Of a stretch of DNA of 64,000 nt, positions 1 to 64,000 are shown in pieces (the first letter of the stretch is position 1; each line of letters begins with the position of its first letter). Source of the DNA: Tricharina praecox (taxonomy: Eukaryota); NCBI RefSeq assembly GCF_024521635.1, contig NW_026250431.1, forward strand, positions 186,001 through 250,000, in the 5' to 3' direction. The position numbers and the translations under genes are program-made. Under the pieces are notes generated by a model. The model did not search any database and was not told the DNA's origin. It saw only the letters and a list, made by a program, of their open reading frames with translations.

Positions 1-837
1 CACCATCCATAGACACAGTGCACTGCCGGTGGACTATCCCAGATAAAACTCGTAAAAAATATCAGGATGACATCGAGTGGCCGATGGTGACGATGATTAT
101 ACGGAGGAGGATGGTGATCTAAACTGCACATCTCTCTGTTATGTAAACCTTCTGTTGCCCGCAGTGTTTTCTCTATAGGTATTACAATACATTATATCGG
201 TTTGAGGGAACGCAGAAAACAACCCCCCAGAAGAGAATGATCTCAACTCGGTGAGAAGGTGCAACTTCGTATTTTGCTCATGTGCTTAATGAGATCGTAT
301 CGGTAGAAGCGGGAGCACCACATGCCAGTAGGATTGCTCAGGAAACAGACCATTTCGCCAACATCCGAGTATTTCTATCTCGGAGTCACGCGAAGGTATT
401 TTTCTTTTGTCGAATCATTGACCTCACGCAAAGGCATTAGTCGCTGGCGGAACTAGTGAAACAAACGAGTGCGAATGAGAGCATGCTGTGAAGGTCTGCG
501 ATTGCGCAACAGCGACTGTCAGGAGGGGGCGAGTCACGGAGGAACTCGCACGTAGGTCCCTTTAATTGGACTATTAGAGAGTGCGGCTCGCCTTTGGAGC
601 CCCCATTCCCTGGAACATCCTCACCCACGGTACACACACATTCTCCTTCCAAAAGGGCGACTCCACCGTGTTTCCCGTACTCTCACGGAATCCGTCGTCG
701 TGGTTCATCCATCACAGAAGTTATAACATCGCAGAAAGGCACATATAACAGATTGCCGTGGTGTATTCGCAACCGAAATCTCTCAACAGAACACAGTTCA
801 GCATCAAATTCCATCGAAACGGTGCTCTCGCCGAGGG

Positions 838-1456
838 TCAGTCCTCCGACTCGACAATGAACCTTCCCCAAAGCAGTTCGCCGATGAAGATGCCAGCCAG
901 AGCACTAAAGATATATCCCACATTGTACGTCATGACGGCCAACATGCTTCACACGATCAGTTTCCACACAGTACTACCAATCGACCCTGGGGAAGACTTA
1001 CAGTAGAAACTCGACTCCCGTGATTACCGTCATCATCAGCGCACGTATGAGGTCGCACCACTCCATGGAGCTCCTGCCATGGGGCCGCGCCCAGATTCCG
1101 GAGCACGTCCACTTCGTCTGATGCGAGAGGTCACTCGACAGGTAGTATTGGGCGCGGCGATTGTTTTCGTGCACCGTCCAGCGCCTCTCCATGACGTGTT
1201 TCAACGCGATCAAGAGGCGGGCAGTGAAGCCGAGGAGGATGAGGAAGATGCAGATGCCCACGTAGTCGCCGAAGCTGGATGGGACGAAGGCGCGGCCGTA
1301 AAGCAGCGTTACGGTGGAGGCGATGAAGCCCATCGGCATGTTGTGCATGCTGCTGTTGTTCGAATCCGGTGAGGACCCCGAGTGCAAGATGGATTTGCAG
1401 TTATTGTTGGGACCAGCCACTGGGGCGGTCGGTGGATGGTGATGCGATGGATCCAT
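838..1456 (-). CDS. Ctr-family copper transporter (2 exons: 1456-1002, 946-838)
   Basis: His/Met-rich N-terminus (MDPSHHH..MHNMPMGF) and a TM segment (YVGICIFLILLG). Removing intron 1001-947 (GTAAGT..CTGAT..AAG) gives the Ctr MxxxM motif in LLMLAVMTYNVGYIFSALAGIFIGELLWGRF, with TGA at 840-838. Confidence 0.9.
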
Positions 1457-1765
1457 TTTTCGTGTTGGTGGTGAGTGTGGTGGTGGAGGTTTATCGAAGA
1501 TATCGTAGTTATCAAGAGGAGGTAGAGAGAGCAGGTAGGAGTTGGTCAGTGAGGCTTTATAGCGTCAATACATTGAAAGTTCGCTGCCGAATAAATCCAT
1601 TCAAGAGAGGCTGCTCCCAGTCGCCATCACGTTTCATACAACGGCATCGATCGCCCAGTTGTTCTGCTTCATCTCGACCCTAGCCCCACACAGAAAAACC
1701 CTGGGCCCGAAAAGCGGGCGGATGAGTGTCGTGCGCATTGAAGCACCCTCCTGTCTAAGTACACT

Positions 1766-2521
1766 TCACTCGTCAACATAATACAGTTCGTCCAGTCTCT
1801 CGAATTCCTCCTCGATCGCCCACACCACCGGCACCCACTCCTCGACAGAAATCAGGTCCAGCCTCCTCGGATTCACATCGACGAGTAGCCTCGAGACATC
1901 CGGAAACTGCCAGAATGGTTTCTGGTGATACGAGGCAAAGGCACAGGTGATCCCCAAGCAATGTTCGTTCCGAATGGAGATTTCCTCGCGCCGTTCGAGC
2001 CTGATGAGGAGCTTGTACAGGATCCGTGAGATGGCGTAGACGCTGTAGTCGCCCCACATCTTTCCACCTCGATGTAGGTGTCCGAACGGCAGTGTGGTAT
2101 CGAAATATTCGGTCAGCTGGTGTTTGATGCCGATTGCTGCCCGGCGGACCGCGCGTGCGCTTGTCAGGATTCGACGGCAGGTGGTGGAGTAGTCTTCGTT
2201 GTCCTTGCTGTCTACAGATGACAAGTTAGAGAAGATGTCTGACCGGATAAACTGGATGTAGCTACCTCTCTGAACCCTCTCCAGCTCGGAAGCCTCATCC
2301 CATAGGGACAATTCCACAATTGGGCACCGAGACTTTGCAGGCGTCTCGATCAGGGGATGAAGGAAGACGAGCTTGGTGCACAGCGTACGACGATGGAGGA
2401 GCCACACGCTGTTCGCCAGGTGGCAGGTACTGGCGAGCCGTGTTGCGCTTTCGAGATGGTCAAAAGATGTGAAGATTTCGCCCCAGAGCTCCAGTGGGAG
2501 GGTGGCGAGGGAGGTTGGCAT
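1766..2521 (-). CDS. Hypothetical protein with N-terminal F-box-like motif
   Basis: 251-aa intronless ORF beginning SLATLPLELWGEIF..L..TC. Confidence 0.65.
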   Translation of the reverse strand: MPTSLATLPLELWGEIFTSFDHLESATRLASTCHLANSVWLLHRRTLCTKLVFLHPLIETPAKSRCPIVELSLWDEASELERVQRGSYIQFIRSDIFSNLSSVDSKDNEDYSTTCRRILTSARAVRRAAIGIKHQLTEYFDTTLPFGHLHRGGKMWGDYSVYAISRILYKLLIRLERREEISIRNEHCLGITCAFASYHQKPFWQFPDVSRLLVDVNPRRLDLISVEEWVPVVWAIEEEFERLDELYYVDE

Positions 2522-4194
2522 TGCTGCGGGGGGAGAGCTGTGATAGGTGAGGCGATATTGATGGGTGGAAGACCCCCGATAAGACGGTGCAACGAGAAGG
2601 TTAGCTGTAGGATTCGACGATAGACATGTACCGGTGCTATGGACTTATAGCAGTACAATAGGTAGTGGGTGCGGGGTGCGGGGTGAGAACGCGTGGTGGG
2701 GTTGGGCTGTCCCCTTGCTTACGGCCGCGCTTCCCTTCCTGGAATGGGAGGGAGCATGTGATGATGTGGGACCAAAGAACGGGCCACGGAGATGAACGTG
2801 GAGGGCATGGCAGATGCGGATCGGACTTCTCAAACAGCCAACTCGGGCGTCCTGCTGCGAAGACGGCAACTGACTGGAAAGTACGGCCCACATCGCCAAA
2901 AGATGCCACGGAAATCATGCCGACAGTCACCTATTATTTGCACGACAAAGTATAACACTCAGGAATTATCACCAAGTCGCCGCAAATGGCGATCAGCAAC
3001 CTTCACGCTGGAGTGGAATGGCCATTGCCGGTTGAACATTCGCATTCATGGCCATCCCAAGTGATCGAACACAAAATATATGACTGGATGCTTCCCAAAT
3101 ACCTGCAACTGGTCACTATTGGTCACAATATCGGAGAATATTGAGTGCAGTGTGCTACCAGTCAGTTCCAGGACCCCCGCCGTTCTATCAATTTGCTAGG
3201 GACTGAGCCTTGTGAAGCCCTAGTCCAACAAATATCAGCACCAGATCAGACTGTCATGGAGAGCCCCACAGGACTGGCGGGCGTACAGCTCTTTGAGAGC
3301 TCTGGTGCAGATTCAAAACTCTGTTTATAGAAGCTCGAACAGCGTTGAAACTCCACCAGTTCGTGAAGCCTTCCAGCTGTGTGTCGAAAACCGCTCGGGC
3401 TCACAGGTGGAGAAGGCTCGACATAGTCGTGTACCCAGCGGCAGTCCGTCCAGTCCAGATACTCTCACCAGCTGACCAGTCCCCCGTCCAGGCCTTCGGA
3501 CGGACTCGACACGGCGGTGCGGAAGTCGCTTAATATGCTTCCAACGCTCGCTCCGCAACGCTGCTTTTCCGGGCAGTATCCTGATGGTCTTGTGTGTCTC
3601 GATGATGTATCTCAGCTGGTTACGTCAGTGACACATGTCATGACGATTCCAGCATGAATACAGTACCGTACGGATTCTTACGTTCCGCCACCCAGTTGCC
3701 TCGCACTAGGAATGTGCGGCATCGTGTTTAGTCGCCTGCAGACATGCTTCTGGCGGTCAGGAGGGGCCGCTGTCTGGGTAATACTCTGGCGGGTTGGGTT
3801 GGCTATTGCGGAGGGCTGGCTGTGGTTGCGATGTTCCTGTGGCGGTTCGGTTGCGGGAGTGTAACGGGACCTACCGACTGCAGAGCCTCACTCGTTGAAT
3901 CCACGTGACCTCACGAGGTCTCACTCCCCGATCTGCACATTCGTCCGCATTCTATTCCGCCCAATCATCCACTTTCTACGTTCACTTTCGCCGACGGAAA
4001 TACGCATAAAACCCCCCCCTCGAACTCCGACACATTCCTTCCTCATCCATCTCAACAACCGAACCGAAGCGAACATCGAATCAAATCAAATCATCACCCC
4101 CATCCTCGAATCGAAACACCACACCACACCTGCTTCGATATCTACATCCGCACTTCGAACACCACCAACGAAACACTCATCACTGACAAGCACA

Positions 4195-4412
4195 ATGATC
4201 TCTGCCACCACCGAGCTCGTTAACCGCGTCTGCATGTGCGGATGCGGCGGCCCCAAGAAGTGCGCCTGCGGCGAAGGATGCGGCTGTGGAGGCTGCCTTC
4301 CCTGCGTACGTCCCCCCTTCCCCCCTTCCCCCCACAATCGACTGCTACTCTATTATAGGATCGTGCTAACAATAGTGACCAGAGCGACGATGCTGAGACT
4401 GAGACCAAGTAA
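4195..4412 (+). CDS. Putative metallothionein (46 aa; exons 4195-4305, 4383-4412)
   Basis: CACAATG start context. MISATTELVNRVCMCGCGGPKKCACGEGCGCGGCLPC has 9 Cys in CxC motifs. Intron GTACGT..GCTAAC..CAG; last exon SDDAETETK*. The alternative acceptor at 4375 would stop right after the last Cys. Confidence 0.75.
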
Positions 4413-4884
4413 GCCGTTACGGTGGAGATAATTGGGTGGAACGGGGGCGGGATACCTGGGCGGAAAGGGGTCGTGTCTTGCTTGTTTCTGTTCTGTTTTT
4501 TTTCATTGTCGCAGTGTTTGGTGGAGGGTCGGGCTTGAGTCTTGAGTGCGAAGTCTGATTGAGAGGGAATTGAAGGGATTTGCGGTTCAATCGTATGGTG
4601 TGCACAGTGACGCTGGTGTTTGCAGCTGATAAGTTGCAATTGCAACCTTATATGGTACCTATGGGCGTCGCTTATAGTGATGGCCGCACGAGTGACGACC
4701 GTTTGCTATCACCAAATACCCCGTCCTCCATATGTACCCTTTCTCGCCCACCGTCACTGTCACAATCCCGACTCATATATCATGTAGCAATCCGCATTGC
4801 AGCGACACATGTTTTCTTCGGAAGCCCCCAATAGTGTTCTCCTTCCCCAGCCATCAAAGTTCAAGCTTTCCGTGCACGTGTATC

Positions 4885-5292
4885 ATGAATGGCACCGTGA
4901 TCTTGAGCAAACTGCTCGCACTGACGTCGGTGGGGGTACTCGCGAACCAGGAACCATGCGCTCCCATTGGCGACTGCCGGTATCAGCCCCAAGGGCTTGA
5001 CCCCACCCAGTGTACCATCAGTATAGAAACCGCTACTATACTTGGGTCGACATCGGTGCGGAAGTTGGTGCGGACCTGGGCGTGTCGTTGGTTTAAGCCT
5101 CGGGGCGAGGCGGGGGAGCAGGGATATTTCCCGCACTCCCCCACTGGCGCAGTGTCATACGATCGGCTGCTAACACACCAGATGCCTGACGAACGATGCG
5201 CAATCGTGACGAATAAACCATACACATCTCGTCCTCTCGATGATATTATGCGGCGGCAGCTGGAGGGTTTACTTCACCGATCACTAATTTGA
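4885..5292 (+). CDS. Possible small secreted Cys-containing protein
   Basis: ORF with a signal-peptide-like start (MNGTVILSKLLALTSVGVLA) and several Cys; no recognisable family. Confidence 0.2.
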   Translation: MNGTVILSKLLALTSVGVLANQEPCAPIGDCRYQPQGLDPTQCTISIETATILGSTSVRKLVRTWACRWFKPRGEAGEQGYFPHSPTGAVSYDRLLTHQMPDERCAIVTNKPYTSRPLDDIMRRQLEGLLHRSLI

Positions 5293-5540
5293 GCCCGGGA
5301 AGAAAGCCGGTCTATTACTACTATTCGCTGCCGTCGCTGCAGCCTGCTATCCTGTGGAGCCCACAGACCGAAAAACACAAAATTCAGAAAAAGAAAAGAC
5401 CAAAGAAAAGGTTAAAGAAAAGGCCAAAGCAAAGGCCAAAGCAAAGCAAACAATCCACCGCCCAATACGCCGAGTTACGCCACATCCATCACAGCCCTTT
5501 CCGCCGCCTCCTTTTCTCCCATCCCCCGTGCACCTGGCTC

Positions 5541-5882
5541 TCACGCCGCCTTCTCCCACGTCCGCCACTGCCTAGTATCGGTCCCCTTCCCGGCCTTCAC
5601 CAGCGTCCCATCCCACGCCATCTCGAACATGGCCAGAACATACTCTGCCTCCTTCGCCAGTTTCTCGTCGGTCGGTGCGTCCTCGTCCGCCCAGTGCACC
5701 CGTCGTGTCGCTGCGAGGGTTGCATTGCGCTCGGCCATGTGTTTGGCGGCTTCGGCGCGCCGTGTGGAGCGGGTCATGATTCCGCGCGGCTTCTCGATGC
5801 GGGAGCGCCGTGAGGCGACGGTCTGCGCGTGTGTGGTTCGCTCCCGGTGTGCGGCTGTGCGCTGCTGCGGTTGGAGCTGCAT
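5541..5882 (-). CDS. Hypothetical protein
   Basis: 113-aa ORF with coding-like composition and a plausible ATG context; no recognisable domain. Confidence 0.35.
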   Translation of the reverse strand: MQLQPQQRTAAHRERTTHAQTVASRRSRIEKPRGIMTRSTRRAEAAKHMAERNATLAATRRVHWADEDAPTDEKLAKEAEYVLAMFEMAWDGTLVKAGKGTDTRQWRTWEKAA

Positions 5883-5968
5883 GCTGATGGTGGTGGTAGC
5901 GTGGGTACCGGTGTGGGTTTGTGGGTTTGTGGTTTTCGTTTCTGATTCGCGGGCGTTTCAGAGCTAGT

Positions 5969-6083
5969 TCCTCGAATGCACGGAGAAGAAGGCGGCTTTG
6001 TGTATCTTCGAGAGCTCGGAGAATAAGGTGTCTTTATGTATCCTCGGAAGCACGGAGAATAAGGCGTCTTTAAGTATCCCTCG
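5969..6083. repeat. ~36-bp degenerate tandem repeat, about 3 units
   Basis: Core CGGAGAA(T/G)AAGG(C/T)G..TTT recurs with 36-bp period; the minus frame reads DALFSVLPRIHK/DTLFSELSKIHK/AAFFSVHSR. Confidence 0.6.
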
Positions 6084-9000
6084 AAAATGCTCCTCCCGCC
6101 TCCACAGCCCTTCGAAAGCCTCGCGCTGTTTGCGGTGTGCGCTGTCGTCGTCGGGACCGAGGAGAAAAAAAAGCTCCCTGCAGGTCAACGTGGAGAATTA
6201 GAACGCGTAGCTTACGCTAAATAGAATTCAGCTGGTGGACCTATCAGGCGAGCCGTAGGGATGCTTACTGCAGCGGGTGCTCAGGGCGGCAAGCGGTGAG
6301 GGGTTACTACCCGGAGTACTGGCCTATCGTTGCGACGTGTTCGCGATGGGCGGTGATTCCAGGGGCAAGGGAATGAACAGCGGGCGGTAAACAAGCGGCG
6401 AGAAATGCGATGGACGCTGGAATGATGCGCAGGGTACCCAGCATAGGTAATCCGGAGGGGACTGAGCATAATGCGGAGAGGAGGCGACGTGTGGCTGGAA
6501 AGAGAACTACGATGAAGACACAGAGTTTCCACGCTGACCATCAGCTGCGGTTGGCGTCTCCGCACAGCAAGGCTTGGTTCGCGTGGATAAGAAAATGGGT
6601 AGGTATCATACGTTCTGGGGAAGACGGTGATGTACATACGTTGGCCATCACACAATGTCCGCCCGTTGAAAGACGGCATTTGTGTCGCTGGACCGACCGA
6701 CGCGGTGGAATCGAAATGAATAGGTGCAAACAGGCAGAGTTCATCCGTAACCTTAAGTGGCGTGAAAAGAACGTGCCAACGGCCATTCTCAGAACTGCAT
6801 TGGAGTCAGATCCAGTGACCGAATCGTGAAGAATGGTGATGGCAGTCGTCGGGAGCAGGCTCGGCTGTACAGGTAATAGGACGAACCAGCGACGGATCAA
6901 CACCGTTCCTGGCCGTCACATTCAGACGAATGCATTGGTGGCCAATACACAGATGCCGTTTCCATGTTCACTGACCAACCCAACTTTCGTGAAGCGGCCA
7001 GATGTGGCTTCCCCAACCCTCCGCCCTGGCCTTTCCTATCGTGAATATAAGTCCAGGAGATGAGCGAGACTGGGATATTCAGCAGTGAAAGGAAAGAGTT
7101 CACGGATTAGCTTGACGGCGGAGGACTTGAACACTCATGTTTGCTACCCCCGAATGGCAGCCACACTTGTCGTAACAGAAGGTGTTTGCCGGCCACAATT
7201 TCCAGTTAGAATGCTCCAGTACCATTGTATAAGATGTGGTATTCAGTCTTGTTTCATCATTTATAGCAGGCGACTACATACATATCCCTCCCCCTCAACC
7301 GCCGCTTCTTTATCCTCCTCCATATCTCTTCCCTATCCTCCTCCATATCTCTTCCCTATCCTACTCCTCCTCTCTTCTCCATCTACCCAGTAGTTCACCG
7401 ATCCCTCCAGAGGAGCCTACCTAATTCCAACCCCCGCCTCCGCCTCCGCCGCTGCCGCAAGGCTCCACCTCACTCCAGCCCAGTCCTACTTTATTTTTCA
7501 TTTTCCGGAAGGCCATCAACATTACCAGAGGCCTCCTTTCCCAGTTCGTGGCTAGTTTCCACAGCTAGTAGGCCGAAGGGTGCGTCCCCTACGTTAGATA
7601 TCTCGCGTATCTCTCTCCAGTCCCGCCACTCCCAACGCCACGCGGTGGCTTGCGTGGTCGCCTCTATCGGAGACGATGAGCCTCTAGCAACAGCAGCTCG
7701 CAACTTCCTGACATGTAGAGTACGGGACCACCAGCCTAGGCCTCCGAATGGGTGACTTATTCGACCCGACTATCGTCACCACTGAAAAAAAATTAGACGC
7801 ACCCCTCTCCAGCCACATCCGCTTGTCCCAGAAGCCGAGAACATGCGAAAAAAAGGAAATTCTCATATTGTCGGTACCATGAATCGAACATGGGTCTAAG
7901 CTGATCCGTTGGAACCACAAAGCTTCGTACTAACCACTATACTATACCGACTTGATACACTCTGATCACCCAACTGCCATGTTCAATCTCGGCAAGGCTC
8001 GCTGGAGAGGTACAATGACCGTGGTGGGCGTGAAGCTGGGTTATCTAATGAACATGGTGTACAACATACATGTTAGGTGTTTACTCTACTCGTCAAGAAG
8101 GCACCCATGCTTGGTACCAGGTTGTCTCATCACGAGACCTTGTGGTGGATGCGAAGTACGTTCGTATGCATAGCTTCAGATCTTCCGGTCCATCGAGATA
8201 GACATGGCCAGCCACATTTCTACCAATGCCGCAGCTTTTCCGGTTATTTCGGGCTGCACTGCCACAGTCACGGCCACGTCTGGTTACATATTCACAGGAA
8301 TCGAGCATCGACCAACGGTGTCGAGTGGGCTCCTCCGTTACAGCCGTTGACCTTCGACTCGCCAGCCTTGTTGTCTACCTACCTTCCATCGGACCCACCT
8401 GGCCAGATGACGTCGATTTAACCATAAGACGGAACACAGTAAGCTGACAGCCGAGGCGAAGGACCCGGAAAACAACCCGGAAAACAACCCCGGTACCGTA
8501 CCTACTGCAAGGCTCCAACTGCCCACGATGTGCGCGGGTACGCGGGAGCGGTGCTACGTTCTGGTGCAAGGAATACGCACTACGCACTACGCACTACCTA
8601 CACGAAGGAAAATTTATCGAGCGGGATGGGCAGCGAGTGAGCGGTCGTGACCTGGGATAAAGAGGGGTACTATTCGGCCTGATTCCTCACGATGTTCCGC
8701 AGGTGGAAGCTGGGCGGATGAGGACTCAGGAGGCGTGGCTACCAGGGCGGTCGGTCGGAGCGGTAGAGGATGCTGCTGCGAGCGTGGAGCCTCCGGGATC
8801 AATATTGGGACATAGGTTGCGAGGAATGCGCACGCCACGACGGAAAGCGACGGAGCAGCACGGTACGCAGGCTGACTGCCCAGACATCGACACCTGGGGC
8901 CTATGTACCTAGGTGGCGGCGGTGGCCAGTTCCCAGGCATAACTACCGTGGAAAGCAGAAGTAATTTCCAATATTCCCAATCTCTCCCCGTTAGTTTCTT

Positions 9001-9356
9001 TGTCTCTGTTGGTCAAAGCATTATCTTGCATGAACACAGTGACGGCAGTACCGTACATACGCAGATCCCATGACTGACAACCCGAGAGATATGTAGACGC
9101 TCGATGTGGAGCACGCACATATGATCAACTTCATCCCAGATTGTGGTGTGGTGCCGGACCCCGGTCGGCGTCACGTAGTTTTCTGTAGCTCCGTCTTGGC
9201 CCTTGCAAAAAAGCTCGACCGACCGTGGCAACGGTGTAAGTAAAAGTAAAACACCAAGAGTTCTGCACTCACGCGCGCCAGACATCCCGCCCCACCCTCC
9301 ACCACGTACCCCCCACCGATTCTCCCCCCCAAACGGAACGGAATAGAACGGCGAAC

Positions 9357-10418
9357 ATGTCTACCCAGGAGATCACCAAGAAGCGGAAGCGATCGGACAA
9401 GGCCTCGGACGATGTAGTGACGGCGACGGTGAAGGGCGACAAGGCGGAGAAGACCGAGAAGCCCGAGAAGACGGCGAAGTCGGGCGAGAGCAAGAAACGG
9501 AAATCCGACAAAGTGCAAGACGCGGAAGTGCAAGAAGTGGGGGACAAGAAGAGCCGAAAGAAGAAGAAGCGCTCGAAGGAGGAGGAGGCCGCCGAGGGTG
9601 AGGGCGACGCTACCACCACGGTAGAGGCTGCTGCTGCAACAGTCGGAAGCGCCGCCCAGGAGGAGAAGCCTGCGAAAACCAAGAAGAAGAAGGTGGAGGC
9701 TGCTGCTGCCACCGTGAAAGGTGATAAGGAGGAGAAGTCTGCAAAGCCGAAGACGAAGAAGAAGAAGCCTGCGGCGAAGAAGGACCCGAAATCGAAGGAC
9801 ACCACCACGGAAGGAGGAGAAGATGCGGCGGAGTCCACGGAAGCGAAGAAAAAGTCGCGGTTCATAGTCTTCATCGGTCCGTCTCCTCGTGCCCTCGTCC
9901 CCCGTCTCCACGGCCCGACTGCTAACAGTCAGTCGCAGGCAACCTCCCCTACACAGCCACGAAGGCCACCGTGACCACGCACTTCGCCGCCGTCGAGCCT
10001 ACCTCCGTCCGTCTGCTCACCATGAAGGACAACCCGACCAAATGCAAGGGCTACGCGTTCCTCGAGTTCGCACGCTACGACAAGATGGAGCTGTGCCTGT
10101 CGAAATTCCACCACAGCATGTTTAACGATGGAAAGTCGGAGCCGAGGAAGATCAATGTCGAGTTGACGTACGTTTTTCCTCCCCAACCCTGGATGGATGG
10201 ATGGATGGCTGAACTGACTGTTCGGGATATACAGTGCGGGAGGTGGCGGAGGGAAGAGTAAAGTGCGCAGGGATAAACTGGCGGTCAAGAACGAGAAGCT
10301 GCGCGAGGAGCGACAGCGTACGGCTGCGGAGCGGGTGAAGGACAGGAGTGAGCGTAAGGCTCAGGCCGACGATGAGGGCAATGGGATGCACCCGAGCCGA
10401 AGACGTCGTCTGGATTAA
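9357..10418 (+). CDS. NOP6: Nucleolar RRM protein Nop6-like (3 exons)
   Basis: Lys/Glu-rich N-terminus; spliced RRM RFIVFIG|NLPY..KCKGYAFLEF..RKINVELT|AGGGG; C-terminal MHPSR motif; TAA at 10416-10418. Confidence 0.85.
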
Positions 10419-11107
10419 TTAGCAATTGTCGTGCGCTGGAAGGTCACATCGGTATCTGTAAGCTTTGGAATGTTCACATCAGTATGTGTGAGCTCTGGAA
10501 AGGTCACCGCGAGGTATAGAGATCTAGTCAGATAGATGGAAAGGAATACCATTTGATGTTTGGAATACTCCGAAAGGCACCGGGAAACGACGCCATTGCC
10601 TACAAGTGCATGATCTTAAAGGATTCAATCGCGAAACCGCCCAAACACAGAAGCGCCGTGACCACCATAGAGGGGGTGTTATGTTTGAGTAGGGAGTCGG
10701 TTTCACGAAGGGAGAACGATGAGATGAGACAGAGACAGAAACAGAAACAACAATTGTACACAAACGACCTACTAGTTAAACACAACGTTCTGATGCGCGG
10801 AAAAGAAAAGAGAAACTACATGGTGGAACAGAACTTGGGGCAAGAAGAGGGGGAATAATAAGAAGGAAAAGAAAAAAAGGAAAAAAACATTCGCAACCTT
10901 GAAGCACACTTGTTATCGCGATCTTGCGGGGGAAAGCCATCATCAGAAAGAAGTCGTGTGCCAAATGGCAACCCATTCACAATCACCGACTAGGACGTAA
11001 AGGAAAACAGGGAAAGACATGCTGGCAAACACAGAGACACAAATGTTGAAAGAACCTCGTGACTCGCTCCCGCCTCTCCAAGTACACCGATTCGCGGTAT
11101 CCAGTGC

Positions 11108-12204
<1,097 letters not shown>

Positions 12205-15200
12205 TGTTAACTTGTGATGGGGGTTTCTTGTTGGAAATGACGCGACGAGGTGGGTCTGTCGTTAGGTGGAAGTGGTAGTGGTGGTTGTGGTGGTAAAGGT
12301 AGGAAACTTGAAGAAGTTTCGAAGGGTTGTTTGGTTAGTTGGAGTGTGATCAAGTCAGGGGTTGTTTCGGATCAACACGATGGGAGAGTAGTGGGTGATC
12401 GAGGTAGGAGACGATTCCCGGGAATTCCAAGAGGGATTAGTCTGTTGTTTCTGCTCGCTACCGCTTTGATTGTCTTTGTTGCGGTCGCGCGTGCTGTGTG
12501 CTTGAAACCTACTGATTGATCGAGAAGTTCTCGCTCCTCGGGAGAAAGCTGTCGGAGTCCGAGGTGTGTATTCGAGAGGTACAGTTCGAGGTCGCTGATT
12601 GTAAACCCGAGTGTGCTGCTCGCGATGATCTCTTGAGGGGGGGTTGAAGAAAGACTGGGGTGGGTGAAATGGAACAGGGTGGGGAGGAGGAGGGAGGGGG
12701 AGAGATGGGATGGAGGGGATTAGGTGTGGGAGAGAAGAGAAGAGGGTAGCAGGTAAGGAGTTTGAGAGAAAGAGCGGGGGGTTGGCGGTTGTAGTGAGTG
12801 GGATCCGACTAGGTGGAGGGGCGGTTTGTTTGGAATGGAGAGGGGGAGTTGATGGAGGAGGGTTCAGTGGATGATATCCAGGTGTATGTAGATGGGATAG
12901 GTAGGGTGAGGTAAGTGGTAGGGAAGCAAGGTGAGGTAAGGGTATGGTTAGGGCACCTGTAGCCGGGGGATTCCAACATTCGCGAAGGGAACCGAGTAAC
13001 TACCAGCAGACGTGACAATGTGAGTAACCGCTCGGCTCACGTCGCGAGGAAGCTTTTTAAAGCACCCCAATACCATCTAAAACATTGCACTAGATGCCGA
13101 GGAAGATGTTTGACCGCGATCGTGTGTGTAGATGGGAATACATAGTACGCGTCGACAGGTGTGAAGAGCCTCCATCGTTTTCGCTCACTCGTTCATGGTA
13201 CCTCACTCGCTCAACTTTCCAGCCTCAGGATTTCCCAATGGAGCTAACACTGTGCACTTCGTACTGAAAAGAGGCGGGATTCCGTGGATTACGTGCACTA
13301 GAGTTGTATGGAGACCTTGCGGATAAGGGAAACGAAGACCTTGAGGACTGGCAATGGAACCCGTGGGATATCCTCACCAACCGAAGAAACCACCACAATT
13401 CCAGAACCCCACAGGTTGACGCTGGCGAAGGAGTGGCACACCAGGAAGGAGAACCGCGAACCATAGGCAGAGCCCAGGAACAGCCGGCGCATGCAGTGGC
13501 AGATCTATCACCTGGAGGAGGAAACCCTAATCGGCCGAGTGTATGTCCTCAGGGGACGCGGGTTTTGCATCGGAGGTTTTACGCGACATGGCCACTGCCA
13601 CCAGGCACCACGCTGCGACGCGATCTGAGTTTCACACTTCGCAAGCGTCGGGTCCCATGTGTGTCGACTAACCACGAGGATAGCCTCAGCAACGCCCAAA
13701 CACAGGGAACTCTATCATCCCTCGCGTCCAGCCAAGCCTATATACATGATGGAATTGATATGTATCTGTGGCACAGGGGAAACCGGTCCACCGCCGCCTC
13801 CACGAACCGTCGCAACGGACGAAGCCACATAGATATGTACCTACCGGTATTTCCAACGAAGATTTGGTGTGGTGGTGTGGTGTGGTGCCTGACCCTGTCG
13901 CGATCCACGTTCCAGTGTCCCCAGGGCCCACGTCCCAAGCCCTCCCGAGTCCCGTCACGACTCCAGCCACGCCCAAGAACCCGACTCGTTTCAGCGTGGC
14001 GACCCCCTACCGAGCGATCCTGAGCGCGTTCCCGTCCATGTGTGTGTGTGTGTGGGATTCGTCGCCGAGCCCACTTTGCCGGGCGCGCGCGCGTCACCAC
14101 GTCGTTGCGGAAAGCTACCGGTACCTACCGACTCTATGTACGAGTGCACCCCTTCCCCACGTGTAGTCGGCGTGTGCATCCATGAATACACACCTGCAAC
14201 CTGCGTCACACCGGTTGCTGTCCCGGATCGTGGACTACTGGGTCGGGTGGAATCTAGAATCTCCATATGGAGATGTCCGCAGCCTGGAGGTTTACTTGAA
14301 AGCATCAGATGGCATTCTCGGATCTACTAATAGCATGAGCCGGTCGATACCAGGATTGTTTTGCACAAGGCTATCGAGAGTGTTCTGGAGTGCGGAGGGA
14401 AGTCGGAGTCCCTGGTCGAGAGCACTGTGGGCACAGTAGGCACAGTAGGCAGTAGCATGCCGCAGGAGAATCGACGCGTGATGTGTTGTACATGCCTCGA
14501 AACAGAACTCTTGCTTTGTGATGCAGATTATCTCACATCCCTTAGATCGTCAAAAATATTTCACCGTAACGGAGGGCGAGTGGGGGACACAGGGGGTAGT
14601 CAGAATTGCGTCACTATGTAGCAAGGAACCGCCCACCAGCTGGCTGAAGAAGGCTGGCTTGTGGAGCGGGCATAGGTCGTGCGGCGGCGGCGAGGGATCT
14701 CTTAGTCGGCGGCGAGGGATCTCTTATTCGGCCGCACAGTCACCTCACCATACATATACCACTTGACATCAGCTCGACATCATAACCTACACCTGTCTCT
14801 CCACCCCCTGTGACGTAGCTCGGCTCGGTGGAAACAATCAAAAGGATAAGGCGCAGTATTCACTATTCTTGTCGCCGGACGGTGATGTTGGGTTACTCTC
14901 ACAAGTATCCACGCCTTTTTATTACAATGAATCTCTCACACTAGACCAAAATATCTTCAGGCACAATGGGCGATGAACAAGACCATCCTCCTATTCAGAT
15001 CCGATATGCTAAAGAAAAATAACAAAAACAATCACTCCACATGCAAGCAACTAAAAAGCCAAAACTCAATTCTTTCTGCAGCCATCAGACCATGCATCAT
15101 CTCCTTAACACGAACCCGTGTGTCTTCGTCGAGCAACGCCTGCGCCCTCTCTTTCAGAAACGCGGCTCGCCATTTCTTGACACCGCGAAGATCTCCTCCT

Positions 15201-17119
15201 CCACGTCAACTTCATTCATTTGCGCGCGAGAAAAGTCTGCTGTTCTGGTTGAGTCGCAGGATGCCTGCCGGCCCAATCCGGCGCCGCGAAGCAAAGGATC
15301 TTATTATCCCTGAAACAATTATCAGCCATTTGAACATTAAAACAACAACAGGTTCAACATACATATGGGGTATTCTGAGCAGGTGTGCATAAAGCACAGG
15401 CAACAGCCGATAGGTGGATCTCATCGGGATCCTCAGCAGTGCGCTCGACCGGCCTTTGTAGCCGGAATTGTCGGCAGCCGCGAAACCCTTCGCTGTGGGC
15501 AGGGCCGAAGCCCATCCCAGGTGTCATAGAAAGGGCCGAAGCCCAATCCCAGGTAGCGGGGCCTAAGCCCTCCACAATGCGCCAACACCAATTCCGTTGC
15601 AAACAGCATTGCGAAACGGAACGTCACAGGACACACAGCCTTCGGGGAACGGTGCTAGCACTGGGGGGCGGAAAAGGCTCCCATGCCAGAAAACTTGGAG
15701 AAGTGGTAGAAGCTATTGCAATCAGTAAGAGAACGGCGAGATGGGATAGGATAGGCACGGAAGGAAGAAACTTACCAACCACGAACTCAATAGCCGCTTT
15801 GACAGGCACGATCAGTGCCACTTCCGTCGAAGGAAAACATTTGATATACAGGGCAATCGAACCAAATGATTGATTTTGTCGCAGGATTTCTTTCGTCTTC
15901 GTCTTTCGAGAGTCGGTAGTAACGCCCTCGTAGGGCTTTGAATTGGCCCTCACATTAGTGACTGAGGATGGGTAATCGGGTGGTATTATTGGGTGCGTTG
16001 ATGTTGTGATGTTTCCGAGTGTCGGATTTTGTTACTTGGTTGGCAGGAGAAGATGAGATGAGAGGAAAATGAAGTTGTGTAAGAAAGAAGCTTGGGGGGT
16101 GGGCGCGATGCGGGTTTTGTGGGGTAGCGAGGAATTTACCCGGACGGCGGCGAAACCCACGCCCCACGTGGGAGGGCAAGCACCTTGAAGGGAAAACACA
16201 CGTCACGCACTCACAATCGGTGGTAAGAAAGGAAAGGAATTGAATTTTGGGGATAGTGCACGTGCCTGTCCGGGAACCAACTGCAATTTCAATGTCAAAC
16301 CTGGGGTTTCTGACGAGTGGAAGGTTGCCAAAGCTGCAGCCACAAGCTCTCGTCTCCCCCAATGGCCCATTCAGCATCCCAGATGTTCAACAGCACACCT
16401 CACTCCGGGTCTACGTGCCAGTTGACCGTAGAGTTGATCTGTAAAGTTGTATCTCAGTCGACAATTTGTAGTTTCTCAAATTATCATGCCACTTGGGCTG
16501 GTGTGCCGAACGCTCACCAAGTCCCCATAACCCGGAAACTGAGGGTTTCAACTTTCAAACTGCATCCAAATTTGGTATCGTATGGTAGATTCAAGATGCA
16601 GCTTCCAGCAGCCACCCAAATAGGCTCCAAGTAACTATAATCTGCAGTACTGAGGTCGAATGCTATGATTGAATAAACTACAATCCGGCCGATGAACCCG
16701 ATGAATTTCGCTGAACCCGATGAACCCGACAAGCATGGTGTTGAATAGTGTCGAATAGCGCCGACGCCAAGATAGCTATGGAAGACGTGAATTGCTTCTC
16801 CCTGGAAGTCGCTGCATGCCAGCTCACCTTAAAGCGACGGACTAACTAGCGAGAAGAAGCGAATCGAAGCCCGGGAATATGTAGTCCGCTTCCCGGATCA
16901 CCACCGGCGATTCAACCCGGGCCGCAGCACAAAGACAGTCAACATACACCGCGCCAGCGAAATCACCAAAGCACATTACAGTAGGAATGGTAGGTACATG
17001 ACAATTATGCTTTTCCCGAGGGTATGTATGCTACATGGAAACAGGAGATAGGTAACAATACAGAGCAACCATCACATGTCATTCCATTCCATTCCGAAAG
17101 ATAGATAGATATTTGAGCA

Positions 17120-18683
17120 CTACTTTCTCTCCTCCTTGAGTCCCTCAAAGTACGCCGCCACATCCTCGGCACCAACGACCTTCCCGCTCTTAGCGAACGG
17201 CTCGAGGAAAGCCTTGACGCGATCCTTCAGCTGGTTGTACGCCAGCACGCCCTCGATGGCACGCACGCGGTCCATGCCGTTGAGCGCGCGCTCGCCCTCC
17301 TCGAAGATGCTGCCGGTTGGCGAGGCGGAGCGGCTGACCTGCGGCTCATGCGCCTCCTCCTTTTCCCGGAGGATCGGGAAGGCCCGGAGGTGCTGGAAGC
17401 AGGAGGGACAGTGGCAGAGCGCCTTGCGGAATGCCTTGGGTAGGAGGAGCGAGAATACAGTGGGGAGGGGAGATGGGGAGGGGAGCGTGCAGGTGACCGT
17501 GGTCTCCACCTTAAGGTCTTCCGCCCGTGCGCGTTTCGTGGAGGAGGAGGAGGACCCTTCCTCCGAGGGATCGGACGCTTTGCGCTTATGGCCGTGTTGT
17601 GGCTCTGGCTGTGAGGCTTCGGTCTTCGGTGGGGAGCAACCAATGGCGACCGTGGTGGTTGCTTCCTGCTCGCTTACTGCTCCTTTCCGCTCGAGTGCGA
17701 AGAATTTCGGATAGCTGGCGAGCTGCTTCAGCCACGGATTCGCTTCCAGACATTTCCAACATATCACGTTGGCATAGTCCTCGGGGAAGCCGAGACGTTT
17801 GGCACGGTCATCGTCATCTTCTTCCTCCTCCTCCTCATCTTCCTCCCGATTTTCGTCTGCTACTGTAGCGAAACCTTTAGTATGTGTACTGTCCTTTTCC
17901 TTCTCCGCAACCGATGTGGTAGCTGCTTCTTCACCTGTGCCGGCCGGTAACTTTCCGTTCATATCCTTCGTCCCATTCACACTCTCCTCCCCACTCAACT
18001 CCGCCTCCTCCTTCTCCTTCTTCTTCTGCTCCTTAACATACGCCGGCGGCTCGCGTCCCACCATACACGTATCGTGGAACCAATCCTCCTGGCAGACGTC
18101 ACCGAGTAAACACTGATGCATGACACCATCCTCCTTCTCCGGTTCATACACCGCCTCACAGATACAAAACCTGCCCCAGAAGTTCTGACCGTATAGTCTC
18201 TCATCCTCCGCCTCCGCATCTATCTCCTTCCTAATTTTGCATGCGACGCCGGGCACCCTCAGCGTTCCACAATCGCACCGAAACCCGCGCTTCTCAAAGA
18301 TCTCGACGAGCTCGTGGTCGCCATGGCAGGAGATCGAGCAGCTGTAGCAGAGCGCCGCGCCGCCGCCGCCGGCGTGGTCGTTGAGCCAGCCGAACGGGGG
18401 AGGTGTGCTGGGTGTCCGCGACGTACACGTCTTGCACGCGTACAGGCTCTGCCGTAATACCCCCAGAGGCCGCGTGCACGCGTCGAAGCTGTACGGGAGC
18501 GCTTCGCGCGCTTCGGATTCGAGCTGTAGCTGCGAGTTGATGTAACTACTGCGGGTTAGCGCGTGGCAGCTAGAGGGTAGAGATGACGAACTCCAAGGCT
18601 GTTACCGAGTCACTTGTGGGTGGGGTGGTGGTTGTGGTGATGGAGCTGGAGGAGGCATCGGCGGCGGCGGGCGGGGACGGCAT
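17120..18683 (-). CDS. mlo2: UBR-box/PHD zinc-finger protein, Mlo2/UBR7-like (intron 18591-18546)
   Basis: LESEAREALPYSFDACT..LRQSLYAC..C..CYSCSISCHGDHELVEIFEKRGFRCDCG; NFWGRFCIC..MHQC..CQEDWFHDTC; C-terminal MDRVRAIEGVLAYN. Confidence 0.88.
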
Positions 18684-19754
18684 CGTGGTCTTCGTAGAGA
18701 GACGGTCGGGCTCAGCTGTGGTTTGGTGGGAAATGCGGTCTGCGGCTCGTGAATGTCGTCTGGTGGAGGGCCGTTGTTGCGGATTATATATCGGTCGCGG
18801 ATTGCTGGTTGCGGGGGTGGTAGAGTAGTGGATGGTAGTGGAAGCTTACCCCGGCTCGACGCGAGAAAGTTCGCCCGCGCCCTTTTTTTCTTTTTGCAAT
18901 CATCGGTGCATCATCGACGTTGCTGGATCATGACAGCTGCCGAACCCTTTCTCCGCCCACTGTCGACTGTCCGCGACCCATGGTCGTCAGCTCCCTAACG
19001 ATTGCTCTCCGCCCAGTCCAGCCCCATTTTCGTGAAGATAATATGGAACGCAATCTCCATTCTCCCCCATTCTCCTCCATTCTCCCGCCCCAAAAGCCCT
19101 GCGATACAGACGAGCCCCACCAACGCGCATCCCTGCCTGCCGATTCCATCACCTAGCAAAAGGCTTGCCAGATAGGGGCATCGGTTATTTAGACACGTCG
19201 GGTGTTGGTGTTGTTAGAACGAGTGATCGTTGGTGAAGCTTCGCCGTCTGCCCTGCATAGGCCTCCTCTTCGCAGCCAGTTTTCATCCGATAGACTCAAG
19301 CAAAGACTTGTTTGATCCTCAAGTATAATCCGTCATAGCGATAGGTACAGATTTTCACGTCAAGACGGTGGGCAGGATGTGACCGGAGGAGCTTTTTGTA
19401 GCATACTCTACTACGTATATTGTATGTCTCTTCAATACAAACCTCTCGTTCCCCACCAAATCTCATCGGATTGTTAGTCGAAAGCATTTATATCCGGCCC
19501 CGAATGCAGACCATTGCGACCGTATAAAATCTTCAGAGCGATAGAGACCGACAAAGAATATATGGAAAAGACAAAGAGAATACTCGAAAAAAGTAATTAC
19601 AACCATTCTCGTCTAGTGCCTTGGCGTCCGAGGATCCGACGTGTCGGAGTATATACTCGACGTGCTTGACGTGCTCGAGTAACCGATGCCTCCCTGAAGT
19701 CTACGGAAACCTTCGACTCGCGACCTCCTGCCCGCCCCACCGGCCACTGCCACG

Positions 19755-21151
19755 ATGCCCGAACTCTTTATGCCCACACCCGTCGCACCCCCGCAACACC
19801 CACCACGGAGTTCCCTGACGCAATCACAATTACCCCTACCGCAACCCGTACCGATCATCACCACCGCCGCGAATGGCATCACAACGACCCGGCGCATGTC
19901 CACCTCCGAACCCCGAAAAAAGCGGCACGGATCGAGCTCACATCAACCCCGTCGGCGGGCGGCATGGAAAAAGCTTCTATGGGTGAAGCAAGATTGTACC
20001 CTCCCCTCCCCCCATCTTCCCCCCTTCGCTCTGAATCCATCTAACTGGCGAAGCAAACAGATCCCGACAACTGGGTTGACCCAACCTTCCTCAAGGACTT
20101 GCAGCGGAACATCAACGTGCACCCGTACGACTTCTACTCGCTGGTGGCCGAGAGTACCGTAGTCGTGCAGCACCTCGCGAGCGCCGTCATCTTCGTGACG
20201 AGTTTCGTGGCCATCTACATTGAGATTGTTTCCCCTGTTTCCGTTGTCGCCGTCTCGACGGTCCTCACGATTGCGGGATGGGCGGTGTGGGATCGTGCGG
20301 TTACTTCTCGGGACGATCTCGCTGCTGGAGGGGGAGGGGGCGGTGGAGGAGGATCGGCGACAGCATTAAACCATAAAGGCCTAGGACTAGATTTCTCGAG
20401 CGAGCAGCGGTCGTCCTTCAACAGCGGCAGCTACTTTCCGCCATTCGACTCCGCTGTGTACCCAAGCTCCTCACCGACCACCCCGCGTCCGCCTACTCCT
20501 CCTCCGCCGCCGGCCTACCAGCCCGCCAACACCTCCCTGCGCAAATCGCGCATAATCAGCACCTTCAAATCCGCGCTCCTAATCTACTTCACTTTGCTCG
20601 GTCTCTCGCCCATCCTGCGCTCGCTAACCAAAGGCGTAACATCGGACAGCATCTGGGCGATCGCGACGTGGCTATTCATGGCAAACTTCCTCAGCTTCGA
20701 CTATAGCAGCAGTGTGGAGCGGAACTTTCCCGCGTCGTTCTCGACGAACGCGGCCATCACCAGCAGCGTCGTGCTCGCGTCGCGTTTGACGGACACCAGC
20801 CACGTGTTCTCGCTCATGCTCTTCAGCATCCAGGTTTTCGGCCTGTTTCCGGTCTTTAGGCGCACCCTGAAACATATCAGCTGGAACTGGCATGTGGCCC
20901 TGACGGTGGTCTTGGTGTTGGGCGCCGCTGCGGGCCTGTGGTTTGTGGCGGGCTGGGGGTGGGCCCTGGCTTGGGTCCTCGGTGTCATTGCCGGCATGGG
21001 AGGTTGTGGCTGGTGGATGATTGATCTGCAGAAGTATAAGAAGTATGTCGGCTCCCTCCATGGTGGCTACGTGTGCGTGCTAATGATGAACAGCGAAATT
21101 CATGGACCATGGGATCCTGCAAGACCGGTCATTCGTAGACAGTGGGCATAG
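19755..21151 (+). CDS. GPI2: GPI-GlcNAc transferase subunit Gpi2/PIG-C (3 exons)
   Basis: WKKLLWVKQD|YPDNWVDPTFL, LSPILRSLT..TSDSIWA, STNAA..SVVLASRL, KYK|.EIHGPWD; multiple TM segments. Confidence 0.93.
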
Positions 21152-21300
21152 AATACCCAGGCATAGCATAGACGGGGGTGTTAATGATATCATACTGTTA
21201 TAAGAAAACATAATACCACCGATGACAAGATGTGTGATATGCAGCGGTGCAGAAACCTCCCTATCGTGTGTGTAGTGACACTTGAACTCGCCCGTGGAAT

Positions 21301-21331
21301 ATCACGTGTCTTGTCACGGATTATCACGTGC
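21301..21331. promoter_or_regulatory. Paired ATCACGTG E-box (Cbf1/bHLH-type) sites upstream of REV3
   Basis: ATCACGTG occurs at 21301 and 21323 in the short GPI2-REV3 intergenic region. Confidence 0.35.
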
Positions 21332-21457
21332 CAGGCCAATCTACACGTCCCCTGTCGCGTCATCTCACTATCGTCTATATATCCCGCCAGCGCAGCTCCC
21401 CTACAGCTCCCCCTACGGCTCTCCACGGCGACTCCCCACCTCCTTCATCGTCCAGTG

Positions 21458-24400
21458 ATGGTATTCCGCGTCCGCCTCGACAACCTCGACTTCTACAGCA
21501 CACTCCCGAGCGAGCTAGATCCCTCTCTGCCCACGATTTCCCGCGATGTCTCGCCGCAAGTCCCAGTGTTGCGGATATTTGGGTCCACCGAGAGCGGAGA
21601 GCGCGTGTGTGCCCACGTCCACGGAGTGCTCCCGTACCTATACGTCGAGTATCCCGCCGCTTATGTCACCCCGAAACAGTTCAACCGTGAGTATTCCCGT
21701 GCGAGGAAGGTGGGGAAGGTAATAGGGGATTCGAAGGTCTGACGGTCAGTGAGCAGTGGAAACCGCCCAAGTCGAGATCCGGAAACTCCGCCGGAACATC
21801 GATGCTGCGCTGAAAGCACGGTATTCCAAGGGAGGATACATCAACAATAACAACAGGACGAGGAAGAAGAGCGACGGTAAGACCGTCCAGCAGTACGTCG
21901 CCACGATTGCCCTCGTCAAGGGCGTCCCGTTCTACGGCTACAATGTCGGTTGGAAGCTCTACTGCAAGATTTACCTCTACAGCCCGAGGCATATATCCGG
22001 CCTGATGGATGAACTCCTCGGTGGAGGGGTCGCGGGAAGACCGCTGCAGCCGTTTGAGGGCCATATCAATTATACTATGCAGTTTTTAATTGATTATAAC
22101 CTCTATGGCTGCGGGTTTGTCGAGGTTGATGAGGAAAGGGTCAAGTATAGGCGGGTGTATAAAAAAAATGAGGACGAGGAGGAGAAGGAGGAGGAGTGGG
22201 GATCACCGGAAGGCTCTCGATCTGATGAAGATCACGATGCATTACCTGAGGACCGATTCCCGAAACATTCCTACCACGGGTGGGAAGTTGACATACGAGC
22301 GGCGGACATTCTGAACCGGTACGAGATTGTCGAGCGTCGGATCCACCAAGACTTTTCCGCCGAGTCCGCCGCCGCCTGTTCCACCGGCTTAAAGCACCTT
22401 CACAGTCTCGACGAGCTATGGAAAGCGCACGGCGAGCGGACGCAACCCGAGGCTAGCGGCTGGTCTGTGCCGGCATCTACCGCGCGAGAGGATACCAAGC
22501 AGGAGCCGTGGGTGGAGGAGCAAGATTATAGAGACGCCATCCGCGATCACATTGATTATGAGAACCGCTCCCGCCATGCTAGAAAGGTCACGCTCAGGAA
22601 TATCCTGAGGAGGATCCCGTACGAATGCTATATTCCCACGGCGTTCGAGAGCGTCGACTATCTGGCGTCCTTCGATACTGTGCCCCCGAGAAGGCCTGGT
22701 AAAGGAGAGCAGGCCGCTGAGGAGGTGGGAAGCCGGGAGAATGCCGCCGCAGAACGTGTGGAATCCATGGATAAGACGGTTGATGTTCAGATGAAAGGGA
22801 AAGCCGGAGGAAAACCGGAGGGGGACGAGGAGGACGAGGATTATGGCCTCGACGGGATCGATTTCGATGCTATACCACTGGAAGCCTTGGGCTGCGAAGG
22901 GCTGGAGGATCAGCAAACGGTGGAACACGGTGTGCTAGGAGAACAGAACCATATTGAAAGTCACCCGTCTCTGCCTGCAAGTGGTGAACTTCGTACTGAG
23001 ATCTTGACGCAACATGCAAAACGTAAATTCTCTGAAATTTCAGGTAAATCCACCTCTTATTTGAATCCTCGCGATATGGTCGCTGATCGGGTTCGGCCAT
23101 TACCGCAGACAGTTTACCACTGCTGTGGTTCGATCTTCGATCTTCTCATGACCCCTCGCAGCCGCCTGATTCCGCTGTGCTAGGTCTACGTGAGGCCTTC
23201 AGTATCGGAGGCACCCATCCGATTTTCCACTACTCCAAACAACCTCCATCGATGTCGGAAATCCAGAAATCCGAGTCGAAATTGGGGATTATTTACACGA
23301 ACACTTTCTACGGGAAGCGAGCAGATATGCCCAGAAAGAAGTATCAATACGGACCGACGAAGTTCGACATAAAAACGCATGATCCAATTCACTTGCCCGC
23401 TTTTGATCCTGATGTGGGGAAGGGGTATAAGAGGCCCTACAAATGGCCAAAAGTCGAGTGGCCAAATGGAAGGGTACGGTCGACTAGAATATCGACTTGG
23501 ATGTACGCATTGGAGGCTCCCACGCTGGAAGAGGTTTGTAAGTGGGAGTCGGATACGCTGGCCAAGAGTGGAGAACTGAACGGTGACAGAGTCAGAGCAC
23601 AGCTGCTCTCTCAGGTGAGTTGGTGTGTTTGCCCGGATAATCCTACTGGCATTGCTGACTTGTGAAAGATCGAAGGCCCAACGCAGAATAGTCATGGTCT
23701 CGCCCACAAACCTGCACGGAAAAATAATAAATCGGGCCCTCTGAAGAAAAGCGCTGGAATGTGTGTAATGGGTCTCGAAATCCATGGTACGAGTTCTGCA
23801 AGCCTCCACATATCCATGCCAGGACTAACGTTATTATCGCAGTCAATACGATTGGTGATTTGGTGCCGGATCCAAAAATCAATTCCATAGCCTGTGTCTT
23901 CTGGTGTGTCCAGCCCGGAGGTGGTGGAAAGACACGATTAGGCATCCTGGCAGTCGGCGACGGCCTCACAGAAGACATGTTCCGGCGCTTCGCCGATGTC
24001 GAAGTTTCCATCGAGCCGGATGAAATGTACATGATGAATTCACTCGTGAATATCGTGCGAGACCTGGACCCTGATATTCTCACGGGCTACGAGATTCATT
24101 CGAGTTCGTGGGGGTACATCATCGAACGCGCAAAGCATCTTGAGGGTAAGCTTCGCCTCCTAGCACTACCGTGTCCGTGCCATCAGTCTAACTGTAGTGT
24201 TAGGATTGGATCTTATCAACGAGTTCTCAAGGGCCAAGATCTACACCTCCGGCCGTGCCGGAAGCGACGTGGATCTGTACAATGTGAGCCACCAAGGTGT
24301 GGTCAAGATCACGGGAAGACACACCATCAACATCTGGCGGGCCATGAAGGGTGAGTTGCGACTTCTGGGCTACAACATGGAGAATGTGGTGTTTCATTTG

Positions 24401-26859
24401 CTGGGTAAACGGTAAGGCGGATTCATAGCTGGGATGTGAGCGAAACCTGAAGGAGCTGACGGTGTGAAAGAATACCGCACTATGCATACAAGGACCTGAC
24501 CGCCTGGTTCCAGGGTGGTATCATGGCCTTCATTCATCGAGTCATCAAATACTTCCTCATACGCGTCCGGCTCGACCTGGAGATTTTGGAGAAGCAGGAT
24601 TTTATCACTATCGTCAGGTAGGATTTTTCCGACGTGCCGCTGTCTTGGTGCGGCGATTAGAAGCTGATGTGTACAGCGAGCATGCTCGGCTCATCGGTGT
24701 CGACTTTCAGTCCGTATTCAACCGCGGCTCGCAGCTAAAGGTGGAGTCGTTGATGTTTCGAATTGCGAAGCCGGAATCCTACATTTTGGTATCGCCGTCT
24801 AGGAGACAAGTGAGTACCTACATCTAATCGTATTGGGACTGGTATTGACAGTGGCTAGGTATCTAGTCAAAACGCCATCGAGAGTATAGCCCTCAATATG
24901 GAGCCCGACTCGCGGTTCTATAACAACCCGGTGGTAGTGCTGGATTTTCAATCACTCTATCCCTCCATCATGATCGCGTACAACTATTGCTACTCGACGT
25001 GTCTGGGTAGAATAGTTAGGAAGGGACGTCTGAATAAGCTGGGCTTTACCGAGTACAAACGTCCACTTGGTTTGCTCGGATTGCACGAAGAGAATATCAA
25101 TGGTACGTCGAATTCATCCATGAACCATCAAAATCCTGACAGAATATCTGGATAGTATCTCCCAACGGCATGATGTTCGTCAAACCGCATGTTCGACAAT
25201 CTTTGCTGGCAAAGATGTTGTCCGAGATCCTCGACACACGCGTGATGGTGAAGGACCGGATGAAGCGCGACAAGGACGACAAGCACCTGCAGCAGATGTT
25301 GAACAGCTGGCAGCTGGCGCTCAAGCTGACGGCAAATGTCACATATGGGTACACCTCGGCGAGCTTTTCGGGCCGTATGCCATGTTCCGAGATCGCGGAC
25401 AGTATCGTACAATCCGGGAGGGAGACGCTTGAAAAGGTGGGGAAGTCCGTGGATCCAGAGCAGTACTGAGTATCCTGGCTTACACAACTGCTCTGTAGGC
25501 GATAAACCTCATCAATAACGAAGAGGGCTGGGGTGCGAGAGTTGTATACGGCGATACCGACAGTCTGTTTGTCGAACTCCCCGGCAGAAGCAAAGACGAG
25601 GCCTTCGATATCGGATACGAGATTGCCGAACGGGTGACCGCTATGAATCCGAAACCTATCAAGCTGAAGTTCGAGAAGGTCTATCTGCCTTCGGTGCTGC
25701 TGATGAAAAAGCGGTACGTTGGCTTGAAGTATGAATACCGCGACCAGAAGGAGCCGGACTTCGACGCCAAGGGAATCGAAACAGTTCGGAGGGATTATTT
25801 TCCGGCGATACAGAAGATGCAGGAAACTGCTCTCAAGTAAGGAACCTTTTCGTCCACCGGAACTGGGCGAGAAATAGCTTACATGTAGGCGACCGGGCAG
25901 GATCCATTTCCGCACTCAGGATCTCTCGCAGGTCAAGGAATACTGTCTCCGGCAGTGGACCAAGATGATGCAAGGCAAGGTCTCGGTTCAGGATTTCTGT
26001 ATCGCAAAAGAAGTAAAGCTCGCAAACTCCCGGTACCAAATCTCCCTATTGATTTCTCGCAATCGTTACTGACACTCCTCAGCGAAGGAGCACCCATCCA
26101 GCCTCACATGGCCATAGCCAAAAAACGAAGAGACGTCGACCACCGCAACGAGCCCCAATTCGGCGAGCGCATTCCGTAGGCCCTCTTTCCCGTTCTTTCC
26201 ACCAGTCCACTCCCTGACAGTCCACCAGCTACGTAGTAATCGCTGGCGGTCTCGAGCACCAACGCATCTCGGACCGCGCCATTGAAGTGGACAGATACCT
26301 TCACTCGCCGCACCTGATGCTCGACATAGACTACTACATTCAAAAAAAGATGATCCCACCCTTGGCGCGCATTTTCAATGTCATCGGTGCACCCGTCGCG
26401 CTGTGGTATAAGGAAATGCCAAAGTACCGACGCCCACGAGTGTTCGTAGACGACGGAAAGCGCAAGGCTCCCACGCTGGACGGGTGGCTCATACGTGACA
26501 ATCTGGTGTGCTACATCTGCCGTGGCAAAACCTCCAGCGGAAAAGGTAAGAGACACCCCCCCACGCACTCTTCCACCCGCCACCTGTGCTGACATAACAC
26601 GCAAGTAATGTGCCCATCCTGCTCCGAGAGCCGCGACGTATCAATCTACAAGACACAGATACAGCTGTGCGCGGCGCAGAAGCGGATGCACGATATCCGG
26701 AGGATCTGTGTATCGTGCAGCGATGTCTCCCGCCCCGAGGAGCTGAAGTGCGATTCCCTCGATTGTCCGGTGTATTATTCCCGCGTGAAGGAGACGCAGA
26801 GGCACCAGTATGAGGACAAGAGGGCGAAGATGCTTTTACAGGCTCTAAGGGCTCTGTAA
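21458..26859 (+). CDS. REV3: DNA polymerase zeta catalytic subunit (B family, about 12 introns)
   Basis: [97 protein letters not shown] and C-terminal CysA/CysB clusters (CYIC..CPSC, CVSC..CDSLDC). Confidence 0.93.
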
Positions 26860-27088
26860 AGAGGTGTGGGGGAGAATGTGGTCGGTGCTGGGGAGGGGAG
26901 ACATTTTGGTTCTGGAAGAGACGGACCTTGGATGAACTTCTGTTATCGCACAAAAGCCACCCATACATACGAATTTTCGGTCAAGTCTTTGCAAATGCAT
27001 TATGGCATCCGGGCACGGGCGTCAATTGCGCGGCTTCTTGCGTGGCATTTGGAGGATCCTTTCTTTCCAATGACTTCAATTACCGCCT

Positions 27089-27884
27089 TCATCTCGGACA
27101 GGATATTTTTTGGACTTGATCATAGTTTGTCGCCCCAGAAGCTGGTCTCTCTTTCGGCGGCAGCTTCTCTAAAGTAGCCGCTACATTCGCTAACTCCATT
27201 AACTTTGCTAACCCCTCGTCTCCAGAAATCTCTTTTTTAGTTGCTCCCTCCGCGATTGCCTCCTCCACAGCCGGTGACTCCGTCGGCCGCTCGGTCACCT
27301 CGGGCACCTCGGCCTGCTGCTTCGCGGTATCTCGCTCTATCCCATGCCGTCTGTCAGCGGGCTGTCTCGCACAACTCGGCCCCGAACTCTGAAAGCAACA
27401 TACGCTTAAGGCTGATGAGCAAGACCATCTCAGGAGTGCCCCTTAATGGCTCATCGCCGCCCTCCAGTACCCTCTTGTAGCACTTGCGACAAGCATCGAT
27501 CGACCGCGAGAAACCGGCGGCGCTTAGACTCCTCCGCACTTCCTTCCACTTGCCCTTCTTGCTATTCGGCGCTTCGGGCGAGATGAAGTTGAACAGCGCG
27601 CACACGAGCACCCGGAGCTCCTCGGTTCGCCAGGGCTGCGTTTTTCTCTCGAAGGGTTCCACGGGTGATCGGGGAGGGGCTGGGAGAGTTGCAAACGTGG
27701 GACTATGGGCCGGACAGGTTTGCGAGATGTGCGGCGAACACCGTGGTGAGAAGAGGGACAGGCGTGCAGACGAATGAAGAGGAGCTGGGTGTGCTAGCTC
27801 TAGGTTCGAGGTACGCTGAGCTTCGGCATGCTGCCCGGGGTGAGTGAGCGTTTCTTCTTCGGAGAGCAAAGTGGAGATGTTCAT
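27089..27884 (-). CDS. Myb/SANT-like (trihelix-type) DNA-binding protein (intron 27403-27337)
   Basis: WRTEELRVLV..KWKEVRRSLSAAGFSRSIDACRKCYKR. A GTATGT..GCTGAC..TAG intron joins the two ORFs of the track in frame. Confidence 0.7.
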
Positions 27885-29200
27885 GCTACTGCAGCATCAC
27901 TATCAACAAATAACGGAGGGAGTCTGGTGTGTACTTATGCCAAAATGTGCGTTTGTTTGCGTTTGTTACTGCCAGAGTGCCGAAACGACGCGAGAGGAGC
28001 GGATGTTGCGAGTGAGCATTGTGGCGACTTGACGGGTTATATCAGCGGCATCGACTGTGTCAACCTCATATGGCCTGATCTCGGTATGTCTCACTCAAGC
28101 ACTGGTCAAGCAAAACCAAAAAAGGCTGTGTTGATCATCAACACAGCCCGGAGAACCGGTCAGAGTCACCATTACGTTTGACGGCCGTTTCGTGCCATGG
28201 CCGCTATTACATCAACACATCTGCTTCCGTAGAAAGCTTAAATCGCGGTCTCAAGTGGACTAAAAATGGAGTTGGGGTAAGATACGTATCGCCAACCGAG
28301 TTTTTGCGGATACTTTCGTGACTTGTCCGTTGAGCGTCAGTTTCACGCTGGCATCCGAATATTGCTCTCGTTCCCGAAGACCACAATTAAGCCTCCGCAT
28401 GAAAGAACGAAAGATTTGGACAAGCAATCGCAGGCCAGTCCCGCATTGTGTAATGCGCATGGTTAGACTCTCGCAATTTAGATCTGCAGGTGTAATTTCT
28501 TCGACTACGTATCGGTGCACAGAGCCGAGTGATATCCCGTGATTGTCTGCATGAAACGTCATGACATTTTAGCATGCTGGAGGTGTCGGTTGCTTTATCG
28601 CGTTGACCATAGATGACGCGAATATATGACACCGGATTGTCCGACGTGAGCGGCCAGGCGAAGCCGGTGCGCTACCAGTTCAGTGTGCATAGGACGGTTA
28701 GCACCCGACGGTTAGGACACGGCCGCGATGAGGACCGGCCATCTTGTTGACCGCGATAGCGAGCCAGATGCTCACAGTTCCAATTCTGAATCATCCCACG
28801 ACGCGGAAAAGACGTCGCCTATGTATCCCCGGCCAATTGCAGGCAGAAACGTCACCATTCCGGTGGACTTTTGAAGTGTATGTCTAGTGTTTCGTAGGGA
28901 AGCTTTTAACACCTACCTGGTAAGCTCGGATACGGTACGAGACGGAATACTAATGTTTAAGATACAAGCGGTTGTAGTAACTGGAAATTCAACGAGGGAT
29001 GGTAGTACGAAAAGCACTTTTTCAGGCACATCAAGCGGTCAATTCTGTTGGAGAAGCTGGGGACAAAAGAGCATCATCATGTAGCTTGTACAACATACAA
29101 GATTCACCGACTTTTAGAAACAAGCAAACGCCATAGGGGAGGGACACATAAAGAGATTGGAATTGAGCACGGTAACAGCACTAGCTACCAATCCACCTCT

Positions 29201-29978
29201 CTAGATAGTCGTCTCGTACGCCAGCGCGTTGACGGTCTCCGGCTCGGCGGCGGCAACGGTGTGGGCGGTCCGAGGCTGGGTAGCCATTCTCTTCAGGTGC
29301 ACACGGGTTCCCTCCTCCTTCGCAGTCGTCCTCTTGGCGGCGTTGTCCTTGACACGGTCGACGAACTCCTTGCGGCACTTGGAGTGCTTGACGTGCTCGA
29401 CACGGACGTTCACGCGCTTCTCCAGGTAGCGGTTGCCGACACGCTTGTAGATGATGACACCGAGAGCCGACTTGGTGACATTGTAGACAACACCGGTCTT
29501 TCCGTGGTAGACCTTGTGGGGCATACTGCGATGCGGGTCAGCAAGAGTCCGATCGAAAAACGACACCGGATTCCATTCTGCGTCGACCGAACCCGCGCAT
29601 TCGACCGTGTAGGAGCGGGAGCTTCGGGCGTGCTCGACGCAGGGAATTCGGTGGGGATCATAGGAGGTTCGACTCACCCCTTCTGGACGGCACCGTTTGC
29701 CTTGATATCGACGATATCACCGACACTAAAACCATTAGAACCTCCAATCTTCTACCATTCACTCCAAGGATAGAACATACCGGTACTGCTGCAGGTAGAC
29801 CGACATGGCGATCATACCCTTCTCGCGGAAGTTACGCGAGAAGGCATATCTCGTGCCGGAACGAATACCACCGGAGTGACCCCTTCAAACAAGCTCCGTC
29901 AGTAGGCGAACGAGCACATCTCCGCGAGCGAGATAGAGCCGCGGGCGATGCTTTGACGGCATGTCGGCAGACGTACAT
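29201..29978 (-). CDS. RPL21: 60S ribosomal protein L21 (eL21), 4 exons, start codon split AT|G
   Basis: M|GHSGGIRSGTRYAFSRNF..YR|VGDIVDIKANGAVQKG|MPHKVYHGKTGVVYNVTK..RVEHVKHSKC..YETTI*. Confidence 0.96.
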
Positions 29979-30161
29979 TTTTGATTATTTTTCGGGGGTT
30001 GTTGCTGAACGTTTCGGTCGGGTGGTCGGAGGGCGGTGGATTCGCTGGGTCGCTGGGGTCGTCGTCGTCGTCGTCGGGGTGATTCTCGTTTCGCAGTTGG
30101 GTGCCCGAATTGTTGGTGGTGTGGAAATTCGCTTGGGTGGGATTTGTGCGTTGCAGGGGTG

Positions 30162-30170
30162 TTAGCCCTA
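30162..30170. promoter_or_regulatory. Tbf1-like (TAGGGCTA) element in the RPL21/RPS9 bidirectional promoter
   Basis: TTAGCCCTA lies near the middle of the ~395-bp intergenic region and resembles the ribosomal-protein promoter motif described in Candida and other ascomycetes. Confidence 0.4.
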
Positions 30171-30373
30171 CATTTAGCAGTCCCATCTACCCCCACACAA
30201 ACTTTGGTGCCGCACACAACAAACGAGAATCATCACCAAGGCACGCGCCCGCCCAATATTGTCCGACGACGATCGAAGCCCACCGACAACCCTTCCGCCC
30301 ACCGACTACCGACGCCGACAACTCGAAGGAAACGACATCAGTTTAATCGCACTCCTTCGTCGATCTAATCACA

Positions 30374-31156
30374 ATGGCCCCTATTTCCTACTCCAAGACC
30401 TACAATATGTTTCCCCGGCACCCGAGCACTCTAAGTCTTATGCGCTGACTAGCCATGCACAGGTTCCCAGGCGTCCCTTCGAGTCCGCGCGTCTGTGAGT
30501 TCCACTGTTGTCGAGCTTGTCTCTTCACATGTCTCCTTCGAAACGCTGCATAAGGACTACCGACTGACCTCCCTGCGATTTCTAGCGATGCCGAATTGAA
30601 GACCGTCGGTGAATACGGTCTGCGCAACAAGCGTGAGGTGTGGCGTGTCCAGCTCACCCTGTCCAAGATTCGGTCGGTGCCACTCGCAATCACGGTTCTA
30701 CATTTGGATGACAATGGCTGACATGGTGATAGTCGTGCTGCCCGTCAGCTTTTGACCCTGGACGAGAAGGACCCCAAGCGTCTGTTCGAGGGTAACGCCT
30801 TGATTCGCCGTCTCGTACGAGTCGGTGTCCTGGACGACCAGCGCATGAAGCTCGATTACGTCTTGGCCCTTCGCGTCGAGGACTTCTTGGAGCGTCGTCT
30901 CCAGACTCAGGTCTACAAGCTCGGTCTCGCCAAGTCCATCCACCACGCCCGTGTCCTGATCCGTCAGCGTCACATCCGTGTCGGCAAGCAGATCGTCAAC
31001 GTCCCTTCGTTCGTCGTCCGTCTCGACTCGCAGAAGCACATCGATTTCGCTCTGAGCTCGCCCTTCGGTGGTGGACGCGCCGGTCGCGCTCAGCGCAAGA
31101 AGGCCAAGGCCGCTGAGGCCAAGAACGATGGTGGTGATGAGGAGGATGATGAGTAG
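30374..31156 (+). CDS. RPS9: 40S ribosomal protein S9 (uS4), 4 exons; intron 1 inferred AT-AC
   Basis: [10 protein letters not shown](K)[70 protein letters not shown]. Confidence 0.96.
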
Positions 31157-32280
31157 ATATTTTCAATGACCTACTCATAAATTCTATACCTCTGAGCAAA
31201 AGTTGTGTTTTACTCGTTTCGATGATGTACTAGTAATCCCGTGATCAGAAAGGAGATGGAAATGAACCATAGTTGCATCGGAAGTCCCATTACCCAACCT
31301 CACCTCGGCGGCTCGTGGATTTTACGATTCCACGTTCTCACAACCGGAAGTGTTTCTTCAGCCATCTGCCTACATAGTACATATGTCTCCGTCATCCGTA
31401 CCATCGCTTGCTTGAGCTCCTCGGTGCACGTCTGCGTCCTCGAGCTCCTCCGGCTACTACTGCACGTTCTCAGGCAGTCCCGTCTAGTTCTCCGCAATTG
31501 AAGATCTTGCCTTGTTGCCGATCAATCTTGCCTTGTTGCCAAATATACCTCCTCTTGTCGATTAGCCAGTTATGCTAGTTAGGGATGGGTACCTGCCTCC
31601 ACGTGAGAACCGGTACGCTCGCTGCTGCCTGGTACGGCAAGGTAGCACTGAAGAATCATGAGTCGTCACTCACAAATCCTTGAGTGGGATGCGGGCTCTC
31701 AAGCAGACCCGAGTTGGCTCGTTAGGGTCGGGCCGAAAAATCCGGGACGAACACCTGGGTCAACTTAGCTCGTGCCCAACACTAGACTTGGTCCCTTATA
31801 TATAGACGTCGTGTACCTCTCTTTCGGACCTGTCCCTACACGGCCGCTTGGAGGGCAATTTACTTTCTATCATCCTCGGCCATGAGCGTAGGCTGGAGGG
31901 ATCTAGACATGACAAGTGAGAACAAACTTTAGCTTAGGTCTGTCAACAAATATGGCCAGAATGGCTCCACGGTGTGAGGGCTTAAGTCACTACCTATAAC
32001 CAAGTTGTACATATACCTAGACTTCGTGATAGTGCCTGGTTTCCCTTTCTTATAGTTATATACAAGCGGCTCGAGCTTGAATTCTATCGAGTCACTGAGA
32101 ATGCACCTTCTATAGCTTCGCCGTCAGATCTCGTGCCTTCATACTCCCATGCCCACAAGAGAGGTAAAGAATTTTGACCATTATTTCTGAAAGTAGTTAG
32201 CGGCTTCCTGAGATTATGAAAGCAAGCAACCCTGTTCAACGCCAGTCGTCGACCAAGGACCTTCTAAGCATTAGCTCTCC

Positions 32281-32374
32281 CACCCACACAGCAGCTCACC
32301 CCTCGCGCCTCTCCGCAGCCTCCCCCACCCACACAACAGCTCACCCATCGCGCCTCTCCGCAGCCTCCCCCACC
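32281..32374. repeat. 45-bp direct tandem duplication immediately upstream of an ATG
   Basis: CACCCACACA(G/A)CAGCTCACCC(C/A)TCGCGCCTCTCCGCAGCCTCCCC occurs twice. Confidence 0.8.
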
Positions 32375-32389
32375 GCCATTTCCACCGCC

Positions 32390-33693
32390 ATGAGCCAATA
32401 CACAGACGACTTTATAACCTCGCTGCTGAAGAAAGAAGCAGCGGTGCAAGCCACCCGCTTCGGAGGCCCCGCGGCTCCCGCAACTAGGTAGGAAGCTCCA
32501 CCACCCATCACCCCTTCCACACGCGACCCGATACCAATGACCGACCGCCCCCGATTTACAGACCCGCCAGAATCCCGAAACCGAACACGCGCTTCCTGCG
32601 GAACATTGTGCGCGAGGTCGATTCGCACAACACTGCGCTGCTGGCGCGCGAGGCCGCAGAGGCGCAGGCGCGACTGCGACGGCTGAGGAGGAAGGCTGAT
32701 GGGAGGTTGTCGAGGTCGCCCGAGAGGGAGCGGGAGAGGAGTAGGGAGCGGGAAGTGAAGGCGATGGAGAAGAAGCAGGAGAGGGAGAGGGAGAGGGAGA
32801 GGGAGAGGGAGAGGGAAGGGCGCCTGTCGAGATCCCCCGAGGGCGCCCGTCAAGCCCGGCGTCGCCATCACGAGCGCGACGATCACAGCCGCAGCGAGAG
32901 ACGCCGCAGGCACGGCAGTCGCGAGAAGTCGCCGAAGAACGGAGAGACGGATCGCGCGCGACATACGGACAGGCACAAGAAGCGGTCGCGGTCAGAACCC
33001 CCGGAGGGTGATAGACACACCAACCACCATCACCGACACAAGGACCGCGATAGACGTTCGAGACACAACCGGAGTCGATCGAGGTCGAAGCAGGGACGGC
33101 GGAGACGCAGACACCGTGACAAGGAATTGGAAGAGAAAGATGGCGGCTCGGTGGATGAGCGACACCGGGAGAAGAAACGGCGGATGAGCGATTCCAAAGC
33201 CAAGGATCTGCCGGCGGATGCCCACGATGATCATCGGAAATTGGGCGACCGCGGTCCTAGCAGGCACGAGCGGTCCGCCAGCCAATCCTCTGATGCTTCG
33301 GAAGATTTCATCGGACCTGCCGCCCAGACGCAAGCGGAACCCCGCGCACGAGGCCGCGGCACCACCGGCAAAGCAGCTATGGATTCCCGCTTCCTCGACG
33401 ACTACAATCCCGCGCTTGACAGTCAATCTCCGGTCGACGAAGTGGAGGCGTTCCGAGATCGACAGAGACTGAAGAATCAGGGCGCCCAGCGACTGCGCGC
33501 CGAGAGACCCGGTGAAGACTTCATCAAGGCGTGGGAAGACAACGACACGCAGAACCCCAACAACATAAAATGGACGAAAAAGGGCGACACAAGGGAGTGG
33601 GATAGAGGGAAGGTTCTAGAGGATGATAGCAGTGGCGATTTACGGGCGGATTGGATCAAGGCCCTCACTCTCGGAAGCTCAATTGACCGATAA
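32390..33693 (+). CDS. Conserved fungal Arg/Ser-rich nuclear protein (possibly splicing-associated), 2 exons
   Basis: TDDFITSLLKKEA, PKPNTRFLRNIVREVDSHNTALL, a long RS/RE-rich middle, MDSRF..YNP and IKWTKKGDTREWDRGKV. Confidence 0.8.
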
Positions 33694-34082
33694 CTGCGGG
33701 GAGGGGAGACGTCTTGACGACAGGATCATATCGGTGATGTAAATAGGTAGAGGGATGAATAATGGGAGGTTGCTGGTGTTTTTGGTACACATACTGCTCT
33801 CTTCACGTGATGGCATGCGGTTATCGTGTCGAGTTCGTCAAATGAGACTTTCATTTCTGTACGTGGTCCTTCCTAGCAAACGAAAGTCTTGACCATGGTA
33901 CCTATGTGCGTGCCCTCAAAACGTGAACTGACAACGGAGCGTCCGAGTATAATAAACCTATGTTTCGGTTCCTAGCAGACAGACAGCCTCCACCCTGTAC
34001 ATCGTGGTAATTATCAACACCTAATCCCATCACCTCCGCATCCAAGAAAAGGGAATATGGAAATACCACCTGGTGACTCCAA

Positions 34083-35364
34083 TCAATCACCCCTCGCATT
34101 CATATTCTCGTTCGCCTCCTCCTCCCTCGCAACTGCCCACCTCACGGCCTCTTCCACATTATTTACAACTACCTTCGCACCCCCATCATCGTCTCCATTC
34201 CTGTACACGCCCGTCTTTACCAGGATACTGACCCACTCCGTGCCCCAGGGGCTCTTATACCCATTCGCACCGGCAATATCGCTCTTCGGATTATCGCCGA
34301 CCATGTACACTCTCCTGAGCTCGGGATGTTCACTCTCCTCGCCCAGCTGCTGCATTCTCCACGCGGTGAGGACGTTCTCGGCGTACTCATACGTCGGCTG
34401 ATGCGGCTTGCCTATCGTCGTCGCCTTGAGCTCGCCTTTTCCATCCGTGATGGTCCGCCACAGCCCCTCGAGCGCCGCGCGGAAGCCGCCCTGCCCGAGA
34501 CGAGGCTGCGGGTACTCGTTGGCCCACCACAGGTCCGGGTTTGAGAAGTAGAGCGGGATGTGCCCGTCCTTGAGCACCTTCGAGACCGGACGGCGCGATC
34601 CGATGCGGCCCGAGTCGGACAGGAGGAGGTCGATTATCAACTGCAGGTCCAGGGCGTGCACAATTCGTTAGCCAGGGACGGAGAAGCGAAGGGGCGAGGG
34701 TGGGGGCGGGAGGGCGGGGGCACATATCCAATCCCTTGAATCATTGAAGCATAGGATAGCATCGACCTTCCTCCCCTTGGCGACGGGGCGAGCATACTTC
34801 TCCCACGCCGCCGGATCACTGAACGGCGCGACCTCCGGCCATTTGACCAGTACATCCGCTGGGATCAGAACATCTTGGAACCCATACTGCTCCGCGACGG
34901 CACGGCAGTTATCGCCCGCGCCCCCGACGACAAGCACATTCTCCATGCCGCGCGACTGCGCGTGCATGCGGAACGGCGTGTGCGACTGTACGAACTGCTG
35001 GATGTGTAGCGGCGTGTCGAGCAGCTTCGACAGCTGCCGGATCCGCCGAGACTCCGACGTGCCCCCGCCATTTGTTAGCAGCAGGAACTCGAGCCGCTTC
35101 TGCTGTAGGTATTGCAATGTGCGCGTCGCGCCCGAGAGTGGCGTAGAGCCGTGTAGAAGGACGCCATCGATGCTGTATACCGAGGCTCGCACGGGTCAGT
35201 TCCGGCTACATAGAGGGGAAGACGGGATGTGGGGAAGCGCGGGGGAGGGGCGGTTACTCAAATGCGAAGCCGTAGTCGGGAGGTGGCGCGCGTTGTTGGA
35301 AGGTGCGGACCGATGTGGGACCGCCAAGGGTGCGGAGGCACGGCCGGAGTTTTGTTGCGAGCAT
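34083..35364 (-). CDS. HAD-IIA hydrolase, CECR5/HDHD5-like, probably mitochondrial (3 exons)
   Basis: Basic presequence; GFAF|DIDGVLL motif, LLTNGGG, FNDSRDW, SNPDLWW, GKP, YMVGDNPKSDIAGAN. Confidence 0.9.
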
Positions 35365-35640
35365 CGTGGGCTGAAAGTATGTGGGTGGGTGGGTGAGCAA
35401 AGTCGGGGCACGGGAGTGATCGGTGGGGCACAGGTGTTTGGTGCAGGGGAGGGTGGCCAATCCCAGGAGATCTCAGCTTACGCGATTTTAAGCAGAAAAA
35501 TCAATGACTTTAGCGACGCAGTAATGCATCACTTGTCACGAGCGGGGGAGAGATCAATTGCACCAAGAAAGGAGGCCATGCATCTATCGTACATTCACAC
35601 CCTATATACACATCCAAGTCCTAGCCTTCAAGCCTTCAAT

Positions 35641-38196
35641 CTACATACCCGCATCCTTCTTCTTCCTCTGCGACGCCCTTTCCAAAGTGAGGCCCTTCCC
35701 TCTCTCCTTCTTGATCTCGACCTCCTTCTTGCCCCAATGCTTCTTCTTGCCCTTGACCTTCCACTCGACCTCCTTCTTCTCCTCCTTGACGACCTTCATC
35801 TTCTTCTGCTTTTCGCCGAGCTTGATATTCCTCGCGATCTTCGTCTTTGCGCCGAGCGCCCACAGGTCTCCCCACTTGCTCTTCCGCGCATCCCTAAACG
35901 CAACCTTTCCGTACGAGCGCGGGACAGTCCACCGCTCGATCTTTCCCTTCGGCGTGCACACGTCGATGACGACGTGGCCGGTGCGTTTCATTGGCGGAAA
36001 GATGGCGCGCGGGAGAGTGTAAGCGTGTGCCCGTAGTTGCGCCATCGAGTACGGACTGACGGGGGGTGTGACCTTGGTGTCAAAGTCCTCGATTTTGGGT
36101 TCTATGGGCGGCGATTCCTGGCGAGTGACGTCGATGCCGCGGCGGACGGCGACGTACGAGTAGATCAGGTCCTCGTGGTTGCGTTTTTTTGCGCCGAGAA
36201 CGCGCTGCATGTAGTTTGGTCGCTGGTAGCGGTGCGAGAAGCTGCAGAAGTCGCGGCTGATGGATTTGGCCGGGCCATTGACGTAGAGCGGGCATTCACT
36301 GTGGTTCGTGCATGGCGCTACGATGCTAGACGTTTCCTTGCGTGTGCGTGGTGATGAGACGTCCTCCGTTTCCTTGAGCGGAACGAATTCGCTGTCGGCG
36401 GTGGCGATGTTGTATTTCAGCAGCCCTTTGCGGGCTCCTGCGATGGCTTCGAAGCCACGCGGGGTGCCCTTCTCTACTAAGAGGAGCACGCCGCCGTTGG
36501 GGTTGAGGAGGGACCACAGCCTTTGGACGTGGGATTTGCGCTTGTGGCTTTCGTAGATGGGGAGGATGGTGTTTGTTGCGATGATGAGATCGTAAAGCTT
36601 TCGTGGTTGCTTATCGACGAATCCAGGCTTTGCCGGTGCGGAGGTTTGCTCTTCAGCGGTTTGCTCTTCAGCGGTTTGCTCTTCAGCGGTTTGCTCTTCA
36701 GCGGTTTGCTCTTGGAGGGTTTGCTCTTCAGCCGTTTGCTCTTCGAGAGTTTGCGCTTCGAGAGTTTGCGCTTCGGGGGTGCCTTCGGGCTCGATGTTAG
36801 CCTCAAAGTTCAGATCGTCCAGGGAGACAGTCTGTGGACCGGGCATATCGGGAAGGCGGGGGATGAAGGTGGTGTTCTCAAGAAGTTTAGCCATGCGGTA
36901 ACGCAGTGGTTGTGAGCCCATCACGACCACTGCCTTCTGCTCAGTAGGAGTGGGAATTTCCTCTGTAGTTTCGGTCGGTGTTGGTTCTTCAGTCTTCTCC
37001 GCACCATCAATCTCGGATGCTTCGTCCGCAAGAAGTTGCCGCTCGGCTTCCACCATCGCCCGCCAGGCAAGCACTCCAGCACCACCCGTTCCGACATCGA
37101 GAACAAGTTTGACACCCTTCTCCCCGCTGTGCTCGTTGCCCAGGATCCAGTCCCGTCCCAGCCGCCGTCGCAGCTCCGTCAGCGTGCTGAGCGACTGCGC
37201 GTAGTACCCGGGAAGAATCGTGGCCATGTGGACATTGGCATCCATCTCGCTCATGGCGTTGGACGTGTTGAGGGGTATAGAGTTGTACGCCTTGTCGGAG
37301 TGTTCCGTCCTGATGGGGGTTTTCTCGAGCGACGCTCCGAGGATCCTGAAGATGGCATCGTCGAGATGTTTATTGCTGACGCCCGATAGCAGTGCAGCCG
37401 TTGGCTTTGTGATGCCGACAGGCGTGAAGGTGGTGGTGGGAAACGTTCCGAACCGTCCGAGCTCGGTGAGCGGATGTGTGCGCATCAAAAGTTCTTCGTC
37501 GACCTCCGCCTCCGCATCGTGCTCTCCCTCCAATACCCTACCGCCATCTTCCTCGGCCAGACTCATTGACCGCTGGATATCTTCGCCAATGCGCGCATAC
37601 ATGGCTGCCTCCTCCGCACTCCGCGCTCTCACGAACCCTTCCGGCACTTCTTCCTCTACCTCCTCTACCCCCTCTGCCTTCGCTGCCTTCGCTGCCTTCG
37701 CTGCCTCCTCCCCCTCCTCCTCCACCGGCTCGACATCGTACTCGATCGGCACGCCATTGGCATCCTGCAGCGTCGCGAGTCCATCCACATCCCCATCCTC
37801 ACCCTCAGCTATTCCATACTCCTCCTCGACCTCTTCCGGCGTGAGAGTGCGCACAGGCGGGCCGTAATACCGCTCGTAGATCTTGTACTCCTCCTCTGAC
37901 AGCAACCCCTCGGGCAAGTTTTCTCCCCACACTTCGCGCACGTTCCGAACGTAGGCCTCGATCGGCAGCTCGTTGGCATACGGATCGGAGTATACCTGCT
38001 GTTGTGGATCTTTGGGCACGGCAGCGGCGGCGGTGCCATTGTTCGCGACGATCTCGTTGCGGCGGGCGGGAGTGGTGGCGAAGCTTCTGCTTCTGCTGCT
38101 GGCGGCGGAGGCGCGGCAAAAGTACTCGGGCTTTGGGAGGAGACTGTGGCGGGTGAGGGTACGAGCGCAATGGAGGGAGCGCCGGGCGACGAGCAT
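35641..38196 (-). CDS. RSM22: Mitochondrial small ribosomal subunit factor Rsm22/METTL17-like
   Basis: Presequence MLVARRSLHCART; VLDVGTGG, LVEKGTPRGFEAIAGAR, IVAPCTNHSECP, CSFSHRYQRP, GHVVIDVCT, FRDARKSKWGDLW. Confidence 0.9.
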   Translation of the reverse strand: MLVARRSLHCARTLTRHSLLPKPEYFCRASAASSRSRSFATTPARRNEIVANNGTAAAAVPKDPQQQVYSDPYANELPIEAYVRNVREVWGENLPEGLLSEEEYKIYERYYGPPVRTLTPEEVEEEYGIAEGEDGDVDGLATLQDANGVPIEYDVEPVEEEGEEAAKAAKAAKAEGVEEVEEEVPEGFVRARSAEEAAMYARIGEDIQRSMSLAEEDGGRVLEGEHDAEAEVDEELLMRTHPLTELGRFGTFPTTTFTPVGITKPTAALLSGVSNKHLDDAIFRILGASLEKTPIRTEHSDKAYNSIPLNTSNAMSEMDANVHMATILPGYYAQSLSTLTELRRRLGRDWILGNEHSGEKGVKLVLDVGTGGAGVLAWRAMVEAERQLLADEASEIDGAEKTEEPTPTETTEEIPTPTEQKAVVVMGSQPLRYRMAKLLENTTFIPRLPDMPGPQTVSLDDLNFEANIEPEGTPEAQTLEAQTLEEQTAEEQTLQEQTAEEQTAEEQTAEEQTAEEQTSAPAKPGFVDKQPRKLYDLIIATNTILPIYESHKRKSHVQRLWSLLNPNGGVLLLVEKGTPRGFEAIAGARKGLLKYNIATADSEFVPLKETEDVSSPRTRKETSSIVAPCTNHSECPLYVNGPAKSISRDFCSFSHRYQRPNYMQRVLGAKKRNHEDLIYSYVAVRRGIDVTRQESPPIEPKIEDFDTKVTPPVSPYSMAQLRAHAYTLPRAIFPPMKRTGHVVIDVCTPKGKIERWTVPRSYGKVAFRDARKSKWGDLWALGAKTKIARNIKLGEKQKKMKVVKEEKKEVEWKVKGKKKHWGKKEVEIKKERGKGLTLERASQRKKKDAGM
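36640..36774 (-). repeat. In-frame 15-bp minisatellite (about 9 x EEQTA-like) within RSM22
   Basis: GGTTTGCTCTTCAGC units; protein EAQTL EAQTL EEQTA EEQTL QEQTA EEQTA EEQTA EEQTA EEQTS. Confidence 0.9.
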
Positions 38197-38435
38197 CGGG
38201 TACGTGGTTCTCGTGGGTGGACTGGGTGTGTTTTCAGGGGTCTCCACTCGGTCTGCAGATGAGGATTTTTTTGCGAGGCGCGTCGGGATGTGCAACTTTA
38301 ATGCCCCGCCATTAGCGGCGATCCGGCTCGCAACCCCCGCTGCCCCTGCAAGTTCGCGGAACAAAATACATGTGTAAAAAAGAACGGCGTGCCGAAGCTC
38401 CGATTCCGCATGGGAGCACGCGGTTTTAATTCCCC

Positions 38436-39025
38436 TCACACAACCGGCAAATTACTATCCCTCTCAGCCTCGATCACATTCTCGACCTGTGCATCATCGA
38501 CCCTGACGCCCTTCTCGCCGTCCCTATTGCTCCTCCACACGCCGCCGCCCTCCTGAAAGACCTCAAGCTTCCAGATCTCCGCCTTCTTCTTAATCTCCTC
38601 CAATGCCTCGCGGCCCGCATCAAACGCCGCCTGTCTATGCGGACTAGCTACGGCAATGTGCACGCTATCCTCGCCGACCCCCACCTCGCCCAGCCTGTGC
38701 GTAATCGCGATCCCCGTGAGTCCGAACCGCGCCTTAATGCCGTGCGCGATCAACGCCATCGTCCGCTGCGCTTTGGCGTAGTACGTGCTGTAGGATAGCG
38801 TCTTGACGGGCTGCCCGTCGAAGGTGTCGCGTGTCGTGCCTGTGAGGTGTCAGCTAGTTACGGTTGGCACGGGGGGAGGACAATGCCGTAGTTACCAACG
38901 AATAGCACGATCGCACCGGCTTTGGGCGACCGCACGAGCGCTGCCGTCGCCGTCAGGTCCAGCACATCTTCGGTCAGAGTGATGTGGATGTCCGGGTCGG
39001 AGTCGGATGGGGTAGGCGTGGTCAT
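38436..39025 (-). CDS. cnxH: Molybdopterin synthase catalytic (large) subunit, MoaE/MOCS2B (2 exons)
   Basis: VRSPKAGAIVLFVG|TTRDTF..LSYSTY, ITHRLGEVGVGEDSVHIAVASPHRQAAF, KKKAEIWKLE. Confidence 0.9.
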
Positions 39026-39483
39026 TGTTCTCGCTGTCACTGTACGGGCGAAGGTGGGGTTGGAACTTGGAGGGGCAGGTGGGGTTGAAATGTGGAAAGT
39101 GGGTGTAACCACAGCTGTACATACGAGTGGAGGCTTCAACGTGCGAGATCGAAAGCTAATGGAACGAAATATACACCTATATACATGTGCATTTCCTTTC
39201 GTGTGTACATAATTCATCGGATTAAACTGTACAGTCGCGACTATTCACACCGCGATACTCTGGTGAATCATTAAAAACGGTAAACCGTCAAGGCTCCGTC
39301 GCATAAAAATGAAGGAAAAGGAAAGAAAGAAAGCTATTTTCCCCACCCGAACTGTATTATGGGTAGAGTGTACCTCCCTCGGTGAGCATCTCGTGCTCCC
39401 ATCATAAACAACGTATGTAAGTAACTCCTCAGTTCCTCCAGCATATCATTGCCCAGCAATAATGCCCCCCTCCAGGTACTCTG

Positions 39484-40993
39484 TCAACTCCCCGCACCAC
39501 CCGCCCCCGAATCGGGACACAGCTCAGGCCGCTCCCACAGCTGCCTTCTCTCCCACTGTCGCCTGCGGTCCTTCCGCTCCCTCCACTCCCTCAGCTGCCC
39601 CTCGCTCCACAGATACAGCAGCGCATTAGCACATCCAACATACGCCGTAGTAGTTTGCAGCAACACCAGCGCCCGCGACTCTCTATCCGACGTCTCGTAG
39701 AGCCGGTTCGCCACTCCGGGCAGCCACAGGAAGATGATCACCGTGGGGTACGAGCGCAGACACAGCGACTAGCCGATGGACCTGTACGCCTTCCCGGAGG
39801 CGGAAGTCGCGGAGGTGGTCTGCGCCGGCAGCGTGCGGCACGTGTGGCACGTATCGACACTCTTTACGCGCTCTAGGCGGGTGTGGGCGTGCGCGGTCTC
39901 CTCGTCGGTGGTGGTGCGGAACGTGCGGAGCGTGCGGACGCGGGCGAGCAGCTGCGAGAGCGCGCTCGGACTGACGGCGGCGTGGTAGAGCAGGTGCCTC
40001 CGAACGTGCAGGAGGAGCGCCAGGTGAAGCACGGGGGACGGCGACCATGATGGCCATGCGCGCTGCGAGGATGATCGCCTGCTCCGTATCAATTCCCCAA
40101 TAACGATTATGCTTGAAACCAGCCAGCCGGGGGGGGCGTGCGGCGGAGGTTGGTGAAGAACGAAACGAGAACGGGAACCAGAACAGACCACAGGTGCCGA
40201 CGCCGGCGACGATAAAGAGGTTGCTCACAAATCTGAGGTACTCCGGATCGCGCTCGATGCCGCAGTAGCCTCCGCTGACGGGCGTCATGGCCTTTACCTG
40301 GAGGGCGGCCAGCGCGGTGGCTACCGGCACCCCCGTGGCAAGGAGCAGCACGACCGCCGTCATCCACGGCCGCTAGTAGTCGAGCCAGATCGGCCGCATC
40401 ACGCCGACGATCGTTACGACGGTGACATCGAGCGTCAGGAACTCCACGAGCATCCCCCGTCACTATTATCGCCGTCCCAATGGCATTGCACACCGTCGTG
40501 TGCGGATCGAAGTGGTCCTTCGCAATGCTGATGCTCTGCGCGATAATGCCCACGCTTAACGCCGGAGTCAGCTACACTGTCGGGACGGAAGGATAGGTAC
40601 GGACTGTCCTAGGGGAAGGCTACAGAACACTCACGATCCCGAAGGGCTCCGAGTGACGTTATCCGTAGATACGGCGGTAGCCCCGACGGACCGTGCACGC
40701 CTTGAGAACTGAAGGGTCTGGGCATCTCCTGCGTAAGAGCACCATGCCTTAAATCAAACAAACATATATATAGATGGCCACCCAGCCTAACGAGAAGGCA
40801 ACGAGCGTGGAGGGGGGGATTCACCATCCAGTTATGACATCCGCGAACTGCAGCGCAAAAATCAGCAAAAGCCGAGTGCTAAGAGTCTTCAGGAGGCGGC
40901 CAGCCAAGTGGTATATCGCCGTTATCGATGCAAGGATCGATAGCACGTGCCCAATCATTTCGAGAATCGATACTGCGAGGCCAGCCTTGGTCG
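39484..40993 (-). pseudogene. Disrupted 7-TM GPCR-like gene (cAMP-receptor-like/Git3-like); 5' end uncertain
   Basis: Reconstructed TMs: ILEMIGHVLSILAS..RLLLIFALQFADVITG|CVG..VCNAIG..GYCGI..YLRF|AII..YPTVIIFLWLPGVANRLYE..GCANALLY. Two +1 frameshifts (40454-58, 40033-37) and two in-frame TAGs (40373-75, 39769-71). Confidence 0.7.
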
Positions 40994-41760
40994 CTATTGG
41001 AGGGAGGGGGGGTATTGGTATATATCAGAGACTATGGCGATTTAACAGGGAGTGAATCAATCGTGGACGTGCTCGATTTGTGATGTGAGATGAGCGGGCA
41101 ACAGATCTTGGAGCCTAGAGGGCGGGGGATTATATGCCCGGAGATGAGGCGCCCATCGCGACGTTAACTCGTCCATGGGCGTCACTCCCTTGTGGCAACA
41201 TACATAAATATTTAGGTTACCGGAGGAGGGTGTAAAAACTCAGGGAAGGGGGGAAGAGGGAGAGGCATGGGCGTAGTGTCGACCTTTGTGGATCCTTGGC
41301 GGCGGACAGAGGGAGAGCCATGTACTCGGGTAGAGAGGAATCGGTCCATACGAGTTGGCCCGTCCCGGTGGCCATATTGCACCAAGGTCAAAGGTGCCTG
41401 GTGGGATGTGGGACGGAAAAGTCCGTGGGAATGGGTTGATAGAAGCTCATGGGCCACTTGTGGGACAGAAAATAAACCACGCATACCGAGAATTGGGTCG
41501 CTAAATATGCACAGCCCAGTGTGTGGGTACTCATGGGGCAGAGGGTATCGACGGGATATCGACGAGCTTTGATACCCGATACCAACGAAAGCCCTTGGGC
41601 ATACGTTGACCCACCACCAATCCTGGAGACCGAACAAGGAGAGAGACATGGGGTATTATATCGCTCTTCATCGCCCAATTACTTTGTCGCCTGTAAGTAA
41701 GTGGCGGCTACATATTATGATAACTATGATCTATATCCTCCTCTGCTGGCAGGCCGTATA

Positions 41761-42908
41761 CTATGCGGCCGAATCCCTCAACCAGCAAACGGCGACCACC
41801 AGACCGAGCACTCCCAGAAGCCTCGAGACACCCAGGAGGTGCATCATGCCCCACGCAAACCTAACCCAGCTCTTCACCTTGTCCTCGACCTCGAGGGCAC
41901 TGATGACGCGCCTCGAGAACTGCTCCACGAGCTTCATCTCGGCGACATCCATCTCCATGATGCCGCCAGCGCTGTGCGGCATCACCGCGAGCACCCGCCC
42001 GCGCACACCCGGGTCCGATACGAGGCGGCCAGTCGCCTCCACCACGTCCTCCTCCGTGGCCAGATCCATCCCGGCCAGCATTACCCGTCCCATGATCGGG
42101 ATGATGGGCGTCGCGACAAAATACGGACACACCAGGTTGATGCGGACACCTTTGTTGTGCACGCCGGGGAACAGCCTCAAAGACCTGAACCAGCCGAGGA
42201 CCGCGTGCTTGCTCGCCGCATACATGGCGACGACGCCGCACGTGTCCACGAACGACGCCATGGATCCCACCAGGAGGAGGTGGCGATCGGACCCGGTGGG
42301 GCTCCGCTGAAGATGGTGCAGCGCTAGTCGGCTGGTGAAGATTACGCCCTTGAGGTTGACGTCGATCGTGGTGAGGTCCGGCTCCGGAGGGTCGTCGTCG
42401 ACGGGAGTGTGTGGCTTCGTCACGTCGAAGGTCTCGCTGACGCCGGCGTTGGCGACAACGGTGTTGAGGATGCCGCCGGGGAGGAGCTCGATAGCACTGC
42501 GGAAGAGTTGCCGCTGGGCTTCATACGAGGTCACGTCGCAAAGGACAAAGTAGTGACTGAATAGGTGTTCCGGTCAGTGCTCGCCCATACCGCGCTAGGG
42601 GTGGGGGATGTCAGTTACTGCAAATTATTGCTGTCTTTCCGCACCCCCTCGACAAGTTTATTCCCCTTCTCAGCATTCAAATCCGCAATCACGACGTTGG
42701 CGCTGTCACGACGCGTAAACAAATTTAGCCGGGACACCGCGTGGGAACGGGGGACGGAGAAGAGATACCCATGTCTGGCGAACTCGCGGAACATCGCTAA
42801 TCCTAGGCCGCTCGCGCCGCCGGTGATGAGGATGTTTTTGCCCTTCAAGCGGGACATGTCCGCGGGGAGGGAAATATCGCCCGTAGGCGTAGTGGAGGAA
42901 GCCGTCAT
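41761..42908 (-). CDS. Short-chain dehydrogenase/reductase (3 exons)
   Basis: ILITGGASGLG, VVANAGV, VNLKG, GSMAS, YAASKH, RINLVCPYFV. Confidence 0.92.
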
Positions 42909-45900
42909 ACTGAGGGCCGTGGAACTGTGGATCTGGTGATCTGTGGGAGGCGCACAGGTTTACGGGGAAAGGGGAAGGAACGGTCAAGAGATGGCTGCAA
43001 AAGTGAGAGCCGCTCGGGAATGGTGGGATCGACCCACGTGAAGGATCGGATCCTTAGCTGAGAACACATGCCCCCGGAGTGGTGTGAAGTGGACAGCGGA
43101 GTAGCACCGGAGTCCAGTGTAACTGATTAGTTACTGGTGGTTGCCAGCAGGACGGGAGACTGAAAGTCTCAGAGTCAAGCTTTGTCCTCTCCACCCGTCG
43201 CTGGAGTCGCCATCCGTTATCCGAAGAGTGCAGCGCGGTATCCCCTGGGTTGAACTGTGAAGCCAGATCAAAGATGTTGACTTGACTCTGCGACTTTGAG
43301 GCGCATCACCAAAACCATCATCATCGGCCCGACGGGTACGTTAGGCGAGTGGTGTCAAGAGCGAGCCTAAGCATAATTAGAGTAACTTAGCAGGCCGGCG
43401 CGGCGCGGATCGCTTCGCGGTTAAGTGAAATACTCACTTCCTTTGTCCGCAGCGCGGTTGCGTACGGCGGCGCTCTATCCTCTTCGTTCATCCATCGTTT
43501 CCATCCGACCAAGACGTTGTACGGGCAAAATCGGCCGTGAAACACTGCGGAATGCCGGCCTTTAGACTTTGCCTCGTGTCGTTCTTCCATCCCGGTGTGT
43601 CAACAGTATGCGGAATCCCCACACCCCAGTGACCCCACCCTCCCAGCTCCGCGCTCCTGGGTCCGTAAGGCGAGTGCCTTAAATTATCGGCAGGATCTCC
43701 ACCAGTGAAACACTACCATTTGCACCACAACTACCATTACCATCATCAACAACCCAACAACCCATCAAAAGAAGAGAAAAGAAGCTCCATCCAGCTTGTT
43801 TTGGATGTACACTCAGGCCGGTTCCGAATGGCATCTCTAGCTTTAACACCAGATTGCGTCCCCTCAGTCGTTCAGTGTCCTGGAATAGTAGGTCCACACA
43901 GTGCGTCTTGTATCGCGCATGTGCAGTTATCGCCGTGAATCACTGCGGCATGCGTATGATACCTATGCCTTCACACACCGTGTGCAACTCCATGTCGCTC
44001 CCTTTGGCCTCCATCACACGGGCCACCATGCCACGGGCAAACTGCCTAGACACCGGTATGTACTGTATTCCACCCATCTGATACTCGACACCACACGTTA
44101 TCCCCCACGCACACCCACACGAGTCTGCTGCGCTTCGGAACCGTAGCGTTAGCGCGAGTGCCTAAGACCATCAGTGCGAATCTCGATGTTTAGCCCAACC
44201 ACCATACCGATTTCCCCCGCACGTCGGCCTGGATGCGTGTCCAACCGATGGTGGAGTCTCCGCGGCTTTTAGAACCGGCCCTTCCGTTCCGATGTGACAG
44301 GTATTATCGCGCATATGTAACCCTTTGTCGTGGATTATTTCCCTCCCGGAATGTACCGTATGTGCTGCATCTCAATTCTCCGAATCATCCTAGAATCTCT
44401 ATTCGACTTCCATCCCATATTTAGACCAGAAGGTTACCAAACCCAGAATTCACTCTCTCCGAGCGACCAGTCTAGAAACCTGATGTCTCTTGGTGTTTGG
44501 AGAAAAGACACCACGGATCTTGCCAGGAATGTCAATTGGGGTTGTCGAAATCGGAATCGTCATGCACAATCACTCGTGTATCAAGTTTGCAGCCAGGATT
44601 CCAGTCTGTGCCGCGAATCGAGATCTTCGCACCACTTTATCCTCAATCTCAGCTTCCATCCGGCAGGCTACTCCTTGATGCCTATGCCACCAGCTCGCCG
44701 ACCTCGCTCGACTCTCCGAGCATACCCTCCACAAGCCCCCTTCCCGAGTGGTGTTAGGTTACTGTACGAAGAGTCAGTATGATTGGAACAAACGGTTACC
44801 CCGTTGCAGCGGGGACGTCGAGAACACGAAACCAAGCATGAACCCGAAAGCAAAGCACAAAGTGCTCGACTCCTTGACCGTCCAGGCTCCGTACAGCTTG
44901 CATGTGCAAAACTGCACCTTCGTGTTGGTCTTTGACATCTCCGATTCTCCGAACGGTGAGTGAGTCAAGCAGCTGCTGTGAGGTGAGTGAGTCAAGCAGC
45001 TGCTGTGAGGTGATTGCCGGTCGTGAAGTGGTTGCCGATGTGATTCTCACTCACGGAGTCACCGCAGGCCTAGCGCGCCGGCCTAAAAACGATCGGGGCC
45101 ATCCTCGGTCCCGACGTCACCCTCGACAGCGATGCTGTTGGTAGCGGCTCGCTCACCGCTCGGCGCTCGCCACCCGCCACCCGGCACCTGCCACCGGTGC
45201 AGTTGGTACCGACGCCCATTTGATGGCTACATACCAGCAAACGTCCCGACATCTGCGCAGACGCGAGCACTATTGGGGCCGCTCGCTCGCTGGCCTCCCG
45301 TCCGTCCGCTCCAGTCCGCGGAGATGGATCGTAGAGGATCGTATACCTGGTCGATTCGGGATCGAGATTTGGAGAGCTAGGGGTGTGGCGATGGCTCGCC
45401 GGTGCCGACGGATCATGGCCTGCGGGGAAAGGGCGGTGCTATCGCACGCTTATAGTCGCTTTGAGGTCGGAGGATTCGGCATGCGGCGGAATGTGGTGGA
45501 TTGGATACCCGTTGCGTGGACACTGGAGAGCGGTGGAGAGGATGTGGGTGGTGGTGGTGGTGATAGTGGTCGCTCGCCGTGCAACAGCCCATATACTCTA
45601 CTCAGGTGGAGCCTGGCAGTGTGCCTCCCCATCCTCGCCGATGTCCCCTTTCGGACCTTTGCGCGCCGGACGAACGAGTGACCGGGCCGAGTATCGAATT
45701 CCTGGATTTCCTCGTGTTCAATAATGAGGTAGATAGAAGAAGGTAATCAATTCGATATAGCAACAATATGGTGAGCAGCAAGCTCTCTCTATATACAAGC
45801 TTCATGAACCAGAGTATCCGAATATTGATCGTCTCAGAAGGTATGTAGGTCTCCCGCGCTCGGATATATACCCCGCGCGAACCTCGTCATCTCCGGAAAT

Positions 45901-46610
45901 TCGATATTCTGACACCTCGATAGACGTCTCGTGTGCCTGTTCAATCTCTTCCGTGATGCAGTTATGAAAGGATTATTGAGTGGCGGCCCCACACGAAGGA
46001 CCGAATCCCTTTCAAGCGCCAGCAAATCCGCTGAAATCTACCGCTCGTGGAAGCAGTCATGCCGAGTCTCGGCAGCCTAAAGCCGTCAGCAAGAGTGAAG
46101 ATGAAGGCCACGGGGGCAGCCAAGCGGAATGGATGTGTTCAAGTTATGTTCCTTCACTACGAAATACGCAGGTGTGTAGCTTTGTGCGTTTGTTGTTTGT
46201 TTCTCCAGCCTTGTCAGACTGACATTGAACCAGTGGAGATTATGGGGATGTACGTATTGTCCCGCGCTTCAGATAGCTTTTTTGTATCTTCCGCTGGCAG
46301 AACCAGTCTGTCCGTACACTTCGATGTTGCGGAGGATTTTTGGGCTGCACCGCGGGCCCGCGAATAATGGTAAAAGACGTCGATCATGTAAACAGCGAGT
46401 GAGATGGGGTGAAGAAGTCTGCAAAGTTCTTCCACGAGCAAATTGGACATTCTCGCTCCTCTAAAAACCCCGCAATTGTTTCTACCATGAGGTATTGGTA
46501 AGTTTTATCATGACATACGTGTCGGCCAGTTCCTCTGGTGTCCCATATTTCCCGTGTTTGAGATTTCGTGGTTTGAGATTTCGTGGTTTGACTCACGTGC
46601 GATCATGTAG

Positions 46611-46932
46611 CCATCACTCTGCCCCCCAACCACCAACGCCTGCCCCCCAACCACCAACGCGCGACGAGCAAAAAGAAAACGTCAAAAGCTGGGTTTGAAC
46701 CGCAGCAAAAGAGCGTCCTCCCCAAGGTTGCTACCCTTGTAACGGTGCGGACCTTGAGTACCGGGCGCCGGTACCCTCACCACTTGGGAAATTCACTCCA
46801 ATTGAGCCATGATCACCGCTTGTGTTTTCCCTTGATATCTAAATCATGAACCCAACTCTGAAGCAAGCGAAAAATACAGCTATCAACCCCAACCCCAACA
46901 GCCAACCATCTTATTTCGGATACCCTCCCATC
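46611..46932 (-). repeat. Dispersed structured repeat, copy 1 (uninterrupted); Pol III/SINE-like
   Basis: Aligns by eye with 54192-54343 plus 55969-56124. A-box-like, B-box-like and T-rich end on the minus strand. Confidence 0.8.
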
Positions 46933-47104
46933 ACTGGCTTTGCAACATACAGTAGGTCGCCCCTGACCAGAACACAGCGCCCACCAAGAGAAAACGGGAG
47001 AAAACGGGAGAGAAAGAGTGAGATTAATACAGTAACATTCTTCAAGTACATAACCACTTATAAATAACCAATCTTCCAGCATAGGTACATGATCCATCCG
47101 TTCT

Positions 47105-47706
47105 CTACTCCACCGCCTCGTAACTCACTCCGTCATCCGTGAACCGCGTCACAGAACCGTGCTTCTTTATCCTGTCTTCGAACAAGCTCAAGACCACTGG
47201 ATAGTAGTCAGCACTGGAGAAACATGAAGACCACAAGCGTTAGACAGAGGTTGCACATACGGTTCGTAAAATGCACAATCAAGAGGTAATGGATGAAGAC
47301 GTCCAACAAATTCTCGCCGGTTTCTGTCGACCTCGGGAACGTGATTAGCAGCATCTCTGGAGGGAAGCCGGGGCTAGTAGGTGGGTTATGCCACATACCG
47401 CGGGCCTTGGGAATGTCGGTGATCGCCTGCTTCAGTTACCGTAGACGTAGTCGATGAACTCCCGTTCGCTTTCGTTCCTCGCATTGACTAGTATCCTGCT
47501 GTCAGCGAAGGGCTCGACGTAATAGAACCACTGGGAAGGCTACAACACGTACCTCGCTTCTCCAACACAAGAATATAGCGAAATACAAGCCTAGGAAGGC
47601 GTTCGATACTGTTAAGCAGCATGGCCGGGTCGTTAGTCAGCTGTAGGCGGAGCGCCTCGATGTCGGCGAGCGTTCCCTCCGACATATGCAAGTTCTGTGG
47701 GTCCAT
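47105..47706 (-). pseudogene. Orphan 4-exon gene with one apparent frameshift
   Basis: Three GT-AG introns with branch points join MDPQNLHMSEG..EKR|VNAR..YVYG(fs)LKQAITDIPKAR|ETGENLLDVF..|LVLSLFEDRIKK..EAVE*; 1 nt is missing near 47436. Confidence 0.5.
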
Positions 47707-47828
47707 CCTTGTGAGCGTGGGATGTCTGAAGTCAGCAGTTTGGGGAGGAAAAGATGAGTGAGGTGGGTGATAGATGCGGTCGGAATGGGGAACTGAGAAG
47801 AGCGGGGGAAAAGGCCGGGTTTTTATAC

Positions 47829-48720
47829 GATCCATTCGTGCCCCCGTATTACGGTCATAATTATGTTACGGCACAGGTACGAACAAGCTTTTTGACACTG
47901 TTGAGGTCCCAATGGAGTCTACATAGACTCTATTTAAACTCATCATCCGGCAAAAGGTTTTTAAATAATCCATTCGTGCCCCCGGATTACGGTCCTAATC
48001 AAGTTACGGGACAGATACCAACAGGCTGTTTGGCACCGTTGAAGTCTAAATAGATCTTTCTTGACACTGTTGAAGTCTACATAGAGTCTACGAATGATTA
48101 TCGCCGGAAAGTCTAAAAATAAGATACGCCAGGACGTAACTCTATGGAAATTTTAATGGGCAGCAGATGTCACGAATCACGATCCATGAAGCCGCTTTGC
48201 GCCAACTATACTGCGAACCCCAACGGTACTAACTAGAAATGCGAATCATTCTGGCGATGCAAGCAAAGTTCTTTCGCTATTGGAAGAATTATTTGGGAGA
48301 ATTTCAAGACTTGAGCTGCTGGTTAGAAACGCACAGTTGGCTTGGTTCGATCGATGTCTCCTTTTTTCGCCTTACGTCTTCCAAACGATACGCTCAAGCT
48401 ACCTATAGGATCTTCCAGATCCCGCGTAGGATTTAGTGTATTATACCACCGCTCTCCACTGAAACTTACGTTACGACACAGGCACGAACAAGCTTTTTGA
48501 CACTGTTGCAGTCCAAATAGAGTCTACGGATGATCATCCTCGGAAAACCTAAAAATACGATCCGCCCGTACGAGATTCACTGATTACGAGATTCACTGAT
48601 TATAAGCATATGGGAATCTTAATGGGCACTGAGCAGCGGATATCTAGATCCACGAGGCGGTCCTCTGCCATCTATACCGCGAACCCAACGCTACTACGCA
48701 GAAACGCGAATGGTCATCGC
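47829..48720. repeat. Degenerate local direct repeats
   Basis: ATCCATTCGTGCCCCCG at ~47830 and ~47968; CGAACAAGCTTTTTGACACTGTTG at ~47880 and ~48485; 48085-48260 resembles 48520-48725. Confidence 0.6.
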
Positions 48721-49755
48721 GATGCGAAACACGTCCGGACTCCGCAGGCCACTGTACGAATCGTCATAGATCATGGCAAGACGTGAGGTCCTGGCCTCCT
48801 GGTGAAAATACGCCCACTGATTATCCTTCACGACGGTGGCGTTGCATGTGGCCGGTTAAGGTTCGATTCCGCTGCCGTCGCCTTACCTATTGCAATTTGC
48901 AAATGATAAGCTCAAGCTCTAAGTTGTGTCAGATCCTGCAGAACCGTGACTGTATTACGACGTCGAGTCGTCTGCGCCATCGTTCGCCACAGAAAGATTA
49001 AAGTTCGCGATGTAAACGTGCTCGACATCGTAAATGTGCTTGACATCGGAGGGATATTTCTTAAGTTCCCCCAAGGCAATGCCGCTCGACGATGGCTCTC
49101 ACCCTTTGGGTACCACGGAGTACCTGAGCTGTCACTTTGACCGTTGCATCTGCTCTCACTCGCTCGCAGGCACAGCCTGTCGCTCGTGTTGCACACGGAT
49201 AGCTGTATCGCGCTAGCAGAGTATATAGTCTCCGTCAGTAGCTAGCGAATACATCATCTTTCTCATCATTCACATTTCGTTCGTTTGATTGCCTTCGTCA
49301 TTACAACAATGGCTGCCACCGCGCCACACGGCGGTACCGATGAGACCAGTGTGCTGCAAGCTGATAGGGGACATCTGATGTGAAGCTAGGCAGAGAAGAG
49401 AGGCGCAGGAGCACGGCCATAGCATCTGAAGGGGTAGACGTCTACAATCTAGATATTATCAAGGGATAGGCTATACTCTGTGACTATGCGCAGAGCCTAT
49501 AATAGACGACAAGAAGTAAGATGTATGTATATAATCACCAACGCCCCACAAGCAAAAAGTAAACTTCAAAAGCTGGGTTTGAAGTTACAGAGCAGCAAAA
49601 CATCAGCGCAGCCTGAACAAAGCAGAAAACCTCGTCCCCTCGCACAGTGGCCAGGAAGACGATGTTTTTTTAGAGGAAAACCCTTGGGTAAAAAACCTCA
49701 CCACGTAACCTGTGGGCATAGAATATCAGGAGGATCACTCACCTCTGCACCTGAC

Positions 49756-50475
49756 TCAGCCCGAGGCCCGGCCCCATCCCATCACGTGCTGACAGTCCAC
49801 CCCATGCGTCCGCAGATCGCATCTATCGTGGTTCCGCCCTCCGCCAGAATCACCAACCTCTTCGCCGCCGCGTACCGCCGCGTACCGCCTCATATCTACT
49901 GCTTGCTCGAGCGGCAGAGGAAAGGTGCCAGCTTTCCTCTTTCGCCCGGCAAGCAGAGAACGAAGCGGGCACGACTCGTAGACGTCAACCGGCAGGATGA
50001 GGTCTACGGGCTGCTCGGAGAGGCTGGGTGCGGAGGAGCATCGGCCGTCGAGCGGGGACTCGCACGACAGTTGGGCCCACGATGCTCGGGGCGCGACGGC
50101 GGGAGGCCCGAGGTACTTCCTGATCTCCGAATCGGTAGGCTCATATCCGCACAGTGTGCCTGTCGCCACAGTGAGCGAGGAATGTATGAACCGAGCAGGG
50201 GAAAGAAACTTACATCCGTGAGCGTGCCGTTCGTCGTGGGCATCCCGACGCCGCTCGTCCGTCAACACGTGCAAGGCCCTGCGGAGCTATTTATACCTGT
50301 CAGTCTCGGTGTTCGTCGTGATGGATATCATCAATGAATTGCGGGAACTTACATCCTTGAATCTCATCGCACCGTTCCTTACCTCGTCCATGGCCAGCTC
50401 GATGGCTGCCAGGATATTCTCGTCTGTTGCCAAGTGCGCAACTCCGATCAGTGCGTAATAGCAACTGATTCTCAT
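49756..50475 (-). CDS. Orphan protein with degenerate J-domain-like N-terminus (3 exons)
   Basis: Two GTAAGT..AG introns give CYYALIGVAHLATDENILAA..RFKD|LRRALHVLTDERRRDAHD, matching the DnaJ helix I/III/IV pattern without HPD. Confidence 0.5.
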
Positions 50476-52326
50476 GGTGAAAGTTGTGGGAAAAAAGGGT
50501 TGCTGTGGAGGAAGAAAGAAGTTCAGGGGATTGTTGCTATCTGGATGGTGATAGAAGCAGGAGGTATGGAGTGGGAAAGAAGGAAGGATGGTTATCGTCG
50601 ACGGTTTTATGAGAGCAGCAGAGCCTCACCGAGTTCTGAACGTCAATGGCACTTGGTAGTTGAGCGTCGTTTGCGTAGGCTTGATTCACTCTCACCACGC
50701 CCGTCGGCTGGTACATCACGAGTAACGTGACAATCGATGTGGTTGAACGCCTTCCGGAACTACCAAATGACATAGACGACGATGGCACACTAATATTACA
50801 GCGGCTACTGTCCATCTGGCGGTAGGATGCTCCACAGTGCGTTGGCTGGTGAAGGAATCGACCCACCTGAACCACGGCCACCAGCAGCAGTTTTCGAAAT
50901 TCGACATCGTCAGTCCTGACTCTTGCCCTTAGCGCTCGATGTTTTTCCGATTGGACTGTGTCATACATTGACAAAAACAGCTGCGATTTGGGTTTCGCAG
51001 GCTGGAGTGTGATTGGTTCATCCGGCAGAGATAGGCATGTGTCTCGACTCTCGACATCGCGGTTCGGCCTACAATAATCTTCTCTACCGACATCAATGAA
51101 TGTTTCGTTGCTTAGTCACTTACACGGTCATGACGGGGGAAGTACTGACCGCCTATCACCCCTCTTTTCTGTCTTCCCTCGAGGCTTTTAGAATCTCTCA
51201 ATACAATACTTATTCATCACATTCCAACAAGCTCATCACACCCGATCACGAGTGCTAAGACATGAAGCGGTGGATTGTGATGTGGCAAGGGAGCTGCACA
51301 ACAGCAAATGGTACGACAATTATCGATCGCACCGACTGAACCGATTAGCTCGAGGCTCTTTACAGCACGAAGATGAAAATACATAGGCACCATAGCATGA
51401 AAGCCGGCGCTAGTAGCTACAGCAGGGACCGCCTAACTGACGCCAATCCTCGGTTTCGAGAGTATCACCTGACCAGATTCCATCCGCCTCAATCAACAGA
51501 AACGGCACACAAAAAACCTACGTTGAACGCGCACAGTAATATATATATGGCGGGATGTGCAGTATATATCATAGCGTTCAGGTGCAGGGAATAGGTACCA
51601 GACGACTTCGGAGGTGTCGGGATGGGCTATGGTGGCTGCTGAAAATAATGGGTATGCCGCCGAGGGTCGACAGTGAGAGACCCAAAAACGGGTGAGAGGC
51701 AGAACCGTGATCAATGGAATTTGGAAAAGAGGTCTATGATGGTGATGTCATGGTGATGTACAAGATGAGTGTCTGATATGTATGTAAGAGACCGAACGAC
51801 GAACAGCCTCCAGGTGTCAGGAAGAACAGAAACAGCGACAACAGAAGCAATCCAACGTTCAACGACCGCAGCGGGCGGGACGTGGCCATACCTGAGTGAG
51901 ACCAATGATCCAAGGAGCGGGACCCTACCGGGTCTGAGTGGGACTTTGTCGGACTTTGAGTGGGACCCACTGATGGAGGAGCGGGACTTTGTACTGACCT
52001 GGCAAGACCAGCTGTCTTGGAGTGGAGCGGAGTGGCTGCTGTGGACATCGTATGTAGGGACGGAACTTCGCCGATGGCGACGGCCTTACCCCCTGCGCTG
52101 CGATCACCGCTGCTGCTCGAGGTTTGTTGCGTGCTCGATCACTCTCGACGTTCTCTGATACGCCGGATCGTTGCAAGCCGGGCGCGGTGGAACGAGAGAA
52201 ACGAGCCGAGTGCGGTTTGTTTACACCCCGACGACAGAGGAAGCCAGTGTAAACAAGCAGCGCAGCACAGGTCCGAAATTGGTTGCAGCAAACTTTAGTG
52301 AGTGTAGCCAACAGTACATAAGGGTG

Positions 52327-52330
<4 letters not shown>

Positions 52331-52364
<34 letters not shown>

Positions 52365-52368
52365 CCCC
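52331..52368. repeat. Poly-C tract (31 consecutive C)
   Basis: Directly visible at 52331-52361, followed by TCCCCCC. Confidence 0.85.
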
Positions 52369-52566
52369 ACCAGCTCACGAGGTAGTAAGAGTCAAAGACT
52401 ATTCGATCGAACATACACACACAAATGGTTACCCGCAGTGCAACAAGACGAAAGGAACTCATTACAACATCAACAGAGGTACGTTTTTATTCCAGAAGGT
52501 GATCGCCACTTGTTTTGGATTCTAACAGCGGGGATAAGAATTCGAAAATCATTACCTATCGCCTCT

Positions 52567-52740
52567 ATGTCTATTAGTCGATCCAAAATGGTGAAGGACT
52601 GCTGGGGTAGCCGCCTCATTTTCCAGGCTTCCTATGGATTGCGTATGACGCCCTCGGATATTGAGGAGGGCAATAGGATCCTGGATGCAATGATGGAAGA
52701 CGACAGCAGTGGGGATATGCACGAAGACAAGAGTGAGTGA
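52567..52740 (+). CDS. 57-aa microprotein, copy 1
   Basis: MSISRSKMVKDCWGSRLIFQASYGLRMTPSDIEEGNRILDAM. A putative 5'-UTR intron (GTACGT..CTAAC..AAG) lies at 52479-52538, and a paralog follows downstream. Confidence 0.65.
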   Translation: MSISRSKMVKDCWGSRLIFQASYGLRMTPSDIEEGNRILDAMMEDDSSGDMHEDKSE

Positions 52741-52875
52741 GCCATGGGGACGGGGTGCAATTGTTCACTTGACCGGATATGCAACTGGATGATTGCAATA
52801 GAGATGAGGAGTATGAACGAATTGATGGAAGATGACAGGAGTGGGGATATGAATTCGAACATCGCTATCGTTGCC

Positions 52876-53040
52876 ATGCCTAATACTCGTAACAAAATGG
52901 TGAAGGATGGCTGGGGTAGCTGCTACATTTTCCAGTCTTCCTTTGGATTGCGTATGATTGAGGAGGGCAATAGGATCCTGGATGCATTGTTGGAAGACGA
53001 CGATGTTGGGGATATGCACGTCGACCAGTGTTCTACATAG
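52876..53040 (+). CDS. Microprotein copy 2, C-terminus replaced by a MITE insertion
   Basis: MPNTRNKMVKDGWGSCYIFQSSFGLRM----IEEGNRILDALLEDDDVGDMHVD|QCST*; the original KSE* resumes after 53225. Confidence 0.55.
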   Translation: MPNTRNKMVKDGWGSCYIFQSSFGLRMIEEGNRILDALLEDDDVGDMHVDQCST

Positions 53041-53217
53041 GCCAGTCCCGACCAAATTTGGGTATGGTCTGGTCGGTCGGGATATATCCCGTCTAAAAAA
53101 AACTCTGGTCTGGTCGGTCGCGATATATCCCGACTAGAAAAAAATCAGGTCTGGTCGGGTTGGGTTATATCCCGACTAGTCCGGTCGGCCTACCGGTCTG
53201 GTCTATGTAGAACACTG
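53026..53217. mobile_element. hAT-type MITE, 192 bp
   Basis: TIR CAGTGTTCTACATAG(G/A)CCAG (19/20 match); perfect 8-bp TSD ACGTCGAC (53018-25, 53218-25); internal GGTCTGGTCGG..TATATCCCG repeats. Confidence 0.92.
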
Positions 53218-54343
53218 ACGTCGACAAGAGTGAGTGAGCCATGAGAGCGGGGTGTAACTATTCACTTGACCGGATATGGAGCTGATGATTGCAATAGGGA
53301 TGAGGAGTATGAACGATGATCGTATGGTTGAGCCGAGAGGAAGTGGTGCGAATATCACGGAAGGATCGATGGGACAAGCCGGTCCGGCGGGCGAAGGAGC
53401 GAAGTCAAAGGGACAGCTGAAGAAATAAGGACAACGGGAGAATGTGGGGCGGTATAATTCATGGTAGAGAACTTGTCGTTGTTTGTTTGTCACGTGCGAA
53501 GCAGGTGCCAGCCATTTAGCTCTGTACAGGCTTGCTTGGCTTGGCCACTTGTAAGCTTTGGGACTTTCCAGCCTTAAAAAGAGAGCTGTCGAGACTCGAG
53601 TCTCGAGCTGCAGGGCACCTATTCTTAGACAGAATCGCACGCATCACATGATCATCACTCGCACCCGCCGAAACAAGATGTATTGTCTAATGCAGGTAAA
53701 GTGAGCAGGAAAATGCGAATACCCTGCCCACTAAGCAATAGAGTGGCAGGCTTGTCAATAGGTAGTCCTTCCGCCTGGCGCCCGGTCGTGTACAACCCCG
53801 GCCGTCATTTCTGACGGTCTCTCGTGGTTGTTATTTTAGCAGGATTATCCCCAGCAGTTCCTTCTCGCCTTCACTATTGCTGGACTGGTAACCGTAAGGG
53901 CCGCCTGCGACGCACGTATAGACTGTACCAAAGACATCATAGGATACCCATCTGTTAGGTCCCCATATGCCAAGCATCAGTTGAGGTCAAATGATATGTT
54001 TTGCGCCATAGAGAGAGAGAGAGAGATCTTCAGTTTATTTCGCATGCAGCCTATCTAGACTATGGCGAACCGTCGCACTCCTTTCCTGCCCACTTTGGCC
54101 GCTGTCATGCGCCATGTGCTTACCAATGACGTTCATCGTGTAAGCAACGAGTGAGATGGAGTGAGGAGGTTTGCAACTCGCGCAAACATAACCATCACTC
54201 TGCCACCCAACCAACCACCAACGCGCGACGAGCAAAAAGAAAACGTCAAAATCTGGACTTGAACCGCAGCAAAAGAGCGTCCTCCCCAAGGTTGCTACCC
54301 TTGTAACGGTGTGGATCTTGAGTACCGGGCGCCGGTACCTTCA

Positions 54344-55968
54344 CCCTGGGGTACAGGTCATGCGGCTTTTCGCATTTACACTGAATCAGCGCGCCCTAAA
54401 TTGGCTGTTGATAAATAGGCAAAACAAGGTGATTATCAACCGGCTCTAATCCGGCCATAAAGGGCTCTAATCCGGCCATATTCCGGCCATTCCGGCCATA
54501 CTCCGGCCATATTCCGGCTCTACTCCGGCTTCAATAGGGCTCTACTCCGGCCATAATAGGGCACAGTTGATTAACTGGCGCTGAGAATATTAGGCCTTTA
54601 GGAGCTCATATGGCTGGCCTAAACGATTATACGAGCGGGAACTGCTGTTTGAGATTGCTGTGGTTCTAGCTATTGCTGCTCGCCCCATATATCCTCTCCT
54701 CCACTCCCCCCCGCTTTCCCCCGCTCGCCGGCTTCCACCCCGTCATCTTAGCACACATTCAACTGACCGGCGTGCTGAATACACAGTCTGTCAGTACCGG
54801 CGATGACAGTGGGACATCCGCGGCTACACAGGCCTGATAGTGTTGGACAGGATAGGAAGGGAGACGTACCGGCTACAAGACGGCCAGGTGCTGTTAGACA
54901 GCGAAGGAGGGCGAGGACAGTGTGCATTAGCGGCGATGACAGTAGGGTATCCGCAATGAAGCAGCTCTGTAAGATAGCATGGGAACATGATGCGTACCTG
55001 CTGTAAAAAATAGTGAACGACGGTGATGGACGAGCTATCGACGAAAGGAGGAAGCGGGAGAAGGAGCTGTTGGCGAGATGAGGAAGAGATGGCGGAGCTG
55101 TTAGCGAGATGGGAGGAGGAGAAGAGGAGAAGAAGAGCTGTGGCGAGATGAAGAAGTGATGGAGGAGCTGTTGGCTAGACGAGAAGAGGATAGGAGGAGA
55201 GGAAGAGCTATTGGCGAGATGAGAAGAGGAGAGGAGAAGAGGAAGAGCTGTGGCGAGATGAGGAAGCGATGGTGGAGGAAGTGATGGAGGAGGAAGCGAT
55301 GGAGGAGGAAGTGATGGAGGAGGAAGCGATGGAGGAGGAAGCGATGGAGGAGGAAGTGACGGAGTAGCCGTGGGTGCCGGTGAGAGGATGACGTCGTGAT
55401 GGAGGACCTGTCGGCGGGAGGAAGCGAATGTGGTTAGTAGTGGACATCAACATTGGTGGGCATGGCGGGGAGGCAATGGTGGGGCCGGCCGAATAAGAAG
55501 AAAATGGTCCATTTATCCTTGGTCGCCTGTTCGTCGCTCGAGCCGGAAGCCTAATGAGCGGTAAGGTATCTTTTTACCAACGGATGCCCGAGGAGAGTGG
55601 TGGAGAGACATTGCATTTACTGCTAATCGCCAGTTTACGCCTCAACACCAAATCAGGCTTCTGCCCAATCGACACATTGAGTACTGAGAGCCATATTAAG
55701 TATAAGAGCCCAATTTGGCCATCGTGAGCTAGCCGCAATTACTACCAACCGCCTATTGACTCGACTTCGCCCAATTTGACCATCGTGAGCTGGCCGCAAT
55801 TACTACCAACCGCCTATTGACTCGGCTTCGCCCAAATAAAAATTGCCGGTTTATCAGCAGAAGCCTGATTTGCCAGTGCAAATGAGCCGCACTTTGTGCT
55901 AATAACCAGTTTACATGCAGACTTGCGTTTACTTAAATGCGGATTGCCGCATTCCTTGTACCCTAGGG
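54344..55968. mobile_element. Non-autonomous TIR DNA transposon, 1625 bp, 3-bp TSD (TCA)
   Basis: 35-bp TIRs CCCT(G/A)GGGTACA..ATGCGGC..CGCATTTA (28/35 match); TCA at 54341-43 and 55969-71; a single TCA at the empty site 46777-79. Confidence 0.88.
55708..55835. repeat. 61-bp tandem duplication inside the TIR element
   Basis: GCCCAATTTG(G/A)CCATCGTGAGCT..CTATTGACTCG(A/G)CTTC starts at 55708 and 55769; GCCCAA recurs at 55830. Confidence 0.85.
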
Positions 55969-56229
55969 TCACCACTTCGGAAATTCACTCCAATTGAGCT
56001 ATGATCACCGCTTGTGATTTCCCTTGATTTCTAATTCATGAACCCGACTCCGAAGCAAGCGGAAAACACAGCTACCAACCCCAACCCCAACAGCCAACCA
56101 TTTTATTCCGGGTACCTTCCACCAGGTAGGAAATTCGCTCCAAGTGAGCCATGATCGCCGCTGGTGATTTCTCTTCAACTCGTCGTCATAGCCCCTGCAC
56201 CGCGGCCTACAAGACAAAACACAACTACA

Positions 56230-56620
56230 CTCATCATCCGCACAATCCACAAACACAGTACCCTGCCGGGCACTCCTGATCGGCTCTAGATGCGTCGCTC
56301 CCCGCCTCGGCCTCCTCTGCTATCGTTGGGATTTTCTTCGCCACGTCCATCCGTCGTCCTTAAGTATTCTAGCAGTGCTTCCGAGTAGCGCTCATCTGCA
56401 ACAGGCTTGCCATACTCCATTTCCTCTTGTCCTTTCCGGCCTCCTTTCTGATCTTCTCCCACAGCCCTCTCTGTTATAATTAGGCTCGCCAACTTGTGCA
56501 GTTCTTGAACAGGTATTCCCCTGTCTGCTTGGAAGTGTTGCACCAACACCAGTACTGGTCTTCGTCTCGCTGCTTGATTCACCGAGTTGGTGTTCCTCAG
56601 AGAGCGGGAACACACAGTCT
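56230..56620 (-). mobile_element. Degenerate LINE (Tad1-like) ORF2 C-terminus
   Basis: Reading across stops and a frameshift gives DQYWCWCNTSKQTGEYLFKNCTSWRA..GLWEKIRKEAG..KWSMASL.ADERYSEALLEYLRTT, resembling the post-RT zinc knuckle and tail of fungal non-LTR elements. Confidence 0.7.
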
Positions 56621-56912
56621 CACTCGTGCGTGCGAGCGAGTGCTGTTATCGCGGGTCTTTCGGATATCACTCGTGGTTGCGAACGAGAATGTATGATGCA
56701 TGGTTCACTGATATAAGGCTTGGTGGTCTAGGCAATAATTGCCGCAAGCTACGTTTACTTTGCAATAACCTGCCCGTTTGCTGTCTTAATCTGCTCAGCA
56801 GAACTAACGACCAAGTTTAGCATGTTCGGCTTCTGTGTGGAGTGATTGAATTAGATTACATACGTAACCTAGAATGCCTTGGTACTTAGGTGGGGGATGA
56901 GGCAAATACCTA

Positions 56913-58448
56913 CCATATTGAGCCGTGTACTAAAGTTAAAAGCATTATGGCAGCCACATCTGAGGGCGATTTTGGCACTAGAGTTTTGGGGAAAAAATAG
57001 TAATATTAGTATTTTTTCCCCAAAACTCTTGTCGTAAAATAAGGCTTAGTCAGGGTTTTCAAATTCCAGCTCTGATTGTTGAATATGGCTTCCTCAATCC
57101 TGAGTGCAGTGAAAATCAGTCCCGGCTCGTAAGCCTTCTACAACCACTACGGGCCCGCCCGCCTTGGAAGTTCATAAGAGTTCTATATGGGCTCTGTAGG
57201 GAATCTTGAAAAATAAGGATTAGTATGGCTTATACGCTCATAAGTATTCCCTAATGACTTCTTCTGCGACAAGCCTCATCTCTTGCAATGCTTATGACTT
57301 ATCGATGCTCTTCATTTCAAGATGATTATCACTTGTTTCTTACCTTATACACCTAAACTACTCTTCTTCCCCGCTTCCCAGTCCCCCCGCCACCATTCCC
57401 ATTCCATCTCCTGCTCACCATAGTACTGTGTTCCCGTACTGCTCCTCGTCATGGATAACTTGCTGGCTCCACCGCGGATATAGCCCTGGCTGCGCTGTGA
57501 AAAGTTAGTAGCACCGTACCACTGCTCATCGCCGCAAATGCTATGCTGGCCTCGCCGCAGTGGACTCTATCGTGTCGCCTTGAATCCCATTGTCCTATAG
57601 CTAGTCAGCATCGTCGTTCAAGTTGGTTCTACGGCTGTGGTGGAGTGAAGAATGAGTTGTCTGTGAGAGGACAAGGAGTTGCGGCGAGAGGAGGAGTTGT
57701 GGCGAGAGGAGGAGTTGTGGCGAGAGTAGGAGCTGTTAGAAAGAGGAGGGGGGGCTGTTGGCGAGGAGGTGCCGTGGGCTTGGGGGTTTTAAACTTCAAA
57801 ATAAGCTTCACCATATCTGTCCTCAGAAAACTCTGTAGGACATTATCTGGCGGGTTTGATGTTTTCCGAGATGCCCCTCTCTCTCTCTCATCATCATCTA
57901 CAGAATACCTAGACGGCCAACCTCCCATCTCCGCTCTCTCCTCTCACCCGCCGTCGCCGGTGTCAAGCAGGCTGATTTTCGCATATGCACTACTAACTCA
58001 TAAGAGTGATAGAACCCATGGGGTTGAATAAAGCTCATCGAAGGCTTGTATAATGGTTTGAAGAAATCGAGCGTGCGGGGCTCTAAGGATTTTCTGTCTC
58101 AACTGATATGTTCCTATGATGCTTCACAAACCTTTCCAGTTTCACAGTCACTATTGTACGGCAGGGCTGTGCACTTCAACAATGACGATATAGGCCTGAA
58201 AAAAGCCATGGGGCTTATAAAATGAGAAGGCCGATTTATGCAATGGTGGTTTTCGCTGCATAGGCATTATGTAGGAGTTATGAGAATTTTAGGGAAATGA
58301 GAACATCAGCCTTATTTTGACATAGTCCTCACGGAGGGCCTTACGAGTTCAACGTGCTTATAGCTGGATTATACGAGGACTGTTTTATTTCATAGGCCTA
58401 TTCAAGGCCTACATAAGGCTAACGACTTTAGTACACGGCTCAATATGG
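56913..58448. mobile_element. Non-autonomous TIR DNA transposon, 1536 bp (Tc1/mariner-like?)
   Basis: Perfect 24-bp TIR CCATATTGAGCCGTGTACTAAAGT (56913-56936 / 58425-58448); left flank TA, right flank AA; no intact transposase. Confidence 0.82.
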
Positions 58449-59077
58449 AAGATACACAGCCCCCTACCTTACGAGAGATTCAAGAGAACTTTAAATGAAG
58501 GTTCGACGACCTCTCGGAGGTGGCTGTGTTTTAGTGTTTAGGAAAGAAGCATGGACGTAAGGATGAGACTAGGTACACTGCTTGTCGACTCCTGGTGAAT
58601 GGTACCGATATCACTCGCACTACACAGTCCACTAAATCCTTTCGACTACCGTATGGACAAGGAGGTGATTTGAGGTCAATTACCTCATGTGATAGTTGGT
58701 AGCCAGGCAGCAACAGCATAAGAAACCAGCCACCGGTGACTGTTCAATCGCAGAGAAACAGGTGTTTGTTCTACTCCTCCCTTCTTCACCACTCCACATC
58801 CCCACAGCTCCCTCCGCACGGTAATCTGCATTCCATTTTCGAACCATAGTCCAATACGAAGGGTCTAGGTCTGTCTGGTCTTATTCTCCTGTTGTTTATG
58901 ACTGCCCACAACTGGCCCTGCTTGGACATGAATGCTGACGGGCCCAATGATACTCTAGTTAATCGGATACTGCTTACAGCCCCGCGTAGCCACCTAACCA
59001 CTACCACCCGACGAACCGCACCCGCGGCCAACCTACCTCATTCACACAGCCGTCCCACCCATACATACCGACTAGCA

Positions 59078-59597
59078 ATGTCCAGCACTCGGCCGACGAA
59101 GCGACTCCGCGCGGGCCCCACACCCACACCCGCAGCCACACCCGCCGCCTCACACGACCGGCCCAATTCCGCGGCAGAACCGTCAGTAGTTCACGATAGT
59201 TTCGACGTGCCACCGGCCTGGCACCGAGCGGCGATGATGGGCGACGTGGACGTGGACACGCTCGACGTGCTGCAGGAGACGTGGCAAAAGGTGCACCAGC
59301 TGAACGCGAAGCTTGAGGCGCTGGTCGCGACGTCGAGCTTGAACCTCAACGTCGACTCCACTTGGTTGGAGAAGGAGTTGCGCGCTGTGCAGACGGAAAC
59401 GAGGAAGTCGCTGGCGGAGTTGAAGGTGAAGATAGGGGTGAGTTGCCTGAGATACCTGAGATACCCTCGCCGTGTGCACTGTGTGTGCGGCAGCGGATCG
59501 GCTGATGATGGGTGCATCGCGGTAGGAGCGCTACAAGGCGTATCTGCACAGTGTGTTGTGCTTTGATGAGCCGCTGCGAGAAGAACTCGCTACCTGA
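59078..59597 (+). CDS. Hypothetical coiled-coil protein, 143 aa (intron 59438-59525)
   Basis: GCAATG start, NLS-like RPTKRLR, heptad-rich helix; a GTGAGT..GCTGAT..TAG intron gives in-frame ERYKAYLHSVLCFDEPLREELAT*. Confidence 0.7.
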
Positions 59598-60928
59598 GCT
59601 CGCCCTCGGGCCTCAATATCAGGGCCTTGCTACGGCTCCTAGGAGCATACGTTTGTACGAGGGAATATTGAAATGCTGTTTTTGTTGTTTAGCTGTTGTG
59701 TCGTTTTCGACTACCTAGGCGGTCCCTCGGTAATGTGGTAATTAATCGGTTTTATTTCGCGGAGAGGCCGAAACGGGCGGCCCCCACTTCCAGCGCTGAA
59801 ATTCGGTTCTGCCACTTTGTTTCTTTCTTTTTAATCTCTGATTCCATGTGACCTAGTTAGATTATGGTAATATGTACGTTAAGAGGGGGGGGGGAGAGGG
59901 GCGGCTTTGGAAGAAAGCAAATAGCCAGCCGAGTGCTATCACGTGAGTCTACCGAAGATCCTTCGGCAGCTACAAGGTAGAAACCTTAACCTATGGTGGC
60001 GATTGCCGTTCGTACCTTCCCGGCCATTAGCACGGTAGTTCTCATCATGGGGGTTATCCCTGAGGGGAAGGAAGGTACTGGGACGTACCGGTACCCACGC
60101 CGCGGGGATTTTCTGCGCGGTTATATATCACTCGGCTGGCTGTTTATTTCCTATAAACTGGAAAAAAATGTGTGATGGAGCTGATTGATCTCTTAGGAAA
60201 CCTGGCTATCGTATTGAGAGCTGTCCCTCGAGGTGGTTTCCTTCGTCAACACAATAGCACTGTCCAACGCCTATGAAGGTCATATACAGCTTCCCCGCAC
60301 TACATATGTATGACCAACATGTGGGGACTAGATATTGAGACATTGCTTCGTCAATGATCGCCATCGATCGCCATGTAGCCGATGCAGTGTGTCCATTGTC
60401 CGCGCAGCATCCACAGACCGCGACTCCCACGGGCCACAGCACAGTTAGTATGTAGGTGCATACTCTACACATAGCAGAGAGCTTTTGTTATCTTTGAAGT
60501 CACCAGTACTGGGAGCAAAGCAACGTTCATCGGACTTCACGCCGATGTTTATTCCGAGTTCGGAAGCACTTCTTCATAATCTACCTAGTGGATGTGCGTT
60601 TCCAGTCAGGACGAATGCTCGTACGTGGTTTTAGAAGGCCGGAGATGAGGCAGAGGGTGTCTTTTGCTTTTCTTTTGTTCAATCATCATAGCATTCGACT
60701 CTAGTAGATCATGGCTGTGTATTTTACATGTCCGTTTCCACCCCACTGTCTCCGACCGCCGGTCGTGAGCCTTTTTTTTATGTGCCGTATCCCCCTTGCG
60801 GGTGCAAGGGCAACATGTTTTGCACCTCAGTCAACCAGTATCCCAGGAATTGCCCCGGCTCCATATCAAAAAATATACACAGCTTTTCAACGCCCCAAAT
60901 CTCAACGTGATTAACGAATCCACCCCAA

Positions 60929-62395
60929 CTATTTGAAGTCCTTGTAACTCCACTTCTCGGTCGATGATCTCTTCGCCTTCTTGGCATAGATTATGGGTGT
61001 CCTTCCCTCAACTATGCCGCGTTCCCTCAAACTGCGGAATCGATCACCCAGCAGGTTACCTTCAGGTTTGAGGGTTCGCAGAGAGTCCGCCAGCTCATCA
61101 GGCAATTGCACCTCCAGAGGAGCACGGGGCAAACTGTACAAGCAGACATTAGCAGTGAACCAGCAAGACAGGTTGTGAGGATGGAATATCGTACTGAGCC
61201 TTTCCGAGTCTCTTCTTTCGCATGATCTTAGGGTTCTTCTCGTCGTCGTCCACAGACATCTTGGCGATGGCCTTCGCCATCCGGAGCTTCTCTTGGTACC
61301 TGATCTCCCGGGCATACTTCTTGACCAACAACAATTCTCGCTCCTGCTGTTTCACCTTCTTGGCCTCGGCGCGCTGCTTTTCCTGCTCCTTCTGTTTGAT
61401 GGCCTTATTCTTTTGCGACTGCGTCTTGCGTTTCGCCTCCCTCCTCTCTGCGCTGTCCTTGCTCCCACCTTCTTCCTCGTCCTCCGATTCGTCGGAATCC
61501 TGCCAGCCCTCGGGGTCGCTCAACATCTCGACATCCGGAGCATCGATTATCGCCTGCATTCTTGCCTCCTCGGCCTCCTCCGCAATCCGCTTCTTCTCCA
61601 GCTCCACCTCCTTCTCTCCCTCCTCGCGCAGCAGCTTATCCCACATCTCGAAGTCGGGGTTGTACGAGACACCGCCCTCTGGCAGCCTAACCGCAGGCAC
61701 GGATCCAATCGCCGCAAGAGCAATCGGCTTCCGCTTCAGCGTCGCAGGGGCCTTGGGCTTATGCACCTTCTCGACGAAGTCGAGCCCCTCCAACTCGATC
61801 TCGGTCTTCTTCTTGAACTTCTCTTCGGCCTCGGTTCCCCAGGCATCATAGTCCGGGACGACTTTCCTCTCAGCGACGAGCTCTGGGCCGGCGGCGCGCG
61901 ACGCGCCTCCATACGCGATCTGCCGCAGCCGCTGCAGCTGCGCAAACGACACGCCGTCCTTGCGCTTCGCCTTCTTGACGAGCACGCCGTCGGTGACCGC
62001 ACCGATCCGCTTGCGCGTGTCCACGGCCGGGATCGCCGACCGCGCCGCAAGGATTTGGTCGCTCTTGAGTGGCTTCAACGTCCGCGCCTCGCGCCGCACG
62101 ATCGCATCGTCCCCCCCAAAGTCCATCGCGAAGAGAAGGTCGTCCGACTTTTCCTTGATCACTCCACTGTAAGTGCGTGCGAGCGGTGTCAGCTTCATTT
62201 CATTGACACTACCGGCAGGAGCATGGCGGGGTCGTGGTGGGGGTGAATCGCAGTGGATACTACATACCCTTGAGTAATCTCCTCGCGCACCTGCTCGAGG
62301 CCCGTCTCGACCGCACTGATGTCAACATTCTTGCGCCAGGCCTTTTTTCCCTTGCGGGAGGGCTGCTTTGATTTTCCCGGGGGTGCAGTCGACAT
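60929..62395 (-). CDS. NOP53: 60S biogenesis factor Nop53/GLTSCR2 (3 exons)
   Basis: KQPSRKGKKAWRKNVDI, arch-interaction-like LFAMD, LKSDQILAARSAIPAV, SYNP, LEVQLPDELADSLRTLKPEGNLLGDRF, EKWSYKDFK*. Confidence 0.94.
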
Positions 62396-62896
62396 GTTTG
62401 TTGCTTCGTAGTCGTGAGGTTTGTGTGTGGCGGAGTTGTGGTTGTGAGAGAGAGGTTTTGGTAACAATACCTGCTAACCTTCGGTTTTGCGTCGAACTTG
62501 CAAAAAGGCAAAAAATGTTTAAAACTCAAATCCTAGCTGAAAGCTGCATGCACGCCAAGACAGCGTCACGTCGGAAATCACTCGGGTAATTAGCACGGTC
62601 ACGGGCTTAAGTGGTCGTCGGAGAGTAATAGAACAGACACTACCAACGAATAGCACCGCCGCTCAAACGATAGGAACCGCCGTTGGAGAGAGAGAAAGCC
62701 AATTGTCACATGCGGTGATTTATGAACCCGTGATCTATGCACCCAGTGATTTATCCAGAGATCTATGAACCCATATCCAACGCATTAACTACGGTACGTT
62801 CGATTTTGCGCCCATAATATTCCGAGTAAACACTTGTCGGATCATCCCTCCATCTCTCCATCCCTCCATCCCTCCGTCCCTCCCTCCCGTGCACAA

Positions 62897-64000
62897 TCAC
62901 ATCTCGACACCCTGCAGCCTGAAGAACACCTTGGTTAACTCGTCGAGCGCGTCACTCTTCTCGCCAGAGTTCTTCTTGATCTCAATGACCATGACGCCGA
63001 CATTGTCGCTATCCTTCTTCTCGTCGCCCTCGAGGACGGTCTTGACCAGCTCCTTCTCGGCTTCCAGATGGGGGAAAACCCGTTTCGCACCCTGCGGTTC
63101 TCGGCCGAACAGTGCGAGTGCGAACCAGCCCTCGCTGCGCACCACGGGGTATTTGTCCTGCCGGACCATGTCCCAAATCGCCTCTTCGACCACTGCCGAG
63201 TGCGAGAGGAGCGCGGCGAGGAGCAGCTGGTTACCCTCTTCTTCGGCATAGATTATGCGGAGCATGGCGGCAATCGTGCGCGAGATCTCGACTTTGACGG
63301 GGAGCTCTTCGACCTCGCTGTAGCGCTTGAGGAAGAGGGCGAAGAGGGATTCCTCGTCTGGCGTGCTGGATAGCAACTTCTCTGTGTTTTCAACTGGGAG
63401 ATGTTAATTGGGGAGTAGCCATAGAGGGTGTGTGTGAAGACTTGCAAGTATTGACGATCGACAATCTCCCTAGACTCACGGCAGAGTACCAGACTTGTCC
63501 AACACCCACACCTTCCATGGTCAACATGCATCTGATCGTCCTGAAGGCGCCGCCGTCGACAAGCGGCTTCTTGTTCTGCGCAGGAATCGCCAAGTTCTTG
63601 AGCACTCCGACAGCGGCATGGATCACACCAACCGACATGGCACCCGTCGGCGGCCTTGGCTTCCCGGTGTCGGCTTCAATCTCGGGCTCCTCCTTTTTAG
63701 GCTCCCTGAGCCTCCTCACCGACTCTTCGAACTTGGCCGCGGTGTCTTCAACCACCTTGAACAACGGAAGGTGCAGCCCCGTCTGCACAAGCGTGGTGCA
63801 CACCTCATCGCTCCTGCCCACATTTCCAAACACCATGCAAGCCGCCACCACCAATTCTTCGCGTCCTGGCTTGATCTCGAGCCATCCCTCGACGCGCTTC
63901 ATCACCTCACTGCCAAGCGGATGACCATCCAGGAACTCAGGCTCCGTCGCGATGTCTCCCACTGCCTCGATGAGCTGATTACGAGCGTAAGCGGCTAAGC
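62897..64000 (-). CDS. ARM-repeat protein, Rap1GDS1/SmgGDS-like (5' part outside the window)
   Basis: AACMVFGNVGRSDEVC..LV, HAAVGVLKNLAIPAQNK, VKVEISRTIAAMLR, DKYPVVRSEGWFALAL. Confidence 0.78.

Follow-up and report, generated by a model that had tools for sequence, protein, structure and literature searches.

How does the major cellular machinery for splicing, or any other, remove the first intron of RPS9 in a cup fungus, when that intron opens with AT and closes with AC in a gene that encodes the ribosomal protein uS4? The intron lies within the stretch of DNA analysed here (the window, 64,000 nucleotides). An earlier note, based on the letters of the window, had placed an AT-AC intron with U2-type signals at 30405-30460 and had proposed that it serves as a regulatory switch. 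We examined the termini and the junction of this intron in RNA and DNA contigs, its counterparts in related loci, the spliceosome that would act on it, and the place in the gene where regulation might be sought.

The RPS9 gene and its host

The uS4/RPS9 gene is transcribed on the + strand over 30252-31283, with an ATG at 30374, a stop at 31154-31156 and four exons. Its 5' UTR (30252-30373) is delimited by the longest RNA contig, which begins at 30252; an Illumina adapter adjoins 30292, within this UTR, in run X2. Exon 1 (30374-30404) reads ATG GCC CCT ATT TCC TAC TCC AAG ACC TAC A and provides 10 residues and the first base of a Lys codon. It is followed by the 56-nt AT-AC intron 1 (30405-30460) and by exon 2 (30461-30494), which reads AG GTT CCC AGG CGT CCC TTC GAG TCC GCG CGT CT. 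Introns 2 and 3 are both GT-AG: intron 2 (30495-30585, 91 nt) reads GTGAGT...ACTGAC...TAG, with a joint from 30494 to 30586 in runs X2 and X3, and intron 3 (30673-30732, 60 nt) reads GTCGGT...GCTGAC...ATAG, with a joint from 30671 to 30732 in the same two runs ('GT..AG (cut +1)'). Exon 3 (30586-30672), which separates them, was placed from the reading frame and the RNA contigs, and the coding part of exon 4 (30733-31156) ends with the stop TAG at 31154-31156, beyond which the RNA contigs run on to 31283.

The product predicted with these exon borders has 191 residues. Exon 4 alone bears PF01479 (S4, E = 3.8e-12) and PF00163 (Ribosomal_S4 N-terminal domain, E = 7.2e-5), and the uS4 protein is 96% identical to the S9 protein of Rhizina undulata, with further Pezizomycetes among its top matches. 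The two domains and the high identity to named S9 proteins identify the predicted product as eukaryotic ribosomal protein uS4 (S9). The host was assigned from a neighbouring single-exon gene, GPI2 (20045-21148), which is 95% identical to its counterpart in Tricharina praecox, 70% in Sphaerosporella brunnea, 68% in Pyronema omphalodes and 58% in Rhizina undulata; judged by these identities, the host is a Pyronemataceae-type cup fungus (Pezizales, Ascomycota). Elsewhere in the window, a tRNA gene at 7869-7951 on the - strand is the sole Rfam match at gathering score.

The AT-AC junction and its counterparts in related loci

Intron 1 reads ATATGTTTCC...GCGCTGACTAGCCATGCAC, or in short form ATATGT...GCTGAC...GCAC: the 5' splice site ATATGT occupies 30405-30410, the branch box GCTGAC has its branch A at 30448, and the 3' end GCAC carries the terminal AC at 30459-30460, 12 nt past the branch A. 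What the earlier note had stated about the sequence holds in full, including the end of exon 1 (..AAG ACC TAC A), the 56-nt intron and the start of exon 2 (AG GTT CCC AGG). All GT-AG, GC-AG and AT-AC donor/acceptor pairs within 30377-30492 were enumerated. Twelve of the 43 resulting combinations are in frame and free of stops, and a single one of the 43, AT30405-AC30460, rebuilds the conserved uS4 N-terminus, with the Lys codon restored as A|AG in the way the note had described. Its account of GT30409 was borne out as well, as this donor shifts the frame when joined to the CAG ending at AG30462, and exchanges K for NIHAQ, a net gain of four residues, when joined to the TAG at 30452. It had also called GT30409 the sole local GT; here it overlooked another at 30435-30436, and its point survives in that the additional GT is not usable as a donor, being just 13 nt ahead of the branch A.

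Four public runs were aligned on 30200-31300. Two of them, X2 and X3, come from different studies with different organism labels, and are treated as RNA on a guess, the contigs being taken for cDNA from the exact loss of all three introns and from depths in the thousands. The X3 contig (363 nt, word depth 8,901, 0 differences) covers 30252-30404, 30461-30494, 30586-30671 and 30732-30821; its joint from 30404 to 30461 ('skips 56, AT..AC') is flanked by 153 and 34 letters, and it crosses introns 2 and 3 as well. The X2 contig (694 nt, depth 4,578, 0 differences) presents the same three joints with just 21 letters on the exon-1 side, so that under a bridging rule of 31 letters per side the X3 contig passes and the X2 contig falls below. 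A third contig, also from X2, follows the locus up to 30405 and then reads GGTTCCCA. The mRNA joint predicted beforehand, TACA^AGGTT, is therefore present in contigs from two studies. It can slide by 1 base (TA..CA), because 30405 and 30461 are both A, and no GT-AG placement fits it. The AT-AC intron 1 of RPS9 is real and is used in mature mRNA.

The DNA letters of intron 1 are confirmed by a contig of run X1, which covers 30200-30904 with 0 differences and may derive from the window's own sample. The joint is absent from the contigs of X1 and from those of X5, a metatranscriptome. Neither X2 nor X3 has a contig over 30422-30458, a stretch across which their contigs join, and this gives no measure of splicing efficiency: assembled contigs can neither gauge such efficiency nor exclude minor isoforms.

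Counterparts of the intron were sought in a metagenome scan, in which the best 80 of 513 uS4-encoding stretches were compared and the segment running from the KTY to the FE codons was classified by script. Within this set, the segment is intronless in 28 loci, holds a GT-AG intron inside the RRP codons in 16, and has a GT-AG intron separating Lys from Val in one (L069). Two loci, L006 and L007, admit AT-AC alone and have no canonical solution; three more (L015, L022, L074) were read by eye and 30 were left unresolved by the script. Two other metagenomes supplied L006 and L007, which represent one species in two samples, since they differ at 1 of 1,700 bases. They align with the window at 78% identity over 1,847 nt and 83% over 358 nt, upstream intergenic DNA included. 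Their intron 1 has 54 nt and reads TACA|ATATGTTTCCC...TACTGAT...ATGTAC|AGGTT. Agreement between the window and L006 is complete over the first 11 bases of the intron, and amounts to 12 of 28 positions in the interior and to 11 of the final 17 bases. In this comparison, two related species hold the AT and the AC while the body of the intron drifts, which rules out an assembly error.

The AT-AC conservation that the earlier note had put forward as a check is thus found at the same site in one more species, and its basis is that species together with an indirect reading of one annotated protein, from Rhizina undulata. The N-terminus of the annotated S9 of R. undulata is shaped like the product of a wrong GT(+5)...CCCAG model, of which the window's version would be YSKTYNMRPFESAR, and in it Tyr is followed by the Asn codon AAT, as A|AT would dictate. 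This annotation suggests, and does not show, that the AT-AC intron is older than the family. The S9 model of Maublancomyces gigas (152 aa) misses its N-terminus, corresponding to exons 1-3, and the N-terminal models of both species look wrong, as they would if an AT-AC intron were beyond the capacity of gene finders. Among the N-termini of 64 homologues (of 120 listed hits), these two were the only anomalies, most of the others being prokaryote-style calls on metagenome contigs. A cluster look-up of three Pezizomycete S9 proteins returned no additional Pezizomycete members. The pattern TAYTCNAARACNTAYAATAYGT, used to find further AT-AC copies, gave 17 matches in contigs of prokaryote genomes, none of the 17 with a uS4 motif, and 0 matches in viral contigs.

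Two explanations would make the junction spurious. As the window stems from an assembly of metagenome type and its best DNA match is a soil metagenome, one might suspect a sequencing or assembly error that conceals a true GT-AG intron. Such an error would need two separate changes, at 30405 and at 30460; it would have to be repeated in the second assembly, from run X1, and it is at odds with the AT and AC found at the same places in L006 and L007, from other samples, and with an RNA junction incompatible with every GT-AG pair. We give it a vanishingly small probability. The joint might otherwise reflect template switching by reverse transcriptase, or contigs from a processed copy elsewhere, and non-canonical junctions are indeed described as frequent reverse-transcription artefacts in the accessible text of PMC7072748. 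However, this joint is flanked by just a 1-nt repeat, restores the conserved reading frame and is the sole form assembled at both word depths given above, while the contigs match the UTRs of this very locus with 0 differences and likewise lack introns 2 and 3, against a processed copy. The chance that either process produced the joint appears negligible.

Some further RPS9 introns seen along the way also depart from GT-AG, in DNA only. Apparent GC-AG introns follow the YSK codons in L022 (about 880-1040, AAG|GCAAGT) and L074 (about 2030-2110, AAG|GCGCGT), and another lies in L006 (2670-2740) inside the equivalent of the window's exon 4 (CAG|GCACGA...CTACAG|ACC). In addition, the soil sample contains a second related fungus whose RPS9 shows 9-17 differences over exons 3-4 (30593-30948; contigs of X1 and X5). 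At its junction, two other letters replace the window's intron 3 in DNA as well as RNA contigs, so this fungus has no intron at that position.

Spliceosome and origin of the AT-AC intron

The donor of intron 1 corresponds to GTATGT at +2 to +6, with A at +1, and GTATGT donors are present in homologous RPS9 introns of other loci among the best 80 of 513. Its branch box CTGAC is common to the RNA-verified GT-AG introns 2 (ACTGAC) and 3 (GCTGAC) of the same gene, and the box of L006 is TACTGAT. The U12 consensus consists of the donor ATATCCTT (ATATCC) and the branch TCCTTAAC, with CC at +5/+6 as its hallmark. The window, with its donor ATATGTTT and branch region GCGCTGAC, and L006, with the branch region TGTACTGAT, both diverge from that consensus. 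The single match to ATATCCTT in the window, at 17961, is attributable to chance because 1.23 matches are expected, and Rfam reveals no snRNA genes within the window.

A U12-type AT-AC intron, removed by the minor spliceosome, has therefore to be weighed against these letters. The AT-AC termini, the first four bases ATAT, which are those of the U12 donor, and a branch A 12 nt from the 3' end, in the usual U12 range, all speak for it. Yet positions +5/+6 of the donor are GT and not CC, nothing resembling TCCTTAAC occurs as branch box in the window's intron or in that of L006, and the box that does occur is the one employed by the gene's own GT-AG introns. Moreover, U12 introns and minor snRNAs are reported to be lacking from the Ascomycota, in the portions of PMC2846911 and PMC10639083 that deal with the phylum, and the host is an ascomycete. 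We consider a U12-type intron very improbable, and the earlier note was right in reading the ATATGT donor and the CTGAC box as U2-type signals and in recalling that ascomycetes are described without a U12 spliceosome.

Removal by the major spliceosome agrees with what is reported of its requirements. The accessible text of PMC1557818 defines a U2-type AT-AC intron by a donor that follows the U2-type consensus save at +1. During splicing by the major spliceosome, the two terminal bases of an intron are held together by non-Watson-Crick pairing, and the branch A has the penultimate A as its partner (PMC1557818, PMC11585973, as excerpted). In mutant studies, A at +1 is rescued by C at the last position, less efficiently than GT-AG is spliced (PMC1557818, likewise). 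The statement that paired +1 G>A and terminal G>C changes suppress each other, also made in the earlier note, is thus in the literature (PMC1557818 and PMC11585973, in the same excerpts). In its letters, intron 1 is a GTATGT-class fungal intron with the first G turned to A and the last G to C. U1 and then U6 would pair with AUAUGU in the normal register, and U2 would pair with the CUGAC branch box, presenting the branch A at 30448. At the second step, A(+1) and the last C would stand in for the usual non-Watson-Crick pair of first and last G, the penultimate A, partner of the branch A, being kept in intron 1. By the A(+1)/C(last) rule, ligation would then take place after AC30460 and not after AG30462, two bases downstream. 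We infer the acting snRNPs and the A-C pairing, and read the termini, the junction, the U2-type motifs and the conservation in a second species directly from the data. Overall, we put at roughly nine in ten the probability that intron 1, with its AT-AC termini, is spliced constitutively and that the major (U2-type) spliceosome removes it.

Other fungi hint at how this intron may have arisen. L069 (612-790) and L074 (about 2060-2260) have GT-AG introns at TACAAG|GT...AG|GTY, shifted 2 nt downstream relative to the AT-AC site, and the acceptor of L069 reads ...ACAG|. The K|V site of L015 (100-420) is likewise interrupted, with GAAAAT as donor, which would make it a GA-AG intron unless the sequence is in error. 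TACAAG|GTATGT deprived of its two G's is exactly the window's TACAATATGT. The ancestor of intron 1 may then have been a GT-AG intron in phase 0, placed between Lys and Val (TACAAG|GT...ACAG|GTT, as in L069), a derivation that we hold tentatively, at somewhat below even odds. Once the two donor G's were lost, donor and acceptor alike would lie 2 nt further upstream: faced with A at +1, the spliceosome would pick the AC already present two bases ahead of the old AG, and the mRNA, TAC AAG GTT, would be unchanged. The 2-nt offset from the GT-AG intron of other fungi accordingly suggests a one-step 'slide' of an intron that leaves the message intact.

RPS9 intron 1 adds one case to the described U2-type ('type II') AT-AC introns. 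It stands out as constitutive, as part of an essential and very strongly expressed gene, and as conserved between species. A survey of U2-type AT-AC introns counts, in its accessible part, 15 in human, 6 in mouse, 3 in fly and none in worm or Arabidopsis, and hypothesises cases in fungal xylanase genes (PMC1557818). The type II introns of human SCN4A and SCN5A share with intron 1 the AT-AC termini with an otherwise ordinary U2 donor and branch, and conservation between related species (PMC1557818, same part). They differ from it in that the RPS9 intron has just 56 nt, sits in a very highly expressed ribosomal gene, and belongs to an ascomycete, a phylum reported without the minor spliceosome, where use of the major snRNPs is deduced. 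In Saccharomyces cerevisiae, a natural AT-AC intron within the annotated RPL30 intron, along with G1A/last-G-to-C suppressor pairs, is described in the excerpted text of PMC11585973, with reference to Gould 2016 and Parker & Siliciano 1993; here too an ascomycete ribosomal protein gene, the major spliceosome and an A-C in place of a G-G pair are involved. The RPL30 case, however, is nested in another intron, whereas RPS9 intron 1 interrupts the coding sequence and is the sole route to the mRNA.

AT-AC introns are rare in fungal annotations (PMC7072748, in the part consulted), and sporadic ones with RNA or Sanger support are reported from Fusarium graminearum (PMC3577648) and Ganoderma lingzhi (13 introns, 0.014%; PMC11590231), as excerpted. 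Like the xylanase cases, these concern fungi without U12 splicing, in which AT-AC sites cause errors in gene models. In the accessible portions of such reports on Dikarya, RPS9 is not named, and we found no description of conservation across species or of a 2-nt offset from a GT-AG intron. Our literature searches found nothing that combines AT-AC with Pezizales; AT-AC and RPS9 occur together in a review of yeast splicing (PMC11585973) and otherwise in work on oxymonads and sponges, so far as the retrieved text extends. What the locus offers is an RNA-verified AT-AC intron, attributed to the major spliceosome, in a phylum reported without the minor one, with the A(+1)/C(last) rule, worked out in mutants of yeast, probably underlying the only productive mRNA. 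In practice, an AT-AC intron beyond the reach of standard gene finders is mainly an annotation problem.

Regulation and the conserved element of intron 2

Yeast RPS9 controls its own expression by way of its introns, and the Drosophila gene does so by alternative splicing and NMD, according to the accessible text of PMC3315480, which agrees with the earlier note on this point. The note had gone further and seen in intron 1 a deliberately weak intron that, with the CAG 2 nt downstream, acts as an NMD-coupled switch: slow splicing would compete with the frameshifting CAG (30460-30462) or with GT30409, and excess uS4 would yield NMD-sensitive forms. Besides the precedent of yeast and flies, the lower efficiency of A(+1)/C(last) introns relative to GT-AG in mutants, the adjacency of AC and AG at the 3' end of intron 1, and the occurrence of other non-canonical donors in fungal RPS9 loci (GC-AG in L022, L074 and L006, GA-AG in L015) are compatible with this idea. 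Against it, no alternative joint at intron 1 appears in the contigs of any of the four runs, which drop rare forms. The CAG itself needs no regulatory or selective explanation, as it is forced by the AC terminus that the A(+1)/C(last) rule dictates together with the Lys codon A|AG. Furthermore, the interior of intron 1 is identical to that of L006 at just 12 of 28 positions, and the conserved structured element of the gene is in intron 2 and not in intron 1. A switch built on the weakness of intron 1 thus went unsupported, and we regard it as unlikely.

Intron 2 presents a different picture. Its first 71 nt are identical between the window and L006 at 70 positions; in the same comparison exon 3 agrees at 80 of 87 and intron 3 at 29 of 60. 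These 71 nt contain an element, (G)GCCACTG-stem-GAGCTTG.CTC-stem-CATGTC, close to the 5' end of the intron that RPS9 has after ...ESARL; in the window it spans 30498-30536 on the + strand (CCACTG...GAGCTTG.CTC...CATGTC). Among the best 80 of 513 loci, the element is present in all 34 that have this intron (L002, L010, L017, L022, L033, L049, L066, L069 and others), 15 loci being without the intron and 31 impossible to anchor. RNAalifold, applied to 29 distinct sequences, predicts 10 pairs, six of them with compensatory changes; 13 columns of the element are invariant. In the predicted hairpin, 91.7% of cells are paired, compared with 27.5-44.5% when the partners are slid, and the covariation score of 0.361, against a shuffled mean of 0.172, is reached by 0 of 500 shuffles.

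The fold is nevertheless uneven among species. The copy of the element in L049 folds at -26.3 kcal/mol (z = -3.1). That of the window folds weakly (-6.9 kcal/mol, z = +1.26) and breaks two of the four outer pairs in the alignment, and these folding predictions count against a strong hairpin in this lineage. No Rfam family corresponds to the element: 30200-31300 yields just two chance matches (E about 6), and L002, L049, L069 and L033 yield none. A search for the term 'RPS9' in two surveys of fungal structured RNAs (PMC5640933, PMC8216456) gave 0 occurrences.

Should uS4 control the splicing of its own transcript in these fungi, the candidate operator is more likely, from the comparison of the loci, to be the element of intron 2 than intron 1. 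The hairpin also supplies a candidate, open to testing, for the site at which uS4 binds fungal RPS9 pre-mRNA, which has long been sought. The two introns could also be combined in one scheme, where the AT-AC termini form a selected kinetic gate in which a slow A-C second step is set against the AG 2 nt further on. This gate would act as a second checkpoint beside the intron-2 hairpin, the putative uS4 operator, and tune uS4 through unproductive splicing and decay, having arisen in Pezizales by the 2-nt slide from a GT-AG ancestor. We think this scheme unlikely as a whole.

The element resembles published cases of RPS9 intron autoregulation (Plocik and Guthrie, 2012, PMC3315480; Hooks, 2016, PMC4937481) in the gene family concerned and in that conserved intron structures are proposed as S9 binding sites, within the excerpted text of both. 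The published yeast structure has been traced just to Saccharomycetaceae and Candida (Hooks, 2016, PMC4937481, same excerpt). In yeast, the intron stands after codon 3 and carries other motifs, whereas the element described here belongs to the intron after ...ESARL. Six yeast-type RPS9 loci of our comparison (L056, L057, L058, L061, L062, L079) are interrupted by one intron only, after codon 3 and ahead of the YSKTY codons. They share the motifs GAGGWTCGGGNCCTC and ACTGAAYYCCCGACACTTCAGT, unlike the intron-2 element of Pezizomycotina, and these motifs presumably correspond to the published yeast RPS9 intron structures.
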